Assembly (NCBI GenBank): GCA_003141235.1
Contig: PLLL01000069.1
Span: forward strand, 8,734-56,402
DNA: 47,669 nt
Source: Dehalococcoidia bacterium
GTDB lineage: Bacteria > Chloroflexota > Dehalococcoidia > Dehalococcoidales > RBG-16-60-22
Direction of reading: 5' to 3'
A model generated the notes under the pieces. That model did not search any database. It saw nothing but the letters and a program-made list of their open reading frames with translations, and was not told where the DNA came from. Shown here one piece after another: positions 1-47,669 of this stretch; position 1 is the first letter of the stretch, and each line of letters begins with the position of its first letter. The position numbers and the translations under genes were made by a program.

Positions 1-14
1 GCTGCTGGCGAAGA

Positions 15-518
15 ATGGCAAAGGTAAACCGCCTGCAATTTAACCGGCGGGACATCGTCTTCGCCGCTATCGTGCTGCTGGTGATTATCGTTGACCAGCT
101 AAGTAAATTCTGGATATTAAACCACCTGCAGCCGGGAGAAGTTCTCTGGGATGCCCGTGTCTTCCGGATTATCCATGTCCTTAATACCGGCGCCGCTTTC
201 GGTATATTCAAAGGCCAAACTCCGATTCTGATTGTCGTTGATTTTATAGGTATCGCTGCCATTTTATTCCTCGTTTTCGGCATGCGCCGTCAGTGGCCGT
301 TTATCGATAAAATGCTGGTACGCACTAGTGTTGCCCTGATTCTGGGCGGCACCATCGGCAATATGATTGACCGCATCCGCGTAGGGCAGGTCACGGACTT
401 TATCGATTTTAAAATCTGGCCGGTATTTAATGTTGCCGATTCGTCGGTGACCATCGGCACGATTCTCCTCGCTTACTGCCTTATATTTTTGGCAGGACGG
501 GTGCAGACTAAGGAATGA
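15..518 (+). CDS. lspA: Lipoprotein signal peptidase (signal peptidase II)
   Basis: Motifs DQLSK, NTGAAFG, GNMIDR, VTDF, PVFNVADS; four hydrophobic segments. Confidence 0.96.
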   Translation: MAKVNRLQFNRRDIVFAAIVLLVIIVDQLSKFWILNHLQPGEVLWDARVFRIIHVLNTGAAFGIFKGQTPILIVVDFIGIAAILFLVFGMRRQWPFIDKMLVRTSVALILGGTIGNMIDRIRVGQVTDFIDFKIWPVFNVADSSVTIGTILLAYCLIFLAGRVQTKE

Positions 519-1414
519 GCAGGCAATACAGCTTTATCGCCGATACGCCGGGTATCCGTCTGGACAAGTTCCTCGGAGAGAAGTGCCCGGAGCTTTCCCG
601 CACCCATGCCCAGAAACTTATCGCGGAAGGGCTGGTCACCGTTAACGGGAAAATCGAAAAAGGCAGTCTCAAGCTCAATGCCGGTGATAAAGTTGACCTC
701 ACCATCCCTCCCGAAGCTCCCGCCCATCTGACCCCTGAATCCATACCTTTAAAGATAATTTACGAAGATAACGACCTGATGGTGATTGATAAACCGGCCG
801 GGCTGGCGGTTCATCCGGCGCCGGGACACCCGGAACATACCCTGGCCAACGCTGTAGTGGGTCATATGCCGGAACTGGCGGAAGAAGATGAAGATAATTT
901 AAGGCCGGGCATTGTGCATCGGCTGGATATGGACACCTCCGGCCTGATTCTGGTAGCTAAAAACCGCGTGGCGCAGGCTAATCTTTCCGACCAGTTTAAA
1001 TCGCGCGTGGTTTCCAAGTATTATCAGGCGCTGGTGCAGGGAAAACTAAAACCGGAAACCGGCATTATCGAAGCGAACATCGGGCGTGACCCGCGGAACC
1101 GCCAGCGCATGGCGGTAGTGACGGGCGGGCGTGAGGCGCGTACGGAATACCGCGTCATTAAATACATCGGCAATTATACACTGCTGGAGATTAAGCCCGA
1201 AACGGGGCGTACCCACCAGATAAGAGTGCACCTGGCGGCCATCGGCTTTCCCGTGGTGGGCGATACCACCTACGGCGTGCCATCCCCGCATATAGCGCGG
1301 CAGTTTCTCCATGCCGGCAAGATAAAGTTCAAACTACCCTCCACTGGCGAGTATGTGGAGTTCCAATCGCCTTTACCCCCCGACCTTGAGAAGGCGCTGA
1401 AAGACATTAGCTAA
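515..1414 (+). CDS. rluD: RluA/RluD-family pseudouridine synthase with N-terminal S4 domain
   Basis: S4-like RLDKFL..SR; KPAGLAVHP; catalytic HRLD; GRTHQIRVH; overlaps the lspA stop (ATGA). Confidence 0.9.
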   Translation: MSRQYSFIADTPGIRLDKFLGEKCPELSRTHAQKLIAEGLVTVNGKIEKGSLKLNAGDKVDLTIPPEAPAHLTPESIPLKIIYEDNDLMVIDKPAGLAVHPAPGHPEHTLANAVVGHMPELAEEDEDNLRPGIVHRLDMDTSGLILVAKNRVAQANLSDQFKSRVVSKYYQALVQGKLKPETGIIEANIGRDPRNRQRMAVVTGGREARTEYRVIKYIGNYTLLEIKPETGRTHQIRVHLAAIGFPVVGDTTYGVPSPHIARQFLHAGKIKFKLPSTGEYVEFQSPLPPDLEKALKDIS

Positions 1415-1515
1415 AACCTCTTGTATATTCCCTATTTGCATCCTTTCTTTAAACATGGCAAAATAGTGAATAGATATATCGTGATAGCTCTGGGATTCGC
1501 TTAAGGGAGGCGTCT

Positions 1516-2676
1516 ATGCAGTATCGTAAATTCGGCAAACTGGATTGGAAAGTATCGGCCCTGGGCTTCGGCTGTATGCGCCTGCCGGTCATCGGTGAAG
1601 ACCAGTCCAAGATAGATGAGCCCCTGGCTATTAAAATGATTCGTTACGCCATCGATAACGGCGTCAACTACCTGGACTCCGCCTACATGTACCACAATGG
1701 CAACAGCGAACGCGTCCTGTCCAAGGCGCTTAAGGACGGCTACCGCGAGAAGGTTAAAATTGCCACCAAGCTGCCTGCCATGATTATCCAGAAGGCGGAA
1801 GACTTCGACCGGATATTAAACGACCAGATTGAAAAACTAAACATCGGCAAGATAGATTTCTATCTCCTCCACGGCCTGCAAAAAACGTCCTGGACAAAAG
1901 TGCGCGATTTAGGTGTGCTTAAATGGGCGGAAAAACAGATGGCGGATGGGAAGATCGGCCGGCTCGGTTTTTCTTTCCACGATAAATTACCTGTCTTTAA
2001 AGAAATCATCGATTCTTATGATAACTGGGTGCTTTCTCAGGTGCAGTACAACTATATGGATATCAATAATCAGGCCGGTCGCAAGGGCGTGGAATACGCC
2101 GCGAGCAAAGGTCTGGCGGTGGTCGTTATGGAACCGTTACGCGGAGGCAAATTAAGCAAAGAACCGCCGCCTCCGGTAGCCAAAGTTTGGGAAACTGCTC
2201 ACCGCAAGCTCACGCCCGCCGAGTGGGCATTCCAATGGGTTTGGAACCAGCCGGAAATCTCGGTGGCTTTAAGCGGCATGAGCCTGATGGAGCAGGTGGT
2301 ACAAAATATAAAAACCGCCGGACGCTCCGGCCCCAACACGCTTTCTGAACAGGATTTGAAGCTCATCGAACGTGCGCGGAAGGCCTATCAAGGTCTGACT
2401 CCCATACCCTGCACCGACTGCAAATATTGCCAGCCGTGTCCCCACGGCGTAGACATACCGCGTTGCTTTCAGGCCTACAACGACGCCACGATTTATGATG
2501 ATTTAACCGTAGGGCGCAGGATGTATAATGCCCCGTTCTTTAAGCCGGAAAACCACGCCGATAAATGCGAAGAATGCGGCGAATGCCTGGAAAAGTGCCC
2601 GCAGCACATCGCGATACCGGACTGGCTCAAGAAAGTTGATATGGCGTTTAAAATGGATGCACCGCCGAGAGGATAA
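1516..2676 (+). CDS. Aldo/keto reductase with C-terminal 4Fe-4S dicluster domain
   Basis: LGFGCMRLP, GVNYLDSAYMY, IATKLP, IDFYLLH; CTDCKYCQPCP and CEECGECLEKCP; GGAGG RBS. Confidence 0.92.
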   Translation: MQYRKFGKLDWKVSALGFGCMRLPVIGEDQSKIDEPLAIKMIRYAIDNGVNYLDSAYMYHNGNSERVLSKALKDGYREKVKIATKLPAMIIQKAEDFDRILNDQIEKLNIGKIDFYLLHGLQKTSWTKVRDLGVLKWAEKQMADGKIGRLGFSFHDKLPVFKEIIDSYDNWVLSQVQYNYMDINNQAGRKGVEYAASKGLAVVVMEPLRGGKLSKEPPPPVAKVWETAHRKLTPAEWAFQWVWNQPEISVALSGMSLMEQVVQNIKTAGRSGPNTLSEQDLKLIERARKAYQGLTPIPCTDCKYCQPCPHGVDIPRCFQAYNDATIYDDLTVGRRMYNAPFFKPENHADKCEECGECLEKCPQHIAIPDWLKKVDMAFKMDAPPRG

Positions 2677-2679
2677 AAT

Positions 2680-2756
2680 AAGTAACAAAACTCAAGTAAC
2701 AAGTAACAATGAGAGGAAAGGGGAGGTTTGATACTTGATACTTGTCATTTGCTACT
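2680..2756. repeat. Inverted arrays of 7-nt repeats between convergent genes; probable hairpin/bidirectional terminator
   Basis: AAGTAAC-type heptamers at 2680-2710; complementary-type CTTGATA/CTTGTCA heptamers at 2727-2756. Confidence 0.55.
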
Positions 2757-3319
2757 TATTCCTTATATAGCCACTTGCGGAAAATGTACCGGCTGAACCA
2801 CGGCATCACCGCCCAGGTCAAAGCTCCCACTACCAGCGCGCTTGTCAGGATATTCAACAGGTAAAAGTTCCAGTTCAGCTTTAATAGTTCCTCTAACTTA
2901 ACGAACAGGACGGACATTGCGTAAACGGCTAGCGTGGTGATGAGAAACATCTTCCATTGCGGCGGCGTCGTCAGTTCCGGGCACTCAGGGATAGAAAACC
3001 ATGTCTCCATTCCGGTCGCTTCCTGTCGGCTCTTTACAGAGAAAGCGTCTGCCTCGTGCGATAGCTTCTGGCGGATATAGGAATCCTCCCACCTGTGTAC
3101 GGACTCAGCATCCGTAAAGCGCAGTATGGCATGGTATAATCCGGGTTTGCCGGGGCCGGGTGTGAGCATCGTCGCTCCCGTGTTGCCCGGGGCTTCTGTC
3201 GCTGCATCCACCAGCCGGTGCACCCAGGCGATATAGTCCCTGTCGTGCCCCGGTAATACCTGTCGGCTTATCACCACGGTCACCGGTTTTTCCTGAGGCA
3301 TATTAGTTTCATTTTCCAT
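2756..3319 (-). CDS. ABM (antibiotic biosynthesis monooxygenase)-fold protein with two C-terminal TM helices
   Basis: PVTVVISRQV..W..PG..G, W..S..R, TGMETWF, PPQWKM, WAVMP..KWL pattern. Confidence 0.8.
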   Translation of the reverse strand: MENETNMPQEKPVTVVISRQVLPGHDRDYIAWVHRLVDAATEAPGNTGATMLTPGPGKPGLYHAILRFTDAESVHRWEDSYIRQKLSHEADAFSVKSRQEATGMETWFSIPECPELTTPPQWKMFLITTLAVYAMSVLFVKLEELLKLNWNFYLLNILTSALVVGALTWAVMPWFSRYIFRKWLYKE

Positions 3320-3404
3320 TGATAAATCTCCTGCGGAAAATTCAATTCTATTTTGATATTCTAATACCTTTTAAGTCTAAAGCATAGTACTAAAATCACA
3401 TTGT

Positions 3405-3440
3405 TGTCATTCTGACCCTGAGCGAAGCAGAAGGGGAAGA
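3405..3440 (+). repeat. Truncated REP-like element (GTCATTCTGA..GAGCGAAGC..GAAG class)
   Basis: TGTCATTCTGACCCTGAGCGAAGCAGAAGGGGAAGA is a GC-rich island in an AT-rich spacer; the partner arm is absent. Confidence 0.4.
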
Positions 3441-3649
3441 GGGTAGGGGATTGGTTCATTAATTAAAAATAACCTTGAAAACGAATCTAACTTAACATAA
3501 ACAAAAACAAATCGATGAAGCTAATTAGCTACGAATTGTTTCTAAAAATGGGAGAAATTAAATCCCCGGAATTCCATTTCTGGCAACTTCAGAAGCGGAA
3601 TGTTAAAATGTATCTTAAGGCCTGATTATAAATAGCAGAAAGGTTAACT

Positions 3650-5128
3650 ATGGATAAACCGGTTCGCGTTCGCTTTGCCCCAAGCCCCACGGGACGCCCT
3701 CACGTAGGCAATATACGCACGGCCATGTTCGATTGGCTCCTCGCCCGCCACACCGGCGGCACGTTCATCCTGCGTATCGAGGATACGGATGTCGAGCGCA
3801 GGGTGGAAGGCGCCGTAGAATACATGATGGACGCCCTCAACTGGCTGGGACTGGATTGGGATGAGGGGCCGGGAAAAGGCGGCGACTACGGTCCATATTA
3901 TCAGTCGCAGCGCCTCGAACTTTACCAGGATGCCGCCGCAAAACTTGTCGCGCAGGGCGATGCCTATTATTGCTATTGCTCCCCCGAACGCCTTGATGCG
4001 ATGCGCAAGGAGCAGGAAGCGCGCAAGCAGTCGCCGGGTTATGACCGGCTTTGCCGTAATTTAAGCCCGCAGGAAAGGGCGGCGAAAGAGGCCGCGGGCA
4101 TCAAACCGGTGGTGCGCTTTAAGGTGCCGCTTGAAGGGCAGACTAAATTCCACGATATCATCTACGGCGATATTACATGCGAGAACAGCAATATTGACGA
4201 CTTCGTGATGCTGAAATCGGATGGCTACCCGACCTATCACCTGGCGAACGTAGTTGACGACTACGCTATGAAAATCAGCCATGTCATTCGTGACGAGGGC
4301 TGGATATCTTCGGCGCCCCGGCATTTAATGATGTACAAAGCTCTTAATTACGAGCCGCCGCAGTATGTCCACCACCCGGTAATTGTAGGGTCTGACCGCG
4401 CTAAGTTAAGCAAGCGCCATGGCGCAACTTCACTTCTCGATTTTAGAAACATGGGCTACCTGCCGGAGGCTATGTTTAATTTTCTCGCTTTAATGGGCTG
4501 GTCGCTGGATGATAAGACCGAGATTATGACCCGCCAGCAGGTTGTTGAAAACTTTTCACTGGAGAGGATGGGGAAGACTGGCGCCTTCTTCAATATAGAA
4601 AAGCTCGACTGGATGAACGGGGTATATATCCGCGGTCTAACTGTTGAAGATTTAACGAACAGGGTACTTCCGTTTCTGGAAAAGGATTTACCGCCAGAGG
4701 TCAAGCGGCCCCTGGACATCAATTATATACGGCAAATAATGCCGCTGATACGGGAGCGGATAAAAACTCTAAAAGATGCGGCTACCTATGCTGACTTCTT
4801 CTTTGTAGATAAGCTGGAATATGAAGCTTCGATGCTTATAGGCAAGAAGATGACCACGGAAACCGCATTAGCGGCTTTGAAAGGTGCTGAAGAGAAACTA
4901 TCCTCACTGGAGAGCTTTGACCATGATCTGTTAGAAGATAGCCTGAGGCATCTCGCCGATGATTTGGGTATCAAGACGGGGCAGCTTTTTAATGTGCTCC
5001 GGGTAGCTTGCACAGCTCGTGATGCTACCCCGCCGCTCTTTGAGACGATGGTCGTGCTGGGTAAAGAAAGATGTCTGAAAAGGATAAAGATTGCGATATC
5101 CAAGCTGGGTAATAACTCGAATTTGTAA
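3650..5128 (+). CDS. gltX: Glutamate--tRNA ligase
   Basis: RVRFAPSPTG, HVGN (HIGH), LRIEDTD, YQSQR, CYCS, PTYHLANVVDD, KLSKR (KMSKS). Confidence 0.97.
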   Translation: MDKPVRVRFAPSPTGRPHVGNIRTAMFDWLLARHTGGTFILRIEDTDVERRVEGAVEYMMDALNWLGLDWDEGPGKGGDYGPYYQSQRLELYQDAAAKLVAQGDAYYCYCSPERLDAMRKEQEARKQSPGYDRLCRNLSPQERAAKEAAGIKPVVRFKVPLEGQTKFHDIIYGDITCENSNIDDFVMLKSDGYPTYHLANVVDDYAMKISHVIRDEGWISSAPRHLMMYKALNYEPPQYVHHPVIVGSDRAKLSKRHGATSLLDFRNMGYLPEAMFNFLALMGWSLDDKTEIMTRQQVVENFSLERMGKTGAFFNIEKLDWMNGVYIRGLTVEDLTNRVLPFLEKDLPPEVKRPLDINYIRQIMPLIRERIKTLKDAATYADFFFVDKLEYEASMLIGKKMTTETALAALKGAEEKLSSLESFDHDLLEDSLRHLADDLGIKTGQLFNVLRVACTARDATPPLFETMVVLGKERCLKRIKIAISKLGNNSNL

Positions 5129-5157
5129 GACAGAAAGGGAGATAGTAAAGGAACTAT

Positions 5158-6849
5158 ATGACTACTGGCGATATAAAACCTGCACATGATTTCATCAGGG
5201 ACATTATCCGTCGAGATATCCAGACAAATAAGTACGATGGTCGGGTACATACCCGGTTTCCACCGGAGCCTAACGCCTACCTGCACATAGGACACGCTAA
5301 GTCTATTTATATCAATTTCAGCATTGCCAATGAGTTCAACGGTCTCTGTAATTTGCGGTTCGATGACACCAATCCCACCAAGGAAGAACAGGAATATATC
5401 GATGCAATCATACGAGATATACGCTGGCTGGGATTCGACTGGGGAGACCGTTTGCACTATGCCTCTGACTACTTTGAGCAAATGTGTGAATATGCTGTGC
5501 AGCTTATCCAGAAAGGCAAGGCATACGTTGATGAGTTAACTGCCGGGGAAATCAGAGAATATCGCGGCACCTTAACCGAGCCAGGTAAGCAGAGCCCATA
5601 TCGAGAACGTCCGATAGAGGAAAACCTTGATTTATTTAAACGCATGCGGGCCGGGGAATTCCCGGATGGCTCATATGTTCTCAGAGCGAAGATCGACATG
5701 GATTCTCCCAATATGAATATGCGTGATCCTGTCATGTATCGCATCCTGCGCGCCAGGCACCCACGCACCGGTGATAAGTGGTGTATCTATCCAATGTACG
5801 ACTGGGCCCACGGCCTCGAAGACTCCATCGAAGGGATTACCCATTCCATCTGTACACTGGAGTTCGAAGACCACCGTCCCCTGTATGACTGGTTTCTGGA
5901 TGAACTGGGAATCTATCATCCTCAGCAGATTGAGTTTGCCAGGCTCAATATAACCTATACCGTAATGAGCAAACGCCTGCTGCTGAAGTTGGTACAGGAC
6001 AAATCCGTACGCGGATTTGACGACCCCCGATTACCAACCCTGTCAGGGTTACGCCGACGTGGCTACACACCGGAGGTTATCCGGAATTTTTGTCAGCATA
6101 CGGGAGTAGCCAAGGCCAATACCACCATTGATGTTGCTTTCCTGGAACATTGCCTCCGGGAGGATTTAAACCAGAAAGCCCAACGTGTTATGGGTGTGCT
6201 GCGTCCGCTGCGTCTGGTAATTGATAACTACCCGGAAGATCAGGTGGAAGAGTTCGACGCAATGAATAATCCCGAGGACCACGCCACAGGAACACGAAAA
6301 GTGCCGTTTTCACGGGTTCTCTATATAGAGCAGGACGATTTCCGGGAGGAGCCACCACCAAAATACTACCGCCTGGCACCGGGCCGTGAGGTAAGATTGA
6401 GGTATGCCTATTTTATTACCTGTGTGGGTATAACAAAAGATGAAAGAAGCGGAGAGATAGTTGAGGTCCACTGTACTTATGACCCGGCTACGCGGGGTGG
6501 TGATGCCTCGGATGGACGCAGGGTCAAATCGACGTTGCACTGGGTCTCTGCCAGGCATGCACTCGAAGCTGAAGTGCGTTTGTATGACCTCCCGTTCAGC
6601 AAGGAAAATCCTATGGATGTGGAAGAGGGTACTGATTTCAGGGCTTATTTTAATCCGAATTCTCTTGAGGTATTGACATCGTGCCGTGTTGAACCCGCTC
6701 TTGCCGATGTTCCATCCGGGAGTAGATACCAGTTCGAAAGAATGGGGTATTTCTGTGTTGACCCCGATTCCTCACCGGGAAAATTGGTATTCAATCGGAT
6801 AGTTTCACTACGGGATACCTGGCTAAAGATACAAAAACAGCAGGAATAA
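5158..6849 (+). CDS. glnS: Glutamine--tRNA ligase
   Basis: [61 protein letters not shown]. Confidence 0.97.
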
Positions 6850-7256
6850 TGAATGACAGGGGTGAAATCTCCACTTTAAAAGCCTGGCTGCTTGTCCTGG
6901 CTTCGTTGTTGGACGAGGCTATCTTGCTGGTACTCATTATCCTGGCTTTAAGGTATTTCCATATACAAATTACTTGGCCGATTATCCTGGTAGCCTGGTT
7001 AGCAGTTATTATATTCTTCATTATCATCCACAAAGCGGTAGTGCCCAGCATGCGCCGTAGAAAGGTGACCGGCGCTGACGGAATGATAGGCCTTACTGGT
7101 GAAGTTTCTCAGCCGTTAAGACCACAGGGCGTTATCAAAGTAAAAGGCGAATATTGGAAAGCGAAATCGGTTGATGGTGATGTCGGCATAGGTGACGACG
7201 TAGAAGTGGTAGGGATAAAAGGATTGATTTTAGAAGTAAAGCGTAAAAAAGTATGA
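6849..7256 (+). CDS. NfeD-family membrane protein (short form)
   Basis: Two TM helices, then TGADGMIGLTGEV..L.P.G.IKVKGEYWKA OB-fold motif. Confidence 0.88.
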   Translation: MNDRGEISTLKAWLLVLASLLDEAILLVLIILALRYFHIQITWPIILVAWLAVIIFFIIIHKAVVPSMRRRKVTGADGMIGLTGEVSQPLRPQGVIKVKGEYWKAKSVDGDVGIGDDVEVVGIKGLILEVKRKKV

Positions 7257-8260
7257 GCATCGAACCGGGATATTTAGCTCTATATCGTTCGGGCGAGCTG
7301 GAGCGCCGCGCCGTCGCGCTTGAAGCGCGTTTAGCCGAGTGCGATATCTGCCCCTGGGAATGCGGCGCTAACCGGTTGAAGGGTAAGTACGGCCATTGCA
7401 ACTCGGGCGCCCTGCCTATAGTTTCATCTGTCTGCGCCCATCATGGCGAGGAGCCTGTATTATCCGGCACGCATGGGTCCGGCACCATCTTTTTCGCTAA
7501 CTGCAACATGCGTTGCGTCTACTGCCAGAACTACCAGATAAGCCAGGACCCGAAAGTACAATACAAGAACACAATTGAAACCCGCATCCTGGCGGAGCGC
7601 ATGCTCTATCTCCAGGATGAGCTTAAATGCCACAATATCAACCTGGTGACGCCTTCGCACTTCGTCCCGCAGATTGTCCGCGCTGTATTTGAGGCGGTGG
7701 CGGGGGGACTGCACCTGCCCCTGGTTTATAACACCAGCAGCTATGATTCTCTGAAAACTCTACGCGAGCTTGATGGGATTATAAGTATATATCTAGCAGA
7801 TATACGCTACGCCTCTGATGAATTCGGTCTAAAATACTCGCATGCCCGCGGCTATGTCGAGGTCTCACGCGCTGCGATTAAAGAAATGTACCGGCAGGTC
7901 AGCAACATTGAGGTAGATGATGAAGGCATCGCGCAAAAGGGTTTGATTATACGCCACCTGATATTCCCCAACGGTATTGCCGGCAGCGAGGATGCTCTAA
8001 GCTGGCTCGTAAGGGAGGTTTCACCGGAAGTGACCGTCAGCATTATGTCCCAGTATTATCCGGCGCATAAAGCTGCACGCCATCGTTATCCCGAGTTGGG
8101 GCGTAAGATTACCCCTGAGGAATATAAAGAGGTAACTGACCTGGTGGAAAAACTGGGCATAGAAAACGGCTGGGTGCAGGAAATGTTATCGGCCGAGACC
8201 TATCGGCCCGATTTTTCGGCGGATGAACCGTTCGATAATAAAAAGCGGCGGCGGAGGTAG
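7253..8260 (+). CDS. Radical SAM protein, PflX-like
   Basis: CDICPWEC, HHGEEP, GSGTIFF, CNMRCVYCQN (CxxxCxxC), HNINLVTP, RHLIFP, MSQYYP. Confidence 0.9.
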   Translation: MSIEPGYLALYRSGELERRAVALEARLAECDICPWECGANRLKGKYGHCNSGALPIVSSVCAHHGEEPVLSGTHGSGTIFFANCNMRCVYCQNYQISQDPKVQYKNTIETRILAERMLYLQDELKCHNINLVTPSHFVPQIVRAVFEAVAGGLHLPLVYNTSSYDSLKTLRELDGIISIYLADIRYASDEFGLKYSHARGYVEVSRAAIKEMYRQVSNIEVDDEGIAQKGLIIRHLIFPNGIAGSEDALSWLVREVSPEVTVSIMSQYYPAHKAARHRYPELGRKITPEEYKEVTDLVEKLGIENGWVQEMLSAETYRPDFSADEPFDNKKRRRR

Positions 8261-8278
8261 TGAACCGGTTCCGATTGG

Positions 8279-8419
8279 CTACTTTTTCTTGCGTTTGGTA
8301 AATCCGAAAGTGATTTTCAGCCCGTTACGAATATCTTTTTTATTGATGTTCTCGATAAATGTCTTGAGAGGGGTAACGGGTTTTTCAATTGCGGTGGATT
8401 CCTTTTTACTCTTAACCAT
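8279..8419 (-). CDS. Possible small basic protein (46 aa, MVKSKKESTA...)
   Basis: Open frame preceded by TGTTATAAT (extended -10) 9 nt before the ATG; no recognised domain. Confidence 0.3.
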   Translation of the reverse strand: MVKSKKESTAIEKPVTPLKTFIENINKKDIRNGLKITFGFTKRKKK

Positions 8420-8519
8420 ACGGGGAGTATTATAACACATAGTAAGGCATGAAGCCAAGCGTTTGACGCACATTGCCATTGCCGACTAAAATAGCTAATC
8501 GACCGGTAAGGAGATTTAA

Positions 8520-8993
8520 ATGAAATATATCTGGGCGCCGTGGCGTATGCAATATATCAAGAGTGAAAAGCCGAAGGGGTGCATTCTCTGTGACTTGCCC
8601 GCGGAAGATAAAGATAAGCAGAACTATATACTCTATCGCGGCGTGAAAAATTTTATTATGTTGAACAGCTTTCCTTATAATCCCGGTCATCTGCTGGTAG
8701 CGCCTTACCGGCATACCGGGAATATGGATGAGCTTACCGCGGCAGAGCGGAACGAGCATTATGAACTGGTAAGCCGGTGTATTAAGGTTCTTAAAGAGGC
8801 GATGAACCCGGGCGGCTTTAATATCGGTTCAAACCTCGGGAAGATAGCCGGGGCCGGTATTGAGGAGCATTTTCACAGCCATATCGTACCGCGCTGGAAT
8901 GGCGATACCAACTTCATCCCTGTCCTGGCTGATGTCAGGGTCGTGCCGCAGGCGCTGGCCGATACTTATGATGCGCTTTTGGGAAAGTTTTAA
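8520..8993 (+). CDS. HIT-family hydrolase (Ap4A hydrolase-like)
   Basis: IWAPWR, CILC, FPYNPGHLLV, HFHSHIVPRW triad; AGGAG RBS. Confidence 0.93.
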   Translation: MKYIWAPWRMQYIKSEKPKGCILCDLPAEDKDKQNYILYRGVKNFIMLNSFPYNPGHLLVAPYRHTGNMDELTAAERNEHYELVSRCIKVLKEAMNPGGFNIGSNLGKIAGAGIEEHFHSHIVPRWNGDTNFIPVLADVRVVPQALADTYDALLGKF

Positions 8994-9044
8994 AATACCA
9001 GGGAAAATCCCATTCCTACGAATATAGAATTACCCGCTTTCAGC

Positions 9045-9089
9045 TTGACAAAAAGACTTCTTTTCAAATATACTTGCAACTGGATGCAA
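9045..9089 (+). promoter_or_regulatory. Sigma70 promoter with overlapping inverted repeat (candidate Fur/Zur-type operator)
   Basis: TTGACA (9045-9050)-N18-TATACT (9069-9074); TTGCA-N6-TGCAA at 9074-9089, upstream of a metal ABC operon. Confidence 0.55.
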
Positions 9090-9138
9090 TAACAATAAGT
9101 TGCGTTAATTTATTATCATAGAAGTGAGCATCTGGAAA

Positions 9139-9984
9139 ATGAAGAAGTCTGGTATCTGTCTTACAGTTGTCTTGCTACTAAGTCTGGCGGTGGGTATCTT
9201 TACCGGCGGATGCGCCGCAGAAAAATCCTCAAAATTACAGGTAGTCACCAGCACATCACTGCTTGCCCAGATAGTCGAGCGCATTGGGGGAGATAAAGTC
9301 AGCGTGGTAAGCATTATTCCCCCGGCGCAGTGCCCGGGGACTTTTGATATCAAGCCGGGCGATGTCCAGAAGCTGGTCGATGCCCGGCTTTTTTTCATAC
9401 ATAACTGGCAGGGCGAGAAATTTACCACCGATTTGATTGCCTCGGCCAATAATAAAAACATGACCACGGTTAGTATTGAGCTGGCGGGCAACTGGATGAC
9501 GCCTCAGGTACAGCGCGACGCCACCGATAAAATTGTGGCTGTTCTGGCGCAGATTGACCCTGACAACAGCGCGGTTTATCAAAAAGCCGCGAGTGAATAC
9601 AAAGCCGCGGTAACGGCCAAGGAAACTGAAGTTAAAAGCAGGCTGGCCAAGGTCAATCTTGCCGCGGTCAATGTTCTCTGTGATGAGCAGCAAGCCGATT
9701 TCGTTAAATGGGCGGGGCTAAATATTGTGGCCACTTACGGCAGGCCGGAAACCTTTACTCCCCAGGTAGTCAAAGACCTGGTGGACAAAGGCAGAAGTGG
9801 TAAAGTGACACTGGTTATTGATAATATGCAGACAGGCGGAGAATCCGGGAAGAGCCTGGCTGAACAGCTAGGGGCAAAGCAGATTACGCTGTCAAATTTC
9901 CCGGGCGGTTATGATAAAACTGAGACATGGGAAAAAGCCATCGATAAAAATATCGAGCTGGTATTAAACTCAACCGGGAAGTAA
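9139..9984 (+). CDS. Metal ABC transporter substrate-binding lipoprotein (ZnuA/TroA-like)
   Basis: Lipobox-like FTGGC; VVTSTS..IGGDKVSV..IIPP; DPDNSAVYQ; first gene of an ATPase/permease operon. Start placed at ATG 9139. Confidence 0.85.
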   Translation: MKKSGICLTVVLLLSLAVGIFTGGCAAEKSSKLQVVTSTSLLAQIVERIGGDKVSVVSIIPPAQCPGTFDIKPGDVQKLVDARLFFIHNWQGEKFTTDLIASANNKNMTTVSIELAGNWMTPQVQRDATDKIVAVLAQIDPDNSAVYQKAASEYKAAVTAKETEVKSRLAKVNLAAVNVLCDEQQADFVKWAGLNIVATYGRPETFTPQVVKDLVDKGRSGKVTLVIDNMQTGGESGKSLAEQLGAKQITLSNFPGGYDKTETWEKAIDKNIELVLNSTGK

Positions 9985-9996
9985 AAGAACATCAGG

Positions 9997-10788
9997 ATGA
10001 ATGCAGGTAGTTTACATAACTATTCCATCGATATCGAGAATGCGGTGGTTTCTTACCGCGAGGATGTTGCCCTCCGCGGCGTATCGCTGAAAGTTAAAAG
10101 CGGGGAGTTCGTCGGCATTATCGGGCCCAATGGGGCCGGTAAGACCACGCTGCTCACTATCGTGAACGGGATGGGCAGACTGCTTCACGGTCAGGTGAGC
10201 GTCCTTGGCTATACCCTGACTAATGGCAATGGCCATTCCCTGAGGAAAAAGGTCGGTTATGTGGCGCAGGCGCAGACCATCGACCCCAGAATGCCGATAA
10301 GCGTTCGCGAGGTGGCGATGATAGGGCGATACGGTCGTCTCGGACTGTTCCGGAGGCCCGGCAAGCATGACTGGGAAATCGTGGATACGGCGCTGGATAT
10401 GGTGGGGATGACCCATCTTGCCCGGCGCCCGATAGGGCATCTTTCCGGTGGTGAGCAGCAGCGGGTAGCTATTGCGCGCTGCCTGGCCCAGGAACCGGAG
10501 ATATTCCTGCTGGATGAGCCGACAGCTTCACTGGACTGGAAGGCGAAGACCGACATTCTGGAGCTGGTGAAGCGGATTCATGACGCCAGAAAGCTGACCA
10601 CCCTGTTTGTCACCCACGATTTAAGCGCTCTTCCCATTGCCTGTGACCGCGTCGTGCTGATGAAAGACGGACTTATCCGGGACGAAGGCTCGCCCGGAGA
10701 CTTATTGACGGATGTAAAACTGGGGCAGCTCTATGATATGCCCGTGGCTGAGGTGGAAAAAAGACGCGGAGCGGCCGCGCTGGCTTAA
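9997..10788 (+). CDS. Metal ABC transporter ATP-binding protein (ZnuC-like)
   Basis: [26 protein letters not shown]. Confidence 0.93.
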   Translation: MNAGSLHNYSIDIENAVVSYREDVALRGVSLKVKSGEFVGIIGPNGAGKTTLLTIVNGMGRLLHGQVSVLGYTLTNGNGHSLRKKVGYVAQAQTIDPRMPISVREVAMIGRYGRLGLFRRPGKHDWEIVDTALDMVGMTHLARRPIGHLSGGEQQRVAIARCLAQEPEIFLLDEPTASLDWKAKTDILELVKRIHDARKLTTLFVTHDLSALPIACDRVVLMKDGLIRDEGSPGDLLTDVKLGQLYDMPVAEVEKRRGAAALA

Positions 10789-10806
10789 TATTACAGGTAT
10801 TAGCGT

Positions 10807-11655
10807 ATGGATTTCTCTATATTAACTTATCCGTTTATGCAGAATGCGCTCCTTTCCGCCTTCCTTGGCGGTATTGCCTGCGCTGTTATCGGCGTTTTTG
10901 TGGTGCTGCTGCACATGCCCTTTATCGGTGTTTGCATGTCGCACGCCGCTTTCGCCGGGGCACTGCTGGGGCTGTGGCTGGGTTTTGACCCGTTAATCGG
11001 GGCTTTCGCTTTCAGCCTCGGAGTGGCGGCTATCGTCGGTCCGCTGGCTGACCGCGGCGAGCTTAATCCGGAGACATCCGTTGGGGTATTATTTTCTTTG
11101 ATGTTGGGGTTAGCCTTTCTCTTCATGGGATTAATGCCCGGCCCGAAATCACAGGCTTTAGAGCTACTATGGGGCAGTATTCTCACCAATACACGGAGCG
11201 ATATTATAGTTTTAGCCGTAGTGGCTTTCCTGGTAGTAGGTATTGTATTATTGTTCTTCAAGGAGATTCAGGCCACGGTGTTCCAGCGTGATATGGCGCG
11301 CTCCGTGGGCATACCGGCGACGCTGATGCTCTACGGTATTCTTTTTATGACAGGAGCCACGATCACGGCATCATTCAGCTCTATCGGCGGGCTGCTTATT
11401 TTCAGCCTGATTTTAAATCCGGCTGCTGCGGCTTACCAGCTTACTTACAGCCTCAAGCGCATGTTTCTTCTCGCGGCGGCTTTCGGCGTCCTCTCCAGCT
11501 GGACAGGCTTGTTTTTTTCCTATCTTTTCAATATTCCCAGCGGCGCCACCATCGTTATAACTTCCTCGGTAATCTTTGCGATAGCGGTCATTTTTTCTCC
11601 CAAGAGGAAAGTGAAACGCTGGCAGAAGAAGCTGCTGGTGGAGAAAGCATCATGA
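10807..11655 (+). CDS. Metal ABC transporter permease (ZnuB/MntB-like)
   Basis: PFMQNA, MSHAAFAG, LLWGSIL, IPSGATIV; multi-pass membrane protein. Confidence 0.92.
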   Translation: MDFSILTYPFMQNALLSAFLGGIACAVIGVFVVLLHMPFIGVCMSHAAFAGALLGLWLGFDPLIGAFAFSLGVAAIVGPLADRGELNPETSVGVLFSLMLGLAFLFMGLMPGPKSQALELLWGSILTNTRSDIIVLAVVAFLVVGIVLLFFKEIQATVFQRDMARSVGIPATLMLYGILFMTGATITASFSSIGGLLIFSLILNPAAAAYQLTYSLKRMFLLAAAFGVLSSWTGLFFSYLFNIPSGATIVITSSVIFAIAVIFSPKRKVKRWQKKLLVEKAS

Positions 11656-12242
11656 GCAAAGAATTTTTTAATTCCCGGGCCGCAACCTGGGATGAAAAAG
11701 CGGCGGAAAGAGATACAACCAGGCTGGAAGCTATGGCGGCCCGCCTCGATATTAAACCCGGTGCGGCGGTGCTGGATGTGGGCACTGGCACGGGGGTGTT
11801 TGTACCCTATATCTTAAAGAAAATTGGGAGTGAAGGAAAACTTGTCTGCCTCGATTTTGCGGAGGAAATGCTCAAGATAGCGTGTGCCAAGGGCTTTCGG
11901 GGTAATATCGAGTATATATGTGCTGATATTGAAAATTGCCGGCTGCCGGATAAATCCTTTGACGCTGTTGTCTGTTATTCCGTCTTTCCCCATTTTTGTG
12001 ATAAGCCGAAAGCTTTAAAAAAAATCGGCCGCCTCCTGAAGGATAATAGAAAGTTATTTATCTGTCATACTTCAAGCCGTCAGGCCATTAACGATATTCA
12101 TCGGAGTGTGCCGGAGGTCTGCGACCATCTGTTACCCAGGAACGAGGAAATGCGCCGGATGCTGGCCGGGGCTGGATTTAAAGACATCAGCATTGCTGAC
12201 GGCAAAGACGACTATCTGGTAAGCGCCCGGAAGCCCGGCTAG
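11652..12242 (+). CDS. Class I SAM-dependent methyltransferase
   Basis: VLDVGTGTG, LDFAEEML, FDAVVCYSVFPHF. Confidence 0.9.
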   Translation: MSKEFFNSRAATWDEKAAERDTTRLEAMAARLDIKPGAAVLDVGTGTGVFVPYILKKIGSEGKLVCLDFAEEMLKIACAKGFRGNIEYICADIENCRLPDKSFDAVVCYSVFPHFCDKPKALKKIGRLLKDNRKLFICHTSSRQAINDIHRSVPEVCDHLLPRNEEMRRMLAGAGFKDISIADGKDDYLVSARKPG

Positions 12243-12293
12243 ATTTATCTGAATCGGTTGAAATAAGTATCAAGCTGCCTGGAAAACGATACC

Positions 12294-12938
12294 TTATTTA
12301 CCCTCGCTCAGCCCGTGTTGAATGGCTATAACGGCTGCCTGGGTGCGGTCGGATACGCCCAGCTTGGACAGAATGGCGCTGACATGATTCCGCACGGTGC
12401 CCTCGGAAAGAAATAGCCGGTCGGCGATATCCGTGTTGCTTAAACCTCTGGCGATTAAACGTAAAACCTCTATTTCGCGGTCGGTCAATTTGCTGGTAAT
12501 CAAGGTGGCCGGCTGGGTCTGGTGGCTGGAGGCCTGGCGCAGCACTTTCCCGGCTACCGATGGGTCGACAAATGTTTTTCCGGTTACCGTTCCCCTGATT
12601 GCCTTGACGACCTCATCACGGGGCGTATCCTTAAGAAGATACCCCGATGCTCCGGCCTGTATCGCGTCGAACACCCATTCATCGTCGTCGTAAGTGGTCA
12701 GGACAAGAATTTTTATCTCAGGATGCTTCGCTTTTATCTGACGAATAGCCTCGACGCCATTCATAATCGGCATCTTCAAGTCCATTAGAACCAGGTCGGG
12801 CATCTTTTTAGCTACTAACTCCACGGCAGCGGCGCCATCGTCGGCTACGCCGAGGATATCAATATCCGGCTCAAGCTTTAATAACATTTCCAGTCCGTCC
12901 CGGACAATAGCCTGGTCATCGCAAATTACAATTTTCAT
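12294..12938 (-). CDS. NarL/LuxR-family response regulator
   Basis: Receiver CDD..DLVLMD..MP, LTT, YLLK; HTH LTDREIEVL..GLSN.IA..L.LSEGTVRNH. Confidence 0.96.
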   Translation of the reverse strand: MKIVICDDQAIVRDGLEMLLKLEPDIDILGVADDGAAAVELVAKKMPDLVLMDLKMPIMNGVEAIRQIKAKHPEIKILVLTTYDDDEWVFDAIQAGASGYLLKDTPRDEVVKAIRGTVTGKTFVDPSVAGKVLRQASSHQTQPATLITSKLTDREIEVLRLIARGLSNTDIADRLFLSEGTVRNHVSAILSKLGVSDRTQAAVIAIQHGLSEGK

Positions 12939-14287
12939 GGCCGTTCCACCTTTTTAATGACTAACCTGATGGTGGTGCCGGAACCGGGCTTACTGGTGAT
13001 ATTCAGCTCGCCGCCCACCAGTTGTGCGCGTTCCTGCATCCCCGCCAATCCAAAGTGACTGGTTTTATCGATTGTATCTGCGTTAAATCCGGTGCCGTCA
13101 TCACTCACGGAAAGGCTAACTTGACCCTCGATACATTCTAATTTAAGCGTAAGTTTCTTTGCGCTGGCATGTTTCACAGTGTTGGTGATCGCTTCCTGCA
13201 CCACCCGGTAAATACAATGCTCAACATCGGGTGACAGGAGCGGCATCATGATTATTTCCGGCATATCCAGGGTCAGACTGGCGCGTGACGCCGCATCTTC
13301 GGCCATTTTTCTTAAAGCCAGCGCCAAACCCATATCATCCAGAGGACTGGCGCGGAGCGATTTCAGCGCCCGGCGGGTTTCTTCCAGCCCGGAATGAGTG
13401 GCTGTTAAAGATTTTTCCAGTATGGAGTGCGCCGTTGGTTTATCAACGTCCCAATAAGCTTTAATTGTTTCTAACTGGACAGACAGGCCGCTCAGGGTAT
13501 GCGCCAGCGTGTCGTGCAGTTCCAGCGCCAGGCGGTTGCGTTCGCGGCTTGTGGACAACTGCTCCAGCGTGCTGGCATACTGCGTCAGCCGGCTGTTGGC
13601 TGCCTCCAGAGATTGCTGCTGGGCTCTCAACCGGCTCATGAGATAGCTGATGGAAAAACCCACTACCAGGAAAATAACAGTCTGAATCAAAAATACCCCC
13701 AGCACTCCCTGGAAAGGCTGTGTGCCCGGCCCGGCGGAAGACCACCTGACGGCCAGGTTTAAAGCGGTAATCCCCAGGATAATGAACAGGATATGCTGCC
13801 ACTTATATTGCCAGGCAACCAGCAGCAGCGCGACGAACAGAAAAGGAAACATTACCAGTACCGTGGCCTCCGGGGAGCCGAAACGCGGGCCGAGAGGCGA
13901 AAGTTGACCTGTATAATAATTGATAATAACCGGCGAAATAGCGGTAATGGCAATTACTACCGGGATAAACGCCTGCCTGAGCTTTCCCTGTAGCCACGGC
14001 CAGTAGGCCAGAACAAGGCAGAGAAGAGCGATACTCCCGTATAAAATATAGTAAAGATAACTATTATCTTGTACAGTGGCTTGTTGCGGCAACGCTAGCT
14101 GAAGAAATTGTTGAGGCAAAGTCTGGTTTACCGAGGCTTGTTCCAGTATTTGTCGCGGCAGTTGCTCTGATTGCGGTGATTGAAAAACCTGGTTAATAAC
14201 AAATAATACGATGACATAGCCGAGCAAGAGAAAGGCGGCCATACGTATCATCCGTACCGCATCCGAACGTGGAGTTGTAATCTTCAT
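12935..14287 (-). CDS. Membrane sensor histidine kinase (HisKA_3, NarX/DesK-like)
   Basis: About 6 TM helices; ERNRLALELHDTLAH; QEAITN..KHA; DDGTGF; GLAGMQER. Start uncertain (ATG 14287 lies 6 nt after TATAAT; ORF extends to 14332). Confidence 0.93.
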   Translation of the reverse strand: MKITTPRSDAVRMIRMAAFLLLGYVIVLFVINQVFQSPQSEQLPRQILEQASVNQTLPQQFLQLALPQQATVQDNSYLYYILYGSIALLCLVLAYWPWLQGKLRQAFIPVVIAITAISPVIINYYTGQLSPLGPRFGSPEATVLVMFPFLFVALLLVAWQYKWQHILFIILGITALNLAVRWSSAGPGTQPFQGVLGVFLIQTVIFLVVGFSISYLMSRLRAQQQSLEAANSRLTQYASTLEQLSTSRERNRLALELHDTLAHTLSGLSVQLETIKAYWDVDKPTAHSILEKSLTATHSGLEETRRALKSLRASPLDDMGLALALRKMAEDAASRASLTLDMPEIIMMPLLSPDVEHCIYRVVQEAITNTVKHASAKKLTLKLECIEGQVSLSVSDDGTGFNADTIDKTSHFGLAGMQERAQLVGGELNITSKPGSGTTIRLVIKKVERP

Positions 14288-14320
14288 ACCTGCATTATAG
14301 TCCATGGGTATCCTCAATGC

Positions 14321-14460
14321 ATGTAACTCCAATCATTAATTGTTAACTTTCTCCATGACACGTGTCATTATTGCCGGTTGTGTAAATCATGGCAAGGGTC
14401 ACTATTTAATGACACCGCACACTATTCCCTGATTATTTTCTATTATAAGCTGGAGATGAA
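14321..14460 (+). promoter_or_regulatory. Promoter block copy 1 with palindrome ATGACACGTGTCAT (14355-14368)
   Basis: Perfect 14-bp palindrome; aligns without gaps (offset 1840) to the block at 16161-16270. Confidence 0.7.
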
Positions 14461-14615
14461 AAGCAAAAATACAGCGATTAACCTTTGGGATGAAGTAACA
14501 AGGAATGAAAAATATAAAGATTTATAAGAATGAAACACACCGCGGCAAAAGTAATATTTTATTCATAAGTCAAGCGTATTATTAGATTTAAACAGTAAAG
14601 GAGGGAAAAACAGAT

Positions 14616-15440
14616 ATGAAAAATACACCATTTCTAATTGCCGTTATTGTTATCATCATCGGTGTGGTCGGATTCCTTGTTTACCATAGCCAGGCATCGT
14701 CAACTATTACCCTTAATGAAGCGTCTATCGCTTCTTTGGAGAGCCAGGCAACATCACTGGGAAACCAGCTTACGACTGCCAATACCGAGATTACCACATT
14801 ACAGACCCAGGCTCTTGCCGATGGCAACCAAATCAATACTTTACAGAACAATCTGAGTACCTCTACGGCACAGGCCGCTTCATTACAGGGACAGGTGACT
14901 TCGGCTAACGGTCAAATTACCACTTTACAGACCCAGTTGGCTACTATCACTTCGCAGGCTGCCTCGCTGCAGACCCAGTTCGATACCGCTAATGCGCAGC
15001 TTGCCACGCTTCAGACGCAGGTGGGCACCTCCAGTACGCAAATTACGTCCCTGCAAAATCAGCTCGCTACTGCCAATACCCAGATCGTCACGCTGCAGGC
15101 TTCTATTACTACTCTTCAGAGCACGCTTAGTCTGTCTCTTTCCACCACGGAGCTTAACGAGAGCGCTCTCACTCAGGCCGCCGGAGCGGAAACCATGATT
15201 GTCTCCTTTACGGCTGATAATGCAGGATATGTCTACGTAGCGGGCACGAGCTCGAGCGCTACGGCATTCATCCGGGTTACCGGCTCTTACGGCGGGTATA
15301 CCTACACCGGCAGCCACATTTTCGGTACAAGTAATACGGTAATCATACCGGTGTTGCCCGGTACAGTTTATGTCTATTTTGGAAATACGGATTCATCAGG
15401 TACTCCGACAGCTGATATCAGCGTCACTTATGACTATTAA
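14616..15440 (+). CDS. Membrane-anchored protein with uncharged 14-residue coiled-coil repeats and C-terminal beta-rich domain
   Basis: N-terminal TM; about 9 repeats like ANTQITTLQTQLAT; GGAGG RBS. Confidence 0.8.
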   Translation: MKNTPFLIAVIVIIIGVVGFLVYHSQASSTITLNEASIASLESQATSLGNQLTTANTEITTLQTQALADGNQINTLQNNLSTSTAQAASLQGQVTSANGQITTLQTQLATITSQAASLQTQFDTANAQLATLQTQVGTSSTQITSLQNQLATANTQIVTLQASITTLQSTLSLSLSTTELNESALTQAAGAETMIVSFTADNAGYVYVAGTSSSATAFIRVTGSYGGYTYTGSHIFGTSNTVIIPVLPGTVYVYFGNTDSSGTPTADISVTYDY

Positions 15441-15547
15441 TCGAGCGAGGGGGAAACATGATAGTTACGCGGTTGTCTGTCAGTAAGAAGGAGGTAAAGT
15501 GAAAATAACTATCAAACTAACGAATTCAATAAGAAAGGAGGTGAGCT

Positions 15548-16012
15548 ATGTTACGAAATAAGAAATGGATAACCATCATAGTACTGGCAGCTACTTTAGT
15601 AATACTGCTTGGCGTCGTCGGCGGTATGGCTTATGCCGCGACTGGAACCACTACCACCGCTAATACCACTGCCAATGACCCGGCCAAGACCCTGTATGCT
15701 AAAGTCGCCACTATTCTGGGGATTGACCAGACAAAACTGGAAGCAGCGTTTACCCAGGCCCAGAACCAGATGCGTGATGAAGAACTGACCAACCGGCTTA
15801 AGAGTATGGTTGACCAGGGTACCATCACCCAGGCGCAATCCGATGCGTATCTGAAGTGGTGGCAGTCAAGACCTGATGTTGCCTCTCAAATCGATGCCGG
15901 AGGCGGACATGGAATCCCCGGAGGTCCTCAGGGTATGCAGGGACTAGGGGGTAATGCTCCACAGGGACCGGGCGGTAATGCGCCGTCCGCTCCAACCACT
16001 ACCACCAAGTAA
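15548..16012 (+). CDS. Exported helical protein, YckD/DUF2680-like
   Basis: Signal peptide ending AYA; KVATILGID..LEAAF; MVDQGTITQAQSD; Gly/Pro tail; AAGGAGGTG RBS. Confidence 0.7.
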   Translation: MLRNKKWITIIVLAATLVILLGVVGGMAYAATGTTTTANTTANDPAKTLYAKVATILGIDQTKLEAAFTQAQNQMRDEELTNRLKSMVDQGTITQAQSDAYLKWWQSRPDVASQIDAGGGHGIPGGPQGMQGLGGNAPQGPGGNAPSAPTTTTK

Positions 16013-16048
16013 AGTGATACCGTTTTACCTCTTTCTATACTGGCATTT

Positions 16049-16080
16049 GAGAGGGCGAGGTTACTCGCCCTCTCTTGTTT
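16049..16080 (+). terminator. Rho-independent terminator
   Basis: GAGAGGGCGAG-GTTA-CTCGCCCTCTC followed by TTGTTT. Confidence 0.85.
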
Positions 16081-16160
16081 ATCCAGGAATTCCCTCGATC
16101 ATAATCGCTCTGTTTATACCTGTATGTCAACTATTTCATCATCAGGTTAGGCGTTTATAA

Positions 16161-16300
16161 GCATAACTCCAGTCATGCCTTGTCGCCCCTCACCATGACA
16201 GGTGTCATATAAATCAATCAGGTAAATCATGGTTGAAATATCTATTTGATGATTGCAAACACTGTCTGGTGAATTCGGGTCTACGGTAAGCTGATGATGG
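16161..16300 (+). promoter_or_regulatory. Promoter block copy 2 with inverted repeat ATGACAGGTGTCAT (16195-16208)
   Basis: Shares TAACTCCA, CCATGACAnGTGTCAT, GTAAATCATGG, CTATTTnATGA and ACACT with copy 1 at constant spacing. Confidence 0.7.
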
Positions 16301-16322
16301 AAACAAAAAACAGGAGGAAAAA

Positions 16323-16805
16323 ATGAACTGGAAAAAATCACTATGTGTAGCAATTCTTACCGGAGCAGCGTTGGCTGCCATGGCAGGCTGTGGTCAGGTC
16401 GAAACGACAATACCTGCCACAGTGCAGACAACGTCTGTAACACAGCAAAGCACTGCGGTTGCAGTGCAGACACAGTCCGCAACCAAGCAAGGAACTGCAC
16501 CCACAGGGCAGATGCCTCCATCTGGCGTCAGTATTAACGGTACCATGCCGGCTGCTCCAACCATGGATCTGGCAGCGGCGGCAGCCAAGCTTGGGATAAC
16601 CCAGGTCCAGCTGAGCGCAGCACTGGGCAATACCCAGTCGGGGTTTCCGGATCTGGCATCGGCAGCCACAAAGCTCGGCATAACTGAAGACGCGCTCCGG
16701 CAAGCGCTCGGGTTCTCAAATAATGGCACGATGCCGGGCGGTACTCAACAGGGGGGCCCTCCACCGAGTGGTACTCCACCGACTGGCACACTCCCGGCCA
16801 GTTAA
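16323..16805 (+). CDS. Lipoprotein with Thr/Gln linker and two DLAAAAxKLGIT helical repeats
   Basis: Lipobox MAGC; repeats DLAAAAAKLGITQVQLSAALG and DLASAATKLGITEDALRQALG; AGGAGG RBS. Confidence 0.75.
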   Translation: MNWKKSLCVAILTGAALAAMAGCGQVETTIPATVQTTSVTQQSTAVAVQTQSATKQGTAPTGQMPPSGVSINGTMPAAPTMDLAAAAAKLGITQVQLSAALGNTQSGFPDLASAATKLGITEDALRQALGFSNNGTMPGGTQQGGPPPSGTPPTGTLPAS

Positions 16806-16878
16806 ACAAAGTAGTCTGATGGAGCTCTGTGAAATATAAAACTGGTATTTACTTGAAAAGATAATATGAGGTGAAAAA

Positions 16879-18600
16879 GTGAAACTAATGAAAATGGCAA
16901 CCACAATCATGATTCTTTGCGCAGTTCTGTTTCTATCCGTGAGCTGCTCTTCCAAAGCGACTACCACGGTTAAGACACAGAATGTTACGGTCACAAAAGG
17001 AAGTATTTCCGTAGCCATCACCGGCACTGGCAATTTGGCTTTATCCCGCACTGAAAGTCTGGCTTTTGAAATGGCGGGATATGTTGAATCAGTCCTGGTG
17101 AGTGCAGGCGATTCTATCACGAAGGGGCAGAATCTGGCTACGCTGGATACTTCGGAATGGCAAACACAGCTGAAAACCCTGCAAAAAGCGCTGGTAACAG
17201 CGCAGCGTAATCAGACTACTAAGGAAAAGGCTCTTACCACGGCTGAAAAAGCGGTGATTACCAAGGAAAGCGCCGTAACCACTGCCGAGCGCCAGGTTAC
17301 CGCCAAGGGATATTTGGTGCAGCAGGCACAGCTTAATGTAACGTCAGCCAATGATACTCTTTACCAGATAGCAGTCGTGAAAAAAGCCCAGGACGAAATA
17401 GATAACGCTGAATATACTATAAAGTTTGCTACAAACGTGCTGGGGGGTGCGCTAGGGGGAGGACTAACCGGTGATACCGCCTATTGGACCCAGTTGAAAG
17501 CCCTTGCCGAGACAGAACTCATTCAAGCTAAGGCGGATCTGGCAGACATTTTAAGTGGCTACAACCTCACGGTTTCGACAGATGTGGCCCTGCAGGTAGC
17601 TAAAGACCAGCTGGCGGTGACGAAGAGCCAGATGGACCTCGAAGATGCCCAGATAGCGGTAGACACTGCCAAATTGGCTGTTACTGATGCCCAGTTGTCG
17701 GTAGACGATGCCAACTCCTCCGTGACAGACGCCAAACTGGATTTAGAGGATGCAAAAACCGCTGTGGCTGACGCTCAGAGCGCCTTAGATGATGCGAAAG
17801 GCCTCAGCCCGGTTATTACCGCTCCTTTCGACGGCTTTATCAGTAAAGTCAACGTGACCGGAGGAGCCGAAGTATATAAGGGCACAATAGCCATGGTAAT
17901 TGCCGACCCCGACCAGTTTTCGGCGAAGATATCGGTCACCGAAGATGATATCTCCTCTGTCAAACTGGGGTCGGACGCAACGGTTACTGTAACTGCTTTA
18001 TCCGATAGCTTCCCCGCCAAAGTAACTGTGATTTCACCTACGGCTACGATTTCTTCAGGTGTGGTCAGTTACTCAGTCACCGTGAACATAACCTCACTCA
18101 AGCCTATTACCACCACAACTACTACCAGTCAATTGCCGGCATCGGCTAATAGAACAATGCCCTCCGGGCTGCCGTCTGGTAATTTTACAATGCCTACGGC
18201 CGTTCCCCAAACTACTGCGTCAACGACTGCAACCGCCACCAGTACAGCTAACGTAACGCTGAAGGATGGTTTGTCGGCGACGGTTGAAATAGTCTCGCAA
18301 CAAAAAGACAATATCCTCATAATCCTCAGTAAGGCTATCACGAGTAAGAGCGGGGTAAGTACGGTCCAGGTAGTTACTACGGGTACCGCTACCGAGACAC
18401 GCACCATCACCACCGGCATCACCGATGGCACCTATACCGAGATAACCTCGGGGTTGACTGAAGGGGAACAGGTTGTTATTAAATCCAGCACCACTTCATC
18501 CAGTTCTTCTTCCAGTACTATGACAGTCAGTTCGCAGATGCAGCTGCAATCTTTAAGCGGTGGAATGCCGAGCGGCGGGCCGCCCGGAGGAGGGTTCTAA
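16879..18600 (+). CDS. HlyD/MacA-family membrane-fusion (adaptor) lipoprotein
   Basis: Lipoyl half-motifs G.VESVLVSAGDSI.KGQ.LA.LD and ITAPFDG.I; long coiled coil; TGITDG.YTEI.SGL.EGE.V. Confidence 0.9.
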   Translation: MKLMKMATTIMILCAVLFLSVSCSSKATTTVKTQNVTVTKGSISVAITGTGNLALSRTESLAFEMAGYVESVLVSAGDSITKGQNLATLDTSEWQTQLKTLQKALVTAQRNQTTKEKALTTAEKAVITKESAVTTAERQVTAKGYLVQQAQLNVTSANDTLYQIAVVKKAQDEIDNAEYTIKFATNVLGGALGGGLTGDTAYWTQLKALAETELIQAKADLADILSGYNLTVSTDVALQVAKDQLAVTKSQMDLEDAQIAVDTAKLAVTDAQLSVDDANSSVTDAKLDLEDAKTAVADAQSALDDAKGLSPVITAPFDGFISKVNVTGGAEVYKGTIAMVIADPDQFSAKISVTEDDISSVKLGSDATVTVTALSDSFPAKVTVISPTATISSGVVSYSVTVNITSLKPITTTTTTSQLPASANRTMPSGLPSGNFTMPTAVPQTTASTTATATSTANVTLKDGLSATVEIVSQQKDNILIILSKAITSKSGVSTVQVVTTGTATETRTITTGITDGTYTEITSGLTEGEQVVIKSSTTSSSSSSSTMTVSSQMQLQSLSGGMPSGGPPGGGF

Positions 18601-18601
18601 A

Positions 18602-19270
18602 ATGATACAGCTGCAAAATATCATTAAATCCTATCCTATGGGCAAAAGGGAACTGACCGTGCTGCAGGGCGTTAATCTCAACATCGAAAAGGGAGAAATG
18701 GTGGCCATCATGGGGCCCTCCGGCTCAGGCAAGAGCACCCTCCTTAACCTTATCGGTTTGCTGGATAAGCCCACCTCCGGCAGCTATTTGCTGGAAGGTA
18801 AAGAAGTCGGTCAACTCGGTGGCCGGGAGCTGTCTAAAGTACGCGCACAGAAGATAGGTTTTATCTTCCAGAGTTTTAATCTGCTGTCCTATCTTTCGGC
18901 CATCGATAATGTTGAACTGGGACAGGAATATGCCGGCCAAGACAATATTCAGGCGGCTAAAGACGCTTTGATTAAGCTAGGACTGGAAGACCGTATCCAC
19001 CACCGGCCTAACGAGCTTTCAGGGGGTGAACAGCAGAGGGTAGCCGTGGCCCGGGCCCTGGCCAAAGACCCGCCTATCATTATTGCCGATGAGCCGACGG
19101 GAAACCTGGACAGCAAGGCCAGCAAAGAAATAATGAATGTTCTGAGTAACCTGCATAACGAGCGAAATATTACGCTGATAATGGTTACTCACGACCCTAA
19201 TATTGCCCGTTATTGCCAGCGCATTATTCATATTGAGGACGGGCAGATACTAAGCGAGGAAAAGTTATGA
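18602..19270 (+). CDS. MacB/LolD-type ABC ATP-binding protein
   Basis: [40 protein letters not shown]; start placed at ATG 18602. Confidence 0.95.
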
Positions 19271-20505
19271 AAAGAAAGTTCCTTCGTCCGCTGTTTACTG
19301 CCTGGGTTACTATGATAACGCACAAGCTAAGAAGCTTTTTAACGATTCTGGGCGTCGTTATCGGCGTCGCCGCCGTCATTATCTTAATGTCGGTCGGTAA
19401 AGGGACGACGGCGAGTATCATCAGTAGTATCAGCAGCCTGGGCACGAATCTGGTCTATGTCCAGCCGGGTTCAACCACGTCGGGGGGAGTCAGGTCGGGC
19501 TTCGGCTCGGCCAGCACTTTAACCCTGGAAGATGCCAAAGCTATTGCCAATGAAATTTCGAATATCACGGCGGTCGCTCCTTATGCTACCTCGAACGCGC
19601 AGGTCATTTTCGGCAGCAATAATATGAATGTCAGGATTACCGGCGTGACGATAGAATACCAGGAGGTGTTAAACATCGTCGTGACCGAGGGTGATTTTTT
19701 CACTCAATACCAGTATGACACCAAGGCGAAGGTAGCGCTTCTCGGATCCCAAGTCGCCAGCACGCTTTTCGGTACGGATGACCCCGTCGGACAGAAAATA
19801 AAAATGAGTAATACCGTTTTTACTGTTATCGGCCTTTTGGAGAGTAAAGGGTCATCCATGATGAATTCAACCGATCAGACTATCTTAATCCCTTTAACTA
19901 CCTTGCAGGGGATGATGTCGAGTTCGGTTACTGCCACGGGTCAACACACCATCAATTCCATAGACGTGCTGGTTACCGATAAAGATCAGATGAGTACGGT
20001 AAAAGACGATATCACCGCTTTATTGCAGACCCGTCATAAAATCGCCTTAGGTGCTGATAACGACTTTTCCGTGAGCTCCTCGGATGAACTCATCAGCACC
20101 ATCTCCTCGTCAACGGAAAGTATGACTATGTTGCTGGGAGCCATCGCCGGTATTTCTCTTCTCGTGGGCGGTATCGGCGTGATGAATATCATGCTGGTAT
20201 CCGTCATGGAGAGACGCAGAGAAATCGGCATCCGTAAAGCCCTGGGCGCCCAGGAATCGGCTATCTGGATTCAGTTCCTGATTGATTCGGCGCTGCTGAC
20301 TTTTGCCGGCGGTATCATCGGGGTCGCCATAGGCTGGGGAGGCTCGTACCTGGTTAATTATATGGGATGGTATACGACCGTCGTCACGACGAATGTCATA
20401 ATCCTGGCGGTATCAGTCTCGGTTGGTATCGGCCTTTTCTTTGGCACTTACCCCGCCTGGAGCGCCTCCCGGCTTAACCCCATCGAAGCGCTCAGGTCTG
20501 AATAA
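19267..20505 (+). CDS. MacB-family ABC permease (MacB_PCD + FtsX)
   Basis: KLRSFLTILGVVIGV; ISLLVGGIGVMNIMLVSV.ER.REIGIRKALGA; PA..ASRLNPIEALR. Confidence 0.95.
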   Translation: MKRKFLRPLFTAWVTMITHKLRSFLTILGVVIGVAAVIILMSVGKGTTASIISSISSLGTNLVYVQPGSTTSGGVRSGFGSASTLTLEDAKAIANEISNITAVAPYATSNAQVIFGSNNMNVRITGVTIEYQEVLNIVVTEGDFFTQYQYDTKAKVALLGSQVASTLFGTDDPVGQKIKMSNTVFTVIGLLESKGSSMMNSTDQTILIPLTTLQGMMSSSVTATGQHTINSIDVLVTDKDQMSTVKDDITALLQTRHKIALGADNDFSVSSSDELISTISSSTESMTMLLGAIAGISLLVGGIGVMNIMLVSVMERRREIGIRKALGAQESAIWIQFLIDSALLTFAGGIIGVAIGWGGSYLVNYMGWYTTVVTTNVIILAVSVSVGIGLFFGTYPAWSASRLNPIEALRSE

Positions 20506-20537
20506 TAAATATGCTAACAGTTGGATAACGAAATCTC

Positions 20538-20605
20538 GGGAGTGAAAAACTCCCTTTATATAACCCAAAGAATGCTGGCCTCCTTTTTCAGAGAAGGAGG
20601 CCAGC
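20538..20605. terminator. Paired hairpins between convergent operons
   Basis: GGGAGT-GAAAA-ACTCCC-TTT (20538-20557) and GCTGGCCTCCTT-N8-AAGGAGGCCAGC (20574-20605). Confidence 0.75.
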
Positions 20606-20631
20606 GCAATTTCCAATATACCTTTTAGATT

Positions 20632-22029
20632 CTATTTCTTGTCAGGCATCGGGAAACCCTGGGCTTTCAGTGCCTTTTGCAGGGCTTTATAATCTACTTT
20701 TCTTGGTTCAATCTTGTTCTTAACCGCAATAGCAGCGGCTGTGCCGGCGGCCTGGCCTGTCGCGACGCAGTGGGGGATAAGGTTGGCCATATTATTGGCG
20801 AATGCGTCGGATGAGAAGCTGCGTCCGGCGGTAAGAAAGCCGTCGACTTCCTTGGGAACCAGGGCGCGGTAAGGGAAGCATGAGGCGGAAGGTCCTTGTC
20901 CCGGGGGACCCATACGGCGGAACATAACCACGGTGTCTTCATGAACCTTCGGAGACATTAAATCATCTTTAGTGATGAAATATTCACCGGTAAGACGCCG
21001 TCCACCGCGTGTGCCGAGCTGTGAGGCAGTGTCCATGATCCAGGCTTTTTCATAGCCGGGCATATTGGCTTTAACGAATTTTAACCAGATGCGCATTGCC
21101 TTCCTCATGTTCACTTCCACCCAGGTCAAGTCATCGACATTGGAGGTACTGCGGTTTTGAATCCAGTTGTTGACCCAAACAACATCAGGGCGAGGCGTTG
21201 CTTGCGGGACGAGATGATAGGGGTTCATCGTGCCGGGTTTTAATGCCGCTTTAAATTCTTCGCTCCAGATGCCGTCCATTTTCTCTTTCAGTACTTTATG
21301 TTTCTCTGGATTATCCATTCGCCATGTATTGAACTTTACAACGTCTACACCGGCTACGCGGAAGACCAGCGCAAGTGCCGAGCTGCGGAGGTTATCCCCT
21401 TTGGATTCATCAAAAGCCGCGCCGGCGGAGGGGAACAGGTCGCCATCGCCGGTAGTGTCGATAATTACCTTGCCTAAAATGGCCTGGCGGCCGGATTTAC
21501 TTTCAAACGCGATGCCTTTGACTTTATTCTTATCGACGATAGCGCGGGCGGCCCAGGAATGCAGCAGCAGTTTGACCCCGGCTTCTTCGATGAGGTCATT
21601 CAGCACGCACTTGAGCATTTCCTGGTCGAAATAGACGGAATATCTCATTTCGCCGCCGATCATGCCAAAGGTGCGCATCGCCCAGTCCTTAATGATTTTT
21701 GGGTCTTTAGAGCCGACTTCTTCTTTTTTAGGATGCAGACAGCCATCCAGAGGTTCACACCTGTCTACCCACTCCTGGCAGACACCTAACAGTTTCCAGG
21801 GTTCGATGCCGGCAAATACCTGCGGTACCATTAGTACCTGCCCACCTGTCGCCATGCCGCCCAGGTGACCGTACCTTTCTACCAGGATTGTCTTGGCCCC
21901 GCTCCTGGCGGCTGACAGCGCAGCACCGATACCACCCGGACCGCCGCCTACCACGACTACATCCGCTTCGTGGTAAATTTTAATATCCTGGCCTGGTTCG
22001 CTATAAGTCTTGTTTGCCTTTGTTGCCAT
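20632..22029 (-). CDS. FAD-dependent oxidoreductase (FAD_oxidored family)
   Basis: DVVVVGGGPGG.GAA..AAR.G..LVER..LGG; IDTTGDGDL; PYRALVPK; GQAAGTAAA. Confidence 0.9.
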   Translation of the reverse strand: MATKANKTYSEPGQDIKIYHEADVVVVGGGPGGIGAALSAARSGAKTILVERYGHLGGMATGGQVLMVPQVFAGIEPWKLLGVCQEWVDRCEPLDGCLHPKKEEVGSKDPKIIKDWAMRTFGMIGGEMRYSVYFDQEMLKCVLNDLIEEAGVKLLLHSWAARAIVDKNKVKGIAFESKSGRQAILGKVIIDTTGDGDLFPSAGAAFDESKGDNLRSSALALVFRVAGVDVVKFNTWRMDNPEKHKVLKEKMDGIWSEEFKAALKPGTMNPYHLVPQATPRPDVVWVNNWIQNRSTSNVDDLTWVEVNMRKAMRIWLKFVKANMPGYEKAWIMDTASQLGTRGGRRLTGEYFITKDDLMSPKVHEDTVVMFRRMGPPGQGPSASCFPYRALVPKEVDGFLTAGRSFSSDAFANNMANLIPHCVATGQAAGTAAAIAVKNKIEPRKVDYKALQKALKAQGFPMPDKK

Positions 22030-22374
22030 ACTTCACATCTCCTTAAGAATTAATAGTGTGCGAATTAATTCTTTGGGTATTATAATCTATTATCGGTTAT
22101 ATTCTCAAGTAAATATGAAATAATATTTTAAAATGTGAACCGTAATATCAATTAAGATACTAAATAGCTTGAAGTCTCGACTAACTGATACATATCAGCT
22201 ATATACGCTATGGTGTTCCCAACGGGGGTTTTAGCTTAGTCAGATGTTATTTATTTGATCGCATAAATATAAAAATGGAAGAATATCATTATCCGGAGTA
22301 TTGACGATAGCTTAATATGCAGTATGAGGAAATGGCAAAAATAACTATCTGACCCTAAAAAACTGGTCCAGTTA

Positions 22375-22548
22375 TTACGTGATAATGCTTACGACTGGAC
22401 TATGCATTTTTGCCCTGCGAATGGTTATACGTGTCTTCTCTTCTTCTCTTAGTTTTTCAAAATCTCTTGTGGCGCCGCACTTTTTGCAGTGACCTACCAA
22501 ATAATCTCCGATTATCCACCAATGAACACAACTGGAGTCTATAATCAT
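22375..22548 (-). CDS. Small Cys/His protein (57 aa, MIIDSSCVHWWIIGDYLVGHCKKCGATRDF...), putative Zn-binding; absent from the ORF track
   Basis: Translated by hand; GGAGG RBS 4 nt before the ATG; CxH...CxxCG motif. Confidence 0.7.
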   Translation of the reverse strand: MIIDSSCVHWWIIGDYLVGHCKKCGATRDFEKLREEEKTRITIRRAKMHSPVVSIIT

Positions 22549-22623
22549 AATACCTCCGTTTCATTTCCGGGTAATGGACATGTTATGGATTGTGCCTGTG
22601 TGCCTTGCCAATCATATCTATGC

Positions 22624-22755
22624 CTAACGAACTGGCGAATATAAGCCGCTAATCAATTTTTCCTGTTCTTTAAAATCAAAAATATTCCGGCGAATCCGGG
22701 CTTTCTCTCTGCGAATAAATATTTTCCTTGATCTTGATAAAACATTCGTATTCAT
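22624..22755 (-). CDS. Small basic protein (43 aa, MNTNVLSRSRKIFIRREKARIRRNIFDFKEQEKLISGLYSPVR); absent from the ORF track
   Basis: Translated by hand; AGGAGG RBS; helical Arg/Lys-rich sequence. Confidence 0.65.
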   Translation of the reverse strand: MNTNVLSRSRKIFIRREKARIRRNIFDFKEQEKLISGLYSPVR

Positions 22756-22811
22756 CTTCTACCTCCTATAAAAAGAATAAGGGAAATACCTCTAACTGTA
22801 TCTCACCAATT

Positions 22812-22868
22812 ATCCTGGAGGGCAGACAATATAAAACAATTATTCACATTGCCTGCCCTTCCAGGGAT
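22812..22868 (-). terminator. Stem-loop downstream of the zinc-ribbon gene
   Basis: CTGGAGGGCAGACAAT...ATTGCCTGCCCTTCCAG imperfect inverted repeat. Confidence 0.55.
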
Positions 22869-22907
22869 ATTTCATTTTATATGCAACACTGGCTATACGC
22901 AGAAGGT

Positions 22908-23096
22908 CTAGTACCGTGACGCGTAGCTGTTGCTGCCGTTGTCGGAACGCTGCGCTTTATTGGTTCGGCGGCATGAGGAACAACGCTTAGGCTCATTGGT
23001 AAAGCCTTTAGTCTGGTAGAATTCTTGTTCCCCGGCGGTGAAAGTGAAGGTAGTCTTGCAATCGGAACACTGGATAGACTTGTCCTGAAAACTCAT
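22908..23096 (-). CDS. Zinc-ribbon domain protein (CxxC...EQEFY..KGF.NEPKRC..C)
   Basis: CSDC..FTFTAGEQEFY.TKGFTNEPKRCSSCR; GAGGAG RBS; TTGACA-N18-TATACT promoter at 23240-23211 (-). Confidence 0.9.
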   Translation of the reverse strand: MSFQDKSIQCSDCKTTFTFTAGEQEFYQTKGFTNEPKRCSSCRRTNKAQRSDNGSNSYASRY

Positions 23097-23420
23097 TGGA
23101 TGATCTCCTCTCTTCTAAGTTTTAGTTAGAGCTCGGGTCATCCAATACTTGATATAAATCTAAAGGGATTCTAAGAAGCAGATAACAACCTAAACCGGAA
23201 CTATACATAAAGTATATCTTTAAATGAATCCATTTGTCAAATTGACCCACTACCAAACGCTTATGTCCCTTGACTTATTGCGGCAGTTAGCCTAATATAA
23301 CGCGAGTTAGGTCAGGGGTGCTTTGGCAGTGGCTATCGCTCTTGGCGTAAATATCTTTGTCGAAAACTTATATGCTATACTTTACCTGTCTGGATAATAA
23401 CGTAATTGAAGGAGGCTACA

Positions 23421-24152
23421 ATGAAAGCACTGTCTAAGGGATTATTTTATTTATCGATTTTACTGATAATCTACGGTATTGTCGCTGCCCTTTACGGAAT
23501 TAATCTGTTCATAGAATCTCCAAAATATGCTGAAGCCGCTATACTCGGAGGTCTTGGTCTCGTTATATTAATTGCCAGATTTGAAATAACGTCAGACAGG
23601 CAAAACAAAAGCGTGACGGCACTCACAGCGAATGCAGAGGAGATTCAATTAAGAGTCGAGCAACTTCAATCAGAGGTTGGTCGGATTCAAACGGGAATCG
23701 TAGACACTAGATCAAATGTTGAAAAACTCCAGACGAGCGTTGGCGAACTTCAATCGAATGGCAAGTCGCTTCAAGCTAAAGCCGCAGCACTTGAATCAGG
23801 TGTTCAGATATATCAAACAAGAGTCATTGCGCTTGAACCGGGTGTTGAGACACTACAAGCCAGAGCCATTGCGCTTGAATCAGGTGTTGAAACACTCCAA
23901 ACGAAAGTAGTGGGACTTGAAGCTAATGTTGACGGGCTTAATCGCGGCTTTGGCGAGATTCATGGTGACTTTGGCGGTCTTCATGAGGATTTTGGGTCAC
24001 TTCATGGGAACGTTGGTGGTCTTCATGGAGAGTTTGGAACTGTTCACAAGAATTTAGGAGAGCTTCACAGAGACGTCGGAGAAATTCGTAAGGACGTCGT
24101 AGGAGTCCAGGAAGATATACGGGAAATTCTAGAGAAGCTACAGGCTGAATAG
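23421..24152 (+). CDS. Two-TM protein with long coiled coil and His-containing heptads
   Basis: AAGGAGG RBS before ATG 23421; two hydrophobic helices; heptad periodicity; 42-nt tandem repeats at about 23785-23900. Confidence 0.8.
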   Translation: MKALSKGLFYLSILLIIYGIVAALYGINLFIESPKYAEAAILGGLGLVILIARFEITSDRQNKSVTALTANAEEIQLRVEQLQSEVGRIQTGIVDTRSNVEKLQTSVGELQSNGKSLQAKAAALESGVQIYQTRVIALEPGVETLQARAIALESGVETLQTKVVGLEANVDGLNRGFGEIHGDFGGLHEDFGSLHGNVGGLHGEFGTVHKNLGELHRDVGEIRKDVVGVQEDIREILEKLQAE

Positions 24153-24280
24153 ACCTGGCACGGCAGTAAACAAAGCGTAGGGAAAGAATAAAGTAAAGAT
24201 AAGAAGGTAATCGTACCGGATATTCAGGTACTCCCGGCGGAGTGCAATCCCCAAAGTTGGGTTATTCAATAAACAAGACT

Positions 24281-27235
24281 CTATTCTTTGAGTCGGCCGA
24301 ATTGGCTGAAGAAACTGAGCAGATGGCTTCGCTGCACCTCTAACTGGGTGAGCATGGACACAACTACTCTAGTCTTACTATTCTCCCTGTAGGCGCGGCG
24401 CAGATTAAGGTGAAGAGAGCGGAGGCGCAGGGTTTCCTCTTCACTGGAGGCCTGCATAATCGGGCCAGCGAAAGACGTGATATCCTCACTGCTTAACCAG
24501 AGTGCCTTTATCTCGGACTCACGACCACCTTGAGGTTTTATAGTGTAGTCCCGCTCCGAAGGCTCATGCAGAGACTTTCCACGGAACCAATTCACGGCGT
24601 CAGAGTAAGCCGAGGAGATAAATGCCCAACCATCCTTATCCATAAAGTCCGGGGGGACTTCCGCAACTGTATCGTGGTAGATATCCTGTAATAGCGAAAC
24701 TGCCTGCAAGGCGCACTGGTTAACCGCATCAACAAACCCGTTCATGTCCTGTAAAATTGGCTGCCCATCCAGTAAGGACAACAGGTCCTGGTATGTAGGA
24801 TGGCGCATCCATTGCGGCTCATAGCTCGCCTGGAGTTCACCCTTAAGTAACTGCTCGCAGATCTGAGCTGATACTTTAGTACCCATCGTGGTTTCTATCA
24901 GGTCAACCACCCAGTTTACGTCATAACCGGGTTCCACCAGTGGTAAAGACTGAGCGAAGTCTATGATAACCAGAAGACGGGCCCTGTCTTCGGTAGATAA
25001 CGTCTTTGCCCCTTTTGCCGGCTCGGGTAGAGCCAGTCTCCAGGACAACTGGTGGTCTTTAAGAGCTTCCTCACCAGTTCCAATTTCTCGCCACTGCCCT
25101 GTGACAATCTGGGGCACCGTGATTTCAGGAACAGTAACAACTTCTCGTTCTCGACGACGCGCCTTCAGACGACGCCAGCCAAAGTAGGCGCCTCCGCCAA
25201 CGACCGCGATGCCGGCCAGGATTATAAGCAACAATGCCCACAGCGGCATGAGCCCCGCTTTAAGTAAGCGGACCTGTGACCATGAGCTTTCGTTAGAAGC
25301 ACCATTAATAGCTTTAACTCTCCAGTAGTAATGGCCGCGCGGTAAGGCCTCTGTCGCTGTTAGAGTATAATGGCTGGTTGGGATATCCGTCTTGTCTAAT
25401 AAAATCTGAGAGAAATCAGAATATGTATCCACTTGAAGCGAGTAAGTGACGCCGCTGGGGTCGGCGACATTGGACCATGAAAAAGTTGGGGTAATGTTCC
25501 CCAGGATACTGATTCTGGCAGCATCTCCGGGAGACAGCGGGACAGGTGCCGGCGGCGGGGTGTTGTTCATGCTGAAAGTAGCTTTGGCGCTATTCTTTTG
25601 CCCGTCAGTGACGCCGACGGTATGGTCGCCGGCCTTCGACTTGGGTACTACGAATGACTTAACAAAACTACCGGTAGCATCGGTGGTGGCTCCTTCTACC
25701 GGAATCTCCTTATCTTCATAGGTAAATGTCAGGGGACTGTTAGGGGCAAAGCCGAAGCCGCTGATTTGAACTGTACCCCCAACATAGCCGGAGGCAGGAT
25801 TTAAAGAAATGCCTGCTGAGACCTTGAAATTGGTTCCGCCAAGACTGCTCGCTTGGGTAATCGAGCCCTTAGCTCCGATGTTGTGAGACCCTAAGGAGGA
25901 GGCGGGAACAGTGAATGTACCGCTCCAGTTTCCCAGGGAATCGGCTGAAATACCTGAGCTAATAGAGTTACTGTCAAAGGTTATCATTACACCGGTTTCA
26001 CCGGCGCTAAAGCCGGAACCGGTAACGGTTGCCGAACTGCCCGGAGGCCCGCTTGTCGGATTGACGGCAATGGTAGGGTTTACCACAAAGGTTATGCCGG
26101 GAAGAGATCCGGCCAGGGTAGAGGAGCCGTAGGCGCTGACACTATGGGAACCGGAGGGTGAAGCAGGAACAGTGAATTTACCACTCCAGTTTCCCAGGGA
26201 ATTGGCCGAAGTACCTGAGGTAATAGGGTTATCGTCAAAGGTTATAATTATACCCGTTTCATTAGTGCCAAAGCCGGAACTGGTGATGGTTACCGCACTG
26301 CCCGGAGGCCCGCTTGCCGGATTAACGGTAAGGGTGGGGTTTACCACGAAGGTTATGCCGGGAAGAGAGCCTTCCACGGTAGAGGAGCCGTAAGCGCTGA
26401 CACTATGGGAACCGGAGGGTGAAACGGGAATGGTGAAGGTGCCGCTCCAGTTACCCAGGGAGTTGGCTGACTTAGCCGAGGCGACCGGGCTATCATCAAA
26501 GGTTATCGTTATGCCCGTTTCATTAGTGCCAAAGCCAGTACCGGTAACGGTTACCACGGTGCCCGGAGGCCCGTTTCTTGGGTTGATGACGAGGGTGCGA
26601 TTCGGTACTGTGAAGATAACAATGGGAACATAGTCAGACGGGGTAACGGGACCGTAAGCGCTGATATTGTGGGCACCGGAAAGTGAAGTGGGGACAATGA
26701 AGGTATCGCTCCAGCTCCCCAGAGAGTTGGCTGACTTAGCCGAGGCGACCGGGTTATTATCAAAGGTTATCGTTATGCCCGATTCATTAGTGCCAAAGCC
26801 AGTGCCGGTAACGGTTACCACGGTGCTCGGAGGCCCGCTTCTCGGGTTGATGGAGAGGACGCGATTCGGTACTGTGAAGAAAACACCCGGAGCAGAGCCG
26901 GACAGGGTAAGTGGACCGTAGGCATTGACACTGTGAGAACCGGAGGGTGAAACGGGAACGGTGAAGGTGCCGCTCCAACTCCCCGTGGAGCCGGCTGACT
27001 TAGACGAGGCGACCGGCTTATCATCAAAGGTTATCGTTATGCCCGTCTCACTGGCTTGAAAGCCGGTGCCGGTAACGGTTACCACGGTGCCCGGAACCCC
27101 GGTAGTTGGGCTGACGCTGATGGTGGGGGTGATGGTGGCCGCCTGAGCTGTAACCGAAATGACGCCGGTTATTATCAGCACCCAAGCCAGTATCAGTTTT
27201 AGGATAATCGCACGATTTAATGTTCTTCGCTTCAT
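24281..27235 (-). CDS. Cell-surface protein: signal peptide, six IPT/TIG-like repeats, FN3-like domain, TM helix, cytoplasmic domain
   Basis: Repeats P..G.PG..VTVTG.GF...ETGI.ITFD...G.WSG.F.VP.S..G.H; YYWRVKA..A.NES.WS; TM followed by RRLKARRR. Start may be 27235 or 27256. Confidence 0.85.
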   Translation of the reverse strand: MKRRTLNRAIILKLILAWVLIITGVISVTAQAATITPTISVSPTTGVPGTVVTVTGTGFQASETGITITFDDKPVASSKSAGSTGSWSGTFTVPVSPSGSHSVNAYGPLTLSGSAPGVFFTVPNRVLSINPRSGPPSTVVTVTGTGFGTNESGITITFDNNPVASAKSANSLGSWSDTFIVPTSLSGAHNISAYGPVTPSDYVPIVIFTVPNRTLVINPRNGPPGTVVTVTGTGFGTNETGITITFDDSPVASAKSANSLGNWSGTFTIPVSPSGSHSVSAYGSSTVEGSLPGITFVVNPTLTVNPASGPPGSAVTITSSGFGTNETGIIITFDDNPITSGTSANSLGNWSGKFTVPASPSGSHSVSAYGSSTLAGSLPGITFVVNPTIAVNPTSGPPGSSATVTGSGFSAGETGVMITFDSNSISSGISADSLGNWSGTFTVPASSLGSHNIGAKGSITQASSLGGTNFKVSAGISLNPASGYVGGTVQISGFGFAPNSPLTFTYEDKEIPVEGATTDATGSFVKSFVVPKSKAGDHTVGVTDGQKNSAKATFSMNNTPPPAPVPLSPGDAARISILGNITPTFSWSNVADPSGVTYSLQVDTYSDFSQILLDKTDIPTSHYTLTATEALPRGHYYWRVKAINGASNESSWSQVRLLKAGLMPLWALLLIILAGIAVVGGGAYFGWRRLKARRREREVVTVPEITVPQIVTGQWREIGTGEEALKDHQLSWRLALPEPAKGAKTLSTEDRARLLVIIDFAQSLPLVEPGYDVNWVVDLIETTMGTKVSAQICEQLLKGELQASYEPQWMRHPTYQDLLSLLDGQPILQDMNGFVDAVNQCALQAVSLLQDIYHDTVAEVPPDFMDKDGWAFISSAYSDAVNWFRGKSLHEPSERDYTIKPQGGRESEIKALWLSSEDITSFAGPIMQASSEEETLRLRSLHLNLRRAYRENSKTRVVVSMLTQLEVQRSHLLSFFSQFGRLKE

Positions 27236-27602
27236 GCCTCTAAGCCTTGTCCACAATCATGTCTTGAAACTGACCATCCGTTTTTGGTTACGAAAAACCA
27301 GATAAGCGACGTAACGTTAACTAAAGCAAGAGTAGTTCCAGCAAGAACAAGTAACACGCTTATCTCTATAACCTTATATAGAAGTTTTTCATTACAGATG
27401 ATTATTTCCTCCGAAACTCTCCTGGCTACCACTCCAACTTTTTGCTAATGTGTTAATTTTACCCTAGAAAACATCAAATAGCAACCAATTTTTGAAGGGC
27501 TGGCAAAATCAAACGTTAAAAGGTAACTTAATAAAACATCTTTTTGTTCAATCTCGCTCTATCCAACAAAACTCGGTTTTGTTCAACCGGCTCCACCCAA
27601 CA

Positions 27603-27733
27603 AATAATCTCCCAAGTTTGCGGGAGGCTGGCGGTAAAATTCTAGCCCTGCCTGAGAATTCTTCAGGCGTTACTTAACGATGGTAAGTTACTTCCAGGCC
27701 ATGACTGTGGGTTTTAGGAACTTCTAAATTACC
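27603..27733 (-). ncRNA. Possible degenerate Moco-RNA-like cis-regulatory element
   Basis: Minus strand, in order: CCTAAAAC..GTCATGG, hairpin GCCTGA..TCAGGC, CAGGGC..GCCTCCCG..TTGG, closing stem GGTAATTT/AGATTATT. The usual GNRA loop in P4 is missing. Confidence 0.3.
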
Positions 27734-28025
27734 TCTTTTTCAAGTTTCCTATTTCTCTTAAACATCCTGTAGCCTCTTAATTTTGGTAGCTACAAGATAA
27801 ATCAGATTATACCTTTACGCAAGAGAACCATTACGAAGTAAACGGTTTACTAGACAAATCCGATGTGTTAGAATAGGCTAAATATTCTATATCGCACATC
27901 AGGTATATTGTAAAATTTAGAAAGGAGGTGATAGTACACTCAAGACAAATTAAAAACGAGTTATTCTTTTTCAGTGATTTATTCTGGCAATACGGAAGTC
28001 CAAAATAGTACAGGAGGATAATATA

Positions 28026-29684
28026 GTGAAAAAGGGCCTATTTATTTTAATAGCTACTTTGTTAGTAGCTGTGCTCGCCCTGGGCGCTTGCAGTAAAACG
28101 ACGCCCACCACGACCACCGTTCCTGTTATAACTACCACCACTGCTGCCACCACGACAGTAGTACCCAAACCCACCACAACCACTCCAGCCGTCACGACCA
28201 CACCAGCCGCTACTACCGTAACACCCAAGTACGGCGGAGTGCTGAGGTTAAGCCGCTTCACCAGTGAAGGCCCCAGCGTCGGCGACCCGGCGAAACATGC
28301 AGGCATGAACAGCTACTATGAGGCTACCCCTTGCCTGGAGACATTGCTCCGTGCCGATGCCAGTGGTGCGCTGATACCCTGGCTGGCCACGGGCTGGAAG
28401 GAAGATGTTGCCAACAAGTCGATTACCCTTACCATCAGGCAGGGCGTGAAATTCCATGATGGTACACCGTTCGATGCCGAGGCGGTACGGTGGAACCTGC
28501 AAAACCGGATGGATGCGAAAATGGCGGCCATGAAAATGTTCGCTTCCGTAGCCGCTACGGATAACTACACCGTTGTCATCAAACTCGCCTCGTGGGATAG
28601 CACTATCGAGGGTAACCTGGCTTCCGGTCCCGGCATGATGATATCACCCACTAACTACACCAAGAACGGTGCAGATTATGCTGCCAATAATCCCGTGGGC
28701 ACTGGCCCGTTCGTGTTCAAATCCTGGCAAAAAGGCAGTGTTATAACTTATGACAGAAATCCCAACTACTGGCAGAAAGGGAAACCCTACCTTGACGAGA
28801 TTCAGTGGCAAACCGTCCCCGATATGAATACCAAAGCGATGAGTTTCATGGCGGGTGAACTGGATGTCGTTATGACTATGGACCTGCCCCAGATACAATC
28901 GATTAACGCCGCCGGCTTTACCACGCTGCACCAGGTAATCGGGTCGGGCGCCGATGGCTTCGTTTTCTCCTCGGCTAACGCCAGTTCCCCCTGGTCCAAC
29001 CTTAAAGTTCGCCAGGCGGCGATGTATGCCTTCAATGCCGCTGAATATACTACGGCGCTCTTCGGGAATGAAGCTGCGCCTGCCAACCAGATGGTAGGTG
29101 TGAGCAGCTGGGCCTACAATAAGGACGTAGTCGGCTACCCTTATAACCTGGACAAGGCCAAACAGCTGATGAAGGATGCCGGCTACGCGGACGGTTTTAA
29201 GTCCGTCATCTACGGCAGCCAGGATCCCACGACGAACAAGCGCGCCCTGGCTGTTCAGGCGTACCTGGCCAAGATAGGTATCACCCTGGACGTACAAATC
29301 ATCTCGACTGCACAGCTGATGCAGATGTATAGCCAGGGCGTAGGCTGGGAAGGACTTATCGGTGATTCGCTGGGGCAAAGTACCGATGTGGTAGATACGA
29401 TGAACAGGTACTATGCCGGTGGTGGCCTGATGTTCGCATCCATGGCTACCCCACCCGATTATCTCCAGCTAATCAAGGACGCTGTGGCCGCCCCGGATTT
29501 TGCGACCAAGCAACTTAAGTCCCAGGCATTGATGAAGATGACGACGGATACGTATTGTCTGATAATGACCCAGGATACCCGGTTCGATAACGGTTTTGAA
29601 CAGAAATACATCCGTAACTCCGGTATCTTAAAGAGTGTCAATACTCAGATGTGGACGCCGGAAGACTGCTGGATAGATAAATAA
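28026..29684 (+). CDS. Peptide/nickel-type ABC transporter substrate-binding lipoprotein (family 5)
   Basis: Lipobox LGAC, Thr-rich linker, PKYGG.L, GVKFHDGTPFDAEAV, PVGTGPF, YWQKGKPYLD. Confidence 0.93.
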   Translation: MKKGLFILIATLLVAVLALGACSKTTPTTTTVPVITTTTAATTTVVPKPTTTTPAVTTTPAATTVTPKYGGVLRLSRFTSEGPSVGDPAKHAGMNSYYEATPCLETLLRADASGALIPWLATGWKEDVANKSITLTIRQGVKFHDGTPFDAEAVRWNLQNRMDAKMAAMKMFASVAATDNYTVVIKLASWDSTIEGNLASGPGMMISPTNYTKNGADYAANNPVGTGPFVFKSWQKGSVITYDRNPNYWQKGKPYLDEIQWQTVPDMNTKAMSFMAGELDVVMTMDLPQIQSINAAGFTTLHQVIGSGADGFVFSSANASSPWSNLKVRQAAMYAFNAAEYTTALFGNEAAPANQMVGVSSWAYNKDVVGYPYNLDKAKQLMKDAGYADGFKSVIYGSQDPTTNKRALAVQAYLAKIGITLDVQIISTAQLMQMYSQGVGWEGLIGDSLGQSTDVVDTMNRYYAGGGLMFASMATPPDYLQLIKDAVAAPDFATKQLKSQALMKMTTDTYCLIMTQDTRFDNGFEQKYIRNSGILKSVNTQMWTPEDCWIDK

Positions 29685-29726
29685 AACTGGTTTACTTTAA
29701 GCTTTGCCAGAATTGAAATAGCTTTA

Positions 29727-29770
29727 GGGGAAGCGCCGGTCGCACAGAATAAAGCCGCCGGCGTTTCCCC
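29727..29770 (+). terminator. Stem-loop after the SBP gene (attenuator or mRNA stabiliser)
   Basis: GGGGAAGCGCCGG...CCGGCGTTTCCCC. Confidence 0.6.
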
Positions 29771-29861
29771 GGGGCTTGACATCAGAATATATACCTTAGC
29801 TTGTAGCAGTGGCCTGTTAATTCAGGCAAGACATCAACCAAATTGAAAGGCGGAGACAAGC

Positions 29862-30806
29862 TTGGCAGCTTTTATTATCCGCAGGCTCTTACAGACTGTC
29901 GTCGTCGTTTTTCTGGTTACGCTGATAACTTTTATGCTGCTTCAGTTGGTGCCGGGAGACCCGGTGGTGGCTATGCTCGGCGGACAAGCGACACAGGAGC
30001 AGATTGTCGCCCTACAGAAGGAGCTATGGCTGGACCGGCCGGTGGTAGTGCAATACGTACACTGGCTGACGAACGCTTTACATGGCGACCTGGGCAGATC
30101 CATAATGCTGAATGACAGGGTAACCACCATTATCTTCCAGCGGTTACCTTATACTCTCTATTTATCTTCAATTGCTTTTATCATCAGTCCTATCATCGGT
30201 ATTTTCCTGGGTGCGTGGGGCGCGATAAGACGGGGTAAGTTTGTCGACCCATTCATCAGCCTGTTCGCTAATATAGGTATAGCCGTACCTATATTCTGGC
30301 TGGCTATCCTGGGCGCCTATTTCCTGGGTTTCAAGCTTCACTGGTTGGGCATTCAGGGTTTCGTCTGGCCGACCGAAGACCTGGTGAGGAGTATTAAACT
30401 AACTGTCATGCCCGTCATTTGCCTCGCCATTCCTGCTGTAGCGGTGATGGCACGCCAAACGAGGTCGAGCGTGCTGGAAGTAGTGCGTCAGGACTACGTA
30501 AGAACTGCCATGTCGAAAGGCTTGACAGAACGCACCGTAGTATTTAGACACGTTTTAAAGAATGCCCTTATTCCGGTGGTCACTTTACTGGGCCTTCAGG
30601 TACGGGTGCTTTTCGGCGGCTCGGTGCTTGTCGAGCAGGTGTTCAATATCAACGGTATGGGCAGATTGCTGGTCAGTGCCGGTTTTGGCAAGGATTTCCC
30701 GGTTTTGCAGGCTGAGGTTCTTATCATTGGCCTTGCAGTCAGCATAACCAATCTTCTGGTAGACATCTCTTACGGCTGGCTCGACCCCAGAATAAAGTAT
30801 GAGTGA
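29862..30806 (+). CDS. ABC permease DppB/OppB-like
   Basis: FIIRRLL..PGDP; GDLGRS; RSSVLEV.RQDYVRTA.SKGL; H.LKNALIP; TTG start. Confidence 0.93.
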   Translation: MAAFIIRRLLQTVVVVFLVTLITFMLLQLVPGDPVVAMLGGQATQEQIVALQKELWLDRPVVVQYVHWLTNALHGDLGRSIMLNDRVTTIIFQRLPYTLYLSSIAFIISPIIGIFLGAWGAIRRGKFVDPFISLFANIGIAVPIFWLAILGAYFLGFKLHWLGIQGFVWPTEDLVRSIKLTVMPVICLAIPAVAVMARQTRSSVLEVVRQDYVRTAMSKGLTERTVVFRHVLKNALIPVVTLLGLQVRVLFGGSVLVEQVFNINGMGRLLVSAGFGKDFPVLQAEVLIIGLAVSITNLLVDISYGWLDPRIKYE

Positions 30807-30816
30807 GTAATGGATT

Positions 30817-31713
30817 ATGTCTGAGGTTAAAATCCCTCTAGCAGAACCAGGAACCGCTCCGCAGCACGTCAGCGAGCTTCGCCGTATGGTTAAGGTGATG
30901 TTAAGCCGCTGGATAGTTGTTTTTGGTACGGTTATCATCCTGATATTAATACTCGTTGCTATTTTCGCGCCCTTATTAGCCCCCTATGACCCTAATGAAC
31001 AGCATCTAAGTATTACTCTACAACCTCCTTCAAAGGAGTTCCGTTTGGGCACGGATGACCTCGGAAGAGATTTGCTAAGCCGCATCATCTGGGGCTCGCG
31101 GATATCGATGCTGGTAGGTATTGTAGCGGTAAGCATCGCCGGCGTCTTCGGCATGGGACTGGGACTGATAGCTGGCTATTACGGCAAATGGACTCAGAGC
31201 ATTATCATGAGATTTATCGATGCCCTTATGGCTATCCCGCCCCTCGTGTTAATCCTTGCGATAGCGGCAGTGCTAGGCAGTGGTCTTTTCAACGTACTGT
31301 TGGCTATTGGTGTGGGTTTGATGCCGACCTACTGCCGCCTGATGTGCGGCCAGATACTATCTTTAAAAGAGAATGATTACGTCATTGCTGCCAGGTCGGT
31401 AGGCGCCAGTAATGCGCGTATCATGCTCCGGCATCTTCTTCCCAACTCCTTCCCCCCGCTGCTGGTATTGATTACGCTTAACATGGGTTCGGCTATCCTG
31501 ATGGAGGCGACCTTAAGTTTCCTGGGCATCGGCATCAGTCCGCCCACAGCGACCTGGGGAGCCCTGATCAGCGACGGACAAACTCATATACTTAACAGTC
31601 CTATGCTTTCTTTCCTGCCGGGTATCTGTATATTGCTTGTCGTCCTTTCGTTTAACATGGTAGGTGACGGCCTGAGAGATGCTTTAGACCCCAGGCTGAG
31701 GGGGACATTATAA
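30817..31713 (+). CDS. ABC permease DppC/OppC-like
   Basis: LGTDDLGRDLLSRIIWGSR; DYVIAARSVGA; LSFLGIG; GDGLRDALDPR. Confidence 0.94.
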   Translation: MSEVKIPLAEPGTAPQHVSELRRMVKVMLSRWIVVFGTVIILILILVAIFAPLLAPYDPNEQHLSITLQPPSKEFRLGTDDLGRDLLSRIIWGSRISMLVGIVAVSIAGVFGMGLGLIAGYYGKWTQSIIMRFIDALMAIPPLVLILAIAAVLGSGLFNVLLAIGVGLMPTYCRLMCGQILSLKENDYVIAARSVGASNARIMLRHLLPNSFPPLLVLITLNMGSAILMEATLSFLGIGISPPTATWGALISDGQTHILNSPMLSFLPGICILLVVLSFNMVGDGLRDALDPRLRGTL

Positions 31714-31853
31714 TTAGGTCGATGTAATTCTTGCGGTTAATGCAATAATTCTTTGAACAGGCTTAATCTGTATTACCAGCAAGGTGATATACTTTCACAG
31801 TATTATCATAAAACAGATTCCATTTTCTGAAGGTATCTATTGAAGGAGGTAAA

Positions 31854-33953
31854 GTGACCGGAAAAACCAAGTTTCAAAAGATACTGGAACCTTGTAACCT
31901 GGGGCCGCTGCAGCTTAAAAACCGTATGATAAAAACGGCATCAGGAACAGCCAGCAGTTACGACATGGGCGGCTTCGTAAATAAAAGGCACCTCGCCATG
32001 TATGAAGCCATCGCCAGAGGCGGCGTGGGTCTCATCATCGTAGAAATGGGCGGGATTGACCCTCCCCTGGGCCTGCATAATCGCAATCAGCTGCTTCTCA
32101 ACGATGATGAGCATATTTCCGGCTTCAGCGAATTGACCCAGATTATCCACAAACATGGCTGCTATACATTGCAGCAGTTGTTCCATGCCGGGCCATGGCA
32201 TGACCCCCATTCCGGTTTTCAGCCGATTTCCTCTTCATCCATGATGGCGGATGAAGTACTAGGGCTTATTCCGTCTGAAGTGCCCACGGCGCTATCCGGC
32301 AACCAGTTGCCCCGTGGTATAACCATTCCGGAGATTGAAGACATTGTGGATAAGTTCGCCATGACAGCCGAACGGGCGAAGAAGGCCGGGTTTGACGGCG
32401 TGGAGGTAAATTGCGGCACCGGCCACCTCGTTAATAGTTTTCTATCACGCATCTGGAACAAGCGCGAGGATTCCTATGGCTGCCAGAACATGGAAAACCG
32501 AACCCGGTTTGCGGTTGAAATCATACGCGAAATTAAGAGGCGCCTGGGACAGGATTTCGTGATTTCGGCGCTGGTTAATGTCATGGAACTCGGACACGCC
32601 AAAGGCACGACAATCGGTGAAAGTCAACAGATTGCCCGGATTTTACAGAAGGCCGGCGCTGATTGTATCCATGCCAGAGCCAATGCATATTCCGGCCTGC
32701 CTGAAATTATCAGGGCGGAGCAATATTTCTATCCCGAGCCTCCGAAACCATTAATAAAAGAGCTCGATTGGAGGCGTAAAGGGGCAGGGGCGCTTGTCCC
32801 CTTAGCGGCCGCCATTAAAGAAGTAGTCTCGATACCGGTTATTACCGTAGGCAGACTCGACCCGGTCATCGGGGAAGAGGTTCTACGTCAGGGCAAGGCA
32901 GATTTGATTGGTATGACCAGGCGTCTGCTGGCGGACCCGGAGCTCCCGAATAAAGTAGCTTCCGGTAAAATGGAGGAAATACGCCCGTGCACCGCCTGCC
33001 TGTTTTGCACTTCACGGATACGCACTTACCTTCCTATTGCCTGCCAGGTGAACGCCGCTTTAGGTAACGAAGCGGACTACATCATCAAACCGGCGGAGAA
33101 AAAGAAAAGAGTACTGGTAATCGGCAGCGGCCCGGCCGGCATGGAGGCGGCCAGAGTGTCCGCGATTAAAGGGCACGACGTAATACTTTATGAAAAAGGG
33201 CATAGATTGGGGGGCCTGATGCCCTTGGCTTCACTGGTAAAAGGGCATGAAGGTGAATTTTTAATGGAATTTGTTCACTATCTTGAGAGCCAGATTATCA
33301 AGCTGGGTGTGGATATCAGGATGGGGAAAGAACTTAATCTCAAAATAATCGAGGAACTTAAGCCGGATGCCGTCATCGTGGCGGCGGGCGGTATTCCCAC
33401 CGTTCCGGATATACCCGGAATTAATCGCCGCAATGTGGTCAGCGTTCCCAAACTGCACCGCATGCTCAAGTTTTATTTAAGGTTCCTCAGCCCGATGTTT
33501 CTGGGGCAGCTCACAAAACTCTGGATGCCCATCGGTAAAAAGGTGGTTATTATCGGCGGCGGCTTGCAAGGCTGCGAGCTGGCCGAATTCCTGGTCAAAC
33601 ACGGCAGAAAGGTAACCATCGTTGAATCAGCCGAGACTCTGGGCAATGGAGTCCCCGAGCGCAAGCGGCACCCTCTTTTCCGGTGGTTGAATAAAAAGGG
33701 AGTGACCATGATGGCCGGAGTGAAATACGAGGAGATAACAGCAAAAGGGCTGACCATCGTTACAAAAGAAGGCGAGAGGCAGACTATTGAAGCGGATACC
33801 ATAGTGCCGGCGGAGCCGTTACTGCCAAACCCCGGGCTTCTTGAAACTCTTAAAGGTAAAGTCGCCGAGGTCTATCTCATCGGAGATTGTGCTGAGCCCA
33901 AGGTAATAATCGATGCCGTGGCGGCCGGTTACCGCGTGGCCAATTCTCTTTAA
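31854..33953 (+). CDS. NADH:flavin oxidoreductase (Old Yellow Enzyme/2,4-dienoyl-CoA reductase-like, FMN + 4Fe-4S + FAD)
   Basis: LKNRM, ARGGVGLII, AKKAGFDGVEV, N.R.D.YG...ENR.RF, CTACLFC..C.VN, VIGSGPAGMEAA, IIGGG. Confidence 0.92.
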   Translation: MTGKTKFQKILEPCNLGPLQLKNRMIKTASGTASSYDMGGFVNKRHLAMYEAIARGGVGLIIVEMGGIDPPLGLHNRNQLLLNDDEHISGFSELTQIIHKHGCYTLQQLFHAGPWHDPHSGFQPISSSSMMADEVLGLIPSEVPTALSGNQLPRGITIPEIEDIVDKFAMTAERAKKAGFDGVEVNCGTGHLVNSFLSRIWNKREDSYGCQNMENRTRFAVEIIREIKRRLGQDFVISALVNVMELGHAKGTTIGESQQIARILQKAGADCIHARANAYSGLPEIIRAEQYFYPEPPKPLIKELDWRRKGAGALVPLAAAIKEVVSIPVITVGRLDPVIGEEVLRQGKADLIGMTRRLLADPELPNKVASGKMEEIRPCTACLFCTSRIRTYLPIACQVNAALGNEADYIIKPAEKKKRVLVIGSGPAGMEAARVSAIKGHDVILYEKGHRLGGLMPLASLVKGHEGEFLMEFVHYLESQIIKLGVDIRMGKELNLKIIEELKPDAVIVAAGGIPTVPDIPGINRRNVVSVPKLHRMLKFYLRFLSPMFLGQLTKLWMPIGKKVVIIGGGLQGCELAEFLVKHGRKVTIVESAETLGNGVPERKRHPLFRWLNKKGVTMMAGVKYEEITAKGLTIVTKEGERQTIEADTIVPAEPLLPNPGLLETLKGKVAEVYLIGDCAEPKVIIDAVAAGYRVANSL

Positions 33954-33987
33954 ATTACAACGGCACATTAAAATAAATAAAAAAATC

Positions 33988-34051
33988 GATAGTCAATATA
34001 GACAGTCAATATAGAATGCTCTTTGACATCCAAGGGTGTGTATTATACAAT
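33988..34051 (+). promoter_or_regulatory. Sigma70 promoter with upstream 13-bp tandem repeat
   Basis: GA(T/C)AGTCAATATA x2 at 33988-34013; TTGACA (34023-34028)-N17-TACAAT (34046-34051). Confidence 0.65.
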
Positions 34052-34129
34052 TTGTGAACTTGTTCTCAGATGAAATTTTGAAAGGACTTTCTCCACCACT
34101 TCAGAATCCCGGAACATTTTAGAAGATAA

Positions 34130-34774
34130 ATGCAGACATTTATTATTGAAAACCCGTAGGGCAGAAGACCACGCACTTGTGCGTGGATGAATGAAAGCCA
34201 AACGAGCGAAAGCTCGAAACGTTAAAGAACCACGCGCTTGCGCGTGGGTATCTATTAAACGGTTATTACAGAGTGTATTAGTACTTCTTGTACTTACCTT
34301 CCTCGTGTTTCTGGTTATCCATTTATTACCTGGTGACCCCCTATTGCTTTACACCGGGCAAAGCAATGCCGCCACTTTATCAACCGAGCAGCTCCATAGT
34401 CTACGGGCGGAGTATGGATTGGATAAACCATTGCTGGTGCAGTATTTTGTCTGGATATATAACGTTCTCCACGGCGACATGGGAAAATCAATCTTCTATA
34501 ACGATAAGGTAAGCACCCTGATTATTCAACGCATGCCGGTGACTATTCATTTGGGGTTAACGGCCATCCTGATAGGCGCTATTGTCGGTATCACTTTCGG
34601 TGTAATTTGCGCTCTAAGGCGCGGCAAATGGATTGACTCATTGTTAACTTTCATTGCCAACATCGGGATAACAGCGCCTGGATTCTGGGTGGGTATTTTG
34701 ATGATTTATCTTTTTCCCTCCAGCTGCATTGGCTGCCTACCAATGGCTATACCTCGCCCTTTCAGGATTTCTGG
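34130..34774 (+). pseudogene. DppB-like ABC permease gene: interrupted by a mini-element, frameshifted, 3'-truncated
   Basis: MQTFII|insert|KRLLQS..PGDP..; one T missing at 34711-34715; the shifted frame continues SLQLHWLPTNGYTSPFQDFW, matching paralogs at 29862 and 44609; similarity ends at about 34774. Confidence 0.85.
34147..34255 (+). mobile_element. Non-autonomous IS200/IS605-type miniature element (109 bp)
   Basis: Subterminal hairpins CCACGCAC-TT-GTGCGTGG (34169-34186) and CCACGCGC-TT-GCGCGTGG (34230-34247); inserted 3' of TTAT, ends in CTAT; removal restores the permease frame exactly. Confidence 0.8.
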
Positions 34775-35573
34775 AAAGAAGGTGATGGTCATCGGCGGCG
34801 GCCCGGCCGGTATGGAAGCCGCGCGGACTCTGGCAGAACGCGGTCATGAAACTTCTCTCTATGAAAAGTCCGATAAACTCGGCGGTCAATGGAAACTGGT
34901 TTCCAACTTTCTGCCTGATGAGGCGAAGCTTATCAACTATCTGTCAACCGGCATGCGGAAAGCCGGCGTAAAAGTCTTCTTGAACCGGGAGGTAACCGCC
35001 GCGATGGTTGAAGAAATGAAACCGGATGTGGCGGTAGTCGCCACCGGGTCTGACCCGGTCCCTCTGCACGTACCGGGGGCTGACGGTAAAAATGTAGTCC
35101 AGGCTACTGGTGTTTTGGCTGGAAACATTGAACTGGGAAATGAGGTAGTGATAATCGGCGGGAGGCTGGTCGGCCTGACGACTGCCCTTTTCCTGGCTGA
35201 ACAGGGTAAGAAGGTCTCAGTAATCACCCGGAATAAAATTGCCCGCGGACTAATGCATAATACCAAAATGGTCTTCCATGAATACCTGTTGAAAAATAAT
35301 GTCCGCCTGTTTCCTAACTGCACGCCGGAAAGTATTACGGAAAACGGCGTTAACTGCTGGTGGGATAGCGGAGAGCCTCCGGAGAAGGATAATATATTCT
35401 TTTTCTTAAAGGCGGATAACGTAGTTTTGGCCGTCGGGGCGGTTAATAATTACCGGCTGGGCGACCTGATTACCGGAATCGTACCCGAGACCTATAAAAT
35501 AGGGGACTGTTCGGGGAAGCGCAGCGTTTTTGCGGCCATGCGCGAAGGCTCGGAAATAGCGCGGAAGATTTAA
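34775..35573 (+). pseudogene. 3' half (FAD/NAD-binding domains) of an OYE-type oxidoreductase, fused in frame to the permease remnant (ORF 34191-35573)
   Basis: KKVMVIGGGPAGMEAA..LA.RGH..LYEK..LGGQ, VATGS, IIGG..G, IGDC; parallels the C-terminal part of 31854-33953; TIM barrel and Fe-S motif absent. Confidence 0.8.
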
Positions 35574-36460
35574 CCGGAAGTCGGAATGAGTGGACTGTAT
35601 AACCCGCATCTCAGTATCAAATAACGCATGGACAGGTCACCGAGCAATCCGAAAATGATGGCCGCATAAAGTATAACCAGCGGGCTTGCTTCAAGACCAA
35701 CTATGAAGCTGTAAATTACTACCGTCATTGGCACGACCATGCCCAGAATAACCACCACGATCCAGAATAAAAGCGACCATTTTCTCAGAACCATATATTT
35801 TACCGATGCCTTACCGGCTTGAGATGTATACCTTACACTAATTAGATACACGGGGATGAGCAGAACGAAGCCTATCAGCAAGATACGGATAGCTTCCTCT
35901 ACCGGTATTCCGGCTACTATCTTGCCTTGAGTTAAATAGATGCCTAAAGTTAATTCGGCCCCTCCCCAGAGTCCGCTGACGACATACAGTATGGGCAGCA
36001 GCGCCGTGTTCCATAGCGGAATCCCGTTGACAGTATTCATGGCAAACCCGCCGTAGATTACCGTCAGGAAGGCGAATATATTTGTTGCTATCAATAAAAA
36101 AGTGAGTGGATTCGACCAGAGGGTTAAGCCCATATGCGCTAATCCTGAAGCGAGGAAAAGAATGACGAAAATTAACCCACGGGAAATCCAGGAGGTCTTC
36201 CAGCCTGATGAAAATACCATCCGCCAGAACCTCAAAGGTTTACCCAGGAAGATAAGGTGGAATCCGCCGCCTAACAAAGCGCAGATGAGCCAGCCAACCA
36301 GCATCCCTGGTAAACTGCCGAAGATAGAAGAGACCATGAATGTTCCTGCCCCCAACTCAATAAAAAAGAAGGCGAACCAGAGCAGCGCCCCTCTCTTTTC
36401 TATCCACTCCCTTTGGGGGGTATAGCTGGCCATAAACTCATAGGGTCTGGTCTGGATCAT
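35570..36460 (-). CDS. NrfD/PsrC-family membrane anchor subunit
   Basis: PQREW, H.IFLGKPLRFWR, SWISRG, GIPLWN..LLP, RY.IL..G; about 8 TM helices. Confidence 0.88.
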   Translation of the reverse strand: MIQTRPYEFMASYTPQREWIEKRGALLWFAFFFIELGAGTFMVSSIFGSLPGMLVGWLICALLGGGFHLIFLGKPLRFWRMVFSSGWKTSWISRGLIFVILFLASGLAHMGLTLWSNPLTFLLIATNIFAFLTVIYGGFAMNTVNGIPLWNTALLPILYVVSGLWGGAELTLGIYLTQGKIVAGIPVEEAIRILLIGFVLLIPVYLISVRYTSQAGKASVKYMVLRKWSLLFWIVVVILGMVVPMTVVIYSFIVGLEASPLVILYAAIIFGLLGDLSMRYLILRCGLYSPLIPTSG

Positions 36461-36488
36461 TTATTCCGCCTTTGCTAACTGGTATTTT

Positions 36489-37136
36489 TCATCCCATAAC
36501 GTAATATATGGAGGTATCGGTACCATATTCCGGATGGAATTGTACAGCTCGCCATTTCCTGATAAGTATTGAAATCTCACTATCAGGGTCATCCAGGTCT
36601 CCGAAGTATCTTGCCTTGGCCGGGCAAATATTAACACAGGCGGGAGTCGCTTCCCGGTCGATACCCGGTTTCAGTCCCAGCGCCATTCCGGCGTCAATTC
36701 TTTCCATGCAAAAATTGCATTTTAAGACCGTACCGATTTGATGAGGATACAGCTTTTTACCCAGTTTCTCAAACTCGGTCAGACCCTGACCGGGATAATA
36801 TTCTAACTCTTTGGAGTAGTAGGTACGAACCTGAAAAGGACAGGCTACCAGGCAGTAGCGGCAGCCAACGCACTTATTACTGTCAATCCAGACAATCCCA
36901 TCCTCACGCCTTTGCGTAGCCCTGGTCGGGCAAGCATCAACACACTTTGCTTCCTTACAGTGATTGCATAATACCGGATAGACATGCTTGGTAGCTCTGG
37001 GATACACGCCTGTTTCTGAAAACAGCAGCCTCCCCCACAAAACGCCCGGCGGTAAAAAGTGCTCCTGCTCGCACTTGACGGCACAGCTATTACAGCCGAC
37101 GCACTTTTCCAGGTTAATCAGCATACCCCATCTCAT
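36489..37136 (-). CDS. 4Fe-4S electron-transfer subunit of a DMSO-reductase-family complex (PadC/DmsB-like)
   Basis: CVGCNSC..KC, CNHC...CVDACP, CVGCRYCLVACP, KCNFC..R...PACVNICP, FGDLDDPDS. Confidence 0.93.
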   Translation of the reverse strand: MRWGMLINLEKCVGCNSCAVKCEQEHFLPPGVLWGRLLFSETGVYPRATKHVYPVLCNHCKEAKCVDACPTRATQRREDGIVWIDSNKCVGCRYCLVACPFQVRTYYSKELEYYPGQGLTEFEKLGKKLYPHQIGTVLKCNFCMERIDAGMALGLKPGIDREATPACVNICPAKARYFGDLDDPDSEISILIRKWRAVQFHPEYGTDTSIYYVMG

Positions 37137-39823
37137 TTTGTCAATTTCACCTCAGATTGAGTATTTTTGTAGGCTTTGACCCTTACCGTCGGTTCAGCCG
37201 AGCCCGATATAGGACAAAAATGATGCTGGTCGTACCGGATCAGGGCATTAGGGTTAACGCCTTTACCCCGCGAAATCGGGTTGCCCTTAGCCCAGCTCCC
37301 CAGGCCGACCGCGGCTATCACCCTGGGGTGTATCAACTGAGTAAGTTTTACATTCCCCGTTATCTTATCTCCCCAGTGATTTTCAAGACAGATGCTATCG
37401 CCTTCTTTTATGCCTTTTGTGCGGGCTGTTTCCACGTTCATGGCGATATTATAAGTAAAAGGATTGAATGAAGCCACCTGGTTTATATATGGATTTTGCG
37501 CTGTGAATCTATAAGTCATCAGCGGGTCCCGCTGCGAGATGAAAAACAGGTCATATTCTGAATCAGGCGGCAATTCGGTGTGAATAACCGAGGGGAAATA
37601 GCTTGTCAGCGCGGTAAAATAGTCCCAGTTCAGATCAAAACCTATTTTCCCGGCTTTCTCTTTTGTGTCCTCCCTGTCCGCCTCGACACCCTCAAAATAT
37701 ATCGGCACCCGGGCCTGTATGAACCACCGCCAGTAGCATTCTTCGGGTCTCTTATTCCAGTTCATAAAGCCGTTATCGCGGAACCATTCCAGGCCTCGCT
37801 CCGCGCCGAAATGGTATTTCAGTATGCGGTCGACGAACTCTATATTGGTCACTATGTCCTTCGTATCGATAATACTGGGTATTTCCCGGTTCGTGCCTGC
37901 CTGCCTGCACTTCCGGAACGTATAAAAATCATCCAAACGCGCATTATAGGTCGGTCTGATTCCCACCCTGTCGGCGAGGTCGTTCATCACGTCCTGAATG
38001 TCTCTGGCCTCGCCGGTCGGCGCGGTGACCGGCATCCTGACGTGAAAGCTAAATTTGTCCATGCCTAGAGGGTAGTTATAGGTGACGCCGAAAGCGCTGG
38101 AGATATCCAGGGTTTCCAGATAATGAGACTCGGGCAAAACGATATCGCAAAAGCCTTCTGTGGTCTCGTTATGGAACGGCTGTAAGGCAAAGGAAAATGG
38201 GACCTGTCCGAGAAACTTTGCGGCGGATTCCGGTCTGGTATTATTCATTAATGTATTGGCGCCGTAGGTGAAAAAGACTGCCGGCTCAAAAGTGCGGCCG
38301 GCTTTGGTCCATAATTCTTCCCAGTCCTCGGCATAGGGGTAAATATTAGAACTGGAGTGTGATAATACGTCGGAAAAGTTCATCGCGGTGCCCGCGTCCG
38401 CCACTTTCCGGGGCGGCCACGCCGCCTGACCGATAGGCCAGGGGCCGGGGGTCAGCATACCGTCCACGCCGCCAAAAGGTGCATATTTGAAACCGTCTGT
38501 TCCGGCGTAACCAAGACTTCTGGCTGCCCCTGAACCCAGCAGACCCCCGCAGACATCCTGATTACCCAGTAAAATATTTATCTGGTGCATTGCGCTGTAC
38601 TGGTGAAAGGAATTCTGATGGGTTTGCAGCCCTTTATATCCCACCACGCAGGCGGGCCTGTAAGGAACTTTTACACCTTCGATTTCAATAAAGCTTCCTA
38701 TTCTGGCTTCGTCAACGAGTTCCCTTGCCAGCCTCCGTATTGTAGCGGCGGGCACTGTGCTTATCGTGGAAGCCCAATCGGGCTGGTACTGTTTGAGATG
38801 CTCTTTTATCAGGACGAAAGCCGGCTGGCAGGCTAACCCCTGAGCCGTGTATTTCCCCTCAATCGCCGGATGCGTTAACGTCGGGTCATCATAGGTTTTC
38901 ACTTTACCGTCGGCTTCATCGAAAAGCAGCGGCTTTTTAGTCTGTGCGTCCCGCACATACAGGCGGTCAGGGCCAACCAGGTAAGCGCCGTTGGTCTTGT
39001 GCCTGAGGTATTCCTTATCATAAATACCTATCTCGTTAACAATGAGGTTGGCTATCGCCAGAAAAACCGCTATATCCGTCGCGGGTAAAATCGGTATCCA
39101 TTCTTCGCCCTTTGTAGCCACGGTGAACCCCTGCGGGTCCATGACCTTCATTTTCAGGCCTCTCTCCCGGGCCGCCGCCGCCATGCGTATACTCGTACTG
39201 GCGCTACGCCCACCGCCCCACCCTTCATTACCTCCGCAGCGAAGCACATAGTTACAATAACGGTAGTCCGGGATGATGTCCCAGGCCGCATATTGTAAAG
39301 CCCCCAGGTGATGGGCGCTGGCGCCGCACATAACGCCGGGCCCGCCGGAAGCGCCGCTGCCGCCAAAAGCCATCATAAAGCGGTAAAATGATACGTTGGC
39401 CCTCATGCCGCCGGTAGGTCCGGGGGTAAAAGCGAAAAATGCCGACCTCGGGTCTTTCTTTCTGGCCGCGGTAAGCTTATCGGTAATAACATCGAAGGCC
39501 TCTTCCCAGGAAATACGCTGCCATTTCGGGTCTTCGTACAGCCCTTTCTTTGGGTTAGTCCTTTTAACCGGATAAAGAATCCTGTTGGGATTATACCAGT
39601 CCATGAGGGCGCTAACTCCCCTGGCGCAAAGCCCCCCTTGAGCCCCGCGGTCGCTATCGGGAACGCCCTCTATAGCAATCGGCTTCCCGTCAAGAACCCT
39701 GACACGTATAGCGCACTCGTTATAGCAGAGAGAACAGATGCTGTGAACCCAGTGGTCTTTTTGTTTATCTCTTTCCCCGAAGACTTTCCGGTAGCGCTCA
39801 CGGTCATTCTCAACAATACCCAT
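37133..39823 (-). CDS. Molybdopterin (bis-MGD) oxidoreductase catalytic subunit, PadB-like, no Tat signal
   Basis: CSLCYNEC...LCARG Fe-S motif; RILYPVKRTNPKKG..DPKWQRISWEEA; WIPILPATD; CDIVLPESHYLE; C-terminal dinucleotide-binding domain. Confidence 0.9.
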   Translation of the reverse strand: MGIVENDRERYRKVFGERDKQKDHWVHSICSLCYNECAIRVRVLDGKPIAIEGVPDSDRGAQGGLCARGVSALMDWYNPNRILYPVKRTNPKKGLYEDPKWQRISWEEAFDVITDKLTAARKKDPRSAFFAFTPGPTGGMRANVSFYRFMMAFGGSGASGGPGVMCGASAHHLGALQYAAWDIIPDYRYCNYVLRCGGNEGWGGGRSASTSIRMAAAARERGLKMKVMDPQGFTVATKGEEWIPILPATDIAVFLAIANLIVNEIGIYDKEYLRHKTNGAYLVGPDRLYVRDAQTKKPLLFDEADGKVKTYDDPTLTHPAIEGKYTAQGLACQPAFVLIKEHLKQYQPDWASTISTVPAATIRRLARELVDEARIGSFIEIEGVKVPYRPACVVGYKGLQTHQNSFHQYSAMHQINILLGNQDVCGGLLGSGAARSLGYAGTDGFKYAPFGGVDGMLTPGPWPIGQAAWPPRKVADAGTAMNFSDVLSHSSSNIYPYAEDWEELWTKAGRTFEPAVFFTYGANTLMNNTRPESAAKFLGQVPFSFALQPFHNETTEGFCDIVLPESHYLETLDISSAFGVTYNYPLGMDKFSFHVRMPVTAPTGEARDIQDVMNDLADRVGIRPTYNARLDDFYTFRKCRQAGTNREIPSIIDTKDIVTNIEFVDRILKYHFGAERGLEWFRDNGFMNWNKRPEECYWRWFIQARVPIYFEGVEADREDTKEKAGKIGFDLNWDYFTALTSYFPSVIHTELPPDSEYDLFFISQRDPLMTYRFTAQNPYINQVASFNPFTYNIAMNVETARTKGIKEGDSICLENHWGDKITGNVKLTQLIHPRVIAAVGLGSWAKGNPISRGKGVNPNALIRYDQHHFCPISGSAEPTVRVKAYKNTQSEVKLTK

Positions 39824-40131
39824 TACCAGATCTCCTTCCTACCCCCACACTAATCAGAACAAGGTTGCCCCAAAACCATCCTTAATTTGATGTTTAACCT
39901 TTTGATACGATTATAAACGCCTGTTAAAAAAAATAGCAAATAGGATGTTCATACTTAACTGCCTGATGTTGCTTCATTAGTTTTCCCCACTACTTAAAAT
40001 ACGCATACGCTTCTTTCTGGGTAATCTTACTTTTGCAGCTAACTGCTTCAATGCTCTAACCGGCATCAAAAAGGCTATAGATTTGATAATCATGCTCCAG
40101 TTAACATAAGGGCTTTATTAGCTACAAAAAG

Positions 40132-40195
40132 TGGTGGGCGATAATGGACTCGAACCAATGACCCTCCCGATGTTATCGGGATGCTCTAACCAGCT
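40132..40195 (-). pseudogene. 3' two-thirds of a tRNA (Val-like), probably an att-site remnant
   Basis: Minus strand AGCTGGTTAGAGCA-TCCCGATAACATCGGGA-GGGTC-ATTGGTTCGAGTCCATT-ATCGCCCACCA; 5' acceptor strand and start of the D-arm are missing. Confidence 0.7.
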
Positions 40196-40362
40196 TGGTG
40201 GTATATGGTGGGCCACAGTGTACAATACGCAGAACTTTTAAACTGTCGTTCAATCTGGCTATTTAACTTAACGCTCCTATAACGTGATTATAAATGGTAA
40301 ACTGCACAGTCTGCAACGGGCAATCTTTCCAGTTTCAGTGGTCATTGACTGGAGGAAGCCGG

Positions 40363-40390
40363 TGGTAGAATCTTATAAGCCTTATAAGAT
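40363..40390 (+). promoter_or_regulatory. Extended -10 element plus perfect palindromic operator
   Basis: TGGTAGAAT at 40363-40371; ATCTTATAAG-C-CTTATAAGAT at 40370-40390. Confidence 0.55.
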
Positions 40391-40412
40391 AATCCTAAAT
40401 TGGAGGTGGAAC

Positions 40413-40697
40413 ATGAGCAGAACTAATCTCCAGCCAAAAAATAAAAAAGCCATTCAATGCCCAGATTGTGGCAAATGGCTTACTCTCCAGGGTTATGGCG
40501 GTCATCGTCGTTTCTATCATGGCGAATACCAAAAGGATTTGAAGCGACAACTTTTTAATCGATTAATTGCTTTGAAAAAAGCTAATAAAATATCTCAACC
40601 CATGTTGGCAGCTATGTCTACCACTTTAGGCGATTACTCAAAGTCCACAATGGAAGAGATTTTGGAGATAAGGGACTTCATTGATAGTATTCCGTAG
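40413..40697 (+). CDS. Small C2H2-type zinc-finger protein (94 aa)
   Basis: GGAGG RBS before ATG 40413; CPDC-x11-H-x4-H followed by a helical tail. Confidence 0.75.
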   Translation: MSRTNLQPKNKKAIQCPDCGKWLTLQGYGGHRRFYHGEYQKDLKRQLFNRLIALKKANKISQPMLAAMSTTLGDYSKSTMEEILEIRDFIDSIP

Positions 40698-40872
40698 GTG
40701 CCTATCTACCGGGGGAGGGCTGCAGGCAAACCGCTACAGCCGGGTAGCGATGTTTTTTCCTCCACCGTTGTCTCTGGAAATTGGCTAACTGATTGGCCCC
40801 TTATACGTTTCACCGGAACGGGTTAGGCAGATCGGCCTGCTACTGAACATTACGATGTAAAGTTCAAGTGTC

Positions 40873-41949
40873 TCAAAGCCCATCACTGGAATACTGTGTT
40901 GGTGATTTACCTTGCTTCTTCACCACCATGGGGTAACTGGCACGAGTAACCCTTTCGGTTACACTTATCAACTCGACTTCGTGCCACAATTCATCGCCAT
41001 AGTCGAAGAGATAGAGGATTTTCGGGCCGCCGTACAGGGCAAGGCTGTCAATTCTGATACGGGTGGCAAGTTTTTTCGTTCCGTCGGTATCAATACCGGG
41101 TGAAGTATATTCACTCTCCCTGTCATAGGGCTTGTTGCTTAAGAAGAAGCTGTACTGATGTTCCTCAGAACGGTCGAAGGCTTTGAATATGGCTTTGTGC
41201 AGACTGGAAAGCATCTGGTTTCCTTTTATATCGATAATCCGCCAGATATCAGGTTTGTCTCTGAGTGATACTTTAAACCTGTGGACGAAGTGGGTGTTAG
41301 TATAGGCTGAGGGTCTTGTCTTTACTTTAGCTGCTCTCTCATCCTGTTGACTGAATCCCTTACTAAAGCTGAGAACTTTATTCCAGACATCCTGAGCTAC
41401 AGCATTGGTGGGGTCCAGCCTTACAGCTCTTTCCGCATATTCCCTGGCCTTGTCTATATTGACTGAGGATAGATAAGCCACGGCCAGGTCGGTCAGGATA
41501 TTAACGTTGGCCGGCGCCAGACGGCTTGCCTTTTCAAGAGAAACTAATCCCTTGGCTGCATCGCCATTTTCATATAAAGCCCAACCCAGCCCGCGTAGAT
41601 ACTCGCCATTGTTCGGCTCCTTTTTAACCGCTCTCTCAAATTCTGGAATAGCCTTGTCCCATTGTCGCTTGTAGGAATAGACGAAACCCAATATGTAGCG
41701 GTAGCCAGGGTTCTCTGGCTTGAGGTTTATCGCTTTCTTAACGTGTTCCTCAGCCAGGTCAAGCTTCTGTAACGTGAGAAATATATCCCCGAGATAGGCA
41801 TTGGCATACTCGACGGCAACCGTGTTATCACCGTACCTCACTAGGATGTATTTATAGATTTCGATGGCTTTATCAAAATCGCCGCGTTCGATAAAACCTC
41901 TGGCGTCATCCCATATTGAATTTAATTCTGGAAGGTCCTCTTTACCCAT
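40873..41949 (-). CDS. TPR-repeat protein fused to a plasmid pRiA4b ORF-3-like domain
   Basis: About 5 TPR motifs, then FKVSL....IWR.I.I....LSSLHKAI..AF....HQYSF and YLFDYGDELWHEVEL. Confidence 0.85.
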   Translation of the reverse strand: MGKEDLPELNSIWDDARGFIERGDFDKAIEIYKYILVRYGDNTVAVEYANAYLGDIFLTLQKLDLAEEHVKKAINLKPENPGYRYILGFVYSYKRQWDKAIPEFERAVKKEPNNGEYLRGLGWALYENGDAAKGLVSLEKASRLAPANVNILTDLAVAYLSSVNIDKAREYAERAVRLDPTNAVAQDVWNKVLSFSKGFSQQDERAAKVKTRPSAYTNTHFVHRFKVSLRDKPDIWRIIDIKGNQMLSSLHKAIFKAFDRSEEHQYSFFLSNKPYDRESEYTSPGIDTDGTKKLATRIRIDSLALYGGPKILYLFDYGDELWHEVELISVTERVTRASYPMVVKKQGKSPTQYSSDGL

Positions 41950-42094
41950 AGTTCGTCCTCATGCAGTTGATGTTGATTCAATGATACCATACGGTAAAAA
42001 GTGAGGGTAACTTTCAGATGAAAAGTATCACTAGGTAACATTACAAGCTTTTGTTACATCTAATTTAGCGTCATTCCTGTGGATAGCAAAAAGG

Positions 42095-42628
42095 TTAATC
42101 CTTGGCCGTTCGTTTTAAAAAAGGTGGTTTATAATCTAAACCGAGCAAGCTACGGGCCTGTTTCTGCAATTGATTTAAATATAAAACGAGCTTCCGTTTA
42201 TCCGCCGCTGACAGGGAAGAAAATATCATTTCGATTGACTCTCGAGTCACACCTTCGTATCTGTCCTTCCCCTTTTTCGTCATGATGACTTTAAAAACCT
42301 TTTCCTTAGATACTTTTACCTTTTTTACCAATCCGGCCTTTTCCATTCTGTTGACTAGGGTGGATACCGAATGGCGTTGACGCAGGGTAAAAGAGGCTAT
42401 CTGGTTCATCGTTGCCGAGCCACCCCGGATTTTCAACACGTATAAAACCTGGGCCTGTTCCTTGGTAAGATTATACTGGGCGAGTTCCAGTAACCGCGAT
42501 CTGGTCACCGCGAAGTGTGCTTGGTCCAAGAGTACCCATATATCGTGGTCATTATCCGGATTAAAATTGGTATCCTCTGCGGGCGAATCTCGATTAATGC
42601 GGTGGCTCTGTTTCTGGTGCATTTTCAT
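42095..42628 (-). CDS. MarR-family transcriptional regulator
   Basis: EL.QYNLT.EQA.VL; HSVSTLVNRMEKAGLVKK; MTKKG. Confidence 0.9.
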   Translation of the reverse strand: MKMHQKQSHRINRDSPAEDTNFNPDNDHDIWVLLDQAHFAVTRSRLLELAQYNLTKEQAQVLYVLKIRGGSATMNQIASFTLRQRHSVSTLVNRMEKAGLVKKVKVSKEKVFKVIMTKKGKDRYEGVTRESIEMIFSSLSAADKRKLVLYLNQLQKQARSLLGLDYKPPFLKRTAKD

Positions 42629-42750
42629 AAATTGTTATTACCACCCGTTTTTAGAAATGGCGTTATCCATTTTGGCATAGTTGCCACCAATGTTCAAGTT
42701 ACCGTAGCTATGGAGCGGGCGGTACTGAAATATATGGTGATGGACATTTG

Positions 42751-43653
42751 TTAGAGTGTGCCTCGGAGTCTGGGATCTAAAGCGTCCCTCAAGCCATCGC
42801 CCACCATATTGAAGGAGAGTACTGCGAGTGTAATGGCAATACCCGGCGCAAAAGAAAGCAACGGATTGAGGAACAGGTAATTGTATCCATCACTCACCAT
42901 AGAGCCCCAGGTGGCCGTCCCCGGCTCAACGCCGATGCCCAGAAAACTTAAGCCGGCCTCGGACAAAATCGCCGAGCCTATCGTGAGAGTCAACAGCACC
43001 AGCAGGGGCGGAAACGAGTTAGGCAGGATGTGTCGGAGCAATATGCGGGTATCCGTCGCTCCGAGTGAGCGCGCTCCGGTGATATAATCGTCCTCTTTAA
43101 TAGAAAGCACCTGTCCGCACATCAACCGGCAATATCCCGGCACCATCGCTATGCCCAGCGATAGAATCACGCCCTTCAGACCGCCTCCGATAGCCGTGGC
43201 GATGGCCAAAGCCAGCACCAGTGGTGGCAGAGACATCATAGCATCGGTGATTCTCATGATGATATTATTTGCCCAGCCTCTGAAATACCCGGCCAGAATG
43301 CCCAGGGACATGCCTATTAAGCTGGCGATACCGATGACCAGGATACCTACCATGAGCGAAATACGCGAGCCGTAAATGACGCGGCTAAGCACGTCCCGGC
43401 CAAGCTCATCGGTACCGAGGAGGTGTTCGCGCGAAGGCTGCTGCAGCCTTGTTTCCAGCGACTGCTTATCAGGGCTATAAGGGGCCACGAGCGGGGCAAA
43501 TACCGCCATGAAAATAATTCCCAAGACGATAACCATGCCAACCACTACTATCCACCGGCTGAACATTACCCTGAAGATGCGTCTGGCCTCGCTGGCCTGG
43601 CGTATTGCCGGCCCCGCCCCGGCATTTTCTTCAGCTATCGGTGTGGGTTGCAT
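42751..43653 (-). CDS. ABC permease DppC/OppC-like
   Basis: HLLGTDELGRDVLSRVIYGSR; GDGLRDALDPR; close paralog of 30817-31713. Confidence 0.94.
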   Translation of the reverse strand: MQPTPIAEENAGAGPAIRQASEARRIFRVMFSRWIVVVGMVIVLGIIFMAVFAPLVAPYSPDKQSLETRLQQPSREHLLGTDELGRDVLSRVIYGSRISLMVGILVIGIASLIGMSLGILAGYFRGWANNIIMRITDAMMSLPPLVLALAIATAIGGGLKGVILSLGIAMVPGYCRLMCGQVLSIKEDDYITGARSLGATDTRILLRHILPNSFPPLLVLLTLTIGSAILSEAGLSFLGIGVEPGTATWGSMVSDGYNYLFLNPLLSFAPGIAITLAVLSFNMVGDGLRDALDPRLRGTL

Positions 43654-43667
43654 GATTTCATATCTCC

Positions 43668-44609
43668 CTAGTTATAGTGTATCCTGGGGTCAAGCCAGCT
43701 ATATGATATATCAACCGCAAGATTGGCCAGCACTACCGCCAGCGCGATTACCAGCGTACAGGCCTGGACAACAGGAACGTCCTTGTTCGTGGCGCCCTGG
43801 ACCAGGAATCTTCCCATGCCGGGGATGTTAAATACCCTCTCGACCAGCACCGAGCCCCCGAAAAGAAAACCGAGCTGCAAACCGAGCAGCGTTATCACCG
43901 GAATGAGGGCATTCTTTAAAGCATGCTTAACGACGACAACTTTTTCCAGGAGGCCTTTAGCCCTGGCCGTGCGGATATAGTCACGCCGCAGCACCTCGAG
44001 CATGCTGGAGCGGGTCTGGCGGGCTAAAGCCGCGACGGCGGGAATCGCCAGGCAGATGATAGGCATAATCGCATGCTTGATGCTTAGCCAGAAATTGTCA
44101 AAAGGAGATATATATCCCTGGATAGGAAGCCAGCCCAGCTTAAGCCCGAAATAATAGATTCCCAGCGCGCCCAGCCAGAAAACGGGAACCGAAATGCCGA
44201 AGTTGGCGAAAAACGTTATCAGAGAGTCCAGCAGGCTGGCCCGCTTAACCGCGCAGATGATGCCGGCGGCAATGCCGAGTACGCTGCCGAAGACCAGCGC
44301 AATCAAAGAATAATAGAGGGTAATCGGCAATCGGGTGATTATCGCTTTACCGATATTCTCATGGTAGATTGATTGCCCGAACTGAAAATGAATCGCGCCT
44401 AAAAGCCAGTGCTCGTACTGCACGGGCAGGGGACGGTCCAGCCAAAGCTGTTTTCTTACATCTTCCAGCTGTTCTTTACTGGCCTGTGGGCCGAGCATTG
44501 TAATCGCGGGATCTCCGGGTATCAACTGTATGAGAAAAAAGATAATGATTGTGACCAGGAAAAGGACGACGAGACCTAAAAGTAATCTCCGGACGATGTA
44601 GCTTGCCAA
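43668..44609 (-). CDS. ABC permease DppB/OppB-like
   Basis: YIVRRLL..PGDP; RSSMLEVLRRDYIRTARAKGL; LDPRI. Confidence 0.94.
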   Translation of the reverse strand: MASYIVRRLLLGLVVLFLVTIIIFFLIQLIPGDPAITMLGPQASKEQLEDVRKQLWLDRPLPVQYEHWLLGAIHFQFGQSIYHENIGKAIITRLPITLYYSLIALVFGSVLGIAAGIICAVKRASLLDSLITFFANFGISVPVFWLGALGIYYFGLKLGWLPIQGYISPFDNFWLSIKHAIMPIICLAIPAVAALARQTRSSMLEVLRRDYIRTARAKGLLEKVVVVKHALKNALIPVITLLGLQLGFLFGGSVLVERVFNIPGMGRFLVQGATNKDVPVVQACTLVIALAVVLANLAVDISYSWLDPRIHYN

Positions 44610-44755
44610 TTTACTCCGTCTTACTCTCCGGTGGATTTAAAACAGTTGAAAATATTAGGTTGATTTGATAATAAATAAAGTTCAAGCGCATGTCAACTAA
44701 ATAGAAAGACAAAATGCTCTTTTCAATCTGGTCCTATTAACGCGCCAAGGAAGCA

Positions 44756-44783
44756 GGGGTGGGCCGGCCTCCCGACCCACCCC
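44756..44783 (-). terminator. GC-rich stem-loop after the SBP gene
   Basis: GGGGTGGG-CCGGCCTCCCGA-CCCACCCC. Confidence 0.6.
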
Positions 44784-44800
44784 CAGTATTCAAGTTCGGG

Positions 44801-46417
44801 CTAATGCTCCATCCAGGCATCTTGCGGCGTCCACTGTCCGCCTTCAATCATGTCCAGTCCATCGTTATGGACTTTCGTTTGCCTGAAGGTAATATCATCG
44901 ACTACCCATAGTGGAATCATGACTGACTGTTCGCCGAAGACCCTGTCCTGGACTTTCCAGGTAAGCGCCTGCTTGGTCTTGTCGTCCGGAGCGGCCTTGG
45001 CGTCCTTAATCATCTGGTCGGTCTGGGCCGTATACAGTACACAGGGCATCAGCGGGGCGCCTGTCTGCACCCATCCCAGCCTCGAAAGGACATCACCATC
45101 GGGCTGTACCGAGATCAGAAGCAGGCCGTTGTCCCAGCCCTTCATAATGGGAGCGAACAGGCCGGCAACGTCGAGGACCCTGATATCAAGGTTGATGTTT
45201 ACCGCCGCCAGCATATCTTTTACCGCCTGCAGCACCGTAACATGGACCGGGTTGCACTGGATGTAGGTGTTGAACCCGTTCGGGTAGCCGGCGGCCGCGA
45301 GAAGCGCTTTGGCTTTAGCGGGGTCGTAAGGGTGTCCTACCATATTGGGGTCATAACCGAAGTTGCCGGGCGGGCCCCACTCGTTGGTGACCACAGCGTG
45401 GCCATAAAAGAGGTTCTTCGCAATTGTGTTCTTATCAATGGCGTACTCCAGAGCATTGCGGACGCTTTGATTGGCATAGACAGAATCCGCGTTGCCGCCA
45501 TCAGGGACTATCATCCACTGTACTGTGCCGTTGCCGTTTTTGATGGCAGTCTCGGTATACTTATTTCCCACCTCCAGCGTACTGGCCTGAAGCGGCGACA
45601 CCGCGAAAATGGCATTCGTCTCGCCCGCCTGGAAAGAGGCTTGGCGCGTGGTATCATCAGCGATAAAGACGAATTTGATTCCGTCAAGATAGGGTTTGCC
45701 TTTCTGCCAGTAGTTATCGTACCTCTTGTAGATGATAGACACGTCGTGCTGCCAACTGACGAACTGGAAGGGGCCGGTGCCTACCGGGTTCGCCTGGATC
45801 CAGGTCTCGTCGTGCGCGTTCGCGGCGGTAGGCGAAATCATGCCGCCGGCTGACCAGCACACATCATACACAATAGAGCTGTCCCATTGTTTGAGATTAC
45901 AACGGACGGTAGAAGTATCGACCACGTCGATGGATGCGACGCTCTGCATCTCTTGTTTTTTCATGGCTATCTCGTGGTCGAGGTTCCACTTCACGGCCGC
46001 AGCATCGAAGGTGGTGCCGTCATGGAAGGTGATGCCTTTTTTAATCGTGATGGTCAGGGTCTTGGCCACGGGGTCGGTTTTCCAGCTATCCGCCAGCCAG
46101 GGCACTATGTTGCCATTGTTATCAAAGATAGCGAGGTACTCGATGGCTGGTTTCTGCATCAGTTTGGAGGCTTTCTGCGTCCCTGACGGGTCGCCGATCA
46201 TGTTAGTATCGGCGTTTAGAGAAATTACCAGAGTGCCGCCATACTGCGGCGTCAGTGTCGTGGTAGCGGCTGCCGGCTTAGTCGTGGCTGCCGCAGTTGT
46301 TGACGCCGGGGTCGTTGCCGCGGACTTCGTGCCGCAACCGGGAATCAGCATCAACAAAATGATTGATAGCGCTATTGCCAGGTAGGCGAGCTTGAGGATG
46401 GGTCTTTTCTTTATCAC
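44801..46417 (-). CDS. Peptide/nickel-type ABC substrate-binding lipoprotein (family 5)
   Basis: AGGAGG RBS before GTG 46417; lipobox IPGC; PQYGGTL; FHDGTTFDAAAVKWN; PVGTGPF; YWQKGKPYLD. Confidence 0.92.
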   Translation of the reverse strand: MIKKRPILKLAYLAIALSIILLMLIPGCGTKSAATTPASTTAAATTKPAAATTTLTPQYGGTLVISLNADTNMIGDPSGTQKASKLMQKPAIEYLAIFDNNGNIVPWLADSWKTDPVAKTLTITIKKGITFHDGTTFDAAAVKWNLDHEIAMKKQEMQSVASIDVVDTSTVRCNLKQWDSSIVYDVCWSAGGMISPTAANAHDETWIQANPVGTGPFQFVSWQHDVSIIYKRYDNYWQKGKPYLDGIKFVFIADDTTRQASFQAGETNAIFAVSPLQASTLEVGNKYTETAIKNGNGTVQWMIVPDGGNADSVYANQSVRNALEYAIDKNTIAKNLFYGHAVVTNEWGPPGNFGYDPNMVGHPYDPAKAKALLAAAGYPNGFNTYIQCNPVHVTVLQAVKDMLAAVNINLDIRVLDVAGLFAPIMKGWDNGLLLISVQPDGDVLSRLGWVQTGAPLMPCVLYTAQTDQMIKDAKAAPDDKTKQALTWKVQDRVFGEQSVMIPLWVVDDITFRQTKVHNDGLDMIEGGQWTPQDAWMEH

Positions 46418-46623
46418 CAGGGCACCTCCTTCTTGATACTCCGGATGATCATTCATGCAGGAATATCGTTGCCTAATATCATACCACTTTTTAGATATTT
46501 GTAAAACATATATGATATCTTACTTGATAAATATATTGATATCATGTTTAAATTGATGCTAGAATGTGGTAACAATCATCGAAAAGTTAATCACAAGTAA
46601 ATTTGAAAAGGGGGTCTCAAGGA

Positions 46624-47028
46624 ATGGGTAAATACGATAAGTACTTTTATTCCAAGGCGCAAGGCATTGCGGGACCGTCCCGTCCGGAAATTAAAGGAAG
46701 CAGCATCTTAGTGGACAAAGGCAAGCTAGGGGATTTCGGCATAGGCTGGGTACCCATCACCCAACCTTTCAAAATGGTAGATACCGCTCACAAGCATGAT
46801 TACGCCCAGATTTTAGCTTTCGTTGGAGGTAACCTGAAGGACTTGTTCGATTTTGACGCTGAAATAGAGCTTTATGTGGGAGGCGAAAAACACATCATCA
46901 CCCAAACTACGGTGGTGTATATTCCCGGTGGAGTGATGCACTGCCCTTTGTATTTTAATAAAGTGGGCAAGCCGTTACTGTTCAATAATATGTATTTTAC
47001 AGACGAATACATGAAGAAGACAGATTGA
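46624..47028 (+). CDS. Cupin-like hypothetical protein
   Basis: AHKHDY.Q motif 1 and YIPGGVMHCPL motif 2. Confidence 0.7.
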   Translation: MGKYDKYFYSKAQGIAGPSRPEIKGSSILVDKGKLGDFGIGWVPITQPFKMVDTAHKHDYAQILAFVGGNLKDLFDFDAEIELYVGGEKHIITQTTVVYIPGGVMHCPLYFNKVGKPLLFNNMYFTDEYMKKTD

Positions 47029-47260
47029 AGAATATAAAGAGAATGTGGGCTGACTCCCCCAAAGCAAAAGATACCAACCAAACTGATCAGGGAGCTTGTA
47101 TAGTCACCTGCCTGTATGGTCTGTTCCGGTATAACAGAAACAATCAAGGGTAGTGGACTCGGTTGGATTTAGGTTACCCAAAACGCTAGATCGTGCAATA
47201 TGGTAACAAAGTACTATAAAGTTACTTTGGCTAACAATATGGGCAGATGTGACTTATTAA

Positions 47261-47669
47261 TTATGGTTTGGCACGGCTATTCAGTGTCTGTTGAAAATAT
47301 TGTCCCAGGGTACTTAGTTTGTCTTTCCCGAGATTGGCCATGGAAGCCTGATTTATCAGGCGGTTGTATTCGGCGGTAGTAAGATTATGGGGTGTGCTGT
47401 CATAATCGAGGTAGGAAAAAAGGTTCCGGGTCCAGAAGAAAGAGATAAAATCCATGCCGGTGGCATCAGCCAGGTTCGTCACGTCCTGGATGAAACGTTT
47501 ATCCAGCGGATACCAGAAACTATAGACATCCCGGTTCATGGCTTTTTCGGTATCACCAAGGCCGTTTCCAAGCTCCGTCGCCGAGGCTTTCCATAGCCAC
47601 GACTCACTTATGGTAACGCGCTTTCCGGCGGCTTTAGCTTGCTGGGCATAGCTCAAGGCGCGTTCGAGC
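47261..47669 (-). CDS. 3' end of a hypothetical protein (start lies outside the window)
   Basis: Open to the window edge; KRVTISESWLWK and FISFFW resemble strands of a glycosidase-like barrel (unconfirmed). Confidence 0.6.
   Translation of the reverse strand, partial: LERALSYAQQAKAAGKRVTISESWLWKASATELGNGLGDTEKAMNRDVYSFWYPLDKRFIQDVTNLADATGMDFISFFWTRNLFSYLDYDSTPHNLTTAEYNRLINQASMANLGKDKLSTLGQYFQQTLNSRAKP

Follow-up and report, generated by a model that had tools for sequence, protein, structure and literature searches.

Insertion in an ABC permease gene

The window, by which is meant the whole 47,669-nt stretch of Dehalococcoidia DNA analysed here, carries a confirmed 109-nt insertion at positions 34147-34255 of the + strand, within codons 5-6 of an ABC permease gene (Table 1). 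Using positions 33700-34760 as query against forty-one genomes (the own genome and forty relatives), two adjoining pieces of contig C57 of a genome of the same genus (G001) were found to match window positions 34019-34147 and 34253-34760, with a 4-nt overlap. Pairwise alignment of this ortholog with the window is colinear on both sides, with a sole gap of exactly 109 nt. The gene in G001 starts with ATG CAA ACA TTT ATT ATT AAG CGG (MQTFIIKR; the ORF begins MQTFIIKRLLQSV) and encodes an intact permease of 318 amino acids. The proposal of an earlier note on this DNA, that deletion of 34147-34255 restores the MQTFIIKR N-terminus, is thus borne out by an uninterrupted colinear ortholog.

The tetranucleotide TATT is present at both junctions (34144-34147 and 34253-34256), so that the empty site alone is compatible with five registers. 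The register 34147-34255 was selected because GTATCTAY (Y = C or T) forms the conserved right terminus of relatives at unrelated loci, with unrelated sequence beyond it. The TATT repeat in the window consists of this conserved terminus (..CTAT) plus one T, and a target duplication, which is likewise missing in PATEs (palindrome-associated transposable elements), is absent.

The native reading frame, which starts at ATG 34130, meets a TAG within the element, while an ATG at 34191 starts an ORF that extends over 34191-35573. Both the added stop and the new in-frame start, as put forward in the earlier note, can be read directly in the sequence. The product of this ORF is 460 amino acids long and comprises 21 element-derived residues followed by the first ~155 permease residues (81 % identical to G001), with protein similarity to the G001 permease ending at residue 175. 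The 1-nt deletion and the loss of homology to G001 listed in Table 1 mean that the permease gene is broken in two further ways. Past the breakpoint near 34778, the ORF encodes a Pyr_redox_2 domain similar to the C-terminal half of an OYE-type reductase encoded upstream (699 aa; 31854-33953), and the composite ORF could be either a deletion fusion or an assembly chimera. On direct reading, no strong ribosome-binding site was seen before ATG 34191, and there is no indication that a functional permease is regained through the ATG of the element. For annotation purposes, mobile DNA splits the start of the permease gene, and the long ORF called at 34191-35573 is a composite in which an ATG from the element is joined to one half of a permease and to part of an oxidoreductase.

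Architecture of the element

At 109 nt, the element is too short to encode a transposase, which is one of the features by which PATEs are recognised. A second such feature is provided by its two subterminal hairpins, which form a direct repeat in the same orientation (89 % identical, 61 nt apart). These hairpins were the only repeats returned by a repeat search of the element, and no terminal inverted repeat was found. The positions of the two hairpins, of a central hairpin and of the guide and cleavage tetranucleotides given in the earlier note were each confirmed on re-reading the sequence. The subterminal hairpin pattern occurs at two sites only in the 47.7-kb window, against a mean of 0.03 in shuffled sequences, none of which (0/100) reached the observed count. 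Furthermore, the top strand folds into three hairpins with a free energy of -25.6 kcal/mol, compared to -14.9 +/- 2.5 kcal/mol for shuffled sequences (z = -4.2; 0/200 as good).

The central hairpin is the counterpart of a CAAGC-GAA-GCTTG hairpin located within the last tnpA codons of full copies, and between the window and these copies the stem keeps its pairing via changes on both arms. Because the central hairpin matches the tnpA 3'-end hairpin of the full copies, the 109-nt element can be read as a left end and a right end minus the gene. The sole match in Rfam was to Leu_leader, at chance level (E = 0.91; 16 bits against a gathering score of 50). A two-repeat CRISPR-like array, considered on account of palindromic repeats 61 nt apart, was ruled out by homology to IS ends.

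Table 1. Features in and around the insertion (window coordinates; LE, left end; RE, right end)
Feature	Position	Strand	Basis or remark
Promoter-like TTGACA-17-TACAAT upstream of the permease gene	34023..34051	+	11/12 consensus matches, consensus only; region conserved in G001
Original permease 5' end (ATG CAG ACA TTT ATT AT), left flank	34130..34146	+	Colinear with G001 from L058:1032 onward (MQTFII)
TTAT target, left cleavage tetranucleotide (C_L), outside the element	34143..34146	+	Predicted from AAGA
109-nt non-autonomous IS200-type element (very probably a PATE), top strand = +	34147..34255	+	Absent from G001; ends homologous to LE and RE of tnpA-bearing IS
Left-end head (..AACCCGTAGGGCAG..), with guide G_L AAGA at 34165-34168	34147..34168	+	Head motif conserved in relatives
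TAG stop in the native frame	34157..34159	+	Direct reading
Left subterminal hairpin CCACGCACTTGTGCGTGG, 7-bp stem, loop CTTG, 22 nt inside the left end	34169..34186	+	Both arms changed at stem pairs 6 and 7 relative to the family consensus
Conserved ATGAATG block 3' of the left hairpin, containing ATG 34191-34193	34187..34199	+	A34187 covaries with guide base g2
Central hairpin CGAGC-GAAA-GCTCG	34203..34216	+	Homology to hairpin in last tnpA codons
Right guide G_R AGAA	34226..34229	+	Sequence and relatives
Right subterminal hairpin CCACGCGCTTGCGCGTGG, 8 nt inside the right end	34230..34247	+	Same hairpin in RE of autonomous copies
Right tail GTATCTAT; last four bases CTAT (34252-34255) = C_R	34248..34255	+	GTATCTAY conserved at unrelated loci; CTAT predicted from AGAA
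Rest of the permease 5' half	34256..34778	+	1-nt deletion near 34712; DNA homology to G001 lost near 34775-34780, with the frame continuing into a Pyr_redox_2 coding part

Miniature and autonomous relatives

Only one copy of the element occurs in its own genome, a MAG of 2.15 Mb in 122 contigs that is 91.7 % complete. Neither BLAST nor motif scans based on the hairpins, on both end motifs (LE head and RE tail) and on the block following the left hairpin revealed further copies in this genome, and all other hits were at chance level. Among sixty-one genomes (own and relatives), another 109-nt copy (79 % identical, with the central part aligned too) is found at a different locus in a member of another bacterial family (G050). 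It is flanked by TTAT on the left and ends in CTAT, as had been anticipated for other copies, and TTAT likewise precedes two further left ends with the guide AAGA (both in G285). Separate left-end and right-end matches are present in G028, while the same-genus genome G003 contains many right-end matches. Seven copies of a sister miniature of ~118 nt occur in the latter genome, and their flanks match orthologous contigs of the own genome, with intergenic DNA too diverged to place the junctions.

A complete small IS is present on contig C48 of G028, in which a 142-aa ORF is bordered by the LE head and a hairpin on one side and by an RE hairpin with GTATCTAC on the other. Both ends of this IS align with those of the window element, which thus shares with PATEs the homology to the ends of an element encoding a Y1 TnpA. 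The 142-aa ORF product matches the Pfam family Y1_Tnp (3e-32) and the NCBIfam family transpos_IS200 (NF033573, equivalog) with 124 bits (cut-off 55), while its score against REP_Tyr_transpos (30.6 bits) falls below the cut-off of 80. When this TnpA was searched against genome_contigs, 133 relatives could be distinguished, and the eighty that were kept share the end architecture and occur in Dehalococcoidia as well as many other phyla. The parent-type IS is ~530 bp in size, encodes only a Y1 (IS200-type) TnpA and is also found in related Dehalococcoidales MAGs.

TnpA proteins with 66-77 % identity to that of G028 (Dehalococcoidaceae) are encoded in MAGs labelled as Planctomycetota, Atribacterota, Actinomycetota, Desulfobacterota-type, Aminicenantales and others (loci L069-L106). 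The distribution of TnpA among phyla suggests that the ~530-bp IS has spread widely by horizontal transfer.

Complete elements, with LE and RE on one strand, numbered ninety-two, and in seventy-seven of these the predicted left tetranucleotide was found. The sizes of these seventy-seven fall largely between 527 and 563 bp (64 elements), with eleven miniatures of 105-196 nt and two others of 356 and 1210 bp. A 4-bp match on both sides occurs in only 1/77 complete elements and two shared bases in 5/77, the latter being the chance expectation; the absence of a true target-site duplication, as expected in the earlier note, is upheld by these counts.

The right end of the window element is shared with autonomous elements. 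The sequence AAAGAA, followed by the right hairpin of the window and GTATCTAT, lies directly 3' of the end of tnpA in two copies with different flanks in a genome of the window's bacterial family (G247), in two copies in G264 and in the metagenome contigs L161, L193 and L216, with L193 and L216 representing complete IS copies. The autonomous elements sharing this right end have GGAC or GGTC as left guide, together with the consensus hairpin. An autonomous element with the left hairpin of the window and the guide AAGA was not found among the relatives and metagenome matches listed, while a miniature (L274) has the window left hairpin with the guide AGTT. The expectation that a tnpA element with the same hairpins exists thus holds for the right end (G247, G264, L193 and L216), with homologous ends in G028:C48, and was not borne out in these matches for the combination of left hairpin and AAGA. 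The underlying metagenome pattern scan returned at least 120 stretches, and the eighty listed comprise sixty-nine unrelated GC-rich sequences, four left ends and seven right ends.

The only clear tnpA in the MAG, on contig C116, encodes a protein with 37 % identity to the cognate type and is associated with different hairpins. A cognate tnpA was not found in this MAG (91.7 % complete); its presence bears on current activity and does not enter into the definition of the PATE class. Repeats are often missing from MAG assemblies. The C116 locus, at the start of the contig (L004:1-600), represents a second, unrelated IS200-type element, with a 142-aa TnpA (Y1_Tnp; 7e-40) and hairpins of the CCCC..GGGG type with a GCTT-containing loop.

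Guide and cleavage sequences

At the right end of IS608, C-3 pairs with G-35 and T-4 with A-34, while A-2 is without a guide-base partner, and the C-3:G-35 and T-4:A-34 pairs are extended to triples by two bases located 3' of the hairpin (PMC3201880). Pairing between cleavage site and guide is thus crosswise at their first two positions. The IS608 cleavage sites and guides given in a figure legend of PMC5934647 are TTAC (C_L), AAAG (G_L), TCAA (C_R) and GAAT (G_R). The rule was applied here in the form c1:g2, c2:g1 and c4:g4. In the window, AAGA predicts TTAT and AGAA predicts CTAT, and both tetranucleotides occur at the exact predicted sites, in agreement with the earlier note.

The rule was further evaluated on the relatives, leaving out the window and twelve duplicate or unrelated loci. 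At the left ends, the predicted tetranucleotide is found 15-26 nt 5' of the hairpin in 40/45 end types, compared to 13.2 +/- 2.8 (maximum 27) for shuffled guides in 5000 shuffles, where boundaries outside the window were placed by motif rather than by empty sites. Two of these forty left-end matches (L037 and L076) fall inside the LE head and are probably spurious, with CTAC as the true flank. At the right ends, 49/58 types match at all four positions, compared to 24.4 +/- 3.5 (maximum 38) for shuffled guides, and c4:g4 is satisfied in 50/58, considering that the right-end filter fixed c1 as C and c3 as A and left the cleavage side free only at c2 and c4. For both ends, the shuffle controls overstate independence, because the element types are related to each other. 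Judged from the compared ends, these counts show the IS608 guide/target rule to hold across the element family, with exceptions. The guide-site pairs observed are AGTT-CTAA, AAxA-TTAT, AGxA-CTAT (including AGCA-CTAT), GGTT-CCAA, GGAC/GGTC-CCAG, AAAC-TTAG, AACT-TTAA and AGTC-CTAG.

The first base 3' of the left hairpin is identical to guide base g2 in 74/75 LE types (G-G in 43, A-A in 31 and A-T in one), and this position is the one which forms a base triple in IS608. The window conforms at both ends, with A34187 matching A34166 and G34248 matching G34227. Within the stems, pairs 3, 6 and 7 are represented by several Watson-Crick pair types among fifty-three distinct hairpins.

The rule is missed by 9/58 RE types and 5/45 LE types. 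L112, L137, L073, L105 and two G003 copies do not conform to it. An exception to c4:g4 is provided by the Vibrio IS, where the eighteen listed copies have the right guide AGTA with the end CTAC.

The Vibrio IS (Vibrio sp. nBUS_14 and relatives; L113-L132, L139 and L144) is a 531-bp relative that occurs in about twenty copies in one complete genome. The copies are all flanked by TTAT, as their left guide AAAA predicts, and the IS is evidently successful despite the right-end exception. Single-hairpin forms of ~50 nt, made up of the LE head, one hairpin and the RE tail, are found in five genomes (L010, L014, L024, L036 and L055); they keep the left guide and end in CTAC or CTAT, and thereby break the right-end rule.

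Origin and mobility of the element

The element at 34147-34255 is very probably (roughly 90 %) a PATE, that is, a non-coding miniature derivative of the IS200 group (IS200/IS605 family) that is mobilised in trans in an IS608-like manner. It would have formed by the joining of a left end of ~53 nt to a right end of ~56 nt, with loss of tnpA, and would have entered the ABC permease gene in single-stranded form, directly 3' of TTAT and leaving the target unduplicated. On the model of IS608, both subterminal hairpins would be bound by a dimeric Y1 TnpA provided in trans, and the AAGA and AGAA guides 5' of these hairpins would pair with TTAT and CTAT, respectively, thereby positioning the cleavages. 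At both ends, the base directly 3' of the hairpin occupies the position of the IS608 base triple. Excision would re-join ..TTAT to TAAA.. exactly. It is presumed that the element arrived as a miniature rather than decayed in place, that it is able to move and that it can excise without a scar. Mobilisation in trans by TnpA finds indirect support in the copy of identical length elsewhere in G050 and in the seven sister miniatures of G003. The element represents a further example of an already-known class rather than a new kind of mobile DNA.

It is improbable, though the best of the alternatives, that a full-length IS200-type element inserted into the permease gene and lost tnpA in place by internal deletion, in which case the 109-nt form itself has never moved. 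PATEs can arise via deletion of the core in place (PMC3119063), and both the single copy in the own genome and the resemblance of the left and right ends to different autonomous relatives are in keeping with such a history. However, the G050 copy is of the same length, is 79 % identical up to and including the central part, and lies at an unrelated locus in another bacterial family, which points to a miniature that spread, and the sister miniatures are multi-copy in G003 (7 copies).

The Y1 HUH enzymes of REP/REPIN-RAYT systems process short palindromes with a guide-like tetranucleotide, and the window element could be a REP- or BIME-type palindromic repeat handled by a RAYT rather than an IS derivative. 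The short GC-rich palindromes, the REP-like appearance of the single-hairpin ~50-nt relatives (with one inverted pair in G053) and the fact that RAYTs also match Y1_Tnp would fit such an origin. It is nonetheless highly improbable, considering that the hairpins are in direct orientation and flanked by an IS-type LE head and RE tail, that tnpA is enclosed by LE and RE and occurs in multiple copies itself, and that the TnpA is assigned to transpos_IS200 (124 bits; cut-off 55) and not to REP_Tyr_transpos (30.6 bits; cut-off 80). The window element thus differs from REP/REPIN-RAYT systems in hairpin orientation, in its IS-type ends and in the family assignment of the TnpA.

The least credible origin is that of a classical MITE dependent on a DDE transposase, for which the TATT at 34144-34147 and 34253-34256 would be a 4-bp target-site duplication, given that hairpins were found in place of terminal inverted repeats, that three bases of the TATT repeat form part of the conserved GTATCTAY with unrelated flanks beyond it in the relatives, and that only one of the seventy-seven complete relatives has a 4-bp duplication.

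Beyond its classification as a PATE, the element may tentatively be placed, at appreciably less than even odds, in a re-targeted IS200 series, in which alterations of the 4-nt left guide, accompanied by corresponding ones of the base 3' of the hairpin, would reprogram the target site and ends would be swapped as modules. The 109-nt form might, on the same tentative footing, still be moved in peat Dehalococcoidia, with TnpA encoded at another place in the genome or in the community. The idea of module swapping is based on the right end of the window element, which reads the same in autonomous IS that differ from it in left guide and left hairpin.

Occurrence in peat metagenomes

The sequencing runs that contain the window are labelled as peat metagenomes. 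In one of these (X11), a contig of 266 nt joins 236 nt that terminate in the tnpA 3'-end motif to window positions 34223-34252, and this joint indicates that a tnpA-bearing element with the right end of the window element lives in the same community. A 1530-nt contig from a run of another study (X12) spans positions 33800-34448 without a difference, and the site is thus occupied there too. The contigs of a further run (X13) leave positions 34141-34202 without cover and provide no evidence either way on the empty site. Those of an RNA run (X20) touch only positions 34210-34256, with two to four differences, and continue into other sequence; they derive from other copies and hence provide no information on transcription of the window copy. 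The empty-site or circle-junction joints which the earlier note proposed to look for were not found in the contigs of four runs, where contigs drop rare variants. Present-day mobility of the 109-nt element can only be presumed, because it is single-copy, a cognate tnpA is lacking in the MAG and no excision joints occur in these contigs.

Comparison with known systems

The autonomous relatives encode only a Y1 TnpA of ~142 aa (NF033573), as do members of the IS200 group, and at 527-563 bp are shorter than IS200 itself, which is ~700 bp in size. The window element resembles IS608 of Helicobacter pylori in its subterminal hairpins with 4-nt guides 5' of each, the c1:g2, c2:g1 and c4:g4 pairing, the unpaired A at c3, the base triples with bases 3' of the hairpin and the insertion 3' of a tetranucleotide without duplication. 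It differs in that IS608 carries tnpA and tnpB, has imperfect palindromes and uses TTAC (C_L) and TCAA (C_R), whereas the window element is gene-less, with perfect 7-bp stems and a CTTG loop, and its right cleavage site lies 8 nt rather than 10 nt from the hairpin.

PATEs were described in 2011 in Haloquadratum walsbyi (PMC3119063), and PATE-like elements have been observed in Geobacillus stearothermophilus (PMC10055086). As described in these sources, they share with the window element a non-coding size, the lack of inverted terminal repeats, similar near-terminal palindromes, the lack of target duplication and IS200/IS605-related ends (PMC3119063, PMC10055086). The terminal-only PATEs of ~52 bp in Haloquadratum (PMC3119063) resemble the single-hairpin ~50-nt relatives found here. 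The window element differs in its bacterial host, a member of the Dehalococcoidales, and in being single-copy in its own genome. Furthermore, since it is derived from a tnpA-only IS200-group IS of ~530 bp, no tnpB or omega-RNA is involved. A description of this element family was not found among the papers listed by a literature search on IS200/IS605 elements and miniatures in Dehalococcoidia, none of which mentions Dehalococcoidia.

The relatives constitute a natural data set of about 45-75 end types from many phyla, which displays the IS608 guide code, including the triple-forming base, in a tnpA-only IS200 clade with eight target tetranucleotides. This natural covariation series for the guide code is a side product of some value, as it could aid the prediction of IS200/IS605 boundaries or the engineering of TnpA targeting, while leaving the known mechanism unchanged.

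Other palindromic repeats

Several other palindromic sequences were observed in the genomes and metagenomes searched. In G053 (L052), one perfect inverted pair of RE tails surrounds a single hairpin. The 18-nt right hairpin of the window also occurs in another conserved context (..ccgccgaagaatgtggaggtg, the hairpin and ggctccac) on the metagenome contigs L154, L176, L184, L190, L198, L199 and L211, and probably represents another repeat or IS family there that has the hairpin in common. Two other families of palindromic repeats, CCCCGTACTTGATACGGGG and CCCCGATTTCATCGGGG, jointly account for about thirty places in the own genome, for example on contigs C15, C20, C36, C47, C62, C94 and C100. These often adjoin 'gtcattcc' and 'aatccag' motifs, which gives them a REP- or MITE-like appearance, and the IS copies of L193 and L216 sit after CCAG beside a palindrome similar to those of the CCCCGTACTTGATACGGGG and CCCCGATTTCATCGGGG families.
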